From contig DASWEL010000058.1 in assembly GCA_036394755.1 (NCBI GenBank), positions 15,827 through 79,826 on the forward strand: a stretch of 64,000 nt of DNA, read 5' to 3'. The DNA comes from Gemmatimonadales bacterium. Lineage in GTDB: Bacteria; Gemmatimonadota; Gemmatimonadetes; Gemmatimonadales; GWC2-71-9. Below, piece after piece: positions 1 through 64,000 of this stretch (positions within the stretch are counted from its first letter, which is position 1; every line of letters begins with the position of its first letter). The notes under the pieces are model-generated. The model was given only the letters and a program-made list of their open reading frames with translations, had not been told where the DNA came from and ran no database searches. Made by a program: the position numbers and the translations under genes.

Positions 1-1185
1 GCCTGGCAAATCACGAGTAATTCTTGGGAGTACACCGGCGATGGCCACGCCCTGGCCTATGACGCGGGCGCCGAGCTGATCGACATGGAGTTCGTGCAGT
101 TCCATCCGACGGGGATGGTGTGGCCGCCGAGTGTGCGCGGGATTCTCGTAACCGAAGGCGTGCGCGGCGAAGGCGGCGTCCTCAAGAACTCGGCGGGCGA
201 GCGGTTCATGTTCCGCTACATGCCCGACATGTTCAAGGGCGACTACGCCGAGACCGAAGCGGAGTCCGACGCGTGGGTGCAGGGCGATCGCAAGAAAAAC
301 CGCCGGCCGCCCGAGCTGCTGACGCGCGACGTGGTCGCGAAGGCGATCACGAAAGAAATCGCGGAAGGGCGGGGCACGCCGCATGGCGGCGTCTTCCTCG
401 ACATCGCTTCAAAACAAGGCCCGGACTACATCAAGCAGAAGCTGCCGAGCATGTACCACCAGTTCAAAGAGCTCGCGCAGGTGGACATCACGAAGGACCC
501 GATGGAAATCGGGCCCACGACCCATTACATGATGGGTGGCGTCAAAGTCGATGCGGAGACGCAGGAGTCGACGGTGCCCGGGCTCTTCGCCGCGGGCGAA
601 GTCGGCGGCGGGATGCACGGTGCCAATCGGCTCGGCGGCAACTCGCTCAGCGACTTGCTCGTTTTCGGACGCCGCGCCGGTCAGTACGCGGCGGGGAGGC
701 GCGGCGCGGCGCGGGCAATACCGGATGCCGAGGTCGAGCAAGCGATGAGGGAAGCACTGGAGCCGTTCGAGCACGACGGCGAGAATCCGTTCGCCGTTCA
801 GTCCGCTCTGCAGGCCGTGATGCAGCGTGACGCCGGGATCATCCGCGACAAGGCCGGCCTCCAAAACGCGCTCGCCGAGCTCGAGAAGCTCAAGGCGCGG
901 GCGCGGAAGGTGGGCGTTACGGGCAGCCGCGAATACAATCCGGGGTGGCACACCGCCATCGACCTGCAGTCCCTGGTCATCGTCTCCGAGGCGACCGCCC
1001 GCGCAGCCCTCGAGCGCACCGAGAGCCGCGGTGGTCACACGCGGAGCGACTATCCCGATTCCGACGAAAAGCAGGCGCGCGAGTTGGTCGTGATCAAGAA
1101 GGAAGGCAACCGCATGGCCGTGCGGCGCGAGCAGCAGCCCCCGATCCCACCGGAATTCCTGGCAATCATTAAGGAAAGCGTATGA
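1..1185 (+). CDS. sdhA: Succinate dehydrogenase/fumarate reductase flavoprotein subunit, C-terminal ~394 aa (5' end outside window)
   Basis: Frame open from base 1. Translation (EFVQFHPTG, GGNSLSDLLVFGRRAG, ESRGGHTRSDYP) is typical of SdhA/FrdA. Stop overlaps the next start as ATGA. Confidence 0.9.
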   Translation, partial: AWQITSNSWEYTGDGHALAYDAGAELIDMEFVQFHPTGMVWPPSVRGILVTEGVRGEGGVLKNSAGERFMFRYMPDMFKGDYAETEAESDAWVQGDRKKNRRPPELLTRDVVAKAITKEIAEGRGTPHGGVFLDIASKQGPDYIKQKLPSMYHQFKELAQVDITKDPMEIGPTTHYMMGGVKVDAETQESTVPGLFAAGEVGGGMHGANRLGGNSLSDLLVFGRRAGQYAAGRRGAARAIPDAEVEQAMREALEPFEHDGENPFAVQSALQAVMQRDAGIIRDKAGLQNALAELEKLKARARKVGVTGSREYNPGWHTAIDLQSLVIVSEATARAALERTESRGGHTRSDYPDSDEKQARELVVIKKEGNRMAVRREQQPPIPPEFLAIIKESV

Positions 1186-1916
1186 CCCTGTTCCGCGTAT
1201 TTCGAGGAACGCGTGATGGCGGTGGGCTTCACGACTACCAGGTTGCGGCGACTGAAGGGATGGTCGTGCTCGACGCCGTCCACGCGATCCAGGCCGAGCA
1301 GGCGCCCGACCTGGCGGTGCGCTGGAACTGCAAGGCCGGGAAGTGCGGCTCGTGCTCCGCGGAGATCAACGGCAAGCCGAAGCTGATGTGTATGACGCGG
1401 ATGTCCGACTACGCGCCGGACGAGACGATCACGGTCACGCCGATGCGGGCATTCCCGGTGATCAAGGACCTGGTGACGGACGTCTCGTGGAATTACGAAG
1501 TCAACAAGCGGATTCCGGAGTTCAAGCCGCGCAAGCCAGACGCCCCCGACGGCACGTGGCGGATGTATCAGTTCGAAGTCGAGCGGCCCCAGGAGTTCCG
1601 CAAGTGCATCGAGTGCTTCCTGTGCCAGGACGTGTGTCACGTGCTCCGCACGCACGAGAAGCACGAGCAGTTCATGGGCCCCGCGATGCTCGTGCGCGCC
1701 GCGGTCTACGAGATGCATCCGCTCGACGAGGTGGACCGGCGCGATTACCTGCGCCATGAAGGCGGGATCGGCTTCTGCAACATCACGAAGTGCTGCACCG
1801 AGGTCTGTCCCGAATCGATCACCATCACCGACAACGCGATCATTCCGCTCAAGGAACGGGTCGTCGACGCGAATTACGATCCGTTGGCGGCACTGTGGCG
1901 AAAACTCACCGGCTGA
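1182..1916 (+). CDS. sdhB: Succinate dehydrogenase/fumarate reductase iron-sulfur subunit
   Basis: Cys clusters CKAGKCGSC, CIECFLCQDVC and CTEVCP for the 2Fe-2S/4Fe-4S/3Fe-4S centres. Follows sdhA with an ATGA overlap. Confidence 0.9.
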   Translation: MTLFRVFRGTRDGGGLHDYQVAATEGMVVLDAVHAIQAEQAPDLAVRWNCKAGKCGSCSAEINGKPKLMCMTRMSDYAPDETITVTPMRAFPVIKDLVTDVSWNYEVNKRIPEFKPRKPDAPDGTWRMYQFEVERPQEFRKCIECFLCQDVCHVLRTHEKHEQFMGPAMLVRAAVYEMHPLDEVDRRDYLRHEGGIGFCNITKCCTEVCPESITITDNAIIPLKERVVDANYDPLAALWRKLTG

Positions 1917-2395
1917 GCGCCCCCCCCGGCGATGCGTTGCTCAAAGCCTACTCGGCCAGCGCGCGCATCAATCAGTACCTGGTCCAACAGCTCGACCCTG
2001 CCGTCTGGCAGGCGCCGCCGCCGGGTCCCAAGACGCGCACCATCGCGGCGCAGGTCGCCCACCTGCATAACTGCGGTCTGCGATACCTCGAGCGGACCGC
2101 GCCCGGATTTCCGGTTCCCGGCGAGTTGGACCGCCGCCGCGTCACCCAGCCACAGGCGGCGCGAGCGCTCGGAGCCAAGCGGAAGGCGGTGCTCGCGATC
2201 GTCGGCGCCGCGCTGAAGGACAACGAGCGGATCGTCGGGTTTCATCACGACGCGGCCGGCTATTTGATGTATTACATGATCCACGACGCACACACGCGCG
2301 GTCAAATCGTGCTGCAGGCCCGGTTGCTCGGATATCCGATCACACAGAAGACCATGATCGGGATGTGGGAGTTTCCCAAGCGAGCGAAGGAGTGA
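1895..2395 (+). CDS. DinB/YfiT-like metal-dependent hydrolase family protein (start uncertain: GTG 1895 or TTG 1937)
   Basis: Translation has the DinB-like helical pattern with conserved His (HLHNCGLRYL, MIHDAHTRGQI). The ORF-track start at 1790 lies inside sdhB and is unlikely. Confidence 0.6.
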   Translation: MAKTHRLSAPPGDALLKAYSASARINQYLVQQLDPAVWQAPPPGPKTRTIAAQVAHLHNCGLRYLERTAPGFPVPGELDRRRVTQPQAARALGAKRKAVLAIVGAALKDNERIVGFHHDAAGYLMYYMIHDAHTRGQIVLQARLLGYPITQKTMIGMWEFPKRAKE

Positions 2396-3627
2396 CTCCG
2401 ACCGTCGTCGTCGTCGGCGCGGGATTCGGGGGGCTGAATGCCGCCCGGGCGTTGCGTCGCGCGCCGGTGCAGGTCGTCCTCGTCGATCGCAACAACTACC
2501 ATCTTTTCCAGCCGCTGCTCTATCAGGTCGCCACCGCGGGCCTCGAGCCCGAGGAGATCGCGCGACCGGCGCGGGCAATTCTGCGCGGCCAGAAGAACTT
2601 CGACTTTCGCATGGTGGACGTGACGCGCGTCGATTTCGCGGCGAAGCGTCTCGAGACCAGCGCCGGGCCGATCAGCTACGACTTCCTGGTCCTCGCCCCC
2701 GGGGGGGAGACGAACTTCTTCGGGCTCGAGTCGATGCAGCGCCATGGCCTCGGCCTCAAGGACATCCCCGACGCGATCGCGATTCGCAATCACGTGCTGA
2801 CCTGCTTCGAGCAGGCGATGCTCGAGCCCGATGCGGAGAAACGCCGCGAGCTGCTCACCTTCATCGTGGTGGGTGGTGGGCCGACCGGCGTCGAGATAGC
2901 GGGCGCCCTATCTGAATTGATCCGCCTGGTGCTCGTGAAGGACTATCCGCGGCTCAACATCAAGGACGTCCGCATCCTGCTGCTCGAGGCCACCGATCGC
3001 TTGCTCGCGGCGATGCCGGAGCGATTGCGCGCGGCGGCGGGCAAGACGCTCTGGCGCAAGTATGTGGAGGTGCGGTTCGGGGCCGTGGTGGCCGATTATG
3101 ACGGTCAGCGCCTTCGCCTCAAGAGCGGCGAGGTCATTCCCGCGCAGACGGTGATCTGGGCCGCCGGCGTGCGCGCGTCAGCGCTCAACGCCACTCTGGG
3201 CGTCGCGCCGGGTCGGCAGGGCCGTAATCCGGTCGAGCCGACGCTTCAGGTCCCTGGCCATCCCGAGGTCTTCATGATCGGCGACGCGGCGTATCTCGAA
3301 CAGGACGGTGAGCCGCTGCCGATGGTAGCGCCCGTCGCGATCCAGATGGGGCAGTTTGTGGCTCGCAACATCAAGCGTCAGGTGCGCGGGCAAGCGCTCG
3401 AGCCGTTTCGTTATCGCGATCAGGGCACGCTCGCCACGATCGGCCGCAACGCGGCGGTGGCGAACGTCTATGGCATCAAGGCCACCGGCTTTCTGGCGTG
3501 GGTGATGTGGCTCGGCATTCACATCATTCAGTTAATCGGCTTCCGCAACAAACTCTTCGTCCTGATCAACTGGGCATGGGACTATTTCTTCTATGAGCGC
3601 GCCGCCCGCCTGATTACGCGCGACTGA
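2392..3627 (+). CDS. ndh: Type II NADH dehydrogenase (NDH-2)-like FAD-dependent oxidoreductase
   Basis: N-terminal VVVVGAGFGGL Rossmann motif and a second GGGPTGVE motif. GTG 2392 sits in a GTGA overlap with the upstream stop. Confidence 0.8.
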   Translation: MTPTVVVVGAGFGGLNAARALRRAPVQVVLVDRNNYHLFQPLLYQVATAGLEPEEIARPARAILRGQKNFDFRMVDVTRVDFAAKRLETSAGPISYDFLVLAPGGETNFFGLESMQRHGLGLKDIPDAIAIRNHVLTCFEQAMLEPDAEKRRELLTFIVVGGGPTGVEIAGALSELIRLVLVKDYPRLNIKDVRILLLEATDRLLAAMPERLRAAAGKTLWRKYVEVRFGAVVADYDGQRLRLKSGEVIPAQTVIWAAGVRASALNATLGVAPGRQGRNPVEPTLQVPGHPEVFMIGDAAYLEQDGEPLPMVAPVAIQMGQFVARNIKRQVRGQALEPFRYRDQGTLATIGRNAAVANVYGIKATGFLAWVMWLGIHIIQLIGFRNKLFVLINWAWDYFFYERAARLITRD

Positions 3628-3836
3628 ACCCGCACTACACCGCTCCAGCCACAATCGAGGCACCAGCGGTGCTCGACGGCCGGCAGTAGCCAGCGCAACA
3701 CCGAATGGTGGATGAGCGCGAGCTGTGCTCCACAGCGGGGACAGGCGCGCTTGGCAGGAAGCATGAAATAGACGAACGTCGTCACGACGGCGGCGCGCAG
3801 CAGCACGGTCGCTAACAGCACGACCACCACGAGCAT
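3591..3836 (-). CDS. Small membrane-anchored zinc-ribbon protein (one N-terminal TM helix, CPRC...CLDC)
   Basis: 81-aa ORF. Its ATG directly abuts the histidine kinase stop (TAAATG on the minus strand). Hydrophobic N-terminus followed by two CxxC pairs. Confidence 0.5.
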   Translation of the reverse strand: MLVVVVLLATVLLRAAVVTTFVYFMLPAKRACPRCGAQLALIHHSVLRWLLPAVEHRWCLDCGWSGVVRVQSRVIRRAARS

Positions 3837-5309
3837 TTACGCCGCCTTCTCCCGCACGAAGGCCGCGATGCGGCGCTCCAGCTCCGCCAGCTCGACCGGC
3901 TTCACGAACACGCGGTCGCGCGGCACTTCCGCGAGGCCCCGGCTGGCCAGATGGGTGATGTCTCCGGAAAGGAACAGCAGGCGCTCGGCCAGGGCAGGGC
4001 GCTCCTGCTGCAGCCGCTCAAAGAACTCCGCGCCGTCCATCCGGGGCATGCGCAGGTCCGCGAGGATCACGTGCGGCTCGAACCCCTCCTGCAAGCGCTC
4101 CAACGCCGCCTGGCCATCCCCCGCCTCACGTATCTCGGCGCCGCGCTTGGACAGGAAGCGCGCCATCGGACGGCGAATCAGCTCCTCATCATCGACCAGG
4201 AGCACCCGAATCCCCGAGAGGCTCTTTGGGGGACCGGTGGCCGGAACGGGCGTCGCCCGCGGAGCGGCAGCCGGCGCCGTCGGGACCGCTTGGCCGGCCG
4301 TGGGCAGCCACACGAGAAACCGCGCGCCTGGCTCCGAGCGCTTCACCAGGTCGAGCTCGCCTTCCGCTTCACGCACCAGCTGGCGCGAGATGTACAGACC
4401 GAGTCCCGTGCCACGGATGCCCTTGGTGCTCGCGAACGGCCGGAAGAGCCGCTGGGCGATCTCGGGCGCCACCCCGGGGCCGTTGTCAGTCACCGTGACG
4501 CAGACGCGGCTTCCCGTGTCATCGAGGAAGCTGTCCACGCTCAGCTGTCGCGGCGGCTTGACGGAGCGCAGGGCGTCGAGCGCGTTGCTGAGCAGATTGA
4601 CGATGATCTGTTCCAGGCGATTGGCATCGCCCACCACCGTCGGCAGCTCGGGATCGAGGCGGCCGCCGATCGTGATTTCGTCGATCGTGAAGCGGTAGGA
4701 CACGAGGTCGAGCGCACTCCGAACCACGTCGTTCATGTTCACGGCGGCCGTGCGCTTTTCCCCCGCGCGCACGAACCGCAGCAAGCCGCGTAACAGCTTC
4801 GCGGCACGCTGCGCCTGCCGCAGGATGCTCTGCATCTCGCTGCGCTGCTCCGCCGGCAGGTTGCCGTCCGCCAGCCGCAGCTCGGCGTGGCTGGCAATCG
4901 CCATCAGCGGGTTGTTGACCTCGTGCGCGACCCCGCCCAGCAGCTCGCCCGCCGCCGCAAACCGGCCCTGCTCCTCGGCGCGGTCCCGCAGCACGCGTGT
5001 CATATGATTGAAGTGGGTGCCGACCGTGCCGAGCTCGTCGTCCCGGGTCACGGGGACCTGAGTGCTCAAGTCTCCCTCCGAAACGCGCCGGATGGCGTGC
5101 TCGATCTCGGTGAGCGGCGTCCAGATGCGCCGTCGGACGATGAACAGCGCGACTGGCAACAGCACCGCGCCGACGATCAACACAACGATCGCCGTCGCCG
5201 AGCCGAGATTCCCGGTCAGCGCGAGGGTCAACGCCGCGCCGTAGACCATTGCCGCGACGACGACGCCCACAATCAACACACGGAGACTACTAGACGGATT
5301 GCGTGACAC
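3837..5309 (-). CDS. Hybrid sensor histidine kinase/response regulator (TM-HAMP-HisKA-HATPase-REC)
   Basis: H-box HEVNNPL; N/G boxes LLSNALDA, DNGPGV, GTGLGL; C-terminal receiver VLLVDDEE...ADLRMPRMDG. GTG start at 5309. Confidence 0.9.
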   Translation of the reverse strand: MSRNPSSSLRVLIVGVVVAAMVYGAALTLALTGNLGSATAIVVLIVGAVLLPVALFIVRRRIWTPLTEIEHAIRRVSEGDLSTQVPVTRDDELGTVGTHFNHMTRVLRDRAEEQGRFAAAGELLGGVAHEVNNPLMAIASHAELRLADGNLPAEQRSEMQSILRQAQRAAKLLRGLLRFVRAGEKRTAAVNMNDVVRSALDLVSYRFTIDEITIGGRLDPELPTVVGDANRLEQIIVNLLSNALDALRSVKPPRQLSVDSFLDDTGSRVCVTVTDNGPGVAPEIAQRLFRPFASTKGIRGTGLGLYISRQLVREAEGELDLVKRSEPGARFLVWLPTAGQAVPTAPAAAPRATPVPATGPPKSLSGIRVLLVDDEELIRRPMARFLSKRGAEIREAGDGQAALERLQEGFEPHVILADLRMPRMDGAEFFERLQQERPALAERLLFLSGDITHLASRGLAEVPRDRVFVKPVELAELERRIAAFVREKAA

Positions 5310-5351
5310 GGCCTAATCTCCCCGTTCCCAACTCGCACCAAGGTACAATCA

Positions 5352-7850
5352 ATGCGTTCTTTGAGCATCCTCCTGACATTCGGCGGCCTCGGCGTGCTCG
5401 CGTGCTCGCATGCCACCGCCCCAGCCCGGCAATCCGCAGCGCCGGCCCCCATGCGCCAGGACACGTCACGGGCCACCAACGGACGTCAGCAGCCGCCCGA
5501 CCCGACCGCCCCGAAACCCTACAACCAGGTCATCACCGCCGGTGCGACCACCGACTCCGGCGTGTTCATCCTGCATCGCATCAGCGAGAAGCTCTTTTAC
5601 GAGATCCCGAAAGCGATGTACGGTCGTCAGTTTCTGATGGTGGCGGACCAGCGCGGGACGATCCGCGGCGTACGCTACGCGGGAGAGGAGATCAGCAACC
5701 GCATTGTGGTGTGGGAACGGATGGGGAACAAAGTCTTCCTGCGCATCGTGTCGTACGCCATGCGCGCCGATAGCAACCAGCCCGTCGCCCGCGCGGTCCG
5801 GCTGTCCAACATCGCACCGATCATCATGAGCTTTGACGTCGCGTCATGGCATACGCCGGACAGTACGGCGGTGATCGAGGTGACGAAGCTCTTCACGACG
5901 GACGTGGCGGAGCTGAACCTGCGTCAATCGGGCATGCGGATTCGCCGCTTGGATCCGGCGCGCTCCGTGGTCGATCGCGCGCGGTCGTTTCCGCGCAACG
6001 TCGAGGTGAGTGCGTTGCAGACCTTCGAGGTCGATTCGGTGCCGGGCCCCGCGGGCGCGCCGCCCAACCGGTCGCTCAATTCGATCACGATGCTGATGAA
6101 TTACTCGATGGTGCTGCTGCCCGATCATCCGATGATGGCGCGGCTGTGCGATGACCGCGTCGGGTACTTCAACCTGGCCTTTGAAGATTACGACGAAGAT
6201 CTCGTGTCTGGCCCGCGACGTTGCTTCATCAAGCGCTTCCGGCTCGAGCCGAAGGATCCGAACGCCGCCGTCTCCGACCCCATCCAGCCAATCGTCTGGT
6301 ATATCGATCCTGCGACGCCCACCAAATGGGTGCCCTGGCTGATCAAGGGCGTCGAGATGTGGGAGCCGGTGTTCCGCGCGGCCGGATTCAGCAATGCGAT
6401 CACGGCCAAGGTCGCGCCGGTCGACGATCCCAATTTCGATCTCGACGACGCCCGCAATTCGACGATCCGCTGGCTGCCGTCCACGATCGAGAACGCGTAC
6501 GGGCCGAGTGTGAGCGATCCGCGCTCGGGCGAGATCATGAACGCCAACATCGGCTTCTACCACAACGTGGCGAGCCTCGTCGAGGCCTGGTATTGGACGC
6601 AGGCCGGCGCGGCTGATCCGCGCGCCCGGCAGCTGCCGTTCCCCGATTCGCTGATGGGGCTGATGCTGGCCTACGTCGCAAACCACGAAGTCGGTCACAG
6701 TCTCGGCCTGCGCCACAACATGGTCGCCTCGAGCTACTATCCGGTGGACTCGCTGCGCAGCAAGTCGTTCACCTGCCGGATGAAGGGGACGAGCCCGTCA
6801 ATCATGGACTACGCACGCTACAACTATGTGGCGCAGCCGGGCGACAGCGCGTGCCTGATGCAGGGCATCGGGCCGTACGATTACTTCGCGATCGATTGGG
6901 GCTATCGCCGCATTCCCGGGGCAGCAGCACCGGATGCGGAGCGCCGCGTGCTCGACTCGCTGGCGCGGCAGCAGGACGCACAGCCGTGGGACCGCTGGAT
7001 CGGCGACGGCGAGCCCGTCGATCCGCGCATCATCACCGAGGCGTTGGGCGACGATCCCGTGAAGGCGAGCGGCTACGGCGTCCGCAACATCAAGCGGCTG
7101 GTGCCGATGCTGATTCCCGCCACGACCGGCGACCGGCTCGACAACTATGACCGGCTCGACGACATGTACTCGGAGCTGATCGCGCAGTGGGCGCGGGAGA
7201 TGAATCACGTCGCAGTCGTGGTCGGGGGCGTGTATCAGTTCACGAAGTACGCCAGCCAGACGGGCCGCGTCTACCAGCCGGTGCCGCGCGCCAAGCAGGC
7301 GGAGGCGGTGCAGTTCCTCAGCGACAACGTGTTCACCACACCATCCTTCTTCTTCGATCCGGAGATTCTGCGCCGCATCGAGCCCACCGGGTTCGTGGAG
7401 CGGGTGCGGGGACGGCAGACCGCGGTGCTGAACCTGCTCTTCCAGGACTCGCGGCTGTCGCGGCTCGCCGAGCAGTCGGCGACGCAACCGGAGTCGTATA
7501 CGATCGCGGATCTGTTCGGCGATGTGCGGCGGGGCGCGTTCTCCGAATTCGCCGGCGGGGCGGGGCGGGTCGACGAGTATCGGCGCAACCTGCAGCGCGC
7601 GTTCGTCGATCAGATGGAGCGGCTCATCAGCACGCCGCTCGTAACGCCGTTTCCACCAGGGTTTACGCCCTTCGCGGGCTTCACGCCGCCGCCGCCGCGC
7701 CCCGCCGATGCACGCGCGCAGGCTCGGCTCGAGCTGGTCGACTTGCAGGCGACGCTGCGGGCGGCACTCCCGCGGGCAGCGGATCGCACGACGCGGGCGC
7801 ACATCGTCGATCTCCAGGCACGGATTAATCAGATCCTGAACCCACGGTAG
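5352..7850 (+). CDS. Secreted zinc-dependent metalloprotease (large DUF5117/DUF4953-type), probable lipoprotein
   Basis: Signal peptide with lipobox-like LGVLAC-S. HEVGHSLGLRHN zinc-binding motif. 832 aa. Confidence 0.8.
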   Translation: MRSLSILLTFGGLGVLACSHATAPARQSAAPAPMRQDTSRATNGRQQPPDPTAPKPYNQVITAGATTDSGVFILHRISEKLFYEIPKAMYGRQFLMVADQRGTIRGVRYAGEEISNRIVVWERMGNKVFLRIVSYAMRADSNQPVARAVRLSNIAPIIMSFDVASWHTPDSTAVIEVTKLFTTDVAELNLRQSGMRIRRLDPARSVVDRARSFPRNVEVSALQTFEVDSVPGPAGAPPNRSLNSITMLMNYSMVLLPDHPMMARLCDDRVGYFNLAFEDYDEDLVSGPRRCFIKRFRLEPKDPNAAVSDPIQPIVWYIDPATPTKWVPWLIKGVEMWEPVFRAAGFSNAITAKVAPVDDPNFDLDDARNSTIRWLPSTIENAYGPSVSDPRSGEIMNANIGFYHNVASLVEAWYWTQAGAADPRARQLPFPDSLMGLMLAYVANHEVGHSLGLRHNMVASSYYPVDSLRSKSFTCRMKGTSPSIMDYARYNYVAQPGDSACLMQGIGPYDYFAIDWGYRRIPGAAAPDAERRVLDSLARQQDAQPWDRWIGDGEPVDPRIITEALGDDPVKASGYGVRNIKRLVPMLIPATTGDRLDNYDRLDDMYSELIAQWAREMNHVAVVVGGVYQFTKYASQTGRVYQPVPRAKQAEAVQFLSDNVFTTPSFFFDPEILRRIEPTGFVERVRGRQTAVLNLLFQDSRLSRLAEQSATQPESYTIADLFGDVRRGAFSEFAGGAGRVDEYRRNLQRAFVDQMERLISTPLVTPFPPGFTPFAGFTPPPPRPADARAQARLELVDLQATLRAALPRAADRTTRAHIVDLQARINQILNPR

Positions 7851-7854
7851 AGGA

Positions 7855-8520
7855 ATGATCTCGACCTCGACGACCCACATCCGGACGCGCTTCCGCGACC
7901 ACCGGCTGCTCCAGGTGCTCGTGGGCACGTACGCCCTGGTCTGGGTCATCACCGCCATCGCTCCCCTGGACCGTCACGATTGGTTCCTGGAGAACATCCT
8001 CGTCTTCGCCGTCATGGCGTTGTTGATCGGCACGTATCGGGTGTTTCCGTTGTCGGATTTGTCCTACCTGCTCATCACGGCGTTCCTGACGCTGCACGCG
8101 ATCGGCGCGCACTACACGTATTCCGAAGTCCCGTTCGGGTTCTGGATCCAGCGCACGTTTGGGTTCGCGCGCAATCCGTTCGACCGGATCGTGCATTTCT
8201 CGTTCGGTCTGTTGATGGCATATCCGATCCGTGAAGTATTCCTGCGGGTCGCGAACGCGAGAGGGTTCTGGGCGTACTATCTGCCGCTCGACGTGACGCT
8301 CGCCTTCAGCGCCGTCTATGAGATCATGGAGATGGTCATTGCCACGATGGTCGCGCCCGGCACGGGTGATGCCTGGCTCGGCACCCAGGGCGATGTGTGG
8401 GATCCACAAAAGGATATGGGCCTCGCGGCGCTGGGCGCGTTACTCTGCATGTGCCTGACCGCTCTTGTAAGACGGGCTCGGGCACCTCGACCGGTACTGT
8501 TGGCAGGGAGGGAAGCATGA
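7855..8520 (+). CDS. DUF2238 (YjdF-like) inner membrane protein
   Basis: Polytopic hydrophobic translation with HAIGAHYTYSEVPFG and FDRIVHFSFG segments characteristic of DUF2238. Confidence 0.65.
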   Translation: MISTSTTHIRTRFRDHRLLQVLVGTYALVWVITAIAPLDRHDWFLENILVFAVMALLIGTYRVFPLSDLSYLLITAFLTLHAIGAHYTYSEVPFGFWIQRTFGFARNPFDRIVHFSFGLLMAYPIREVFLRVANARGFWAYYLPLDVTLAFSAVYEIMEMVIATMVAPGTGDAWLGTQGDVWDPQKDMGLAALGALLCMCLTALVRRARAPRPVLLAGREA

Positions 8521-10589
8521 CTCGGACGGATCGTCGGATCGTCGGATGGACGGATGGAGTTCGCACGGTTCTGGTGATCGCAGCGCTATCCGCCAATCCG
8601 GCCATCCGCCAATCCGCCGCTCAGTCATTCGAGCAACGCCTGCTCGCCGTTCCCGACACCGCCAGCGTGCGCCAGATGTCGCGCGATCTCTCAGCCGTCC
8701 CACACATGGCCGGCACTCCGGCACAGGCGGCGACGCGCGACTACGTGCTCGACCGCATGAGGTCGTGGGGGATCGACGCATGGAGCAAAGAGTACACCAT
8801 CTATCTGCCCCAGCCGGACACGGTAGCCGCGTGGATTATCTCGGGCCGGCGGGCGACCCCGCTCGCGCTGGCCGAGCCGGGTAAAGGTCCCCAGATCCCG
8901 CCGTTCAACGGCTACACCGGGGACGGGGACGCGACGGCGGACGTCGTCTACGTCAACTACGGCCTCATCGAAGACTACAAGACACTCGATTCCCTCGGCG
9001 TCAGTGTGACAGGCAAGATCGCGATCGTCCGCTACGGCCGGTCTTTCCGCGGCATCAAGGCGCGCGAGGCGCAGAAGCGCGGCGCGGTGGGGCTCATCGT
9101 GTATTCCGATCCGCAGGAGGACGGCTACTTCCGGGGCGATGTGTACCCCAAGGGGCCGATGCGCAACGCGGACGGGATCCAGCGCGGCAGCATGATGAAC
9201 GGCAACGGCGATCCCACGACGCCGAGCTGGTCGTCCGTCGAAGGGGCGCGCCGCCTTCCCGAAGATTCGCTCGACATCCCCAAGATTCCGATCATCCCGA
9301 TGAGTTACGGAAACGCGCGCCGCTTCCTCGAGCCGATGGCCGGACCGTCCGTGCCGCAGGGCTGGCAGGGCGGGCTGCCGTTCCATTATCACGTGGGGCC
9401 GGGGCCGGCGCGCGCGCGGTTGCACGTGAAGACCGAGCGTGGCGCTCGGGCCTTCCATAAGATCTGGAACACCGTCGGCATGATCCGCGGCAGTCGTTGG
9501 CCGGATGAATGGGTTGTGGTCGGCGGCCACCGCGACGCCTGGGGACCGGGCGCGCGCGACAATGTGAGCGGCACTGTGTGTGTGCTCGAGACGGCGCGCG
9601 CGTTTGCGACGCTCGCGCGCGACGGCCAGAAGCCCGCGCGCACCGTCGTCTTCGCGACCTGGGACGCCGAGGAGTGGGGGCTCATCGGTTCGACGGAATG
9701 GGTCGAGGAGCTCGAGGATACGCTGCGCGCGCACGTCGTCGCCTACATCAATGAAGACGGCACGTTTTCTGGTCCGAGCTTCGGCGGTGGCGGCTCCCCG
9801 TCGCTCAAGCCGCTGCTGCGCGCGGCGACGCGCGTCGTGCCCGATCCGGTGGGGCCCGGCACTGTGTACGACGTCTGGCTTAAGGCCCACAACGGCGACA
9901 CGACTGCCCTCACGATGGGCAATCTGGGCGGAGGATCGGACTTTTCCGGCTTCTATCATCACCTGGGAATTCCGTCGGGCGGCATCGGCTTCGACGGGCC
10001 GGACGGCATCTACCACTCGATGTACGACTCCTACGACTGGATGACGCGCTTCGGCGATCCGGCATACAAGGCGCATCGCGCCGGCGCGCAGCTCGTGGCG
10101 GTGATCATGGGCCGCCTCGCCAACAGCGAGCTGGTGCCGCTCGACTACGCCGCGTTCGGCACGGAGATGGACGGCCTGGTCGCGCAGCTCGATTCCGGCA
10201 TCGCCAAGAAGCACTGGACCCAGTCGGTGAGCACGCAGCCATTGAAGGACGCGCTAGATCGTTTCACCGCGGTAGCTCGTGCCTTTGGAACGGCGCGTGA
10301 CAACGCCGGAGCAGTGGACTCCGCCCGCGCCCAGGCGGTGAATCAGGCGCTCATGTTGGTCGAGCGCCGTCTGACTCGGCCCGAGGGTCTCGTGAGCCGG
10401 CCGTGGTTCAAGAGCCTACAATTCGCGGCGGACATCGACAACGGCTACGCGACGATGGCGTTCCCAACGGTCAATGAGGCCATTCGCTATGCGGACGCCG
10501 CCGCGGCCAACAAGGAGCTCACGGATCTCGTGAATCGGGTCGACCAGGCCCGCGCCGCGCTCGTGGAAGCGGCGGCGGCTCTTCGCTAG
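8517..10589 (+). CDS. M28 family peptidase with PA and transferrin-receptor-like dimerisation domains (glutamate carboxypeptidase II-like)
   Basis: ATG 8517 in an ATGA overlap with the upstream stop. Motifs GGHRDAWGPGARDNVSG and ATWDAEEWGLIGS. The ORF-track start 8397 lies inside the previous gene. Confidence 0.8.
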   Translation: MTRTDRRIVGWTDGVRTVLVIAALSANPAIRQSAAQSFEQRLLAVPDTASVRQMSRDLSAVPHMAGTPAQAATRDYVLDRMRSWGIDAWSKEYTIYLPQPDTVAAWIISGRRATPLALAEPGKGPQIPPFNGYTGDGDATADVVYVNYGLIEDYKTLDSLGVSVTGKIAIVRYGRSFRGIKAREAQKRGAVGLIVYSDPQEDGYFRGDVYPKGPMRNADGIQRGSMMNGNGDPTTPSWSSVEGARRLPEDSLDIPKIPIIPMSYGNARRFLEPMAGPSVPQGWQGGLPFHYHVGPGPARARLHVKTERGARAFHKIWNTVGMIRGSRWPDEWVVVGGHRDAWGPGARDNVSGTVCVLETARAFATLARDGQKPARTVVFATWDAEEWGLIGSTEWVEELEDTLRAHVVAYINEDGTFSGPSFGGGGSPSLKPLLRAATRVVPDPVGPGTVYDVWLKAHNGDTTALTMGNLGGGSDFSGFYHHLGIPSGGIGFDGPDGIYHSMYDSYDWMTRFGDPAYKAHRAGAQLVAVIMGRLANSELVPLDYAAFGTEMDGLVAQLDSGIAKKHWTQSVSTQPLKDALDRFTAVARAFGTARDNAGAVDSARAQAVNQALMLVERRLTRPEGLVSRPWFKSLQFAADIDNGYATMAFPTVNEAIRYADAAAANKELTDLVNRVDQARAALVEAAAALR

Positions 10590-10601
10590 ATTGGAGGTAC
10601 G

Positions 10602-11018
10602 ATGGAAGCCAGCGATCGTACGCGCATCGCCATCTACTACTCGATCTGGGCCACCATTTGCGCTGCGGTGGCCGGGCTCGTGGTCGCGCTGATCCACACC
10701 TGGTTCTTCAGCTACAATCCCGGCCGCTCGGCCGTCATTGAAACGCTCTTCAGCGGCGCCGTCGCTGCGGTAGGAATCGCTGCGGCGCAGGGTGCCGTCG
10801 CACTCGCTACGGGCAGCCTGTTGGCCCGGCTCGGACGGACGCTGCAGTACACCCTGCTGCTCGGGCTACTGATCGGCGTGTTCGACTTCGTGATGTACCT
10901 CCTGCAGATGGCCGTGCCGCGCACCGAGCTCGGGTGGATCCCCGATCTGGCCATCATCGTCGTGGTGACGGTCGCGATCACCGTAGCCGGGTCGCGCCGG
11001 GTGGCCGCCGCCGTGTGA
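10602..11018 (+). CDS. Hypothetical integral membrane protein (about 4 TM helices)
   Basis: GGAGG Shine-Dalgarno 7 nt upstream of the ATG. Hydrophobic translation with coding-like GC3. No family recognised. Confidence 0.5.
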   Translation: MEASDRTRIAIYYSIWATICAAVAGLVVALIHTWFFSYNPGRSAVIETLFSGAVAAVGIAAAQGAVALATGSLLARLGRTLQYTLLLGLLIGVFDFVMYLLQMAVPRTELGWIPDLAIIVVVTVAITVAGSRRVAAAV

Positions 11019-12889
11019 CCGACGAGCCGAAGGACCGCATCGAGCAGTTAGAGCGCCGGGTGGCGACGCTCGAAAACATGATGCGCCGCCTGACGTTCGT
11101 CGCCAATCCTGCCGAGCAACTCCGCAGCCCCTCCCGTCCCTCGACACCCAGACCGCAACTCACCCCAGTCGTACACGCAGCGATCCCCGACGCCCCCGCC
11201 GCTGCACGTGCAGGCGGCGACCTCGAGCAATGGTTCGGACAACGCGGTCTGCTCGCGGTCGGTGTGGCAGCGTTGCTCATCGCGGCGGCGCTCTTTCTCA
11301 AGTACGCGTTCGATCGTGGCTGGATCTCGCCGTTGTTGCGCGCGATCGGCGCGGTCGTCGCGGGGATCGCCGTCGCGGCCTGGGGGCACTACCGGATCGT
11401 GCGGGGAGGGGGAGGGGGCATGCGCCGGTTCGGCGCCGCCATGATCGGGGCGGGCGGCGGCCTCGTGTATCTCGGTCTGTGGGCGGCCGCGGGACCGTAC
11501 GCGCTCATGGAGCGCCGCGTCGGCATCGTGCTGTTGGCTGTGACGACCGTCGCGGTCACAATGCTCGCGCTGCATCACGAGATCGAGGGCCTCGCCATTT
11601 GGGCGCTGTGCGGAGCGTATCTCGCGCCGCTGATCCTCGCGACCGCCCCCAATCCCCAAGGGTTCCTCGCCTATCTCGAGGTGATCGGACTCGGCACCGC
11701 CATCACCGCGTACGCGATGAACTGGCGGGTGACGTTCAATCTCGCCCTGTTCGGATATCTGACCCTTGCGGGCGCCGGGGCCGCACCGGCGATCGCCGCA
11801 CCCCTCGGCGCCTGGATGGTCGCGGCGGGGGCGCTCCTCGCGCTGCACGTGACAATGCAGCGTTCGTGGCCCGAGGTTCGACTGGGCGTGCTGCTGTGGT
11901 CGTGGGTGATTCTGGGAATTGGTCTGGGCGATGGCGTGGGCTCGGAGAGCGCGCGTTGGCTTGCGCTGGGGGCCGCGGCCGCGATCACGGGCGTGCTGTG
12001 GTGGCAGCAGTTCCGGCGCGACCCGTTCAGTGCGGAGACGGAGCGCACGCTCGGACTGACGGGAGCGAGCGTCGAGCGATTCCTGTTCGTCACGAACGGG
12101 ATGGCGTTCATGCTGCTCGCCAACGCGGCCGACCTGCGCTTCATCGACGGGTCATTTGAGATCGTCCCGGCGACGCTCGCCGCGGTCTATCTGCCGGCCG
12201 GCTGGTTCCGCCGCAGCGCGTCTCACCTGATTGCCGGGTTCCTGCTCGTCGCCTTGGCCGTCGCGTTCGCGTGGCCGGCGTCGAGCGTTGCGATCGGGTG
12301 GACCGTGCTCGCCCTGGCGGCGCTCGCCGCCGAGCGCGAAGGCGGCCGGCCCGGAGGACGCTACGCAGCGGTCACGCTCGCGACGGCGGCATGGGTGTGC
12401 CTCTTCTCGGTGGCGCTCTTTTATCGCGGGTTCCTGGCGAGCAAGTCATCGCTTCTCGTCGACTCCTGGGCGCTGGCACTCTATGCCTTCGTCGCTGGTA
12501 CCGCGGTCGCCGCCTACTGGTGGGGGACGGAAGGACGATCGGTCCGCGCGATGTGGGGCCTCTGCGGTTCCGCCGTCTTCGCGGGCGGATCGATTCAGTT
12601 TCAGAGCAACTTCGAACGTCTGGCCCCGCTCGCGGGCGATCTCACGCTGAGCGTGTGGTGGCTGCTGTTTGCCGGTGGGCTCGTGTTCCTCGGGTTTCGC
12701 CTGAATCACAAGCTCATCCGCTCGATCGGGCTGGCGGTGGCGGCATTCGCCGGGCTCAAGATTGTGCTCTACGACTTGTCGAATTTGGAGGCGCTGTATA
12801 GGGTAGGATCCTTCTTTGCGCTGGCGATGATCGCGCTTGCCGTGGCATATGCCTACAATCAAAAGGCGAGAGTGGCTCAGAATCCCTAG
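11015..12889 (+). CDS. DUF2339 domain-containing polytopic membrane protein
   Basis: GTG 11015 in a GTGA overlap. N-terminal coiled segment [21 protein letters not shown] followed by many TM helices, the usual DUF2339 layout. Confidence 0.65.
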
Positions 12890-13446
12890 AGTCTGGGCAG
12901 TGTGATGCCTCGTTGAGCCTGATACTTTCCCTTTTTGTCCTTGTACGACACTTCACACTCATCGCCTTCGTCAGCGGTAAAGAAGAGGACCTGCGCAATC
13001 CCTTCGTTTGCGTAGATCTTCGCGGGCAAGGGTGTCGTGTTACTGATTTCTAATGTCACAAACCCTTCCCACTCCGGCTCAAATGGCGTCACATTCACGA
13101 TAATTCCACACCGCGCGTACGTGCTCTTGCCGACGCAAATCGTGAGACAGTTACGCGGGATGCGGAAATACTCAATGGAGCTGGCGAGGGCAAAGGAATT
13201 CGGCGGCACGATGCAGACGTCGCCCGCGAACTCGACGAACGATTTCGGATCGAATCGCTTCGGATCGACGACCGCCGACAACGCGTTCGTGAAAATCTTG
13301 AACTCCGGCGCGACCCGCATGTCGTAGCCGTAGGATGAAACGCCGTAGGAGATGACGCCCTCGCGCACCTGCCGGTCCGCGAACGGCTCGATCATCCCGT
13401 GCTGCTTGGACATTTTCGTAATCCAGCGATCAGATTTGATTGACAT
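12886..13446 (-). CDS. dcd: dCTP deaminase
   Basis: MSIKSDRWI...[12 protein letters not shown] and [11 protein letters not shown] motifs. 186 aa, the typical Dcd length. Confidence 0.92.
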
Positions 13447-13491
13447 GCGGCGGCAATGTAACGACGTCAGCTTGACTTATGCAGAGCCTTA

Positions 13492-13878
13492 GTGAATTTT
13501 TTCACGAGCGTCATGCAGCCCTATATCCCGTTCCTCATGCTGCTCGGTCTCGCCATCGTCGCGGCGACGACGTTGATCGTGGGATCGCATTTCCTCGGGC
13601 CGCGGCGCCCGACCGACATCAAGGAACGGCCCTACGAGAGCGGCATGCCGCCCCTCGGCAGCGCTCACGAGCGCTTCTCCGTCAAGTTCTACCTCGTCGC
13701 AGTGCTCTTCATTCTCTTCGACATCGAAACCGTATTTCTGATCCCGTGGGCCGTCATCTTCATGGGGACTGGCACCGCGACCACCGGCTTTCTCCTCGTC
13801 GAGATGCTCGTCTTCATGCTGGTCCTGTTCGTGGGATACGTTTACGTATGGAAGCGGGGCGCGTTCCAATGGGATTGA
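13492..13878 (+). CDS. nuoA: NADH-quinone oxidoreductase subunit A
   Basis: PYESGMPP...[12 protein letters not shown] motifs. Alternative ATG start at 13513. Confidence 0.9.
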
Positions 13879-13882
13879 CCAT

Positions 13883-14503
13883 ATGAAGCATGTCGCCACA
13901 ACCAAAGCAGTCAGCGGCCAAAGCCCCAATTACCTGGTGGCCAAGTTCCAGGACCTCGTGAACTGGGCCGTGAATTCCTCGCGCGCCAATTCGCTGTGGC
14001 CAATGCCGTTCGGCACCGCCTGCTGCGCCATCGAGTTCATGGCCACCGCCGCGAGCCGATTCGACTTCGCGCGCTTCGGCATGGAGCGCCAGGCGTTCTC
14101 CCCGCGCCAGGCGGACGTGCTGATCTGCGCCGGCCGGCTGCCGTTCAAGCTCGCGCCCGTGATCCGGCGCATCTACGACCAGATGCCGCAGCCCAAGTGG
14201 GTGATTTCGATGGGCGCGTGCGCATCGACCGGCGGCGTGTTCGACAATTACGCGATGGTGCAGGGCATCGATACCATCGTCCCCGTGGACGTATACGTCC
14301 CCGGCTGCCCGCCGCGGCCGGAAGGACTGCTGTACGGGATCCTGCTGCTCCACAAGAAGATCAAGGGCGAATCGCTGTTCGATGCCGTCAAGCGGCGCGA
14401 AGAACAGCCGCTCGACGACAAAGGACTGCGGCTGGCGCCCGAGACCATCGACGAGATCTCCGAGCCGTTCGGCAACTCCGTCCACCAATTTCGTTCGTCG
14501 TGA
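13883..14503 (+). CDS. nuoB: NADH-quinone oxidoreductase subunit B
   Basis: N2 cluster ligands in [14 protein letters not shown] and PGCPPRP. Confidence 0.95.
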
Positions 14504-15105
14504 GTAGCGCTTCTCCGGTTCCAGGGGCCGTGCGCACGGAAGTCGCGCGCGATGGCGAGACGATTGTGTTCGTCGCGCGGGAGCGCCTGCTCGAGGCGAT
14601 GACGTGGCTCAAGGAAACGCCGGGCCAGGAATTCGATTATCTGGTGGACGTGACAGCCGTCGAATTCCGCGATCGCGAGCGCCCGCTCGAAGTCGTGTAC
14701 TTCCTCCGTTCCCTGACGCGGCGCGCCGATATTCGGATCAAGGTCGAGCTGAACGCCGCGGACGAGCTGGCCGTGGATTCGGTCTTTCACCTGTGGCACG
14801 GCGCCGATTGGTTGGAGCGGGAAGTCTTCGACATGTTCGGAATCACGTTCCGCGGTCACCCCGATCTGCGCCGCATCCTGATGTGGGAGACTTACGCCGA
14901 GGGCTACCCGCTGCGGAAGAGTTTCCCGCTGCGCGGCCGCTTCTCACGAGCCGAGCAGGTGCGCCAGGCGCTCAACGTCAATCCGGAAGCGAATTACTCG
15001 CTGGAAGAGCTGTCGATCGCGGAGGCCGCCGGCGATCTCCCCGACGACATGCGGGACCGGCTGCGGCGCGGTGAGCGCGGCATCATTCCGGAGCCCCCAC
15101 AGTGA
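14500..15105 (+). CDS. nuoC: NADH-quinone oxidoreductase subunit C
   Basis: GTG 14500 in a GTGA overlap with the nuoB stop. [17 protein letters not shown] motif. The ORF-track start 13996 is an out-of-gene extension. Confidence 0.9.
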
Positions 15106-16370
15106 GCAAGCGCACCCTCGAGCTCGAGCTCGCCACCCCGGGCGTAGACGCCCAGGGCCGCGCGACGCGCGTCCCGCTCACCGCCGAGGGAGAGCCGGGT
15201 CTCGCCGAACAGCACATGCTCGTCAACATCGGCCCGCAACATCCCGCCACGCACGGCGTGCTGCGGCTGGTGGTCGAGCTCGATGGCGAGACCGTCGTGC
15301 GCTGCATCCCGCACCTCGGCTACCTGCACTCCGGCTTCGAGAAGCTCGGCGAGTACCGGCACTACAACCAGATCATCCCGCTCACCGACCGGACCGACTA
15401 TTTGTCGCCGATGGCGAACAACGTCGGCTTCGCTATGGCCGCCGAGAAGTTGATGGGGATCGAGATCACGCCGCGCTGCACGGTGTTGCGCGTGATCGCC
15501 TGCGAGATGAGCCGCATCATTTCGCATATGGTATGGCTGGGCACGACGTCGATCGACCTCGGCGCGTTCACGCCGTTCCTGTGGGCCTTCCAGGAGCGCG
15601 AGCGGATCTACGATCTCCAGGAGATGTGGACCGGCGCCCGGCTGACGACGAGCCTCACCCGCGTCGGCGGGCTGATGGCCGACATTCCGGACGGGTTCGT
15701 CGAGAAACTACGTCACTTCACGCAAACCTTCCCGAAGACGCTGGGCGAAATCGATCGGGTGCTCACGCGCAACGCCGTGTGGGCGGGCCGCACGCAGGGC
15801 GTCGGCGCGCTCACCGCGGCCGAGGCGATCAATCATTCGCTCTCCGGCCCGATGCTGCGCGCCAGCGGCGTAGCATACGACGTCCGCAAGGACAAGCCAT
15901 ATCTGGGCTACGAGACCTACGACTTCGATATCGTGGTGGGCGAACACGGCGACGTGTTCGACCGCTATCTCGTGCGCCTCGAGGAGTGTCACCAGTCGAA
16001 CCGGATTCTCCAGCAGGCGCTCGACCGGCTGCCGGACGGCCCGATCAACGTGGACGACCCCAGAGTCATTCTCCCCTCCAAAACGCGCGCCATGAGCGAC
16101 ATGGAAGCCATGATCTTCCACTTCAAGCAGGTCATGGAAGGCGTGAAAGCGCCGGTGGGCGAGGCGTACGTCGGCATCGAGAATCCCAAGGGCGAGCTCG
16201 GCACCTACCTCGTGTCCGACGGGACGGCAAAGCCGGTGCGCTGGCGCATCCGGCCGCCCTCCTTCATCAATCTGTCCGCATTGCCCCGGATGGCCCAAGG
16301 CCATCTGCTGTCCGACCTGATCGCGATCAACGCGTCCGTGGACATCGTAATGGGTGAGGTCGATCGATGA
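15102..16370 (+). CDS. nuoD: NADH-quinone oxidoreductase subunit D
   Basis: NIGPQHPATHGVLRL and a conserved C-terminal IMGEVDR. Confidence 0.95.
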   Translation: MSKRTLELELATPGVDAQGRATRVPLTAEGEPGLAEQHMLVNIGPQHPATHGVLRLVVELDGETVVRCIPHLGYLHSGFEKLGEYRHYNQIIPLTDRTDYLSPMANNVGFAMAAEKLMGIEITPRCTVLRVIACEMSRIISHMVWLGTTSIDLGAFTPFLWAFQERERIYDLQEMWTGARLTTSLTRVGGLMADIPDGFVEKLRHFTQTFPKTLGEIDRVLTRNAVWAGRTQGVGALTAAEAINHSLSGPMLRASGVAYDVRKDKPYLGYETYDFDIVVGEHGDVFDRYLVRLEECHQSNRILQQALDRLPDGPINVDDPRVILPSKTRAMSDMEAMIFHFKQVMEGVKAPVGEAYVGIENPKGELGTYLVSDGTAKPVRWRIRPPSFINLSALPRMAQGHLLSDLIAINASVDIVMGEVDR

Positions 16371-16861
16371 CGGTGCAGGAGGACTACCAGCCGGTCTTCA
16401 CCGGGAAAGTGCTGGAAGAGCTGCAGACGGTGCTCCAGCGCTATCCCAACAAGCAGGCCGCGCTGCTGCCCGCGCTGTGGCTCGCGCAGCGCGAGCACGG
16501 CTGGATCTCCGATCGCATCATGGCCGAGGTGGCGGAGGTGCTGGGCCTGACGCCGGCGTACGTGAAGGGCGTCGTGACCTTCTATACGATGTATCACCAG
16601 CATCCCGTCGGGAAAAACTTCGTGCAGGTGTGCACGACGTCGCCCTGCAACATCTGCGGCGCCGAGGAGGTGCTGAAGGCGCTGTTGGAGCACAGTGGTG
16701 CGGGCGACGCGGGAGCGACGAGTCCCGATGGCAAGTGGACCATCGTCGAGGTCGAGTGTCTCGGCGCTTGCGGCTTTGCCACGCCGATCCTGATCAACGA
16801 CGACTTCATTGAAAGCGTCACACCGGACAAGGTCGCCGAGCTCGTGAGGAAGTATCGCTGA
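16367..16861 (+). CDS. nuoE: NADH-quinone oxidoreductase subunit E
   Basis: 24-kDa subunit 2Fe-2S ligands (CTTSPCNICG ... ECLGACG). Confidence 0.93.
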   Translation: MTVQEDYQPVFTGKVLEELQTVLQRYPNKQAALLPALWLAQREHGWISDRIMAEVAEVLGLTPAYVKGVVTFYTMYHQHPVGKNFVQVCTTSPCNICGAEEVLKALLEHSGAGDAGATSPDGKWTIVEVECLGACGFATPILINDDFIESVTPDKVAELVRKYR

Positions 16862-18144
16862 TGGGATACCCTCATAAGCCTCACGCGAAAGAAACGGTCG
16901 TGCTGTCGCAGTATTTCGGCGACGCCGACGCGCGAACCATCAAGGGCTGGATCAAGCGTGGCGGCTATGAAGCGCTGGCCCAGGCTCTCAAGATGGATCC
17001 CGTCGCCGTAACCGATATCGTCAAGGAATCGGGACTGCGGGGGCGGGGCGGGGCCGGGTTCCCGACCGGTCTGAAGTGGTCGTTCATGCCCAAGGAGAAA
17101 AAGCGTCCTCACTATCTGTGTGTAAATGCAGATGAGTCAGAACCCGGGACGTTCAAGGACCGGGAGATCATGCGGTGGACGCCGCACGCGCTCCTCGAGG
17201 GCACCGCGATCGCGGCGCACGCGATCCGCGCCGAGGTCGCCTACATCTACATTCGCGGCGAGTTCACCGAGCCGTGGACGATCATGGAGCGAGCGCTCGC
17301 CGAGGCGAATGCGGCGGACGTGTTCGGTAACATCAAGATCCATCTGCATCGCGGCGCGGGGGCCTACATCTGTGGCGAAGAGACCGCCCTGATGAATTCG
17401 ATCGAGGGCAAGCGCGGCAACCCGCGGATCAAGCCGCCGTTCCCGGCGGCCGCCGGGTTGTTCGGGCTGCCGACGACGATCAACAACGTCGAGACGCTCG
17501 CCGCCGTGCCGCACATCATCAAGCGCGGCGCCGCCTGGTACAAGGGGCTGTGCCTGTCGAATCCCAAGAGCACCGGCACGAAGCTCTTCTCCGTGTGCGG
17601 GCACGTGCAGCGACCGGGCAACTACGAAGTCACGATGGGATTTCCGCTGAAGGACCTGCTCTATGACATGTGCGGCGGCCCGCCCGCGGGCCGCACGCTC
17701 AAGGCGTGCATCCCCGGCGGCTCGTCGGTCCCGATTCTGACGCGGGAAGAAACCGAAGCGACGCTCCTCGACTACGAAGGCGTCGTGGCCCAGGGCTCGA
17801 TGCTCGGCTCGGGCGGCGTAATCGTGTTCGACGACTCGGCCGACATGGTCTATCAAATCATGCGCCTCGCCCGTTTCTATGCGCATGAGTCGTGCGCGCA
17901 GTGCACGCAGTGCCGCGAGGGCACCGCGTGGACCACCAGGATCATGGAGCGGATCCTGGCCGGGCAGGGCAAGACCAAAGACCTCGACTTACTCCTCGAT
18001 CTCTCCGAGAACATGACGGGCAAGACCATTTGCGTGCTGTCGGATTCGTGCGCCGCTCCCATCGTGAGCGGGATCAAGAAATTCCGCGTCGAATTCGAGG
18101 CATACCTTGCGGGCAAGCGTCCGGTACCGGTGATGGTGGGCTGA
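16861..18144 (+). CDS. nuoF: NADH-quinone oxidoreductase subunit F
   Basis: GRGGAGFPTGLKW, YICGEETAL and ESCAQCTQCREG motifs. Confidence 0.95.
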   Translation: MGYPHKPHAKETVVLSQYFGDADARTIKGWIKRGGYEALAQALKMDPVAVTDIVKESGLRGRGGAGFPTGLKWSFMPKEKKRPHYLCVNADESEPGTFKDREIMRWTPHALLEGTAIAAHAIRAEVAYIYIRGEFTEPWTIMERALAEANAADVFGNIKIHLHRGAGAYICGEETALMNSIEGKRGNPRIKPPFPAAAGLFGLPTTINNVETLAAVPHIIKRGAAWYKGLCLSNPKSTGTKLFSVCGHVQRPGNYEVTMGFPLKDLLYDMCGGPPAGRTLKACIPGGSSVPILTREETEATLLDYEGVVAQGSMLGSGGVIVFDDSADMVYQIMRLARFYAHESCAQCTQCREGTAWTTRIMERILAGQGKTKDLDLLLDLSENMTGKTICVLSDSCAAPIVSGIKKFRVEFEAYLAGKRPVPVMVG

Positions 18145-19586
18145 TGGCTGATGGCTTGATAAACCTGACGATCGACGGCGCTCCCGTGAGCGTTCCCCCC
18201 GGCACGCTCGTCATCGAAGCGGCGAAGCAGGCGGGCGTCCTGGTGCCGCACTACTGCTATCACCCGGGGTTGCCCGTCGCCGGCGTCTGCCGGATGTGTC
18301 TGGTCGAGATCGAAAAAGCGCCCAAGCTCCAGATCGCGTGCGCGACGACCGTCACCGAGGGGATGGTCGTCAAGACTCAAGCCCCGGCGGCGAAGGACGC
18401 GCGCCAGAGCGTGCTCGAATTCCTGCTCATCAATCATCCGCTCGATTGCCCGATTTGCGATCAAGCCGGCGAGTGCGAGCTCCAGGATTTCGTCTTCCAG
18501 GAAGGCCAGCCGGGCACGCGCTACGGGGAGTTTGCCAAGCGGTTCAATCCCGTCGAGGACTTCGGTCCCGACGTCCTGTACGTCCCCAATCGCTGCATCC
18601 TGTGCACGCGCTGCGTCCGCTTCATGGAGGACGTGGCGCAAGAGCCAGTGCTCAACGTGTCCGAGCGCGGCGACCGCGCCTTCATCGGCATTCATCCTGA
18701 GGCCCGGCTCGACCATCCCTGGGCCGGCAACGTCGTCGATCTCTGTCCCGTCGGCTCGCTGCTCTCCAAGGATTTCCTACACAAGGCCCGCGCCTGGGAG
18801 CTCGACAAGACGGCATCGATCTGCACCGGCTGCTCACAAGGGTGCAACATCACGCTCGACACGCGCGACGAAGTCGTCGTCCGCGTGCGCCCACGGCCGA
18901 ACCTCGACATCAACCGCTATTTCATCTGCGACCACGGCCGCATGCACTATCGCTGGATGAACCGCGGCGACCGCATCGAAGCGCCGCTCGTCAAGAAGGA
19001 CGGCGGGCTGCACGCGACCGACTGGGACGAAGCCTTCGCACGCGTCCTGGCGATTCTGCGCGGGGCGTCGGGCAAGGCGGTGGCATTGGTATCGCCGGGC
19101 GCCTCGAGTGAAGCGCTGGCGGCGGCCAAGCGGCTCCTGTCCGGCTTCAGCTGGACGGGGGCGTTCCAGGTGGTGATGGGCGAGGAAGCGCCGCTCGCCG
19201 GGATTCCGAATCTCGCCCTCCGGGCCGAGCGCGCGCCCAATGCGAAGGGCGCCGAGCTGCTCGGATACACGCGCGACTACGCGCAGGCGCTCGCCACCGC
19301 GAAGTCGGCAGCCGTCGTCCTCGTGCTCGATGAGCCCGACTGCGCCGTCGAAACGGACGGCGCGCTGATCTATGTCGGCAGCGTACTCGGCGAGGATGCG
19401 GCGTGCCGACGTGCCGACGTGATCTTGCCGATCGCCAACGTGGCGGAGGAGGAAGGCACGTTCGTGAACCGCGACGGGCGCGAGCAGCGCTACTTCCAGG
19501 CCAAGCCCGCGCCGGGGATGGCGCAGCCGGCGGCCTGGGTGCTCGCACAGCTGGCTCAGACGATGGGCCTCGCGGCAGTGCCATGA
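18144..19586 (+). CDS. nuoG: NADH-quinone oxidoreductase subunit G (short form, 480 aa)
   Basis: ATG 18144 overlaps the nuoF stop by 1 nt. 2Fe-2S and 4Fe-4S motifs (CYHPGLPVAGVCRMC, HPLDCPICDQAGEC, CILCTRCVRF). The C-terminal molybdopterin-like region is short. Confidence 0.88.
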   Translation: MADGLINLTIDGAPVSVPPGTLVIEAAKQAGVLVPHYCYHPGLPVAGVCRMCLVEIEKAPKLQIACATTVTEGMVVKTQAPAAKDARQSVLEFLLINHPLDCPICDQAGECELQDFVFQEGQPGTRYGEFAKRFNPVEDFGPDVLYVPNRCILCTRCVRFMEDVAQEPVLNVSERGDRAFIGIHPEARLDHPWAGNVVDLCPVGSLLSKDFLHKARAWELDKTASICTGCSQGCNITLDTRDEVVVRVRPRPNLDINRYFICDHGRMHYRWMNRGDRIEAPLVKKDGGLHATDWDEAFARVLAILRGASGKAVALVSPGASSEALAAAKRLLSGFSWTGAFQVVMGEEAPLAGIPNLALRAERAPNAKGAELLGYTRDYAQALATAKSAAVVLVLDEPDCAVETDGALIYVGSVLGEDAACRRADVILPIANVAEEEGTFVNRDGREQRYFQAKPAPGMAQPAAWVLAQLAQTMGLAAVP

Positions 19587-20749
19587 CCTTCCCCTTGGTC
19601 GCATCGGCCATCAAGGTGTTCGTGGTCTTCAACCTGATCATGGTTGGGGTCGCGCTGCTCACCCTCCTCGAGCGGCGGGTGTGCGCCTGGATGCAGGATC
19701 GCCTCGGCCCGAACCGCGTGGGTCCGCAGGGGCTCTTCCAACCGGCTGCCGATGGGCTGAAGAACTTCCTGAAGGAAGAGACGTCGCCGGCGATGGCCGA
19801 CAAGGCGCTCTTCACGCTGGCGCCCATCGTATCGTTCGTCCCGGCGTTGCTCACCTTCGGCGTGATTCCGTTCGCGGCGCCGCTGCCGACCAAGTGGGGC
19901 CTCGTGCCGATGGTCGTCGCGGATCTGCCCGTGGGCTTCCTCTACATCCTCGCGATCAGCTCGCTGGGCGTGTACGGCATCGTGCTGGCGGGATGGGCGT
20001 CCAACAACAAGTACGCGCTCTTGGGCGGGCTGCGCGCGTCGGCCCAAATGATCTCGTACGAGATCGCGCTGGGGATGAGCACCGTGGCCGTCATCCTGCT
20101 CGCGGGCAACGTGACGCTGTCGCAGGTGATCGCGCAGCAGCAGCTGGCGCATGCCTGGTTCATCATCCCGCTGACGGTCGCGTTCGTCATTTTCTTCATC
20201 AGCGCCCTCGCCGAAACGAACCGGCTGCCGTTCGATCTGCCCGAGGCCGAGGGCGAGCTGATCGCCGGTTATCACACCGAGTACAGCGCGATGAAGTTCT
20301 CGATGTTCTACATCGCCGAGTACTCGAACATGGTGACGGCGTCCGCGCTGATGGCCACCCTGTTCTTTGGAGGGTGGGACATTCCCTTCACGACGTGGGA
20401 CTCGACGGGCGATCCGAGCGTCTGGAAAACGCTGGCGACGCTCGTCGCCTTCGGTTTCAAGACGTTCGTGTTCCTCTTTACCTACATCTGGGTGCGCTGG
20501 ACGCTGCCGCGTTTCCGCTATGACCAGCTCATGGCGCTCGGCTGGAAAGTGCTGCTGCCGCTCTCGCTGGTCTACATCACGCTGGTGGCGGTGGCGATCT
20601 GGTTCGTCCGGATCCGGCTCGGCTGGGAGTACGGCGCCGGTATGGCCTGGGTCCTGGGAGGACTGAATCTCGTGCTGTTGCTCGCCCTGGTCTATTGGCT
20701 CGACCGCGGCCGCATCGTGTCCGGCTCGGTTCAGGAGGAGGCAGCCTGA
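19583..20749 (+). CDS. nuoH: NADH-quinone oxidoreductase subunit H
   Basis: ATG 19583 in an ATGA overlap. ND1-type sequence (ERRVCAWMQDRLGPNRVGP, AETNRLPFDLPEAEGEL). Confidence 0.93.
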   Translation: MTFPLVASAIKVFVVFNLIMVGVALLTLLERRVCAWMQDRLGPNRVGPQGLFQPAADGLKNFLKEETSPAMADKALFTLAPIVSFVPALLTFGVIPFAAPLPTKWGLVPMVVADLPVGFLYILAISSLGVYGIVLAGWASNNKYALLGGLRASAQMISYEIALGMSTVAVILLAGNVTLSQVIAQQQLAHAWFIIPLTVAFVIFFISALAETNRLPFDLPEAEGELIAGYHTEYSAMKFSMFYIAEYSNMVTASALMATLFFGGWDIPFTTWDSTGDPSVWKTLATLVAFGFKTFVFLFTYIWVRWTLPRFRYDQLMALGWKVLLPLSLVYITLVAVAIWFVRIRLGWEYGAGMAWVLGGLNLVLLLALVYWLDRGRIVSGSVQEEAA

Positions 20750-21255
20750 TGGCGATCGGCGTGAAGGTCATGAAGCGGCCGACGCAGCAAACGTCCTACC
20801 TGCGGGCCACGCTGAAAGGGATGGCGCTGACGTTCAGCCACCTCCTGCGCCCCAAGGTCACGATGCAGTATCCCGAGGAGAAGTCGTCCAAGGACTGGAC
20901 GCTGTCCTCCCGCTGGCGCGGCACGCACCGGATGCTCACCGACGAACAGGGCAGGGCCAAATGCGTGGCGTGCGGGCTCTGCCCCCAAATCTGCCCCGCC
21001 AACTGCATCAAGCTCGTGCCGGGCGAAGATGAAGACGGCCACCGCTATCCGCTGATCTACGAGATCGACGAGTTCCGCTGCATCTTTTGCGGCTATTGCC
21101 AGGAAGTATGTCCCGAGGAAGCGATCCACGTGGGCGTGCACTACGAGAACTCCGAATACTCCCGCGACCGCTTCGTCTACGACCTCGAGCGGCTGACGGC
21201 ACAGACGCACCCGGTTTCGACTCTCTGGGATCCTTCGGATCCCAAAGGCGAGTAG
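20749..21255 (+). CDS. nuoI: NADH-quinone oxidoreductase subunit I
   Basis: Two ferredoxin motifs, CVACGLCPQICP and CIFCGYCQEVCP. Confidence 0.93.
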   Translation: MAIGVKVMKRPTQQTSYLRATLKGMALTFSHLLRPKVTMQYPEEKSSKDWTLSSRWRGTHRMLTDEQGRAKCVACGLCPQICPANCIKLVPGEDEDGHRYPLIYEIDEFRCIFCGYCQEVCPEEAIHVGVHYENSEYSRDRFVYDLERLTAQTHPVSTLWDPSDPKGE

Positions 21256-21770
21256 TGATCCTCAAGTTTTTTTGGATCTTCGGGTTCATTGCCATGGGGA
21301 GCGCGCTGCTGTGCATCACGCGCAAGAACCCCGTGTCGAGCGCCCTGTGGCTCGTCGTGACGCTGTTCGCGCTGGCCGCAATGTTCGTGCTGCTCGACGC
21401 GCAGTTCATCGCCGTGCTTCAGGTGTTGGTCTACGCCGGCGCGATCATGGTGCTGTTCCTGTTCGTCATCATGTTGCTGAACCTGGGCCGCCCTGGACCG
21501 ACCGACATCAGGGGGCCGCTCGGACTCCTGACCGCGACGGTCCTGGCAGGCGCACTGGCGCTGCAACTGCGCGTGCTCAGCGAGTCGCCGCTCCCCTCGT
21601 CGATCCAGCTGCCCCCCGGAGCGATCACCGCGCTGCAGCAGCAGCAGGGCATCGTCGGTGCCGTGGCCACTCCGTTGTTCGGCACCTACCTCATCCCCTT
21701 CGAGATCGCGAGCGTCCTGCTCCTCGCCGCGATCGTGGGCGCCGTCGTGCTCGCGAAGCGAAAGCTCTAG
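21255..21770 (+). CDS. nuoJ: NADH-quinone oxidoreductase subunit J
   Basis: GTG 21255 overlaps the nuoI stop. ND6-type hydrophobic sequence ([25 protein letters not shown]). Confidence 0.88.
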
Positions 21771-21771
21771 C

Positions 21772-22071
21772 ATGCTCCTCAGCCCCGCGCTCTTCATCTC
21801 CGCCGTGTTGTTCACGCTGGGCGTCGCGGGGGTGCTGTTCCGGCGCAACGTGATCGTGATCTTCATGTGCGTCGAGCTCATGCTCAACGCCGTGAACCTG
21901 ACCTTCGTGGCGCTGGCGCAGACCCTGGGCATGGGTGGGCAGGTCTTCGTCTTCTTCGTGATGGCGGTGGCGGCGGCTGAAGCGGCGGTCGGCCTCGCCA
22001 TTATTCTCGCGGTCTATCGCCACAGGCAGTCGGTGAGCCTGCAGAACATGAATCTCCTCAAGGACGGATGA
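21772..22071 (+). CDS. nuoK: NADH-quinone oxidoreductase subunit K
   Basis: 99-aa ND4L-type protein ([22 protein letters not shown]). Confidence 0.92.
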
Positions 22072-24046
22072 CCGGCACCGCCGTCGACCTGATCTGGCTC
22101 GCGCCCGCCCTCGCGCTGCTCGGCTTTGTGCTGAACGGAACGCTGGCACTGACGCGTCCCAATGCGAAGACGCTCGTGTCGGTCATTGGCGCCGGGGTGT
22201 TGCTGGCGGCGTTCGCCGTGTCCATCGCGATCTTCAGCGCCTTCGCGGGGCTCCATGCGGACGAGCCGTTCGTGTTCCGGTATTGGTCGTGGATTCCCGT
22301 GGGGACACTGCAGATCGACTTCGCGTTCCAGGTCGATCAGCTCTCGCTGGTCATGCTGCTCGTCGTCACCGGCGTTGGCTCGCTGATCCACCTGTTCAGC
22401 ATCGGATACATGAAGGAGGATCCGGGCTACGCGCGCTACTTCGCGTATCTCAACCTCTTCGTCTTCTTCATGCTGGTGCTGGTGCTGGGGGCGAGCTTCC
22501 CGGTGATGTTCGTGGGGTGGGAAGGCGTCGGCCTCTGCAGTTATCTGCTGATCGGCTTCTGGTTCACCGAAGAACAGAACGCGAACGCGGGCCGCAAGGC
22601 GTTCATCATGAACCGCATCGGCGACTTCGGGTTCATGGTCGCGATGTTCATGCTCTTCTGGTCGACCGGCTCGCTCGATTTCGGCACCGTGTTCACCCAC
22701 GCGCCGAACGCGCTGGCGGCGGGCGGGCGCACCATCACGGTGATCACGCTCTTCCTGTTCCTGGGTTGTACCGGCAAGTCGGCGCAGATCCCCCTGTACA
22801 CCTGGTTGCCCGATGCGATGGCGGGACCGACGCCCGTCTCCGCACTTATCCACGCGGCCACGATGGTGACGGCCGGCGTGTATCTCGTGGCGCGCTGCAA
22901 TCTGCTGTTCGCCATGGCGCCGGTGTCGAGCGCGGTGGTCGCCGGTGTGGGCGCGCTGACGGCCCTGTTCGCCGCGACGATCGCGCTCAAGCAATGGGAC
23001 ATCAAGAAGGTCCTGGCGTATTCCACGATCTCCCAGCTCGGGTACATGTTCCTGGGAGTCGGGACCGGGGCGATCAGCGCCGGCATGTTCCACCTCATCA
23101 CCCACGCGTTCTTCAAGGCGCTGCTCTTCCTCGGCTCGGGCAGCGTGATCTACGCGTTACATCGCGCCTATCACCACACGCATTCCCACGAAGACGCGCA
23201 GGACATGCGCAACATGGGCGGGCTCGCGCGCTACATGCCGTGGACCACGGCCTCGATGTGGATCGCGACGCTCGCGATCGCCGGCGTGCCGCCGCTCTCT
23301 GGCTTCTTCTCAAAGGACGAGATCCTCACCGCAGCGCACGCGCGCGGGCATGCGGACCCGATCTGGCTCGTGTTTTGGGGGTTGGCCCTCGGCGCCGCGT
23401 TGCTCACGGCGTTCTACATGACGCGGCTGATGCTGTACACCTTCCACGGTCCGAACCGCACCGGCGAGAAGGAGCAGGCGCATCTGCACGAGGCGCCGTG
23501 GATCATGACCGGCCCGCTGCTCGTGCTGGGTGTCCTGTCCGCCGCGGGCGGACTCATCAACATCCCGGAGCTCTATCACGGCAACGCGTGGCTCCATCAC
23601 TGGCTGGAGCCGATCACACAGGCGAGCGCACCACTGCTTCCGGCCGTGCACTTGGCGCCCGCAACCGAGTGGTTGCTGGTTGGCGTCGCGGTCACCGTCG
23701 CGCTGATCGGCATCGTGGGTGCGTGGCGGCTCCTCAAACCCGAGGCCCTAGTCCCGGCCCGCCAGGCCCCAGAAGAGCGCGGGTTTGCGCGCGTCCTCAA
23801 GAACAAGTGGTACGTGGACGAGATCTATGACGCGTTGATCGTCCGTCCGCTGGTGTGGCTGTCGCGGGAAGTCCTCTGGAAGCAGGTCGATCAGCGCATC
23901 ATCGACGGCGCGGCGGTGAATGGCGCAGCCCGCGGCGCCCGGGCACTGGGCTGGGCGAATCGCTGGCTGCAGTCGGGCCAGGTCGGGATCTACGTCGCCG
24001 TGTTCGTCGTCGGCGTGTTGCTGATCCTGTGGCGGGCGACGAGCTG

Positions 24047-24047
<1 letters not shown>
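22068..24047 (+). CDS. nuoL: NADH-quinone oxidoreductase subunit L
   Basis: ND5-type antiporter-like subunit, 659 aa ([32 protein letters not shown]). Confidence 0.95.
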
Positions 24048-25530
<1,483 letters not shown>

Positions 25531-25534
<4 letters not shown>

Positions 25535-27039
25535 GCCTCGACCCCGCGGTCTACAGCGATCTCCTGCTGTCGCTCCTGCCCGAGCTCGTGCTGACCGGGT
25601 GGGCGCTCGTACTGTTGCTCTTCGTCGCGTGGCGTCATCGCACCGCGCGGGATTTGCGGATCGCGGGGTGGCTGACCCTCGTAGCCCTTTTGTCGACCGC
25701 GATCGCCGTATGGTGGTTGTGGTGGAACCGCGCTGCGCTGAGGGGACCGGGCCTCGTGGCGATGGTCGCGCTGGACGACTTCCGCTGGGTCGCCGACTGG
25801 GTCTTCCTCGGCGCCGCCGCGCTCACGGTGCTGATCTCGTTCGCGTATCTGGAGCGGGAGCAGCTGCTGATCCCCGAGTACTACGTGCTGGTGATCTTCG
25901 CTACGCTCGGCATGATGGTGATGGCCGCCGGCGCCGATCTCATGGTGATCTTCCTGGGACTCGAGCTGATGTCGGTCGCGGTCTACGTGCTCGCGGGTCT
26001 GGACCGGCGGCGCGCGCGGTCCGCCGAGGCCGCGCTCAAATACTTCCTGCTCGGCGCGTTCGCCTCGGGATTCCTATTATATGGCATCGCGCTCGCGTAT
26101 GGCGCGACCGGCACGACCAATCTCGGTCTGATCGGCGGGCAGGTCAGCACCATGGGCAAGCCGAGCGTCATGTTGCTGGCCGGGCTGGCGCTCTTGATCG
26201 TGGGATTCGCATTCAAGATCGCGGCGGTGCCGTTCCACATGTGGGCACCGGACGTCTACGATGGCTCGCCCACACCGGTGACGGCGTTCATGGCGACGGG
26301 CGTAAAGGCGGCCGCGTTTGCGGCATTGTTCCGCGTCCTGAATCAAGCCTTCGCCCCGGTTACCGCCTGGCATGACATCCTGTGGTGGCTCGCCGTCGTC
26401 ACGATGATCGGCGGTAACCTCTTCGCCCTCGGCCAGCGGTCGCTCAAGCGGATGCTCGCCTACTCGTCGGTCGCGCACGCGGGCTATCTGCTCGTCGCCG
26501 TGACCGCCGGCGGCGCGGCCGGCACGAGCGCATTCCTCGTCTACGTCATCGCGTACACGCTGATGTCGCTCGGGGCATTCGCCGTGCTGTCGGCGAAGGG
26601 CAGGGCAGGCGAGAGCGATGTGTTGATCGATGATCTCGCGGGGCTCGCCAGCCAGCGACCCTGGCTCGCCTTCGCGCTCGCCGTGTGCATGTTGTCGTTA
26701 CTCGGCTTTCCCGGAACCGCCGGCTTCATCGGCAAGTGGTACATCCTCATCGCCGCCACCAGCGCCGGGCAGAACACCCTGGCCGCCATTCTCGTGCTGA
26801 CCAGCGTCGTCTCGGCAGGGTACTATCTTCCCGTTATCATGGCGATGTACATGAAACCGCCGCCGGTCGAGTCCGCCCACGTCGATATGTATCTCGACCG
26901 GTGGGGACGGACCGCCGTCGCGGTCGTCGTCGTCGGCCTGCTGCTCTTTGGCGTCTGGCCCAACCGGCTGTTCGATCTTGCGAAATCGGCAGGACACAGC
27001 GTACACGCGACAGCCGACACAGCCACAAACCCACCCTAA
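25531..27039 (+). CDS. nuoN: NADH-quinone oxidoreductase subunit N
   Basis: GTG 25531 in a GTGA overlap. ND2-type sequence (FKIAAVPFHMWAPDVYDGSPTPVTAF). Confidence 0.93.
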
Positions 27040-27051
27040 AGGGCCCTTCAG

Positions 27052-28446
27052 ATGGCCGTGAAGCTTCCCGCGACAATCTTCCGCCAGTACGACATTCGCG
27101 GCCTCGTGGACGAGCAGCTTACTCCCGCGGCCGCACGGGCCGTCGGCCAAGCGTACACCACGTTCGCCTGGGAGCGGCTCCGCACGGGGAAGCCACCGCG
27201 CGTCGCCGTGGGGCGCGACAACCGGCCGTCGGGCGCCGCACTCGCCCAGGGCGTGCGCGAAGGCATCGCCGCCGCGGGGGGCGCCGCGATCGACGTCGGC
27301 GAGCTGCCGACTCCCGCCCTCTACTTCGCGACCAAGACCCTGCCGGTGGATGGCGGCATTCAAGTCACGGGCTCGCATAATCCGCCCGAGTTCAACGGCT
27401 TCAAGATGGTGCTGGCCCACGACGCCGTCTTCGGCGAGGACATTCAGGTCCTCTATCGCCTGATCAATGACGGCAAGCTCGCCACGAGGTCCGGCGGTAC
27501 GATCACGGCGCACGGCGCACTGCTCACGGCGTACCGAGAAGCCATCGTCCAGCGCAACGCGCCACTCGCGCGCCGACTCAAAGTCGTGGTGGACTGCGGC
27601 AACGGGGTCACGAGTCTCGTCGCGATCGAGACCCTCAAGCAGCTGGGCGCTGATGTCGTTGCGCTGTTCGCCGAATCGGACGGGACGTTCCCGCATCACC
27701 ATCCCGATCCCACGGTCCTCGAGAACCTCCACGACCTGCAGGTCGCCGTCAAAAAGGAGAAGGCGGGGCTGGGGATCGCCTTCGACGGCGACGGCGATCG
27801 CATCGGCGCGGTGGATGAGAAGGGCGAGCCGGTGCTCGGTGATCAGCTGCTGGTGTTGTTCGCGCGCGACCTGGTGCATCGCATGGGCAAGAACCATCCG
27901 GTGATTTTCGATGTGAAATGCTCGGAGGTGCTGCCGCAGATGCTGAAGCAGGCCGGTCTCGAGCCCGTGATGTGGAAGACGGGGCATTCGTTCATCAAGC
28001 AGAAGATGAAGGAGATCGGCGCCCCGCTCGCCGGCGAAATGAGCGGCCATATGTTCTTCGGCGGCGACTGGTACGGCTTCGATGACGCACTCTTCGCCGC
28101 GGCCCGGCTCCTGGCGTATGTCGCGCGCGAAGGGGGGGGGGGCCCGCTCTCGCGCCTCCTCGCCGACCTGCCGAAGACCTACGCCACACCGGAATTGCGC
28201 GTCGATTGTCGCGATGAGGAGAAGTTCGAGGTCGCCCAGCAAGCGGCGGAGGAATTCGCCGCGAAGTATCCCGTCTCGACGCTCGACGGCGTGCGCATCA
28301 CGTTCCCCGAAGGGTGGGGATTGCTACGCGCCTCGAACACGCAGCCGGTCCTGGTCATGCGGTTCGAGGCGACGACCCCGAAGGCGCTCGACGCGTATCG
28401 CGCCGAGGTCGAGGGCTGGCTGGCGGCGCGCGGCGTGACGGCGTGA
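27052..28446 (+). CDS. Phosphomannomutase/phosphoglucomutase (alpha-D-phosphohexomutase family)
   Basis: Active-site loop TGSHNPPEFNG, metal loop FDGDGDR and sugar loop GEMSGH. Confidence 0.9.
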   Translation: MAVKLPATIFRQYDIRGLVDEQLTPAAARAVGQAYTTFAWERLRTGKPPRVAVGRDNRPSGAALAQGVREGIAAAGGAAIDVGELPTPALYFATKTLPVDGGIQVTGSHNPPEFNGFKMVLAHDAVFGEDIQVLYRLINDGKLATRSGGTITAHGALLTAYREAIVQRNAPLARRLKVVVDCGNGVTSLVAIETLKQLGADVVALFAESDGTFPHHHPDPTVLENLHDLQVAVKKEKAGLGIAFDGDGDRIGAVDEKGEPVLGDQLLVLFARDLVHRMGKNHPVIFDVKCSEVLPQMLKQAGLEPVMWKTGHSFIKQKMKEIGAPLAGEMSGHMFFGGDWYGFDDALFAAARLLAYVAREGGGGPLSRLLADLPKTYATPELRVDCRDEEKFEVAQQAAEEFAAKYPVSTLDGVRITFPEGWGLLRASNTQPVLVMRFEATTPKALDAYRAEVEGWLAARGVTA

Positions 28447-30824
28447 CACGCGCGAACCGGCGCACGCTGTATTTGATCGGCGCCGGTCTGCTGGTGGCTG
28501 CGTTGGTCGGCGGCCGCTGGCTGGCGGTGGAGACGGCGGAACGGGCGTGGGACCGCACCTTCGCGGGAGGCGAGGCATTGATTGCCACCCGCGATCTCGC
28601 CCGGCTGCTGCAGGCGCTCGTCCTCCTCATCGCGATCACCTGGATGGCCGGCAATCTGCTGATCGTCTATCGGGCGATCGGCTCGGTGCAGATGCCGCGC
28701 CGGCTCGGCGATCTGGAAATCGTTGAAGCCGTGCCGCGCCGCACGCTCCTCGCCGGTACGGTCCTGCTCGGCGTAATCCTGGGCTCGTTCTTGTCGCTGG
28801 GCGCGGGGGACTGGTGGCGTCATTTCATCCTCGCGACGTCGCCACCGCACTTCGGCGTTCCCGACTCGACAAGACTGGGCCACGACGCCGGGTACTACGT
28901 CAGCGTTGTCCCCTGGCTCGCGGGACTGCAGAACCGCACGCTCGTTCTGGTCGTCGGCGCCCTCGGCATCGTGGCGCTGCTCTATGGTGTGATCGGCTCG
29001 CTCCGGATTCGGCACGGCCGCATCCGCGCCAGCGACTACGCGCGCGCCCACCTCGGGGTGTTGCTCGCGTGTCTCGCTTTCGCCATTGCGTGGGGCGCGG
29101 TGCTCGATCCCGCCGAAATCGTGGGCGGCCTGCACGGCGAGGTCGATCAGGCTGCCCTCAGCGCGCGCATGCCGGGAGCGAACGTCGTCGCCGCGGTCGC
29201 GATCGTGACGGCAATCATCTCGCTGGCCTGGGCCTGGCGGGACCGGCCCACGCTGATTCTCGCCGGCTGGGCGGCGCTGCTCGTCTCGCTCACCGCGGGC
29301 TACTTCGTGATTCCCGGGGTCGTCCGCGCGTCGTCCGGCACTGGGCCGAAGAACGCGGACCTGGTACGGCGCCGTGCGGCGCTCGAGCGCGTCTCATTCG
29401 GGCTGGTCAACGTGGATCCCAGCTCGCCGCCGCCGTTCCCGTCGGGGGAAGCGGCGGTGCGGATGATCCCGTTGTGGGATCCCGCCCATGTCGGCGCGGC
29501 GCTGGGCGTCCCCGCCCACGCCGTCGCGCTTCGGCCGCCGCGCCCGGAAGACCACGGGGGCGGGGCGGTCTGGATGGTGGCTCCCACCATTGCTCCCGGT
29601 CCGGTGCGCCTCGCGGCGGAAACGGACACCGGTTTGGTGGTGTCGTCACTCCCGACCGAGAACGCCCCGTTGTTATTCGGTCCCGGATTGTCGGGCACGG
29701 TGGTGACTTCAGAGGACAGCGCACCGCTCGCGCCCACCGGCTCTGGAGCGGTGCGGCTCACCGGCGCCTGGCGTCGCTTCGCGATCGCGTGGACGATTCA
29801 GTCCTGGGGATTGGCGCGCGGCGAATCCAACGGCAGGGTCCTGCTGTGGCGGCGCGACGTTGCCGAGCGACTTCAGCGGCTCGCTCCGTTTGCACGGTTC
29901 GGCGCTCCGGCACCGGTGCTGCGCGATGGTGCCTTGTGGTGGGTAAGCTGGGGCTATGTGTCGCACGACGCGTTTCCGCTGGTGCGACCGCTTCCCTGGG
30001 GCGACGGTGAAGTGCGCTTCCTGCGCGCGGGTCTCGTCGGTGCGGTGCGCGTCACCACGGGCGAGACGCATCTCTGGCTGGCGCCGGGGTACGACTCGCT
30101 GACTGCTGCTTGGGCCCGACGCTTCAAGCCGTTGATCGAACCCGCGGACAGCCTGCCCAGGGATCTCCGCGCGCAGCTGGCCTATCCCGTCGAGACGTTG
30201 AAGATCGCCATTGCCGCATTGCTGCGCGCCAGCGCCGATTCCGCCGTTCAAGCCGGATGGCTCATGCGTCCACAAGAACCATATCAGCTGGGCGCACCCG
30301 ACGGGGCAATCTGGACCGGCGTTGCCCTTGAAACGGGGCTACTCGCCCCCAAGCGGTTCGTGGGTCTGGGCGCGGCCGCCATCACGCCGCGCGGCGTCGA
30401 GCTTCATCTCTGGCAGCCGTCTGCAGACGAGGCCGGCGTCGAGCGACTGCCGGGCGAGCTGGTCGGCTCGTCGTTGTTGCGACCCGGTACACTGCGTGCG
30501 TGGCCGGCCGGGAAGACGCTCATCACGGTGCAAGCGCAGATCTTCGACCCCGTCACCCCCACCCCTCGGACACGACCCCCTCCGCGCGTCACGGAGGTCT
30601 ATGTGACGTTCGACGGGCGCGCCGGACATGCCCTGACGGCCCGCGCCGCGCTACTGGGCGGGGAACAGATCATCACCGACACGACGCTCGCGGCACGCTG
30701 GGAAAGGGCGCAGCGGCTGGCCGTCCGGGCCGATTCGGCGCTGGCCGCCGGAGACCTTGCGGAGTTCGGACGCCTCTGGCGGTTGCTGATCGGTGAGCTT
30801 GCTCACGTCCAGCGCCCCCGGTAG
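28443..30824 (+). CDS. Large polytopic membrane protein, UPF0182-like (tentative)
   Basis: GTG 28443 in a GTGA overlap. About 7 N-terminal TM helices then a large soluble region. Weak resemblance to UPF0182 (LPRDLRAQLAYPVETLKIA). Family call is from memory only. Confidence 0.45.
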   Translation: MTRANRRTLYLIGAGLLVAALVGGRWLAVETAERAWDRTFAGGEALIATRDLARLLQALVLLIAITWMAGNLLIVYRAIGSVQMPRRLGDLEIVEAVPRRTLLAGTVLLGVILGSFLSLGAGDWWRHFILATSPPHFGVPDSTRLGHDAGYYVSVVPWLAGLQNRTLVLVVGALGIVALLYGVIGSLRIRHGRIRASDYARAHLGVLLACLAFAIAWGAVLDPAEIVGGLHGEVDQAALSARMPGANVVAAVAIVTAIISLAWAWRDRPTLILAGWAALLVSLTAGYFVIPGVVRASSGTGPKNADLVRRRAALERVSFGLVNVDPSSPPPFPSGEAAVRMIPLWDPAHVGAALGVPAHAVALRPPRPEDHGGGAVWMVAPTIAPGPVRLAAETDTGLVVSSLPTENAPLLFGPGLSGTVVTSEDSAPLAPTGSGAVRLTGAWRRFAIAWTIQSWGLARGESNGRVLLWRRDVAERLQRLAPFARFGAPAPVLRDGALWWVSWGYVSHDAFPLVRPLPWGDGEVRFLRAGLVGAVRVTTGETHLWLAPGYDSLTAAWARRFKPLIEPADSLPRDLRAQLAYPVETLKIAIAALLRASADSAVQAGWLMRPQEPYQLGAPDGAIWTGVALETGLLAPKRFVGLGAAAITPRGVELHLWQPSADEAGVERLPGELVGSSLLRPGTLRAWPAGKTLITVQAQIFDPVTPTPRTRPPPRVTEVYVTFDGRAGHALTARAALLGGEQIITDTTLAARWERAQRLAVRADSALAAGDLAEFGRLWRLLIGELAHVQRPR

Positions 30825-30835
30825 GTTGCGCCGCC

Positions 30836-31780
30836 GTGACGGTCCCCCCCTCTGGAACGATCGTTGTCGCGCTTGGAGGAAACGCCGTCGCGCCACCCGG
30901 TGAGCGGGCGACGATCAGCAATCAGTTCCGCCATACGCGCGCGAGTCTCGTGCCCATCGTCGACCTCGCGGCGGCGGGGTGGCACATCGTCCTCGTCCAT
31001 GGCAACGGACCGCAGGTCGGCGACGAGCTGGCGCGCAACGAGATCGCGGCGGATCAGGTCGAGCCGCTGCCCCTCGGGGTGCTGGTCGCCGGAACAGCAG
31101 GGTGGATGGGATACATGATCCAGCAGTCGCTGCAAAATGCGCTCGCTCGCGCGGGCGTACGGCGATCCGTCGTCACGCTGATCACGCAGACCCTGTGTCG
31201 GGCCGACGATCCCGATTTGCGCACGCCGTCCAAACCGGTCGGCCATACACTCGATCCGGTGCGGCAGGCGCGGCTCGTGGCTCGGGGGATTCCGGTCCGG
31301 GACGGGCGGCGGCTCGCGCCCAGTCCCAAGCCGGCCGGGATTGTCGAGCAGCAGATGGTGCGTGATCTGGCGGCCGCCGGCCACATCGTGATCGCCGGAG
31401 GCGGCGGGGGACCGCCGGTCTATCAGGACCCCAAGCTGGGACTCGAAGGCATCGACGCCGTCGCCGACAAGGATCGCGTCGCCGCGATCCTCGGCCGGGA
31501 AATCGGCGCGCAGGTGTTGTTGATCCTGACGAACGTGAGTGCTGTCTACCGCGGTTTCGGCACACCGCACCAGGAAGCCATCCGGCGGCTGACGCTGGCG
31601 CAGGCCGAGCACCTGCTCGCCGGCAAGGAGCTGGGGGCCGGCAGCATGCGGCCGAAGGTCGAAGCCGCCGCGGAGTTCGTCCGTACCGGGGGCGAGCGGG
31701 CCATCATCGCCGAGCTGGCCCACGGGCTTGCCGCGCTCCGCGGCGAAGCCGGAACGACGATCGCGAAGGAGCACGTGTGA
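30836..31780 (+). CDS. arcC: Carbamate kinase
   Basis: [24 protein letters not shown] and [10 protein letters not shown] motifs. 314 aa. Confidence 0.85.
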
Positions 31781-32919
31781 ATCTGCACGAGTATCAGGCG
31801 CGGGACATTTTGCGAAAGCACGGCATCCCCGTGCCGCCGGGCGACGTCGCGACGACGCCGGCCGAGGCGCGCTGGATCGCCGAGCGCTTCGGCGGCAAGG
31901 TCGTCGTGAAGGCGCAGGTGCACGCCGGCGGCCGCGGGAAAGCGGGCGGCGTCAAACTCGCGGACGGAGCCGACGCCGCCACGACGGCGGCGTCCGCCAT
32001 CCTCGGGATGACGATCAAGGGCCTCACCGTCCACAAGGTGCTCGTCGCGCCAGCGGCGGAAATCGCCACCGAGAGCTACGTCGGGATCATCGTGGATCGC
32101 GCGTCGCAACGGCCGGTGCTGATTGTCAGTTCCGCCGGCGGCATCGACATCGAAGAAGTCGCGGCCAAGACACCGGAGAAAATCCATCGGATCGCGGTGG
32201 ACCCGCGATATGGTCTGCTGCCCCATCAAGCGCTGACGCTCGGCTTTGCGCTTTACACCGACGTGAAGCAGGCGCGTGCCGCCGCGGACATCATGCAGAA
32301 GCTCTACCACGTGGTCTATGCCGTCGGTGCATCGCTCGCGGAGATCAACCCGCTCGTCACAACTCCCGACGGGAGTGTCCAGGCGCTCGACGCCAAGATC
32401 TCCATCGACGACAACGAGCTCGAGCGCCGGCCGGAGATCGCCGCCCTTCGCGACGTCTCGGCCGAGGCCCCCGAGGAGGTCACCGCGCGAGAGGCGGGAC
32501 TCACGTTCATCAAGCTCGATGGCGACGTCGGCTGCTGCGTGAACGGCGCGGGCCTCGCGATGGCGACGATGGATCTGGTGAAGTACTACGGAGGCCAACC
32601 CGCCAACTTCCTGGACATCGGCGGCAGCTCGAACCCGCAGAAAGTCGTCGCCGCGCTGCGGATCATGACGTCGGACCCGCGAGTCAAGGTCATCCTCTTC
32701 AACATTTTTGGCGGCATCACCCGAGGCGACGACGTCGCGAACGGCATCGTTCAGGCCACCAAGGAGTTTCCGCTCAAGGTGCCGATCGTGATCCGACTGA
32801 CAGGCACGAACGAGCGGGCGGGCATTGCGATTCTCGAGCGGGCGGGATTCTCGGCATTGACGGACATGGACGAAGCAGTGAAGCAGGCGGTGGCCCTGTC
32901 CAAAGGAAAGGCCACTTGA
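31777..32919 (+). CDS. sucC: Succinyl-CoA synthetase (ADP-forming) beta subunit
   Basis: [21 protein letters not shown]-terminus and ATP-grasp layout. GTGA overlap with the arcC stop. Confidence 0.95.
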
Positions 32920-33785
32920 GCGTCTTCATCGATCGATCCACCCGCCTCGTCGTGCAGGGAATCACCGGCCGCGACGGATCGTTCCACGCGAAGCAGATGA
33001 TGGAGTACGGCACGAAGGTCGTCGCCGGTGTGACGCCAGGGAAGGGCGGCCAGCGGTTCGAGGACTCGGTCCCCGTATTCAACACCGTCGCCGAGGCCGT
33101 GCACGCTACCCAGGCGAATACATCGGTCATCTACGTACCGGCCGCGGTCGCCGCCTCCGCCATCTTCGAAGCCGCGGACTCAGGCATTGGGTTGATCATC
33201 TGCATCACCGAAGGGATTCCCGTCCTGGACATGACGCGCGCGCTACCGTTCGTGCATGAGCGAGGCGCGCGCCTGATCGGCCCGAACTGTCCGGGGCTGA
33301 TCTCGCCGGGCCAGAGCAAGGTCGGAATCATCCCCGGCAACATCTGCACGCCTGGGAAGATCGGCGTCGTGTCGCGCAGCGGCACGCTGACCTACGAGAT
33401 CGTGCACCAGCTCTCGACGCACGGGATGGGGCAATCGACGTGCGTCGGGATCGGCGGTGATCCCCTGATCGGCACGAACTTCGTCCACTGCCTCTCGGCC
33501 TTCGAGGCTGACCCCGAGACCGCCGCGATCGTGATGATCGGCGAGATTGGCGGCACGGACGAGCAGCAGGCGGCTGAATTCGTGAAAGAAAAGGTCAAGA
33601 AGCCGGTCGTTGGATTCATCGCCGGCCAGACCGCACCACCCGGGCGTCGCATGGGGCACGCCGGAGCGATCATTTCCGGTGCATCGGGCACGGCGGCCGA
33701 GAAGATGGCCGCGCTGGCGAAGGCGGGCATCAGCGTCATGAAGCGTCCCGCCGACGTCGTACCCCTACTGAAGGAGCGTCTGTAG
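32916..33785 (+). CDS. sucD: Succinyl-CoA synthetase alpha subunit
   Basis: TTG 32916 in a TTGA overlap. [19 protein letters not shown] and the phosphohistidine loop MGHAGAI. The ORF-track start 31728 is an artefact. Confidence 0.93.
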
Positions 33786-33789
33786 CAGC

Positions 33790-34200
33790 ATGCTGACCCT
33801 GGCCATCATCAAACCCGACGCCGTGGCGGCGAGACACACCGGCAAGATCATCGCACACCTCGAGGCCGAAGGCTTTCACATCCGCGAGGCCCAGATGGTG
33901 CGCTTGACTCAAGAACGCGCGGAATCGTTCTATGAAGTTCATCGGGAGCGGCCGTTCTTTCGGCCGCTCGTTTCGTTCATGACGTCCGGACCGGCGTTGG
34001 CCCTGGTGCTGGAGCGTGACGAGGCGGTCGGGCATCTGCGGAAAGTCATCGGGGCCACCGATCCAGCCCAGGCCGAGGCCGGGACCATCCGGCGACTCTA
34101 CGCCCAATCGAAGGAGCGCAACGCGATTCACGCCTCCGATTCGGCGGAGAATGCCGCACGCGAAGTGGCGTTTTTCTTCCCGGCGCGCGGTAAGCGCTGA
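33790..34200 (+). CDS. ndk: Nucleoside diphosphate kinase
   Basis: LAIIKPDAV, RPFF and NAIHASDS motifs. 136 aa. Confidence 0.95.
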   Translation: MLTLAIIKPDAVAARHTGKIIAHLEAEGFHIREAQMVRLTQERAESFYEVHRERPFFRPLVSFMTSGPALALVLERDEAVGHLRKVIGATDPAQAEAGTIRRLYAQSKERNAIHASDSAENAAREVAFFFPARGKR

Positions 34201-34205
34201 CGCCG

Positions 34206-34234
34206 TTGACGCAAGTACCACAAGGGTTTAGCTT
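34206..34234 (+). promoter_or_regulatory. Candidate sigma70-type promoter for the yceD-rpmF-plsX-fab operon
   Basis: TTGACG (34206-34211), 17-nt spacer, TAGCTT (34229-34234). The -10 ends only 8 nt before the yceD ATG (34243). Confidence 0.3.
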
Positions 34235-34242
34235 CGCTCACC

Positions 34243-34761
34243 ATGTTGCGAGTCGATCTGCGGGAGTTGGCCCAGGGTGGGGGGGGGGCCGTAGATACCC
34301 AGGGCGAGCTCAAGCAGGACGATCCGGCGCTGGAGGGCGTGGATATCAGCCTGCGGGAGCCCGTATCGGTCACGGGCAGGCTGCAATCCCTCGGTGAGGG
34401 GCGCTTCTACTGGCAGGGAACGGCACGCACGGTTGTCGAGGGCGAGTGCCGGCGCTGCCTGACCCCGGTGGCGACACCGTTGCAGTTGGAAATCGGGGCG
34501 TTGTTTACACAGGACCCGGAAGCAGTGGACGATCCCGATTCGTATCCGGTGGCGCCGGACGCGACGGAAATCGACGTGACGCCCGCCGTGCGCGAGGAGC
34601 TGTTACTCGCCGCGCCGAGGTACGTGTTATGCCGTGAGGACTGCAATGGATTCTGCCCGCAGTGCGGCAAGGATCTGAACGCCGGGCCCTGCGGATGTGC
34701 GCCCGCTGCCGACGCCCGCTGGCAGCCGTTGCAGGCGCTGAAGGACAAACTCCGCTCTTAA
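34243..34761 (+). CDS. yceD: YceD/DUF177 family protein
   Basis: Conserved position directly upstream of rpmF. Cys pairs CRRC and CPQC. Confidence 0.8.
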
Positions 34762-34777
34762 CCTAAGGACGATCGTA

Positions 34778-34957
34778 ATGGCCGTACCGAAGCGCAGAAC
34801 CTCCAAGCGCAAGAAGCGCGCGCGCCGCACGCACTACAAGGCCGTGCGCCCCACGCTGCAGCCCTGCCCGCGCTGCGGCGACAGCAAACAGCCCCATCGC
34901 GTTTGCCCGACGTGCGGGTATTACAACGGCGAACAGCGAGTGACCGTCGAGGACTGA
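34778..34957 (+). CDS. rpmF: 50S ribosomal protein L32
   Basis: Not in the ORF track (59 aa). My translation: [64 protein letters not shown] Shine-Dalgarno upstream. Confidence 0.92.
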
Positions 34958-35964
34958 TGATCCGCATCGCGTTGGACGCGATGGGAAGTGACAACGCCCC
35001 TCAAGTCGAAGTGGAGGGCGCGGCGCAGGCGCTCACAGAGCTGCCCGGCGAATTCCAGATCCAGCTCGTTGGACGGAAGGCGGACATCGAGGCCGCGCTG
35101 GGCCGCGTCGGCGGGGTGGACCGCACGCGCATCGAGGTTGTCGACGCACCCGAAGTCGTGGGCATGGGCGACAAGCCCCTCGCGGCGATCCGCGGCAAGC
35201 CACGCTCGTCCATCGCCGTCGGGCTCAAGCTCCAGCAGAAGGGCAAGTCGGACGCCTTCATCTCGGCGGGGAACACCGGGGCCGTGCTGGCCGCGGCGAC
35301 GCTCTTGCTGCGCCTGCACCCCGGTGTGCAGCGGGCCGCAATCGGCGCGCTGTTTCCCAGCGCCGGTGAGCCCGTGCTCGTGGTCGACGGCGGCGCCAAC
35401 GTCGACTGCGACGCGCGCGAGCTGGTCGGCTTCGCCCACCTCGGGTCCGTGTACGCGCGCGACGTGCTGGGCCGCACTAATCCCACCGTCGGCCTGCTGA
35501 ACATCGGCGAGGAAGACGAGAAGGGAAACGCGGTCGTCAAAGAAGCCCACCAGCTCCTCAAGCAAACCCCCGGCATCCACTACATCGGCAACGTCGAAGG
35601 CCGCGACATCCCCGTCGCCGAAGCCCGCGGGCAGCGGCTCGACGTCGTGACGTGCGACGGCTTCGTCGGGAACGTCGTGCTCAAGTTCTACGAATCTGCG
35701 GGACGCGTCTTCGTCTCGCTCATCAAGCGCGAAGCTGCGGACGTGCTGCAGCGGCCGGAGATGGGGAACGTGCTGCAGGTGCTCGATTACGCGACGTACG
35801 GTGGCGCACCGCTGCTGGGCGTCCAGGGCGTCGTGATCATCTGCCATGGCGCCTCTCCCGCCAAAGCCATCAAGAATGCGATTCGGGTCGCGGCCCAGGC
35901 CGTGCGGAGCCATCTCTCCGACGACATCGCGGCCGAGTTTTCCGAGGGGAAGGTGCCCGCGTGA
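34957..35964 (+). CDS. plsX: Phosphate acyltransferase PlsX
   Basis: ATG 34957 overlaps the rpmF stop. [16 protein letters not shown]-terminus. Confidence 0.93.
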   Translation: MIRIALDAMGSDNAPQVEVEGAAQALTELPGEFQIQLVGRKADIEAALGRVGGVDRTRIEVVDAPEVVGMGDKPLAAIRGKPRSSIAVGLKLQQKGKSDAFISAGNTGAVLAAATLLLRLHPGVQRAAIGALFPSAGEPVLVVDGGANVDCDARELVGFAHLGSVYARDVLGRTNPTVGLLNIGEEDEKGNAVVKEAHQLLKQTPGIHYIGNVEGRDIPVAEARGQRLDVVTCDGFVGNVVLKFYESAGRVFVSLIKREAADVLQRPEMGNVLQVLDYATYGGAPLLGVQGVVIICHGASPAKAIKNAIRVAAQAVRSHLSDDIAAEFSEGKVPA

Positions 35965-36947
35965 AGCGTCCCTTCGCCGAGCTGTGGGGCACGGGCAGCT
36001 ATGCGCCGGCGCGCGTCATGACGAACGACGAGTTCTCGAAATTCCTCGACACCTCGGACCAGTGGATTCAGGAGCGCACCGGTATTCGCGAGCGGCGCGT
36101 CTCGAGCAAGGACGAGACGAACGCCTGCATGGGCAAGGCGGCAGCGCTGCAGGTGCTCGAGAAGACCGGGCTCACTCCCCTCGACATCGACGCCATCGTC
36201 TATGCGACCGCGTCGCCCGACCGGCTGCTCCCGTCTCAGGCGTGCGACCTGCAGGCAATCCTCGGTGCGAAGAATGCGGCGGCATTCGACGTCGGCGCCG
36301 CGTGCTCCGGGTTCATTTACGCACTCAGTACCGCCGAGGGCATCATCGCGGCCGAGCAGGCCGAGCACGTCCTGGTGATCGCCGCCGAGAAACTCACCAG
36401 CATCATGGACTGGAGTGACCGGACGACCGCGGTGTTGTTCGGCGACGGCGCCGGCGCAACCATCGTGCGGAAGAGCACGAACGGGCGGGGCATTCTCTCC
36501 GGCTATCTGAAGACCGACGGCACGCTGGCGGAGCTGTTGTACCGGCCGGGCGGCGGGGCGACGCATCCACCCAGTGAAGAGCTGCTGAAGGATCACAGTT
36601 ATTACATCAAGATGGCGGGCCGCGAAGTCTTCAAGGCCGCCGTCCTCTCGATGGCCGACGCCTGCGACCACGCGCTGCAACGCGCCGGTCTCGACGCCGG
36701 CGCCATCGATCTGCTGATTCCCCACCAGGCCAACATCCGCATCATCGAAGCCACGGCAAAGCATGCCGGCATGCCGATGGACAAGGTCTACGTCAACGTG
36801 GACCGCTTCGGCAACACATCGGCGGCGTCCATCGCGATCGCGCTCGACGAGGCCGTCAAGACCGGCCGCCTGAAGCCCGGCATGATCGTGATGCTGTGCG
36901 CCTTCGGCGCAGGCTTCACCTGGGGCAGCCTGGTCGTGCGGTGGTAA
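35961..36947 (+). CDS. fabH: 3-oxoacyl-ACP synthase III
   Basis: GTG 35961 in a GTGA overlap. Catalytic Cys (AACSGF), His (HQAN) and Asn (GNTSAAS). Confidence 0.93.
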   Translation: MKRPFAELWGTGSYAPARVMTNDEFSKFLDTSDQWIQERTGIRERRVSSKDETNACMGKAAALQVLEKTGLTPLDIDAIVYATASPDRLLPSQACDLQAILGAKNAAAFDVGAACSGFIYALSTAEGIIAAEQAEHVLVIAAEKLTSIMDWSDRTTAVLFGDGAGATIVRKSTNGRGILSGYLKTDGTLAELLYRPGGGATHPPSEELLKDHSYYIKMAGREVFKAAVLSMADACDHALQRAGLDAGAIDLLIPHQANIRIIEATAKHAGMPMDKVYVNVDRFGNTSAASIAIALDEAVKTGRLKPGMIVMLCAFGAGFTWGSLVVRW

Positions 36948-37879
36948 GCACGATCTGGCTCTGCCCGGGGCAGGGCGCGCAAAAAGTCGGCATGGGTAAA
37001 GATCTGGCGGAGCGGTTTCCCGCGGCGCGCGATGTCTTCGGCGCAATCGACGAAGCGCTCGGCACGGCGTTGTCGAAGCTCATGTTCGAGGGCCCCGAAG
37101 AGGACCTCACCGCGACGCAGAATACGCAGCCGGCGATTCTCGCGCACAGCGCCGCGGTGTTCGCGATCGTCGGAACGAAGGCGGGTGAACCCGTGGCCGC
37201 GGCGGGGCATTCGCTTGGCGAGTACTCGGCGTACGTCACGGCGGCCGCGCTGGCCGCGCCCGAAGCGGCCAAGCTGGTGCGGCGACGCGGCGAGCTGATG
37301 CAAAAGGCGGGTGAGGAGCGGCCGGGGACGATGGCTGCCGTACTCGGCCTCGCCACCAAGGAGGTCGAGGCGGCATGCGCGGAGGCGTCGCAACAGGCGA
37401 GCCTCGTGGTCGCCGCGAACATCAACGCGCCCGATCAGACCGTGATCTCGGGCGATCCCGAAGCCGTCACCCGCGCGGGCGAAGCGTGCAAGAAGCGAGG
37501 CGCCAAGCGCGTCATCGCGCTCAAAGTGAGCGGCGCGTTTCACTCGCCGTTGATGGCTCCGGCGCGGAATCACCTCCAGCTGTCGCTCGAGCGCGCCCAG
37601 TTCGCGGATCCAGCCTTCCCTGTGGTCGCCAACGCCACGGCGGAGGCGGTGAAAGACGCCGGCCGGGCGCGGCGCCTCCTCTCCGACCAACTCACGGCGG
37701 CGGTCCGTTGGGTAGAATGCATGGAGCACGCGGCGCGGCTCGGCGGCGCAGATGCGCGCTTCGTGGAAATCGGCCCGGGCGCCGTACTCGCGGGCCTCTT
37801 GAAGCGAATCGTCCCTGAGGCGAACGTGGTGAGCCTTGGCACGGCGGATGAGGTGACCAAGTTCATGGAAGCAGCGTGA
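36941..37879 (+). CDS. fabD: Malonyl-CoA:ACP transacylase
   Basis: CPGQGAQ and GHSLGEYSA motifs. GTG 36941. Confidence 0.92.
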   Translation: MVSTIWLCPGQGAQKVGMGKDLAERFPAARDVFGAIDEALGTALSKLMFEGPEEDLTATQNTQPAILAHSAAVFAIVGTKAGEPVAAAGHSLGEYSAYVTAAALAAPEAAKLVRRRGELMQKAGEERPGTMAAVLGLATKEVEAACAEASQQASLVVAANINAPDQTVISGDPEAVTRAGEACKKRGAKRVIALKVSGAFHSPLMAPARNHLQLSLERAQFADPAFPVVANATAEAVKDAGRARRLLSDQLTAAVRWVECMEHAARLGGADARFVEIGPGAVLAGLLKRIVPEANVVSLGTADEVTKFMEAA

Positions 37880-37937
37880 CTATATGACCACAGCTCGAAG
37901 GGCGGAAATAGACCCCGGGGAGCAAAGCGGGAATCGG

Positions 37938-38675
37938 ATGCAGCTTGATCTGACGGGGAAGGTTGCACTCGTTACGGGCGGAACGCGCGGGATTGGACAC
38001 GACATTTGCCGCGCCTTCATCGACGCGGGAGCCAAGGTCGCGCTCTGCTCCCGCGATGGCGCGGCGGCGGAGCAGTCGGCGAGCGCCTTCGGCGAGGGGA
38101 CGCGGGGCTACGCCTGCGACGTCGGCGTGAGCAGCCAGGTGGAAGCGTTCGCCAAGGCGGTCGAGAAGGACTTCGGTCAGATCGACGTGCTCGTCAACAA
38201 TGCGGGCTTCACCAAGGACAATCTGCTCTTTCTGCTGAGCGAAGCGGATTGGGATTCGGTCGTGGACACGAACCTCAAGGGCACGTTCCTGATGACCAAG
38301 TACGCCGCACGCGGCATGATCAAGCGGCGCTGGGGTCGCGTCATCAACATTACGAGCGTGGTGGGCCTGAACGGCAACAAGGGCCAATCGAATTACTCCG
38401 CTTCCAAGGCAGGGATCATCGGGTTCACCAAGTCCGTCGCCAAGGAGCTGGCCTCCCGCAACGTATTGGTGAATGCCGTCGCTCCGGGCTTTGTCGAGAC
38501 GGAGCTTACCGAGAACGTCTCCCCAGAAGCACGGAAGTACTTCCTGGACAACATTCCGCTGGGACGGCTGGGGCACAGCTCCGAAATTGCAGCCGCCGTC
38601 CTCTTTCTCGCCTCCGACTTAGCCAGCTACATTACGGGTCAGGTGCTGGTGGTCGACGGCGGGATGGTGATGTGA
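37938..38675 (+). CDS. fabG: 3-oxoacyl-ACP reductase
   Basis: MQLDLTGKVALVTGGTRGIG N-terminus and YSASKAG catalytic motif. The alternative ATG at 37884 would add 18 aa. Confidence 0.9.
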   Translation: MQLDLTGKVALVTGGTRGIGHDICRAFIDAGAKVALCSRDGAAAEQSASAFGEGTRGYACDVGVSSQVEAFAKAVEKDFGQIDVLVNNAGFTKDNLLFLLSEADWDSVVDTNLKGTFLMTKYAARGMIKRRWGRVINITSVVGLNGNKGQSNYSASKAGIIGFTKSVAKELASRNVLVNAVAPGFVETELTENVSPEARKYFLDNIPLGRLGHSSEIAAAVLFLASDLASYITGQVLVVDGGMVM

Positions 38676-38703
38676 GCTCCCTTACCTTCGCTGAGGGTTA
38701 CCC

Positions 38704-38961
38704 ATGGCAATGGACATGAAGCAGCTCGAAGAGAAGGTCAAAGACATTATCGTCGAAGAGCTTGGGGTCGAGCGCGACAAGCTCACCAACGACGCGAGCT
38801 TCATGGAAGACCTCGGGGCCGACAGCCTCGACACGGTCGAGCTGGTCATGGCCTTCGAGAAGGAATTCGACATCGACATCCCGGACGAAGAGGCGGAGAA
38901 GCTGCGCACCGTCGGGGCCGCGATGAACTATCTCCACGACAAGATGGGGAAAGCCAAATAG
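38704..38961 (+). CDS. acpP: Acyl carrier protein
   Basis: [13 protein letters not shown] phosphopantetheine attachment motif. Confidence 0.95.
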
Positions 38962-40208
38962 TGACGCGCCCCCCCCGGCGGGTGGCGGTCACGGGGATGG
39001 GGCTCGTGACGCCGGTTGGAAACGATGTCGCGAGCACTTGGGCCGCCCTCGTCGCCGGGGAGTCGGGGGCGGGTCCGATCACCCGGTTCGATTCCGAGAA
39101 ACTGGCCGTGCACTTCGCCTGCGAAGTGAAGGGGTACGACCCCCTGCAGTACATCGACAAGAAGGAAGCCCGCCGCTACGACCTGTTCTCCCAGTTCGCC
39201 ATGGGCGCCGCCGTGCAGGCCGTGCGCGATTCCTGCCTCGAAAAAAGTCCGCTCGATCCCAAACGGATCGGTGTGATCATCGGCACCGGCACGGGTGGTA
39301 TCGCGACGTTCGAAGAGAACATGCGGATGTACATCGAGAAGGGACCGGACCGCGTGTCGCCCTTCTTCGTGCCGATGTTCATGGCCAACGTGGCCTCCGC
39401 CATCGTCTCGATGCGCTTCGGCTTCCAGGGACCGAACTACTGCACGGTGTCGGCCTGCGCGTCCTCCGGACATGCCCTCGGCGATGCGTTCGACCTGATC
39501 CGGGAAGGGAAGGCCGACGTCATGGTCGCCGGCGGGTCGGAAGCAGCCATCACCCCGCTGTCGATCGCCAGCTTCGCCAACATGAAAGCGTTGTCCACCC
39601 GCAACGACGACCCGAAGACCGCGAGCCGGCCGTTCGACCGGGACCGCGATGGGTTTGTGATGGGCGACGGGGCCGCGGTCGTGATCCTCGAGGAGTGGGA
39701 GCGTGCGAAGGGGCGGGGCGCGAACATCGTCGCCGAGATCGTCGGCTACGGCGCAACTGCCGACGCGCATCACATCACCGCGCCGGCGCCCGATGGATCG
39801 GGGGCGCAGGAAGCGATGCGATTGGCGATGCAGAGCGGCGGCATCCGCCCCGAGCAGGTCGGCTACATCAACGCGCACGGTACGTCCACGCCGCATGGCG
39901 ACGCGGCCGAGACGAACGCCGTGAAGGCCGTGTTCGGTGACCACGCGCGCAAGCTGATCTTCGGTTCGACCAAATCGATGAGCGGCCACCTGCTCGGCGC
40001 CGCCGGGGCGTTCGAGTTCGCCATCTGCGCGCTCGCGCTGCAGAACGGCGTGATCCCGCCGACGATCAATCAGTTCCATCCCGATCCCGCGTGCGATCTG
40101 GATTCGGCGCCGAATCATGCCGTCAAGCGCCAGGTCGACGTCGCCCTGTCGAACTCATTCGGGTTCGGAGGGCACAACGTGACGCTGGCGGTCAAGAGGG
40201 TCGCGTGA
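38961..40208 (+). CDS. fabF: 3-oxoacyl-ACP synthase II
   Basis: ACASSG, HGTSTP and GHLLGAAG motifs. GTG overlaps the acpP stop. Confidence 0.95.
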   Translation: MTRPPRRVAVTGMGLVTPVGNDVASTWAALVAGESGAGPITRFDSEKLAVHFACEVKGYDPLQYIDKKEARRYDLFSQFAMGAAVQAVRDSCLEKSPLDPKRIGVIIGTGTGGIATFEENMRMYIEKGPDRVSPFFVPMFMANVASAIVSMRFGFQGPNYCTVSACASSGHALGDAFDLIREGKADVMVAGGSEAAITPLSIASFANMKALSTRNDDPKTASRPFDRDRDGFVMGDGAAVVILEEWERAKGRGANIVAEIVGYGATADAHHITAPAPDGSGAQEAMRLAMQSGGIRPEQVGYINAHGTSTPHGDAAETNAVKAVFGDHARKLIFGSTKSMSGHLLGAAGAFEFAICALALQNGVIPPTINQFHPDPACDLDSAPNHAVKRQVDVALSNSFGFGGHNVTLAVKRVA

Positions 40209-41443
40209 GCCTCCGACCTATCGGCGACAAGGTCGAACGCGGCGAGCGATTGACGCGCGAGGATGGCCTCGCGCTTTTTGCATCTGCCGACTTGTTGAGC
40301 ATCGGGCGCCTCGCCGATCTCGCCAACCGACGGAAGAACGGCGACCGGGTCTACTTCGCAGCGAATCAGCACATCAATCCGACCAACGTCTGCATCCTGC
40401 GCAACACCTGCGTCTTTTGCTCCTTCGCGCGCATGCCGAAGGAGGACGGCGCCTACACGCGAAGCCTCGAGGAGGTCTTCGCCGAGGCCGACGCGGCGCG
40501 GGAAAATCCGACGCGCGAGTTCCACATCGTGGGCGGCCTGCATCCCAAGCTGCGGCTCGAGTATTACGTCGACATGTTCCGCGGCCTCAAAGCACGCCAT
40601 CCGCAGGTCATGATCAAGGCGCTGACCGCGGTCGAAGTCGCGCATCTGGCCCGGATCGAGGGCATGAGCACACGCGAGGTGTTGGTCGCGATGAAGGAAG
40701 CGGGCGTCAGCACGCTTCCCGGCGGCGGCGCCGAAGTGTTCTCGCCGGCGGCGCGGGCGACGATCGCCGACCGGAAGCTCACCGGCGACGAGTGGCTCGC
40801 CGTCCATCGCGAAGCCCATCAGCTCGGCATGCCGTCGAACTGCACGATGCTCTACGGCCATGTCGAAACGCTCGCGGACCGCGTGGACCATCTGCTGGCG
40901 CTGCGCGCCCTCCAGGACGAGACCGGCGGATTCCTCACGTATATCCCGCTCGCGTACCATCCCGACCACAACGAGCTGGGGGAGACGCTGGGACGCACGG
41001 GTACGGCCACCACCGGCTTTGACGACCTCAAGAACATCGCTGTGGGACGGCTGCTGCTCGACAACATCCCGCACGTGAAGACGCATTGGCCGATGGTGAC
41101 GCCGTTCATCTCACAGGTCGCTCTCACGTTCGGCTGCGACGACCTCGAGGGCACGGTCGTGTTCGAGCGCGTCTATCACGAGGCCGGCGCGCCCACCCCG
41201 ATGTGGCTGTCCTACGACGAGATTGTGACGCTGATCCGCGGGGCGGGGAAAGAGCCGGTCGAACGCGATTCGCTCTATCAAACTGTGCGGACGTTCGAGG
41301 GGTACGTGCCCAAGCCGAGCGGCCCGGCGGTGCGGCCCGATGGCCCGGCGCCACAGGGCGCGCTGTTCCAGATCGAGCATCGACACAGGGCTGCGGCTCG
41401 GCTCAGGCAACCAATGCCAACGGTCGTGGATGGTGCGGAATGA
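40205..41443 (+). CDS. mqnE: Radical SAM futalosine-pathway enzyme, most like aminofutalosine synthase MqnE
   Basis: GTG 40205 in a GTGA overlap. KVERGERLTREDGLALF N-terminus and CILRNTCVFCSF radical-SAM cluster. The MqnE versus MqnC assignment between the two paralogues is from memory and could be swapped. Confidence 0.7.
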   Translation: MSLRPIGDKVERGERLTREDGLALFASADLLSIGRLADLANRRKNGDRVYFAANQHINPTNVCILRNTCVFCSFARMPKEDGAYTRSLEEVFAEADAARENPTREFHIVGGLHPKLRLEYYVDMFRGLKARHPQVMIKALTAVEVAHLARIEGMSTREVLVAMKEAGVSTLPGGGAEVFSPAARATIADRKLTGDEWLAVHREAHQLGMPSNCTMLYGHVETLADRVDHLLALRALQDETGGFLTYIPLAYHPDHNELGETLGRTGTATTGFDDLKNIAVGRLLLDNIPHVKTHWPMVTPFISQVALTFGCDDLEGTVVFERVYHEAGAPTPMWLSYDEIVTLIRGAGKEPVERDSLYQTVRTFEGYVPKPSGPAVRPDGPAPQGALFQIEHRHRAAARLRQPMPTVVDGAE

Positions 41444-41527
41444 TCGACACTCTGAAGAGTGTCCCCAATAGATCACTGCCCTTAAAGGGCAGTGCATCAC
41501 TGGGCCCACGCTTGAGCGTGTGGACAC
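41444..41527 (+). repeat. Intercistronic three-hairpin repeat element, copy 1
   Basis: About 79% identical by hand alignment to 55727-55810. Hairpins: GACACTC/GAGTGTC (41446-41463), CACTGCCC/GGGCAGTG (41474-41494), CACGC/GCGTG (41507-41520). Confidence 0.75.
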
Positions 41528-41528
41528 C

Positions 41529-42332
41529 ATGAAGATCGGGCGCATCGGCTATATCAACTGCGCGCCGGTCTATGGGGCGATCGACCGTGGCGTCGTGGCG
41601 CTGCCGCCAGGTGGCGAGCTCGTCACCGGCACACCCGCCGAGCTGAACGATTTGCTCGTCGCGGGCGAGCTGGACATGAGCGTGATCAGCGCGATCGAGT
41701 ACGCACGCCACGCCAAAGACCTGGTGCTCCTGCCGGAGCTCGCCATTTCCTGCGACGGACCGGTAAGAAGCGTGGCACTGTTTAGTCGTCGGACGGTCGG
41801 ACAGTTGGACGGTCGGACGGTGCTGCTGTCGGCGTCGTCGCGGACGTCGGTTGCCCTACTCGAGCTCCTGTGCCGCGACGTGTGGAAGATCAAACCGCGT
41901 TTCGCCGAAGCTCGCGCTGAGGCCCAAGACCTCGACGCGCTGGCCGCGCTCCCGCATGAGGCCGTGCTCGTGATTGGGGACGCCGCCCTCGCCCTCGCGG
42001 CCAAAGGGACGTATCCGCATCGCTACGATCTGGGTGAGGAGTGGAAGCGCTGGACCCGCCAACCGTTCGTGTTCGCGGTCTGGGCAGCCCAGCGATCGGC
42101 TGACCCCGGCGCCGTGCGCCGGGGTCACACAGCCCTGCTTACCTCCCGTGCGTGGGGCCTTGGCCACCTCGACGATCTCGCCGCCGAGGCGTCGAACAAG
42201 ACCGGAGTCCCTGTTGCGACATGTCGCGAGTACCTGGGTGGCCTCGACTACGCGTTCAGCGACCAACACCGCACGGCGCTGACGGACTTTCTGCGGCGCG
42301 CCGGCACGCCGCAATTCGTGCAGGTAGCCTGA
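41529..42332 (+). CDS. mqnA: Chorismate dehydratase MqnA (menaquinone biosynthesis via futalosine)
   Basis: MKIGRIGYINCAPVY N-terminus typical of MqnA. Alternative GTG start at 41520. Confidence 0.8.
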   Translation: MKIGRIGYINCAPVYGAIDRGVVALPPGGELVTGTPAELNDLLVAGELDMSVISAIEYARHAKDLVLLPELAISCDGPVRSVALFSRRTVGQLDGRTVLLSASSRTSVALLELLCRDVWKIKPRFAEARAEAQDLDALAALPHEAVLVIGDAALALAAKGTYPHRYDLGEEWKRWTRQPFVFAVWAAQRSADPGAVRRGHTALLTSRAWGLGHLDDLAAEASNKTGVPVATCREYLGGLDYAFSDQHRTALTDFLRRAGTPQFVQVA

Positions 42333-43372
42333 TGGTCGATCGCACCAGTCCCGAATTCCGGTCTTACCTCGAGCTCTACGAGCGCGCCCCGCTGCTCGAG
42401 CTGGGCCAGCTCGCGGATGACGTCCGGTGGAAGCTGCATCCCGAGAACGTCGTCACGTACATCATCGACCGAAACATCAATTACACGAACGTCTGCGTCG
42501 CCGACTGCAAGTTCTGCGCGTTCTATCGGCGCCCCAAACATCCCGAGGGGTACCTGCTGTCGTTCGAGGAAATCGGCCGCAAGATCAACGAGCTCAAGGC
42601 AATCGGCGGCGTGCAGATTCTGATGCAGGGCGGACACAACCCCTACATCCCGTTCGAGTGGTATCTCGATCTGCTGCGCTACATCAAGCGCCACCACCCG
42701 ATCCACATCCACGGCTTCTCGCCCTCGGAGGTCGACTTCTTCGCGGGCCGGTTCGGCATGTCGATCGAAGCGGTCATCAGGGAGCTGATGGCGGCTGGTC
42801 TCGACTCGATTCCCGGCGGCGGCGAGATCCTCGTGCAGAGCGTGCGCGACCAGGTCGCCCGCAAGAAGGCGGGGGCGGATCGCTGGCTCGAGGTCATGGA
42901 GATCGCGCACCGGCTCGGGCTGCGGACGTCGGTCACCATGATGTATGGCCTCGGCGAAACCCTCGCCGATCGAATCGAGCACCTGTTCCGCGTGCGCGAA
43001 GTGCAGCGCAGAACCCGTGGCTTCACGGCGTTCATCTGCTGGCCGCTGCAGCCCGAGAATTCCGAGCTCGCGCACCTGCCGAAGACCGACGCGGTTACCT
43101 ATCTCAAGACGCAGGCGATCGCGCGCATCGTGCTCCCGGACGTCCCCAACATCCAGGCGTCGTGGGTCACCATGGGGATGAAGGTGGGCCAGGTAGCGCT
43201 TCGCTTCGGCGCGAACGATTTCGGCTCGCTCATGATGGAAGAGAACGTCGTCTCGGCGGCGGGCACGACGAATCGCACCACGCTGAGCGAGATGCAGCGG
43301 CTGATCGCGGATGCGGGTTACACGCCCAAGAAACGGAAGCAGGACTACACCATCCTGGAAGACGCCGCCTGA
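42332..43372 (+). CDS. mqnC: Radical SAM cyclic dehypoxanthinyl futalosine synthase MqnC
   Basis: ATG 42332 overlaps the mqnA stop. IIDRNINYTNVCVADCKFCAFYR motif. Confidence 0.75.
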   Translation: MVDRTSPEFRSYLELYERAPLLELGQLADDVRWKLHPENVVTYIIDRNINYTNVCVADCKFCAFYRRPKHPEGYLLSFEEIGRKINELKAIGGVQILMQGGHNPYIPFEWYLDLLRYIKRHHPIHIHGFSPSEVDFFAGRFGMSIEAVIRELMAAGLDSIPGGGEILVQSVRDQVARKKAGADRWLEVMEIAHRLGLRTSVTMMYGLGETLADRIEHLFRVREVQRRTRGFTAFICWPLQPENSELAHLPKTDAVTYLKTQAIARIVLPDVPNIQASWVTMGMKVGQVALRFGANDFGSLMMEENVVSAAGTTNRTTLSEMQRLIADAGYTPKKRKQDYTILEDAA

Positions 43373-43373
43373 G

Positions 43374-43769
43374 ATGCCCGACGTCCTGATTCTCGTCGGC
43401 TCGGAATCCGACAAACCCCGCATCGAGCCGGCGTTCGATATCCTCACCAAGGCCGGCTTCTCCTACGAGTTCTACGCCTCGTCCGCTCACCGGCAACCCG
43501 AGCAGACCGGTGACCTGGTGAAGAATGCGCGCAAGAAGGGATTTAGAGTCGTGATTGCCGGGGCAGGGCTGTCCGCCGCGCTCCCAGGATTCGCCGCATC
43601 GCTGACCGACCTGCCCGTGATTGGCGTGCCGTTTGCCGTCGGGCCGTTGAATGGCCTGGATGCGCTGCTCGCCACGGTGCAGGTGCCCCCGGGGGTGCCG
43701 GTCGCGACGGTGGGGATCGATAACGCCAAGAACGCGGCGCATCTGGCGATTCGGATTCTGAAGGGCTGA
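43374..43769 (+). CDS. Short PurE (AIR carboxylase) family protein, 131 aa
   Basis: VGSESD, SAHRQP, PVIGVP and VQVPPGVPVATVGI motifs. Starts 2 nt after the mqnC stop. Confidence 0.8.
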   Translation: MPDVLILVGSESDKPRIEPAFDILTKAGFSYEFYASSAHRQPEQTGDLVKNARKKGFRVVIAGAGLSAALPGFAASLTDLPVIGVPFAVGPLNGLDALLATVQVPPGVPVATVGIDNAKNAAHLAIRILKG

Positions 43770-43796
43770 ACGTCAGCCCCTGATTATTTCAGAGGG
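43763..43796. terminator. Hairpins between convergent genes (possible bidirectional terminator)
   Basis: GGGCTGA-ACG-TCAGCCC (43763-43779), followed by an overlapping imperfect stem CCCCTGA-TTATT-TCAG(A)GGG. Lies between the PurE-like stop (43769) and the NIPSNAP stop (43784). T-rich loop and flank. Confidence 0.35.
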
Positions 43797-44254
43797 CTAT
43801 AGTTGGTCGCCACCATGAACGTGTTATCGACGTCGACGCTCACCTGCATGTCGGTGCGCGTTTTCACCCACTCCGGATCCGCGCTAAACGCGGCCCACGC
43901 CGCATCCCTCGCAGCCGCATCGCGGTAGGCGAGTATGTACACGAGCTGATCGAGCCTGGCGACGGGCTGCCAGAATCCGACGACGGTCATCTCGTGCTTT
44001 TGAAACAGCGCGATCGTATGGTCCCGAAAACGGGCGTGCAGGACGTCGGCCGAGCTGCCTGCTCGCACTGTGTACGTGCGGAGCTCGAAGCAGCGCGACT
44101 CTGCTGCCGTGTTCTTGATATCAACGCCGGGACCGCACGGTGGCGTCGCGGCCCGCACCGGTAACGCGCGCCGGGGCGACGGGACATCGTGCGATGACGG
44201 GGCGGCGGTCGAGCCGAGCATGGCGATGGTCAGGTATATGAGCCGTGTGTTCAT
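43784..44254 (-). CDS. NIPSNAP family protein with signal peptide
   Basis: FELRTYTV...HTIALFQKHEMTVVGFW...ILAYRDAAARDAAW matches the NIPSNAP dimeric alpha-beta barrel pattern. Confidence 0.7.
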   Translation of the reverse strand: MNTRLIYLTIAMLGSTAAPSSHDVPSPRRALPVRAATPPCGPGVDIKNTAAESRCFELRTYTVRAGSSADVLHARFRDHTIALFQKHEMTVVGFWQPVARLDQLVYILAYRDAAARDAAWAAFSADPEWVKTRTDMQVSVDVDNTFMVATNYSPLK

Positions 44255-44308
44255 CGCATCTCCTGGTGTGTGATTTGGCTTTTCCCCGCGCGGCCCTCGC
44301 GTTACGGC

Positions 44309-44932
44309 TCAACGCGGCAGTAGCCCACGGTGTTGCAATTCGCTGCGCAATTGATCTGGCGACTCGAATCGAATCGTCTCGAATCCCAACGACCTGGCTG
44401 TGGAGATGTTCTCTTCTGAATCATCAATGAATAAGCACTCGCTGGCCGATCGGGCGATCCGCTCGAGCAACGCCTCGAAGATCCCGGGGGCCGGCTTGAT
44501 CAGTTTGACATCGCCGGACAGCAGAATCGTGTCGAACAGCTGAAAGAAGGCGTACTTGGCACGCACCGCGCCGAACTTTTCGCTGGACCAGTTGCTCAGC
44601 CCGTACAGCTCGAAGCCGGCGTGCTTTAGGGGCAGCAGCAGGTCGACCGTCCCTTGCAGCGGCCCGGCGATCGATTCCTCCCAGCGCTCGTGATATGCCT
44701 GGATGAGCTCGGCGTAGGATGGGAATTGCTGCACCAGCTCGGCGACGGCGAGCGAAAACGCCCGGCCGGCATCCTGCTGCTGATTCCATTCGGCGAAGCC
44801 GATCTCGGCGAGAAAGCGCTCCATCGCCGTGTCGTCGCCCGGGAACAGCTTGCGATAGAGGTAGCGCGGATTCCAGTCCATCAGCACGCCGCCGAAGTCG
44901 AAGACGATCGCGCGTATGCGAGTCGGGAGCAT
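44309..44932 (-). CDS. HAD superfamily hydrolase (subfamily IA-like)
   Basis: N-terminal IVFDFGGVL (DxG/D nucleophile motif) and C-terminal FIDDSEENI motif. Confidence 0.8.
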   Translation of the reverse strand: MLPTRIRAIVFDFGGVLMDWNPRYLYRKLFPGDDTAMERFLAEIGFAEWNQQQDAGRAFSLAVAELVQQFPSYAELIQAYHERWEESIAGPLQGTVDLLLPLKHAGFELYGLSNWSSEKFGAVRAKYAFFQLFDTILLSGDVKLIKPAPGIFEALLERIARSASECLFIDDSEENISTARSLGFETIRFESPDQLRSELQHRGLLPR

Positions 44933-44938
44933 CGTTCT

Positions 44939-46357
44939 TTAGAACAGCCCCACCTTGCCCCGCACCGATTCGATCAGCTTCGCAGGGTCATATCCCACGC
45001 CCTGCTTAAACACCAAAGTGACATGCCGGATATCGGCAATAGTGGCCGCGGGATTGCCGTCGATCACCACGAGGTCCGCCTGTTTGCCCACCGCTATCGA
45101 GCCGATGCGATCCGCCCGGCCCAGGTACGTCGCGCCGTTCAGGGTGCAGACCTTGATCGCCTCGATCGGCGTCAAGCCACTCTCGACGAGCAGCTCGACC
45201 TGCCGCTGATCAGAGTAACCGGCGATCACGCCGCCGGCACCGGTCGGGTCTGTCCCTGCCAAGAGCAGCCCGCCGGCGCGGAAGAACGCGACTTCCATCG
45301 CGCGGTCGACCGGCAGGAACTTGGCGATCGGTGACGTCGTGTTCTGCTGCACGCGCGCGTATTGCTGGTCGTACTGCGACTTGAGCAGGGGATCGAGCAC
45401 GTCGATTCCGGGCGGCACCGGCCCGGGGGCGAACGTCTCGAACACCGTCAACGTCGAGGTGATCGCGACGTGATGAGCAATGAGGTGCTGCACCAGAGAA
45501 GTGAACTCCGGCGATTTCGGATCGAAGGCGTTGAGGCCCGCGATCGCCGCGCTCTGCCCGGGACAGACATCGGGCTGCTTGTCTTTGACGAAATCGGTGG
45601 AGGCGAGGAACCCATGCTCCAGGTCGTCGATGCCGAGCTCTGCGGCTTCGCGGTAGGTGACCGAGCAGAGATGGCCGGTGATCTTGAGCCCCCGCCGGTG
45701 CGCTTCATCCACCGCCGCGGCCAGCTCCGCGCGGGTGATGTTCATGTATGCTTTGAACGACGTCGCGCCGGCGTCCGCCCAGAATGCGACGAAGCGGCGC
45801 GCGTCGGCCGAGTCCTTCAACGCGTACATCTGTGTGAACGGGGAGGGGCCGTTTACGTAAGGCGCTGTGGCGTCGATCCAGGGTCCCACCTGATTCCCGG
45901 CCTTGATCGCCGCGGCGAGGTTCAGGTCGGCGTAGCCGCCGACGTTGCCGCCGGTCCGCATCGACGTGACCCCGCCCGCGAGGTACAGCCGGGAGAAGCT
46001 CACGTAATCGGCGCCGTAGACCCCGGGACCGGTCGGGTAATAGAGGTGCTCGTGCATCATGACGAGGCCCGGGATCACGGACTTCCCCGTGAGGTCCATC
46101 ACGTACGCGCCCTGCGGCGTTGTGATCGAGCGGGCGGCGCCGAGCGCGACGATGTTGCCATCGCGGATGATCAGCGTCTGGTCTTCCTTGGGTGCAGCGC
46201 CGGTGCCATCGATGACGCGCACGTGCGTGAGGGCCACCACCGGCGTGTCGACCGCGACGTATGGCTTCACCGCGGCGGCGAGCGTCGGGCGCTGGGCTGC
46301 GGCGAGCGCGGGAACGAGGAGCAGGGCGCCGAGGGCGCCGAGAGTGGTCGTCGACAT
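44939..46357 (-). CDS. Secreted amidohydrolase family protein (metal-dependent hydrolase)
   Basis: Signal peptide. VIPGLVMMHEHL metal-binding motif. C-terminal GSIAVGKQADLVVIDGNP typical of amidohydrolases. Confidence 0.8.
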   Translation of the reverse strand: MSTTTLGALGALLLVPALAAAQRPTLAAAVKPYVAVDTPVVALTHVRVIDGTGAAPKEDQTLIIRDGNIVALGAARSITTPQGAYVMDLTGKSVIPGLVMMHEHLYYPTGPGVYGADYVSFSRLYLAGGVTSMRTGGNVGGYADLNLAAAIKAGNQVGPWIDATAPYVNGPSPFTQMYALKDSADARRFVAFWADAGATSFKAYMNITRAELAAAVDEAHRRGLKITGHLCSVTYREAAELGIDDLEHGFLASTDFVKDKQPDVCPGQSAAIAGLNAFDPKSPEFTSLVQHLIAHHVAITSTLTVFETFAPGPVPPGIDVLDPLLKSQYDQQYARVQQNTTSPIAKFLPVDRAMEVAFFRAGGLLLAGTDPTGAGGVIAGYSDQRQVELLVESGLTPIEAIKVCTLNGATYLGRADRIGSIAVGKQADLVVIDGNPAATIADIRHVTLVFKQGVGYDPAKLIESVRGKVGLF

Positions 46358-46457
46358 GGGGTGAGACTAGCACCAAGTTCGATGACTGACCAGGCAGCGT
46401 AAATTAGATGTTGCTGAGATTGAAATTGGTGCCAAGATCTGTGGGAAAGGAGTTACC

Positions 46458-46853
46458 ATGGACGACGTGGGAGTCTTTCGCACGACGATTGAAATCCAGA
46501 ATCTGGACCTGCGCGGCCCGGGCCGTGCACTGCCGGAGACCTTGGTCGATACCGGAAGCGAGTTTACGTGGATTCCGCGCGGGGTGCTCGAGGAGCTGGG
46601 CATCCGTACGCAGCGGAAACAAGCTTTCGAAGTCGCCGATGGTCGTCGCATCGAGCGCGATATCGGCTACGCGTTGGTGCGCGCAGCCGGGACGGAAGCG
46701 CCGGATCTGGTCGTCTTCGCGGAACCGGGCGACATGACTCTGCTTGGCGCCCACTCACTCGAGGGGCTGAACCTCAAGATCGATCCCGTGAGGAAGCAAT
46801 TGGTACCGGCGGGGCCCGTGATCACAGCGGCGCACGAGTGGGTCGAGCGCTAA
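46458..46853 (+). CDS. Retropepsin-like (clan AA) aspartic protease domain protein
   Basis: LVDTGSEFTWIP active-site motif (DTG) in a 131-aa stand-alone protein. AAGGAG Shine-Dalgarno upstream. Confidence 0.65.
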   Translation: MDDVGVFRTTIEIQNLDLRGPGRALPETLVDTGSEFTWIPRGVLEELGIRTQRKQAFEVADGRRIERDIGYALVRAAGTEAPDLVVFAEPGDMTLLGAHSLEGLNLKIDPVRKQLVPAGPVITAAHEWVER

Positions 46854-47719
46854 CGTACTTTGGCGCCGGCTCGGTCCCGACCGTACTGGTGCAGCACGAG
46901 CCCGGTGACCGCGCCCCGCGCGCCCCACGTGAACGTGACTTGCGCATCGGCCTCCTTGACGAAGAAGTCGCTGGGCGACTCGGGCCAGAGCTGCACCGGC
47001 CCGTTCCCTGTGCTCGTCTGGGCAAAGAGGGAGTCGCCCTTGAGCGTCACCCGCAGTTCGAACCCCGGCGCGAGCCGGTACAGACCGACGTACTTCGCCA
47101 GCGCCGCGCGCGAGAGCGCGATCGCCGTCCGCGGCTTGGGCGGCAGCGCCGACGGCGGGATCAGGCCGAGCAGGCGCATGTACGTCGCCAGCTGACTGTA
47201 GTGTTCGGCCAGGTCCGTCTCGAAGGCGAGCAAGCTGCTCGCGAGCGCGGCCGATCGCAGCCCGCCTGCGCGGTCCAGGGCGCTGTCGCAGAACCGGAGC
47301 GAGGCGCGCAGGCGCTCGACGAGCGTGTCCTTGGGCCAGCGGGCCTTGACGGTGTCGGCCAGCGAGTCCTGAGCGACCCTCGGGTGCTTGAGCTCCGAGA
47401 AGCGCTCGCAGAGCGCGTAGTTGGCGTTCTCGAGATGCTGGGCGATGTAGCCGACTGACTGTTGCCCGGGCGTCGGCCGGTAGTCGTAGCGGCCCGCCGG
47501 AATCGAGTCGAAGGCGGCGACCAGCCGGCTGCCGTACACGTCGGCAAAGCGCCCGAAGACGAGCATGACGCCGTCGGGCGTCTGGGCGAACGCGTAGCCG
47601 GGGATCGCCAACGCGACGAAGGCCGGGAGCAACGTCAGAGAGATGCGGCGCAAGGGGCCTCGGTGTGCGGTCGCACTCCTTAATCTACGCGCGCCGCCAG
47701 CTTCCGCTTTTTGGCACAT
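46850..47719 (-). CDS. DinB family protein with an extra C-terminal beta-rich domain, signal peptide (start uncertain)
   Basis: YDYRPTPGQQSVGYIAQHLENANYALCERF is a DinB-like pattern. The longer ORF-track start (47800) would overlap the ispF 5' end, so ATG 47719 is preferred. Confidence 0.6.
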   Translation of the reverse strand: MCQKAEAGGARRLRSATAHRGPLRRISLTLLPAFVALAIPGYAFAQTPDGVMLVFGRFADVYGSRLVAAFDSIPAGRYDYRPTPGQQSVGYIAQHLENANYALCERFSELKHPRVAQDSLADTVKARWPKDTLVERLRASLRFCDSALDRAGGLRSAALASSLLAFETDLAEHYSQLATYMRLLGLIPPSALPPKPRTAIALSRAALAKYVGLYRLAPGFELRVTLKGDSLFAQTSTGNGPVQLWPESPSDFFVKEADAQVTFTWGARGAVTGLVLHQYGRDRAGAKVR

Positions 47720-47766
47720 GTACAGGTACCAGTACATTATGGGCACCCCATGAGACCGGTCTCCTA

Positions 47767-48276
47767 ATGCGCGTCGGCATCGGTTACGACTCACATCCAT
47801 TCGCGGCCGGCCGCAAGTTGATCCTCGGCGGTGTCGAGATCCCCAATGCCAAAGGGCTTGTCGGTCATTCCGACGCCGACGCCGTCGCCCACGCCGTCAC
47901 CGACGCCATCCTCGGCGCCGCCGGCCTCGGCGACATCGGCCGCATGTTTCCCAACGACGACCCGCTGTGGAAAGACGCCAGCTCCCTCGACCTGCTCAAC
48001 AAGGCGTTTCTCAAGGTCGTCGAGGCGGGATTCCAATTTGTGCACGCCGACGTCACGGTCATCATGGAGAAGCCGAAACTGGCGCCGTATCTGGACCAGA
48101 TGAAGGAACGGCTGGCGGAGGCACTGCTGACTGGACCGGCGCACGTGTCGGTGAAGGCGAAAACGAACGAAGGGATGGGGTGGATCGGACGGGGTGAGGG
48201 CATCGCCGTGATGGCGGTGGCAACGCTCGCCGGGCCGAGCGCCACACGGCCGAGCGGAGGGCATTCGGTCCCCTGA
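47767..48276 (+). CDS. ispF: 2-C-methyl-D-erythritol 2,4-cyclodiphosphate synthase
   Basis: MRVGIGYDSHPF and GHSDADAVAHA motifs. Confidence 0.93.
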   Translation: MRVGIGYDSHPFAAGRKLILGGVEIPNAKGLVGHSDADAVAHAVTDAILGAAGLGDIGRMFPNDDPLWKDASSLDLLNKAFLKVVEAGFQFVHADVTVIMEKPKLAPYLDQMKERLAEALLTGPAHVSVKAKTNEGMGWIGRGEGIAVMAVATLAGPSATRPSGGHSVP

Positions 48277-48878
48277 CGGACTTTCTCGCGTTTCTCGAGC
48301 AGCTCCCCACCGGGCCTCTCTACGCGCTGATCGCGGTGCTGGCCGCCGTCGAAAACATTTTCCCGCCGGTCCCTGCCGATGTATCCGTGGCCCTCGGGGC
48401 ATTCCTGGCGGGGAGGGGCTACATGAACGCCTGGCTCGTGTTCGGGCTGGCGTGGGTCGCGAACGTGGGTTCCGCGGCCGGGGTCTACGCCCTGGCGCGA
48501 CGCCATGTGGCGCTGGTCTCTCGCGGCTTGCTGGGCCGCCACATCTTCACACCGAGTACCGTCGCGCACATCGAGGAGCAGTATCGCCGGCACGGGGCCT
48601 ACGGCATCTTTTTCTCGCGCCTGCTGCCGGTGTGGCGTGGCGTGGTGATGCCGTTCGCGGGGATTGCCCGCCTGCCCGCGTGGCGCGCGCTGATTCCCAT
48701 GGCGCTCGCCTCGGCCATCTACTATGGAGCACTGACGTACCTCGTGAGCCGGTTGGGCACAGACCTGGATGTGGTGCTGCGCATCGTCCGGGGCGTGAAC
48801 ACGGGGCTCGCCGTCGTCGCCGGAGTGCTCATTGTGGTGATCGCGCTATGGATCATTCGTCGCCGTCGACGCCGCTAG
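48273..48878 (+). CDS. DedA family membrane protein (first canonical start is GTG 48336, but the conserved N-terminus appears to begin upstream)
   Basis: AVENIFPPVPAD and GIFFSRLLPVWRG are DedA hallmarks. The TM1-like PLYALIAVLAAV lies upstream of GTG 48336, in frame back to CTG 48273 (CTGA overlap with the ispF stop). Confidence 0.7.
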   Translation: MTDFLAFLEQLPTGPLYALIAVLAAVENIFPPVPADVSVALGAFLAGRGYMNAWLVFGLAWVANVGSAAGVYALARRHVALVSRGLLGRHIFTPSTVAHIEEQYRRHGAYGIFFSRLLPVWRGVVMPFAGIARLPAWRALIPMALASAIYYGALTYLVSRLGTDLDVVLRIVRGVNTGLAVVAGVLIVVIALWIIRRRRRR

Positions 48879-49762
48879 CCTGGAGCCTCGAGCGCTTCCG
48901 CGACTACCTCGCTCTCGAGGCGGGCAATAGCGCGAATACCGTCGAGAGCTACCTGCGCGACATCACGCGCCTCACCGAATACGCCACGAGTCGCGGGGCA
49001 AAAACGCCGCAGCAGCTATCCGCGGCTCAGCTGCGGGAGTTCATCTACTTTCTCAAAGACCTCGGGCTCGCGCCCACCACGATTCGCCGCCAGATCTCGG
49101 CGATTCGGACGTACTTCAAGTTCCTGGTGGGGGAGGGAATCGCGGCCCGCGACCCCAGCGAGCGGATCGAGTCACCGAAACGGTGGCGCACGCTGCCGGC
49201 GGTCCTGACCCTCCCGGAAATCGACAAGCTCCTTGCCGCCCCGAACACCGACGAGCCGCTCGCCATTCGCGACCGCGCGCTCCTCGAGTTCGCCTACGCC
49301 ACCGGCGTACGCGTGTCCGAGCTGGTCGCGTTGAAACTGCAAGACATCATGTTCGAGGATGGGGTCGCGCGCGTGTTCGGGAAGGGTGCGAAGGAGCGGC
49401 TGGTGCCGGTCGGCAGGCGAGCGCTGGGAGCCGTCGCGCTGTACGCGCGCGAGATCCGCCCCACGCTCGATCGGGGCAAGACGCACGGCTTTCTCTTTCT
49501 CAACGCGCGCGGCACCCCACTCTCACGCGTGGGTGCTTGGGGCGTCATCAAGGCGACCGCCCGCCGAGCGGGGTTGGCGAAGCGTGTGACCCCGCATACC
49601 CTGCGGCACACCTTCGCCACACATCTCCTGGAGGGCGGAGCCGATCTCCGAGCCGTGCAGGAGATGCTGGGCCACGCCGATCTCTCGACGACGCAGCTCT
49701 ACACCCACGTGGATCGGGATTACCTCCGTACCGTCCATAAGAGCTACCATCCGCGGCCTTAG
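48848..49762 (+). CDS. xerD: Tyrosine recombinase XerD/XerC family
   Basis: ARGAKTPQQL...RHTFATH...LGHADLSTTQLYTHV...YHPRP. ATG 48848. Overlaps the DedA 3' end by 31 nt. Confidence 0.85.
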   Translation: MDHSSPSTPLAWSLERFRDYLALEAGNSANTVESYLRDITRLTEYATSRGAKTPQQLSAAQLREFIYFLKDLGLAPTTIRRQISAIRTYFKFLVGEGIAARDPSERIESPKRWRTLPAVLTLPEIDKLLAAPNTDEPLAIRDRALLEFAYATGVRVSELVALKLQDIMFEDGVARVFGKGAKERLVPVGRRALGAVALYAREIRPTLDRGKTHGFLFLNARGTPLSRVGAWGVIKATARRAGLAKRVTPHTLRHTFATHLLEGGADLRAVQEMLGHADLSTTQLYTHVDRDYLRTVHKSYHPRP

Positions 49763-50397
49763 CGACTCCCCCCGCTTGCCGCAGCGCGATCGCCGCTCAA
49801 GAACACCGCAATCGCCGCTGCGTCCGCGTCACTCAATCCGAGGTCCAGCATGACCTGTGACGACGGGTTCTTCATTTTCTGAATGACGTATTCGCGCGCC
49901 AGATGCCGCCCGCCGAGCTCCGGTCCCACGGTGATGACCTGATTGTCGGGACGGTCGGTGAGGTCACTATTCGCGTGGCACGTATTGCACCCCTTGGCGA
50001 CGAAGAGCAGCTGGCCACGGTCGCGCGCCAGCAGCGCAGGTCGTGAGCCCCCCGCCGCGACGACGGTCTGCGGATACAGTCGCAGCTCGTTGTTGCCGAA
50101 CCCGCTCCTGATCGTCAGACGGACTTCGCCCGCCGCGGGTGCCGTGAACGTCACCGCATAGGCGCCCGCGGCAGATCGGGCTACGGCGGGAATGACGGCT
50201 TCGCGAGCCGCCGGGGAGGCGATTACCAGCTCCGGCCGCAGCCCGCTCAACAGCGTCCGGCCGTGCTGCCGCACTTGAAACTCGATCGTGTATTGCTGTC
50301 CTGCGACGAAGTACTCCGGTAGGTCCTTGACCGTGACGACCGCCCATCCACCCATTGCTACTAGCCCCGCGGTTAGTGCCGCCACAAGTTTCAGCAT
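49759..50397 (-). CDS. Membrane-anchored/periplasmic cytochrome c domain protein
   Basis: CNTCH haem-binding motif. ATG 50397 preceded by AAGGAGG. The N-terminal helix MLKLVAALTAGLVAMGG acts as signal or anchor. Confidence 0.7.
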   Translation of the reverse strand: MLKLVAALTAGLVAMGGWAVVTVKDLPEYFVAGQQYTIEFQVRQHGRTLLSGLRPELVIASPAAREAVIPAVARSAAGAYAVTFTAPAAGEVRLTIRSGFGNNELRLYPQTVVAAGGSRPALLARDRGQLLFVAKGCNTCHANSDLTDRPDNQVITVGPELGGRHLAREYVIQKMKNPSSQVMLDLGLSDADAAAIAVFLSGDRAAASGGSR

Positions 50398-50471
50398 GAG
50401 GTCCTCCTTCGGGCTTGGTGTATCCATGAAACGTGTCTTCATATGATGCCGCTGACCGCGCGGCGGTTTAG

Positions 50472-50502
50472 CCCAAGCCCCAACCCCTAACCCCAAAGCC
50501 CC
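50472..50502. repeat. C-tract repeat (CCC/CCCC x5). The complement is a G-quadruplex-type motif.
   Basis: gCCCaagCCCCaaCCCCtaaCCCCaaagCCCC, immediately upstream of the trpG ATG (50508). Confidence 0.7.
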
Positions 50503-50507
50503 AAACG

Positions 50508-51116
<609 letters not shown>

Positions 51117-51128
51117 CGACGTCTTGAC

Positions 51129-51171
51129 GGAGGCTCCGCAGAGTTGCTGCACACGCTCTCACGGAGCCTCC
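51129..51171 (+). other. Perfect 10-bp inverted repeat with a 23-nt loop, downstream of trpG
   Basis: GGAGGCTCCG (51129-51138) and CGGAGCCTCC (51162-51171). Confidence 0.6.
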
Positions 51172-51470
51172 CATGTTCCGCGCTGGCGAGCGTCGGCCTC
51201 AGTGTCACGCTGACCATCAATCGCAGCGGATCGTCCGTACTCGTGGTCCAGGAGCCGGGGCAGCCGAGTATGAGCTCGCCGGCGACGATTAGCCTCCGGG
51301 GCGACACGCTGGTATTTGACGCCGAGGGCTCGGGCTCGCCTTACGAGGCCATCGTCCGGCTCGTTGGACGGACCATGACTTGGCGCTCGTTAGAGACCAA
51401 TCTCTGGGATTTGGACAGCGACGGGACGCCCGAAAACGTGTTCGAGCGGGACGTGTGGCAACGGCAATAA
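51144..51470 (+). CDS. Hypothetical protein (108 aa, TTG start inside the hairpin loop)
   Basis: Moderately coding-like GC3. No recognisable family. Start uncertain. Confidence 0.35.
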   Translation: MLHTLSRSLPCSALASVGLSVTLTINRSGSSVLVVQEPGQPSMSSPATISLRGDTLVFDAEGSGSPYEAIVRLVGRTMTWRSLETNLWDLDSDGTPENVFERDVWQRQ

Positions 51471-51525
51471 AGCCAACAGCCTAGGACGGGCTAGACTCAA
51501 CGGCACGGATTTTGTATCTTCCTCC

Positions 51526-54724
<3,199 letters not shown>

Positions 54725-54732
<8 letters not shown>

Positions 54733-55726
54733 GCCGGCGCGTGCTTCGACCCCTCAGACGGGGGCCAAGCAACTGGTCGATCGCGGCAAACGGGTGCTCG
54801 CGCTCGAGGCCGCGGCCGTACAGCGCCTGGCCGATACGCTCGGGCCGGCGTTCGCCCGCGCCATCGAGATCCTCGCCGCGGCGACAGGGCGCGTGATCGT
54901 GTCGGGCGTGGGCAAGTCTGGTCTGATCGCCCGCAAGATCGCCGCGACGTTCACGTCCACGGGCACCCCGGCGATGTTCCTGCATCCCGTCGATTCGCTG
55001 CACGGCGACCTCGGCATCGTGAGCCGGGACGACGTCGGCATCGTCCTGTCGAAGAGCGGCGCCTCCGATGAGCTGTTCGGCCTCGTCAATCAATTGAAGC
55101 GTCTCGGCGTACCGATCATCGCGCTGACAGGCGATGCCGATTCGCCGCTGGGCCGGCAGGCGACCGTCGTGCTCGATGCTGCGGTCGCCGATGAAGCCTG
55201 CCCGGAAACCCTCGCGCCGACCGCGAGCACAACCGTCGCGCTCGCGTTGGGCGACGCGCTCGCGGTGACGCTGCTCGAAGTCAAAGGCTTTCGCCGCGAG
55301 GATTTCGCCGCGCTGCATCCCGGCGGCGTCTTGGGACGCAAACTGCTGCTACGCGTCGCCGACGTCATGCTCACACAGGATCTGCCGCTGCTCACTCCGG
55401 ACCGCCCGATGCGGGAGTGTGTGGTGCTGCTCGCCGAGAAGCGCGGCACCGTCGCGGTGGTGGAGGCCAGCGGCAAGACGTTGACCGGCGTCGTCACCGC
55501 AGGGGATCTGACTCGGCTCATGGAGAAGACGGACAGGTTCCTCGACACACCCGTCCGCGACGTCATGACCCGGACGCCGAAGGCGACGACGGCGGAGGAG
55601 CTGGCGAGCGCCGCGGTGAGTCTCATGGAACGCCACGGCATCATGGCGCTGCCGGTACTCGATGGTGACAAGAACGTGGTGGGAATCGTGCACCTGCATG
55701 ATTTGATGAAAGCGGGCGCGGTGTGA
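54725..55726 (+). CDS. kdsD: Arabinose-5-phosphate isomerase (KpsF/GutQ/KdsD; SIS plus CBS pair)
   Basis: SGVGKSG SIS motif and two C-terminal CBS repeats. Start is GTG 54725 or GTG 54701. Confidence 0.88.
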
Positions 55727-55810
55727 TTCGACACCCTGAAGGGTGCGCCCAGAAAATCACTGCCCTTAAGGGCAGCGCTGCGCCGAGCGCACGCTTGAGC
55801 GTGTCGATAC
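55727..55810 (+). repeat. Intercistronic three-hairpin repeat element, copy 2
   Basis: Aligns with 41444-41527. Hairpins: CACCC/GGGTG (55732-55745), CTGCCC/GGGCAG (55760-55775), CACGC/GCGTG (55790-55803). Confidence 0.75.
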
Positions 55811-56328
55811 TCATCGGGCTGCTCCTCTTTGGGGCCTGCAAGAGCGGCACTCCCGTGACCGCGACCCAGGCAGTGCTCGACAGCGCCGACCAGGTGCTGG
55901 TCGGGATGACCCACTACGTCACGGACGCCGGCGTATTACGGGCGCGAGTCCGCGCCGATACCGCGTACTTCTTCTCGAACACCCAGCGCGCCGAGCTGCG
56001 CAACGTGCACGTGACCTTCTATGACGAGACGGGGAAACCGACGTCGACGCTGACCTCGCACGAAGGAACGCATCAGTGGCGCACGGGTGACATGGAGGCC
56101 CGCGGCAACGTCATCGTCATCCGTGACAAAGATGGCGCGACGATGAAGACCGCCGTGATGGATTACAGCCAGGTGCGCAACCAGGTGAGCTCCGACAAGA
56201 GCTTCGTATGGGATGAGCCTGGCCGTCACGTCGAAGGTGACGGGTTCACATCCGATCCAGAATTCAAGAAGATCACCGCCAAGAGGCCGCACGGCACTGG
56301 CGGGCAGTTCCTCTTGCCAAACCAATGA
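55801..56328 (+). CDS. lptC: LPS export system protein LptC (probable start GTG 55801; ORF-track start 55723 reads through the repeat element)
   Basis: OstA/LptC-like beta-jellyroll sequence (AELRNVHVTFYDETGKPTSTLTSHEGT). GTG 55801 gives MSILIGLLLFGAC, a signal/lipobox-like N-terminus. Confidence 0.75.
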   Translation: MSILIGLLLFGACKSGTPVTATQAVLDSADQVLVGMTHYVTDAGVLRARVRADTAYFFSNTQRAELRNVHVTFYDETGKPTSTLTSHEGTHQWRTGDMEARGNVIVIRDKDGATMKTAVMDYSQVRNQVSSDKSFVWDEPGRHVEGDGFTSDPEFKKITAKRPHGTGGQFLLPNQ

Positions 56329-57692
56329 CGCCGCTCCTGGTCGTCGCGTTGGTGCTGCAGGGCGTCCCCGCATCGCAGGAGACGACCACGGGACGTCCGT
56401 GTCGCGTGGCCGTCGATTCCATGGGCCATTACGCGGAAATCCCGAACGCCGATGGCACCAAGACATTGCACGGCGGCGGCGGCGTGCTCGCGCACTGCGA
56501 CGGCACCAACACCACCATCTCCGCCGACAGCTTTGCGCATTACCCAGCCCTCGGCCGGATGGACCTGATTGGGCGCGTCGTTATTCGGGATACGGGGCTC
56601 GCACTCGACGCGCGCACCGCCTCCTACTTCCTGAAAGACGAGCGCCTCGAGGCGCACAACAACGTCGTCGCCGTCAATCGCCGCACCGGGTCCATCCTGC
56701 GGGGGCCCAATCTCCGGTATTGGCGCGCCGTCAAAGGCGTCCGCGATACCGTCGAGATGTACGCGACCCAGCGGCCCACCGTCGAATACCGGCAGAACCA
56801 ACCCGGCGACACGTCGTCCAACGAGCCCTACATCATTATCGCCGATCGGCTGCGCTTCAAAGGCGACGACCGCATGTGGGCCGGCGGCAAGGTCACCATC
56901 GACCGGAGCGACTTTGCGTCCCGCTCCGATTCGATGCTGCTCGACCAGACGACGGGGTTCGGCGTGCTGGTCGGGAAGCCGAGCGTCGAGGGGCGGGGAC
57001 GCACGACGACCGGCGACGCCGGCAAGAGCTACACGCTCGTGGGCACGCGGATCGAGCTGGGCCTCGCCAAGCGCGACATTCGGCAGGTGAAGGCGCTCGG
57101 CCACGGCAAGGCCACGGGCGCCGACTGGGTCCTCACGGCTGACACCATCGACCTCCGCATCGCCGACAAGTTGTTGCAGCAGACCTTCGCCTGGGGCGAC
57201 AGCATGCGCCCCCATGCGATCTCGACGCTGTACACGATTCAGTCCGATTCGCTCGCGATCGATTCGCCCGGTGAGGTCCTCACCGAATCGCGGGCGTTTG
57301 GCAGCGCGTTCTCGACGGCAAAGCGCGATTCCGTGACGCCGCCCAACGAGACCGACTGGATTACGGGTGACTCGCTCACGATCCGCTTTGCGCAGGAACA
57401 GGACTCGGCCACTCATCGCCCGCGTTCCCGGTTGCGCCAACTCGTGTCGCGCGGATCGCCGGCCCGAGCCCTGACGCACCATGCCAACGAGCGGGATACG
57501 ACACAGGTCGGCCCGTCAATCAACTACTCCCGTGGCCACCAGATCACGCTCGCGATGCTGAGGGATCGGATCGATCGCGTGGTCGTCGGCGGCAAAGCGG
57601 ACGGCGTACACCTCGAGCCCAAGCCCGCGATCGTGGCCGACAGCCTCAAGCGCGCGCAGGCCGACAGCACGCGACGATCGGCCGTCCCCTGA
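56325..57692 (+). CDS. lptA: LptA/OstA family protein (long form, 455 aa)
   Basis: Position between lptC and lptB. Repeated OstA-like beta segments. N-terminal signal peptide. Confidence 0.7.
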   Translation: MTPLLVVALVLQGVPASQETTTGRPCRVAVDSMGHYAEIPNADGTKTLHGGGGVLAHCDGTNTTISADSFAHYPALGRMDLIGRVVIRDTGLALDARTASYFLKDERLEAHNNVVAVNRRTGSILRGPNLRYWRAVKGVRDTVEMYATQRPTVEYRQNQPGDTSSNEPYIIIADRLRFKGDDRMWAGGKVTIDRSDFASRSDSMLLDQTTGFGVLVGKPSVEGRGRTTTGDAGKSYTLVGTRIELGLAKRDIRQVKALGHGKATGADWVLTADTIDLRIADKLLQQTFAWGDSMRPHAISTLYTIQSDSLAIDSPGEVLTESRAFGSAFSTAKRDSVTPPNETDWITGDSLTIRFAQEQDSATHRPRSRLRQLVSRGSPARALTHHANERDTTQVGPSINYSRGHQITLAMLRDRIDRVVVGGKADGVHLEPKPAIVADSLKRAQADSTRRSAVP

Positions 57693-57862
57693 CCGGTCTC
57701 GAGCGGTTCGCCGATCTCTTCGCGCCGCGCGACTCGTCGCTCGCGCTCGCGGCCGGGGCGCTCGCGCGCATCGCCGACGATCAGGGCCGCGCGTCATTTA
57801 GCGACCTCGCCGTCGCCTATCGGGAGGAATTCCTCAAGCTGCGGACTCATGCCAAGGGCGAG

Positions 57863-58879
57863 ATGACGGACGCGGGCAGCCTGTCGGTGGACGACGCGCG
57901 CGCGTACCTGGCCAACTCGGTCTTGCCGCGACTCGCCATGCTGAAGGTGCTGGTGCTGCCCATGGGTGCGCTGTGGGGCGACGTGCCGGTCGCCTTCCAT
58001 CCCGAGGTCTGGGCGAGTGTGGCGGCCGATCGTCCGGCCGCGGCGCAGTATTTCCTGGCGCAGGCCGAAGACACGGTGGCTCGTAGCGAGGCCGTCAGCG
58101 GAGAGCATCCGGTCGTGCGCGGCGGCAGCCGCCTCGAGGCCCAGCGTCTCGTCAAGGCGTACAAGGGGCGGCGCGTCGTGAACAACGTGTCGCTCGAACT
58201 GGCGCAGGGGGAGATCGTCGGGTTGTTGGGGCCGAACGGAGCGGGGAAGACGACGTCGTTCTACATGATTACCGGGCTGATTCGCCCCGACGAAGGCAAG
58301 ATCCTGCTCGACCGCCGCGACATCACGGCGCTCCCCATGTATCTCCGGGCACGCGCCGGGATCGGCTATCTGGCGCAGGAGCCATCGATCTTTCGCAAGC
58401 TATCGGTCGAAGAAAACGTCATGGCGATCCTCGAGACGCTGAACATCGATGCCGAGGAACGCCGGCGGCGGCTCGAGTCGCTGCTCGATGAGCTCGCGAT
58501 CAAGCACCTCCGCCATCAGCAGGCGTACCAGCTTTCGGGCGGCGAGCGCCGCCGGCTCGAGATCACGCGCGCCCTCGTGACGGAGCCGAAGTTCCTGCTG
58601 CTCGACGAGCCGTTCGCCGGCGTTGACCCCATCGCCGTTCACGACATCCAGACGATCGTCGCCGGGCTGCGCCACCGCGGCATCGGCGTCCTGATCACCG
58701 ACCACAACGTCGAGCAGACGCTCGACATCGTGGATCGCGCCTACATCATGTTCGAAGGGCGGGTGCAGGTCGCCGGCACGGTGCGGCAGCTGGTCTTCGA
58801 CGACCGCGTCGCGGAGCTCTACCTCGGCCCCACGCTCACGACGCGGCTGCGCTCTCGCCTGGCGCCCGTGCCTGTATGA
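57863..58879 (+). CDS. lptB: LPS export ABC transporter ATP-binding protein LptB (canonical-size core from GTG 58115; ATG 57863 adds an 84-aa extension)
   Basis: GPNGAGKTT Walker [12 protein letters not shown] signature, LLLDEPFAG Walker B. Confidence 0.9.
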
Positions 58880-60339
58880 AGACCGGCCTGCATCAGCACG
58901 CGTCGCTGCGGCAAGACCTGCGGATCAATCCGCGCCTGTACCAGGCGATGGATCTGTTGTACATGCCGCTGCTCGATCTCGAGCAACATCTGAAGCAGGA
59001 GCTGCTCGGCAACCCCTTCCTCGAGATGATCGAGCCGGAGGAAGAGGTCCAGGCCACGGCGGCCGAGCAACAGAACAACAAGCCTGAAAAGGAAGCCAAA
59101 GCCGAGGACGGGCCCGACTGGGAAAACATCCTGCTCGAAGACCGCACGGAGCACGGTGTGCCAAGCGGCAGCTATAGCGACGCGCGGGAGTACGTCGAGC
59201 CCGTCACGGTCGAGAGCAAGGATCTGATCGACTATCTGCGCGACCAGACCCGGATGCTCGACCTGAACCCACGCCAGCAGCTCCTTGCCGAGGAATTCCT
59301 CGGCAACATCGGCGAGGATGGATATCTGCAGCACAGTCTCGAAGAGATCCTCCGGGGCGCAAACCAGCTGCTCGAAGAGCACGAAGCCGAATCGGAGCTC
59401 GACCTTAATGTGCCGGCGTTCACGATGGCGGAAGTCGAAGCGATGCTGCGCGTCATTCAGCAACTCGACCCGCCCGGGATCGGCGCCCGCAACCTGCGCG
59501 AGTGCCTGCTGCTGCAGCTCGAAAACCAGAAACGCACGGACACGCTGGTCTATCGGCTCGTGAAGGAAGCGTTCGACGATCTCATCGCCCACCGCTGGAG
59601 CGATCTGGGCAAGCGTTTCGGCCTGGCGCCCGATGAGGTGCAGCGGGCCGCCGACGAGCTGGCTCGGCTCGACCCCAAGCCGGGGTTGCAGCATTCGGCC
59701 GCGAACGACGCCTACATCATTCCCGACCTGATCGTCGACAAGATCGACGACAAGTATCTGGTGTTCTTGAACGACAGCGGGCTGCCGCGGCTGCGCATTT
59801 CCAAGACGTACCAGGAGATCGCGCGCGACAAGAAGAAGTACGACAACGAGAGTAAGGAGTTCATCAATCAGCGTCTGAACAGCGCCAACTGGATGATCCA
59901 GGCCATCGAGCAGCGCCGTCAGACGATGCTAAAAGTGATGAATTTCATCGTCGACCGGCAGCGCGAGTTCTTCGAGAAGGGGATCGACCATCTCAAACCG
60001 CTCACGCTGCGCGAGGTCGCCGACGTCATCAGCATGCACGAGAGCACGGTCAGCCGCGTGACCAACGAGAAATACGTGCAGACCCCGCGCGGTCTCTTGC
60101 CGCTCAAGTTCTTCTTCTCGAGCGGCCTCACGACCACGACCGGTGAAGACGCCAGCGCGCGGTCGATCAAGTCCCAGATTCAGAAGCTCGTGGACGACGA
60201 GCCGCCGAAGAATCCGCTCACCGATCAGCAGATCGTCGAGCTGTTCGATCGCAAAGGCGTCAAGATCGCCCGGCGCACCGTCGCCAAGTACCGCGACCAA
60301 CTCGGGATCCTGCCCGCGCGGATGCGCAAGCGCCTATGA
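58876..60339 (+). CDS. rpoN: RNA polymerase sigma-54 factor
   Basis: N-terminal glutamine/leucine-rich region I, an HTH, and the C-terminal RpoN box ARRTVAKYR. Confidence 0.95.
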   Translation: MKTGLHQHASLRQDLRINPRLYQAMDLLYMPLLDLEQHLKQELLGNPFLEMIEPEEEVQATAAEQQNNKPEKEAKAEDGPDWENILLEDRTEHGVPSGSYSDAREYVEPVTVESKDLIDYLRDQTRMLDLNPRQQLLAEEFLGNIGEDGYLQHSLEEILRGANQLLEEHEAESELDLNVPAFTMAEVEAMLRVIQQLDPPGIGARNLRECLLLQLENQKRTDTLVYRLVKEAFDDLIAHRWSDLGKRFGLAPDEVQRAADELARLDPKPGLQHSAANDAYIIPDLIVDKIDDKYLVFLNDSGLPRLRISKTYQEIARDKKKYDNESKEFINQRLNSANWMIQAIEQRRQTMLKVMNFIVDRQREFFEKGIDHLKPLTLREVADVISMHESTVSRVTNEKYVQTPRGLLPLKFFFSSGLTTTTGEDASARSIKSQIQKLVDDEPPKNPLTDQQIVELFDRKGVKIARRTVAKYRDQLGILPARMRKRL

Positions 60340-61289
60340 GCCTCGCCACGAACTCGACGCCGCCCGACGTGAGCGTGCTGGTTCCGGCAAAGGACGAGGC
60401 CGAGAACCTCACCGAGTTCGTACGCCTCACGCGGGAAGCCATGCTGCCGCTGCCCTATGCCGTTGAGCTCGTGATCATCAACGACGGCAGTCACGACGGC
60501 ACGGCGCGGCTGCTCGAGGAGCTCACGCTCAAGCACCCGTTTGTACGCGTGGTCACCCATCGGATGCAGCGGGGAGTTGCCGACGCGCTGAAGTCGGGCG
60601 CCGACATCGCCCGAGGACGGGTCCTGGTCTACTATCCCGCCGACCTGCAGTACCTGCCGTCCGATATTCCCACGCTGGTCGCCCCGATCCTGGAAGGTCA
60701 GGCCGACGTCGTCACGGGCACGAAGCAAGGCCAGTACAACAAGCGCTTCGTATCGGGGGTCTACAATGCCCTGTCCCGCTGGCTGTTCGGCGTGCGAGTG
60801 AAGGACCTGAACTCCGTGAAGGCGTATCGCCGCGAGATCATGGACATGGTACCGATGCGACCCGACTGGCACCGGTTCATGGTGGTCATCGCGGCGGCCC
60901 AGGGATTTCGGTTGGCAGAGCGGCCTGTCCCGGTGCACCCGCGGCGCGCAGGCACCTCGAAGTTCGGCATCAGTCGCATTCCCGTCGGCGTGCTCGACCT
61001 GATGTCCGTCTGGTTTCAGCTCCGCTTCGCCCGCAAGCCGATGCTGTTCTTCGGAGTGCTCGGCGCGATGTTGTTCTCGATCGGGTTCGTGGTCGGCATT
61101 GTGGCGCTGTATCTGCGCTTCGGCCCCCCGCATGTCGGCTTCCGGCCGCTGCTCGACTTGATCATGGTGCTCGTGATCTCGGGCGTCGTGCTGTTCGGGT
61201 TTGGTTTCGTGGGCGAGATGGTCGCGGGGATGCGTGAGGACCTACGCACCCTCGAGCGCGAGATGAGGAGAATCCGCACCGAAAAGTAG
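60336..61289 (+). CDS. Family 2 glycosyltransferase with C-terminal TM helices (polyprenyl-phosphate sugar transferase-like)
   Basis: VSVLVPAKDEAENL, INDGSHDGT and D-x-D context, followed by two C-terminal TM helices as in GtrB/DPM1-like enzymes. Confidence 0.8.
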   Translation: MSLATNSTPPDVSVLVPAKDEAENLTEFVRLTREAMLPLPYAVELVIINDGSHDGTARLLEELTLKHPFVRVVTHRMQRGVADALKSGADIARGRVLVYYPADLQYLPSDIPTLVAPILEGQADVVTGTKQGQYNKRFVSGVYNALSRWLFGVRVKDLNSVKAYRREIMDMVPMRPDWHRFMVVIAAAQGFRLAERPVPVHPRRAGTSKFGISRIPVGVLDLMSVWFQLRFARKPMLFFGVLGAMLFSIGFVVGIVALYLRFGPPHVGFRPLLDLIMVLVISGVVLFGFGFVGEMVAGMREDLRTLEREMRRIRTEK

Positions 61290-61327
61290 GGAGCAAAACG
61301 AAACATCCGAGGTATTAATTCCTCGGG

Positions 61328-62731
61328 ATGGCCCCGCTCCCGCTCGCCTCGCTCCTCCATCAGGCACTCCCGTGGCTGTCCGTGGACGGTCGGGCAGTTG
61401 TGAATACGCTCGTCTGCGACAACGGACGTGTCGGCTCAGCCCAGGCCCTCTGCCAGCGCGTGGGTCTCCGCAGCCGTTTCCAGCTCAACCGACTCCTTCG
61501 GCGCGAAGGGCTCCCACCCTACGAAGAGTTATCAGGCTGGGTGTGCGTGTTTTACTGGATGGTGCGCGGCGACATGGCGCAGGGGCGCGCCGCGCTGCGC
61601 TCGCTCGCGCCGCAGACGCGCATCGGGATCGCCAGCGCCTACCGGCTGGTGCGCCGTGTCACGGGGCATTGCTGGACGGACCTGCGACGCGCGGGCACGT
61701 CCGAAGTGCTGCGCTGGTTTCGGGACCGGGCCCATCCACCTCGGCCAATCCGACAACCCGGCTCGCTGCGACCGTCGGTGCGTGCGGCAGGAGTGCCACC
61801 GCGGCTGACCAAGTCGTCCGTAACGACGGCTGATCCTCTGTCTCGACCCTCTCGTCTGGCCCTGCCCGGCGGGCCGTACGGCATCGCGGTGCGCGGGCAC
61901 GACCTCGCCTACATCACTTGCGGTCAGGCCGCCTCCATCGAGCGACTGGACCTGACGACCGGCCGGCTCACGGGGAGCACCCGCATCGGCTGCACGCCGA
62001 GCTGCGTGGTATTCGATCCATCCGGCTCACGAGCGTACGTGAGCGTACAGTATCTCGACGAAATCGCCGTCATGGACGCGGTTCGGCACGTGCTGATCCG
62101 GAGCTGGCCGGTTCGGGGGGACCCATTCCCGCTTCTGCTCTGTCAGAACGGTCACACGCTGTTCGTAACGACGAATGCGGATCAGCTCTTCGCGTTGGCG
62201 ACAGCGAACGGGCGCGTGCTCGGCTCGATCCCGCTGCCGGCGACGTCCCACCATCTCGCGCTCCACCCGGCCGGGGACCGCTTCTACGTCGCCACGCGGA
62301 CCGGGGGATCCGTACTCGAGGTGGACATCGTACGGTACCGCGTGTTGCGCAGGTTCGTCCTCGGCGGCTGGCCGCAGGGATTGGTGGTCTCGCCGGATGG
62401 CACGATGCTGTACGTGGCGAATGAACAGCACGGGATCGACGTCATCGGGCTGGGAAACGGCAAATGCGTCGAGCGGATCAAGTGCGAAAGCGGTTCGGTG
62501 GCAATCGCGATGAGTCCTGACCAGCGCTTCCTCTACGCTGGCTACCCGCGACGGGGCAGGGTCGGGCTCATCGCCCTCCCCTCGCTCGAGCCGCGTGGTA
62601 TGCTCGAGACCGGCGGGCGCCCGGGTCAGCTCGCATTCGACAGGAACGGCCGGGTCATCCTGGTGAACGAGGCCGGGTGGCTCGACATCGTGCCCGTCGG
62701 CCGCCTCGAGCTCGCCTCCACTCAATCCTAG
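61328..62731 (+). CDS. Fusion protein: N-terminal AraC-like double-HTH region (tentative) plus C-terminal YVTN-type beta-propeller
   Basis: No signal peptide. The N-terminal ~130 aa have an HTH-like pattern (SAQALCQRVGLRSRFQLNRLLRREG; IASAYRLVRRVTGHCWTDLRR). The C-terminus has repeated YV(A/S)xxxxxxVxVID-type blades. Confidence 0.6.
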   Translation: MAPLPLASLLHQALPWLSVDGRAVVNTLVCDNGRVGSAQALCQRVGLRSRFQLNRLLRREGLPPYEELSGWVCVFYWMVRGDMAQGRAALRSLAPQTRIGIASAYRLVRRVTGHCWTDLRRAGTSEVLRWFRDRAHPPRPIRQPGSLRPSVRAAGVPPRLTKSSVTTADPLSRPSRLALPGGPYGIAVRGHDLAYITCGQAASIERLDLTTGRLTGSTRIGCTPSCVVFDPSGSRAYVSVQYLDEIAVMDAVRHVLIRSWPVRGDPFPLLLCQNGHTLFVTTNADQLFALATANGRVLGSIPLPATSHHLALHPAGDRFYVATRTGGSVLEVDIVRYRVLRRFVLGGWPQGLVVSPDGTMLYVANEQHGIDVIGLGNGKCVERIKCESGSVAIAMSPDQRFLYAGYPRRGRVGLIALPSLEPRGMLETGGRPGQLAFDRNGRVILVNEAGWLDIVPVGRLELASTQS

Positions 62732-62818
62732 GATCTATGACGTATTGAGCGCTTCGGGTTGCGACGTCATGAGCCGTCTTGCCTACGTGCGCATAACCCA
62801 AATTTCGAGAAGGGTCGC

Positions 62819-64000
62819 ATGAATCGGCTATCGACAATCCTCGTCAGCATGGCGATGGGTGCGACGCTCGCCGTCGGATGCTCGTCCCCGACCGAAACAG
62901 GTCCTATCTCCGCAGACCGGCCTGGAGGACGGGGCGACGGGACCGTCGCGCGCATGGCGCTTCCCCGAGCGCCCGAAGGCATCGCCGTGGCAGACGCGGG
63001 ATTTGCCTACATCACACAGCCCGACCACGGCGTCTCCGGCGGCACGCTCGCCCGCGTGGACTTGAACGCGCACGCGATCACGGCGACGATCCCGGTGGGA
63101 ATGGTCCCGTCGCTGGTGATCTTCAATGCCGACCGCACGCGCGCCTATGTGTCGAACCAGTGGAGCGACGACGTCGGTATCATCGATGTCGCATCCAACA
63201 CGCAGATCGATGTGATCCCGACGGTGGGCGACCCGTTTGCGCTCGCGCTGTCGCCCGATGGCGGCGCGCTGCTGGTGACGACGAACGTCAATCAGCTCTT
63301 CAAGATCGATATTGCCACAAAGAAGGCGCTGGGATCGATTGGCCTCCCCGCCACATCGCACCACATCATCATGGGTCCGGGCGGCAGATCGCTCTACGTC
63401 GCGACGCGTGACGGTGGCACCGTGATGGAAGTCGATTGGCGCGCGATGACGGTCAGCCGGACCTTCGCGTTCGGCGGCAGGCCGCAGGACATGGCGTTCT
63501 CGCCGAGCGGGCAAGAGCTCTACGTCGCCAACGAGCTGAGCAACGTTCTGCACGTGATCGAACTCTCGACTGGAACGGCCACCAGTATTCCGCTCGCGGG
63601 GGGTGGCGAGGGGCTCGCACTCGGGAACGACGGCAACGACATCTATGTGGGGCTGGTGTTCGCCGGGACAGTGCAGGTGATCGACCGCAAAACCGCCGAA
63701 ACTATCCGACTGATTCCGGTGGGCGGCATTCCGCGTGAGATCGCGCTCGACTATACGGGCCGCGACGTCCTGGTGTCCAACGAGGACGGATGGGTGGATT
63801 TCATCGAGCCGAGCGATTCGCTGGTGCCACCACCGCCGCCACCGCCGCCTCCGCCACCGCCACCGCCGCCGCCGCCACCGCCTGACACCGGCTTCGCGCG
63901 CGTGTCACTGGGCGGGGGACCGATCGGCGTCGCGACATCGGGCAATATCGCGTTGGTCAGTCAGGATCAGGCCGGCACGGTGGCGCGGTTCGACCTTTCC
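62819..64000 (+). CDS. Lipoprotein with two YVTN-type beta-propeller domains joined by a 19-proline linker (3' end outside window)
   Basis: Absent from the ORF track because there is no stop in the window. ATG 62819 with GAGAAGGG upstream. MNRLSTILVSMAMGATLAVGC-S lipobox. The frame stays open to base 64000. Confidence 0.75.
   Translation, partial: MNRLSTILVSMAMGATLAVGCSSPTETGPISADRPGGRGDGTVARMALPRAPEGIAVADAGFAYITQPDHGVSGGTLARVDLNAHAITATIPVGMVPSLVIFNADRTRAYVSNQWSDDVGIIDVASNTQIDVIPTVGDPFALALSPDGGALLVTTNVNQLFKIDIATKKALGSIGLPATSHHIIMGPGGRSLYVATRDGGTVMEVDWRAMTVSRTFAFGGRPQDMAFSPSGQELYVANELSNVLHVIELSTGTATSIPLAGGGEGLALGNDGNDIYVGLVFAGTVQVIDRKTAETIRLIPVGGIPREIALDYTGRDVLVSNEDGWVDFIEPSDSLVPPPPPPPPPPPPPPPPPPPDTGFARVSLGGGPIGVATSGNIALVSQDQAGTVARFDLS

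Follow-up and report, generated by a model that had tools for sequence, protein, structure and literature searches.

A hairpin-forming repeat, probably of the mobile REP type and linked to a Y1 transposase gene, in a genus of Gemmatimonadales

Two segments of the window (the whole 64,000-nt stretch of DNA analysed here, which lies on contig C58 of G000, a 3.78-Mb, 357-contig Gemmatimonadales assembly with 65.8% G+C and 89.6% completeness) most likely represent a non-coding, hairpin-forming repeat of the REP/REPIN kind that is confined to one genus, the second copy being probably translated in part, and there is a strong case for regarding the repeat as a mobile element of REP type linked to a Y1 gene. 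Since copies bracket the gene of an IS200-type enzyme in related genomes, the repeat is no new regulatory RNA but belongs, as a version specific to this lineage, with the REP/transposase repeats already known. The original prediction, made from the letters of the window without database searches, had recognised a structured dispersed repeat that does not stem from gene duplication, which is borne out, and had offered a REP/BIME-like element as one option, which we can now adopt: copies bracket Y1 genes in relatives, and sites are filled in one genome and empty in its sister. It had been unable to place the repeat in any known family; the kind can now be given as REP/REPtron-like, while the sequence family itself indeed appears to be undescribed.

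Copy 1 had been predicted to lie between the TGA of mqnE (41441-41443) and the ATG of mqnA (41529), and copy 2 to follow the TGA of kdsD (55724-55726); both placements are right, as are the three hairpins of copy 1 (H1 at 41446-41463, H2 at 41474-41494 and H3 at 41507-41520; Table 1) and the names given to the neighbouring genes (MqnE, TIGR03700; MqnA, PF02621; KpsF/KdsD, TIGR00393; LptC, TIGR04409). Pairwise alignment also confirmed a T:A to C:G double change in H1 between the copies, but gave two 1-nt indels, at the left edge and within the H2 loop, where a single indel of 1 nt had been claimed. The intercistronic position holds for copy 1 and fails for copy 2, which overlaps the 5' coding end of lptC. 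The likeness of the two copies is far above chance: R1, a covariance model based on six copies (87 positions, 23 pairs), detects more copies in G000 at E values of 1e-14 to 5e-20.

Table 1. Features of the two repeat copies and their neighbouring genes (window positions).
Feature	Position	Strand	Evidence or remark
Repeat copy 1	41444-41528	both strands alike	Occupies the entire mqnE/mqnA spacer
Copy 1, H1 hairpin GACACTC-TGAA-GAGTGTC	41446-41463		Fold; pairing across 36 copies
Copy 1, P2 stem	41464-41504		CCCC (41464-41467) with GGGC (41501-41504), around extended H2; fold
Copy 1, extended H2 hairpin	41471-41498		Inside P2; fold; 94.4% paired across 36 copies
Copy 1, H3 hairpin	41505-41523		Core CACGC-TTGA-GCGTG (41507-41520); inverted counterpart of H1; fold
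Left ATGA, end of mqnE	41440-41443	+	Comparison of 27 genus genomes, filled or empty at this junction
Right ATGA, start of mqnA	41529-41532	+	Second copy of the overlap motif, duplicated at insertion
mqnE (aminofutalosine synthase)	40091-41443	+	TIGR03700, 461.7 bits versus cut-off 434.55
mqnA-type menaquinone biosynthesis gene	41529-42332	+	PF02621, 228 bits
Repeat copy 2	55727-55810	both strands alike	Directly 3' of the kdsD TGA; overlaps the 5' end of the lptC frame; site also occupied in five or six relatives
Copy 2, H1 CACCC-TGAA-GGGTG	55732-55745		Sequence
Copy 2, H2 CACTGCCC-TTAA-GGGCAGCG	55758-55777		Sequence
Copy 2, H3 CACGC-TTGA-GCGTG	55790-55803		3' arm contains in-frame GTG 55801-55803, candidate lptC start
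kdsD (KpsF-family arabinose-5-phosphate isomerase)	54701-55726	+	TIGR00393, 301 bits
lptC reading frame	55723-56328	+	From GTG overlapping the kdsD TGA, via copy 2, to the lipobox (LFGAC) and past it; TIGR04409, 71.6 bits

The unit measures ~85 nt and has the form of a 'clover' of five parts, namely P0, H1, P2 enclosing H2, and H3. P0 is a weak outer stem (GTTCCCAC...GTGGGAAC or TTCGACAC...GTGTCGAA; 72% paired across 36 copies), H1 has the consensus CA-NN-C TRAA G-NN-TG, and H2 is a longer hairpin (CACTGCNC TTAA GNGCAGTG) within P2, the loops reading TRAA in the 5' hairpin, TTAA in the central one and TTYA in the 3' one. As H3 is an inverted H1, the same set of hairpins appears on both DNA strands. 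The folding energy of copy 1, -42.4 kcal/mol (z -5.6) for the + strand and -46.4 kcal/mol (z -5.7) for the - strand, lies more than 5 standard deviations below that of shuffled sequences on either strand and was reached by none of 200 shuffles. Each copy is likewise matched by R1 on both strands (copy 1 with 98.5 bits on + and 81.8 bits on -, copy 2 with 93 and 81 bits), because the unit nearly equals its own reverse complement.

We assessed this structure on 36 copies from many genomes, aligned with MAFFT independently of the fit of the covariance model. Across these copies the arrangement P0 + H1 + P2[H2] + H3 is 88.9% paired, with 136 double-change cells compared to 58 ± 6 in shuffles (0 of 500 shuffles reached 136), and pairing falls to 30-42% when the partners are slid by 1-3 columns. 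H1 is 98.3% paired and H3 99.4%; each has two hypervariable stem positions (CG, GC, UA) at which complementarity is always kept, with 14 and 17 double changes in H1 and 8 and 22 in H3. P2 occurs in two co-varying states, GCCCA/TGGGC in subfamily A and GCTCGGC/GCCGAGC in subfamily B. Pairing-preserving variation, which had been set beforehand as a test, is present in the form of many double substitutions in the 36 copies. A REPIN-like long hairpin, in which H1 would pair with H3, performed no better than shuffles (16-24 of the 36 cells were unpaired at the variable positions), and the conserved form is therefore the 'clover' of local hairpins. Covariation in a palindromic DNA repeat, taken alone, is no proof of RNA function.

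BLAST and R1 together revealed seven full copies in G000 (C58 twice, C224, C320, C190, C17 and C110), a partial copy on C129 and three weak matches. The further copies to be expected of a dispersed repeat are thus present in this genome, and also in all 24 other genomes of the same genus that were searched, at 2-60 strand-hits each with R1, which corresponds to roughly 1-30 copies per genome, these being lower bounds with both strands counted. Outside the genus, the same search of 16 genomes that represent ten further genera of the order gave no match, and the repeat is restricted to its genus. Copy numbers are low, in the tens, compared to hundreds for classical REPs.

At locus L104 of genome G041, full-score copies (84 and 90 bits) stand on either side of the gene for a 128-aa Y1 (HUH) transposase, the stop codon of which falls within the H1 loop of the downstream copy, and in G016 and G021 the same gene (83-84% identity) adjoins a copy. 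When the L104 protein was searched against 185,579 species genomes, 30 loci were returned, 28 of them in records titled Gemmatimonadota, Gemmatimonadales or Gemmatimonadetes, or a MAG. R1 matches flank 27 of the 30 homologues, often in arrays (upstream plus downstream copies: 2 + 4 at L157, 1 + 3 at L162, 2 + 1 at L155), that is, in the layout of a REPtron. The identity of a transposase to the query and the best R1 score at its flanks rise together (Spearman rho 0.75, p 4e-6). Both flanks of the gene are common to nine genomes, and to three further pairs, and the closest transposase clade occurs in at least five different contexts. One gene per transposase clade was seen per genome, and solo non-coding units outnumber the gene. 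Within the arrays at L157:2113-2390 and L162:1898-2233 the unit is tandemly repeated together with a 33-38-nt linker, and some members are fragments of the H3 end only (GGGCCCACTCTTCAGAGTGGGA), the part most conserved across genomes.

A cognate transposase gene was not found in the G000 assembly (89.6% complete), where the best matches are 37-39% identical. G000 does contain two PF01797 (Y1_Tnp) genes, both bracketed by sister repeats with the H1-P2[H2]-H3 layout, which share the GCTCGGC/GCCGAGC stem but differ from the repeat of the window in their hairpin sequences. On C50, outside the window, sister repeats at 15506-15586 and 16037-16120 flank the Y1_Tnp gene at 15621-15947, their hairpins being GCGCC-CTGAGAG-GGCGC, GTGCGCC-CTTACAG-GGCGCAC and CCGGG-CTCTCAG-CCCGG. 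On C113, also outside the window (1-1130), a Y1_Tnp frame interrupted by two TAG codons, and hence probably a pseudogene, stands amid a larger repeat with four hairpins (CGCGG-CTGAAG-CCGCG ... CGCGGG-TTTA-CCCGCG), which occurs there in four copies and has the GCTCGGC stem in common.

The transposase is of the IS200/IS605 type (PF01797, 66 bits; NF033573, the IS200 model, 60.1 bits versus a cut-off of 55), and its nearest solved structures are ISDra2 TnpA (2xm3, E 5e-8), archaeal IS200 transposases and IS608 TnpA. It bears the motifs SHVH and DYIERQ, the latter of which fits Y---Q, the class-1 type tyrosine motif of Quentin et al. (PMC6006769). Canonical RAYT identity was considered and rejected (NF047646, 30.6 bits versus a cut-off of 80; E. 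coli RayT absent among PDB hits at E<=1), and no GT[AG]G (or CGTC) foot is conserved as a tetranucleotide in the 36-copy alignment. We therefore speak of a REP/RAYT-like way of working, from which two features that define the systems in the strict sense are missing.

Comparison of the mqnE/mqnA junction in 27 genomes of the genus revealed about 18 empty sites, seven filled ones and one with a 10-nt remnant (ATGAtttcacaagcATGA, locus L065 of G045). A single ATGA serves as both mqnE stop and mqnA start in the empty state (...GCCGAATGAGAATCGG...), and the order in the seven filled genomes is ATGA-element-ATGA; in three of the seven the right edge reads CGAATGA, identical to the empty-site sequence. 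All filled sites fall within one 14-genome clade of the MqnE+MqnA tree (92/91 support), and well-supported sisters in this tree differ at the junction: G012 is filled and G022 empty (95/89), G014 filled and G024 empty (100/98), G000 filled and G017 empty (86/88), and G046 carries subfamily A where G042 carries subfamily B (100/99). Hence there were either repeated exact losses, or repeated insertions and replacements at one spot. Four soil metagenomes contain the filled form; one weak joint (24-nt side, 161 nt skipped) does not amount to a clean empty site. Soil metagenome contigs also stack on a 35-nt stretch within mqnA (41787-41822), at a depth of 58-180 compared to ~10 in the flanks and with many unrelated loose ends, which suggests a short sequence common to many other organisms or loci.

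Presence and absence also differ elsewhere: some ten sites are filled in relatives and lack the element in G000 (C174, C86 with two sites, C277, C354, C299, C177, C233, C294, C352, C191 and C144). Short end-like remnants (TGAtattcgagacTCATGA, GTGTCCCCTCAAAC) were seen in G000 at C354:~9372-9425 and C174:~1979-2020, both at sites filled in relatives, and the one on C354 seems to form the start of the coding sequence of a divergent gene. The remnants on C354 and C174 and at L065 may be scars of excision or deletion; partial excision footprints have been reported for REPINs (PMC3116915).

In the four best-resolved comparisons of filled and empty sites, the element stands directly 3' of the TGA from a stop/start overlap, and at nine distinct loci a stop codon lies <=6 nt from one end of the element, often with a start codon 2-10 nt past the other. 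This placement may reflect target choice or survivorship; under survivorship, the insertions that remain in a compact genome would be those that leave both genes intact. Taken with the very stable fold and with the retention of several orthologous copies over long divergence (at mqnE/mqnA and kdsD/lptC in several species), the same placement could be read as the mark of a host-selected cis-acting RNA element in operon mRNAs, acting as a post-stop fold that uncouples translation, as an RNase site or as a barrier to 3' exonucleases, and E. coli REPs close behind stop codons have been reported to lower expression of the upstream gene. We consider this unlikely: (i) the same structure is present on both strands, with model scores that differ by only 1-12 bits; (ii) sister genomes lack the element at the same junction; (iii) copies also stand beside divergent and convergent genes and in arrays adjoining the transposase gene; and (iv) no Rfam model matched anywhere in the window at gathering score (the element gave only chance-level hits of <=15 bits at E<=10), and a promoter and terminator scan of copy 1 found neither. 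Orientation had been proposed as a feature to record; both strands were scored, but with such small differences the orientation relative to transcription is unusable. The roles in mRNA processing or stability and as a protein-binding site that had also been suggested are likewise unsupported, the strand symmetry arguing against a dedicated RNA; soil metatranscriptome runs yielded only three small contigs near the locus, none across the element, and are uninformative on an RNA role. Possibly, the long-kept orthologous copies have been exapted by the host.

Target sequence is duplicated on both sides of the element, over about 4-8 nt, at two sites: the mqnE/mqnA junction ((C)GAATGA, 4-7 nt) and one G014 site (~7 nt, TCCCTAG-like, compared to G000 C86:14678). 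No duplication is evident at the other sites compared, and no fixed duplication emerged. Transposition of single strands by IS200/IS605-type enzymes is not expected to duplicate the target, and the two duplications are thus in tension with an IS200-type mechanism. They would suit a MITE derived from a DDE-type insertion sequence, moved by cut-and-paste through terminal inverted repeats with short target duplications, its adjacency to Y1 genes being coincidental or secondary, and the ends of the unit are indeed inverted repeats (P0). This explanation is less probable still, as the duplications are inconsistent in length and presence, the Y1 homologues are flanked by the element at 27 of 30 loci with co-diverging sequences, and a search that was not exhaustive turned up no longer element with the same ends. 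Least of all do we expect a binding site for a dimeric DNA-binding protein (e.g. a nucleoid protein or regulator) or a cruciform site serving chromosome organisation, for which the near-perfect dyad symmetry and the binding of IHF and gyrase by classical REP/BIMEs might speak, but against which stand the difference in presence between sister genomes, the lack of any candidate protein among our findings, and stem positions that change freely so long as pairing holds, which points to recognition of a folded single strand and not of duplex sequence.

Copy 2 lies at a junction with a history of its own. In relatives free of an insert, the start codon of lptC is an ATG overlapping the TGA of kdsD, and the gene opens with a short lipoprotein signal peptide (MKRALVAVFLVVGAC...). 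Whatever the insert, none of the 29 genus genomes compared has a stop codon in frame between this ATG (or GTG) and the cysteine of the lipobox. The repeat family of the window occupies the site in G000, G017, G014, G010 and G019, and in truncated form in G041; many other genomes have unrelated heptamer-array and other palindromes there. In G000 the open frame begins at GTG 55723 and passes through copy 2, and the in-frame GTG 55801 in the 3' arm of H3 offers an alternative start. To judge from this open frame, copy 2 is probably read, at least in part, as lptC signal peptide, which would presumably be removed, and such removal would explain the tolerance of so many inserts. More generally, the region of the first 5-40 codons of lptC (window 55723-55840; L122-L150 in the 29 genomes) looks like a hot spot for differing palindromic inserts, always in the frame of the lipobox: the window's family, GGAGCAC-type heptamer arrays, CGTCGAGCA-type arrays and others, with none in some genomes.

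Our preferred reading, a REP-type repeat moved by its partner enzyme, would work as follows. That the Y1 enzyme moves the repeat we infer only from the adjacency of the two and from their co-divergence. The enzyme would recognise the hairpins in single-stranded DNA and cut and rejoin them in trans, thereby spreading and removing solo units; the seven to eight copies of G000 are probably relics, or are mobilised from an unassembled locus. Copies would survive where the harm is small. Copy 1 would have inserted into the ATGA stop/start overlap of mqnE and mqnA, and with the overlap duplicated both genes are intact. Copy 2 would have inserted just past the start of lptC, to be read in frame, at least partly, as an N-terminal part of the lipoprotein signal peptide. 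If the mRNA is affected at all, through uncoupled translation or altered stability, this would be a by-product. An 85-nt structured spacer in place of the ATGA overlap would be expected to abolish translational coupling.

Tentatively, and with more doubt than belief in the reading as a whole, one may go further and suppose that a REP/RAYT way of life arose independently in the Gemmatimonadales, based on an IS200-type TnpA and 'clover' units. The gene of a class-1 (IS200-type) TnpA would have settled in the genome as a single copy, its product mobilising a strand-symmetric three-hairpin 'clover' and not a GTAG-footed REP, and several sister pairs of enzyme and repeat would be built on the same plan, with the stem GCTCGGC/GCCGAGC conserved among them. 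The units would prefer sites directly after TGA at stop/start overlaps, duplicate the overlap and turn over rapidly there, and now and then one would be put to use, either to space the genes of an operon or to encode part of a signal peptide.

A candidate 'new regulatory RNA' is thereby replaced by a documented repeat family, which explains odd intergenic sequence and mis-called gene starts (lptC) in MAGs of soil Gemmatimonadales, and probably contig breaks too. It adds a case of an IS200-type enzyme, and not a canonical RAYT, in a REPtron-like layout, which bears on the origin of RAYTs from insertion-sequence transposases. The series of filled and empty sites at the ATGA overlap and the signal-peptide hot spot of lptC are natural experiments on how compact operons tolerate palindromic insertions.

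Among known systems, the palindromic elements of Rickettsia (RPE) and other palindromes that are translated within genes resemble copy 2 and its orthologues, which lie in an open lptC frame in all six carriers. Differences are that lptC is the only locus at which this family does so, with starts that are candidates only, and that the insert lies in a signal peptide that is probably cleaved and not in the mature protein.

Elements of the IS200/IS605 family (IS608, ISDra2) and their tnpA-less derivatives are akin to the present system in that they provide the nearest structures and the enzyme passes the IS200 model. Subterminal hairpins are the expected substrate of IS200/IS605 TnpA, and insertion leaves the target unduplicated and takes place 3' of a fixed sequence of four or five nucleotides. 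Here, by contrast, the gene is found once per clade per genome and in synteny in nine genomes, not as several near-identical copies of gene plus ends; it lies between arrays of whole palindromic units instead of a distinct left end and a distinct right end; and what is repeated is the non-coding unit, not the gene.

The class 3 and subclass 1.2 TnpA-Y1 proteins of Quentin et al., 2018, which have been proposed as intermediates between IS200 transposases and RAYTs (PMC6006769), share the class-1-like tyrosine motif and the low copy number, and are similar in behaviour. Compared by signature, class 3 (NHVH, YV[VI]xEQ, ~178 aa, CnGA foot) differs from the SHVH, YIERQ and 128 aa found here, where no CnGA foot was seen, and subclass 1.2 (Y---Q--HH), again compared by signature, does not match either and was reported without terminal structures (PMC6006769). 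Gemmatimonadota are not mentioned in that paper, and two of its supplementary files contain no entries for Gemmatimonadota, Solibacter or class 3.

The closest parallel is with REP/BIME repeats, and with REPINs and their RAYTs (TnpA-REP) in the REPtrons of E. coli and Pseudomonas (PMC3116915; PMC6006769), two papers that between them describe REPtrons, REPINs, compensatory changes in REPINs, partial excision footprints and the 'clover' form. The Gemmatimonadales system departs from these in that the enzyme, of 128 aa and with a Y-x3-Q motif, fits the IS200 model instead of the RAYT model, a GT[AG]G foot is missing from the repeat, copies number tens and not hundreds, and the host phylum is Gemmatimonadota; moreover, three local hairpins and an enclosing stem, with the outer hairpins unpaired with each other, take the place of a REP doublet in one long hairpin, and the flanked transposase is seen in relatives and was not found in G000 itself. 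Akin to REPtrons, it nonetheless consists of short, hairpin-forming extragenic repeats in multiple copies and of a Y1 HUH gene of low copy number, which keeps its synteny in some members of the clade and is flanked by arrays of its own repeat; repeat and enzyme diverge together, the two other Y1 genes of the window genome having sister repeats of their own; compensatory stem changes are common and partial footprints are found after loss; and, as with REPINs, both strands look the same.
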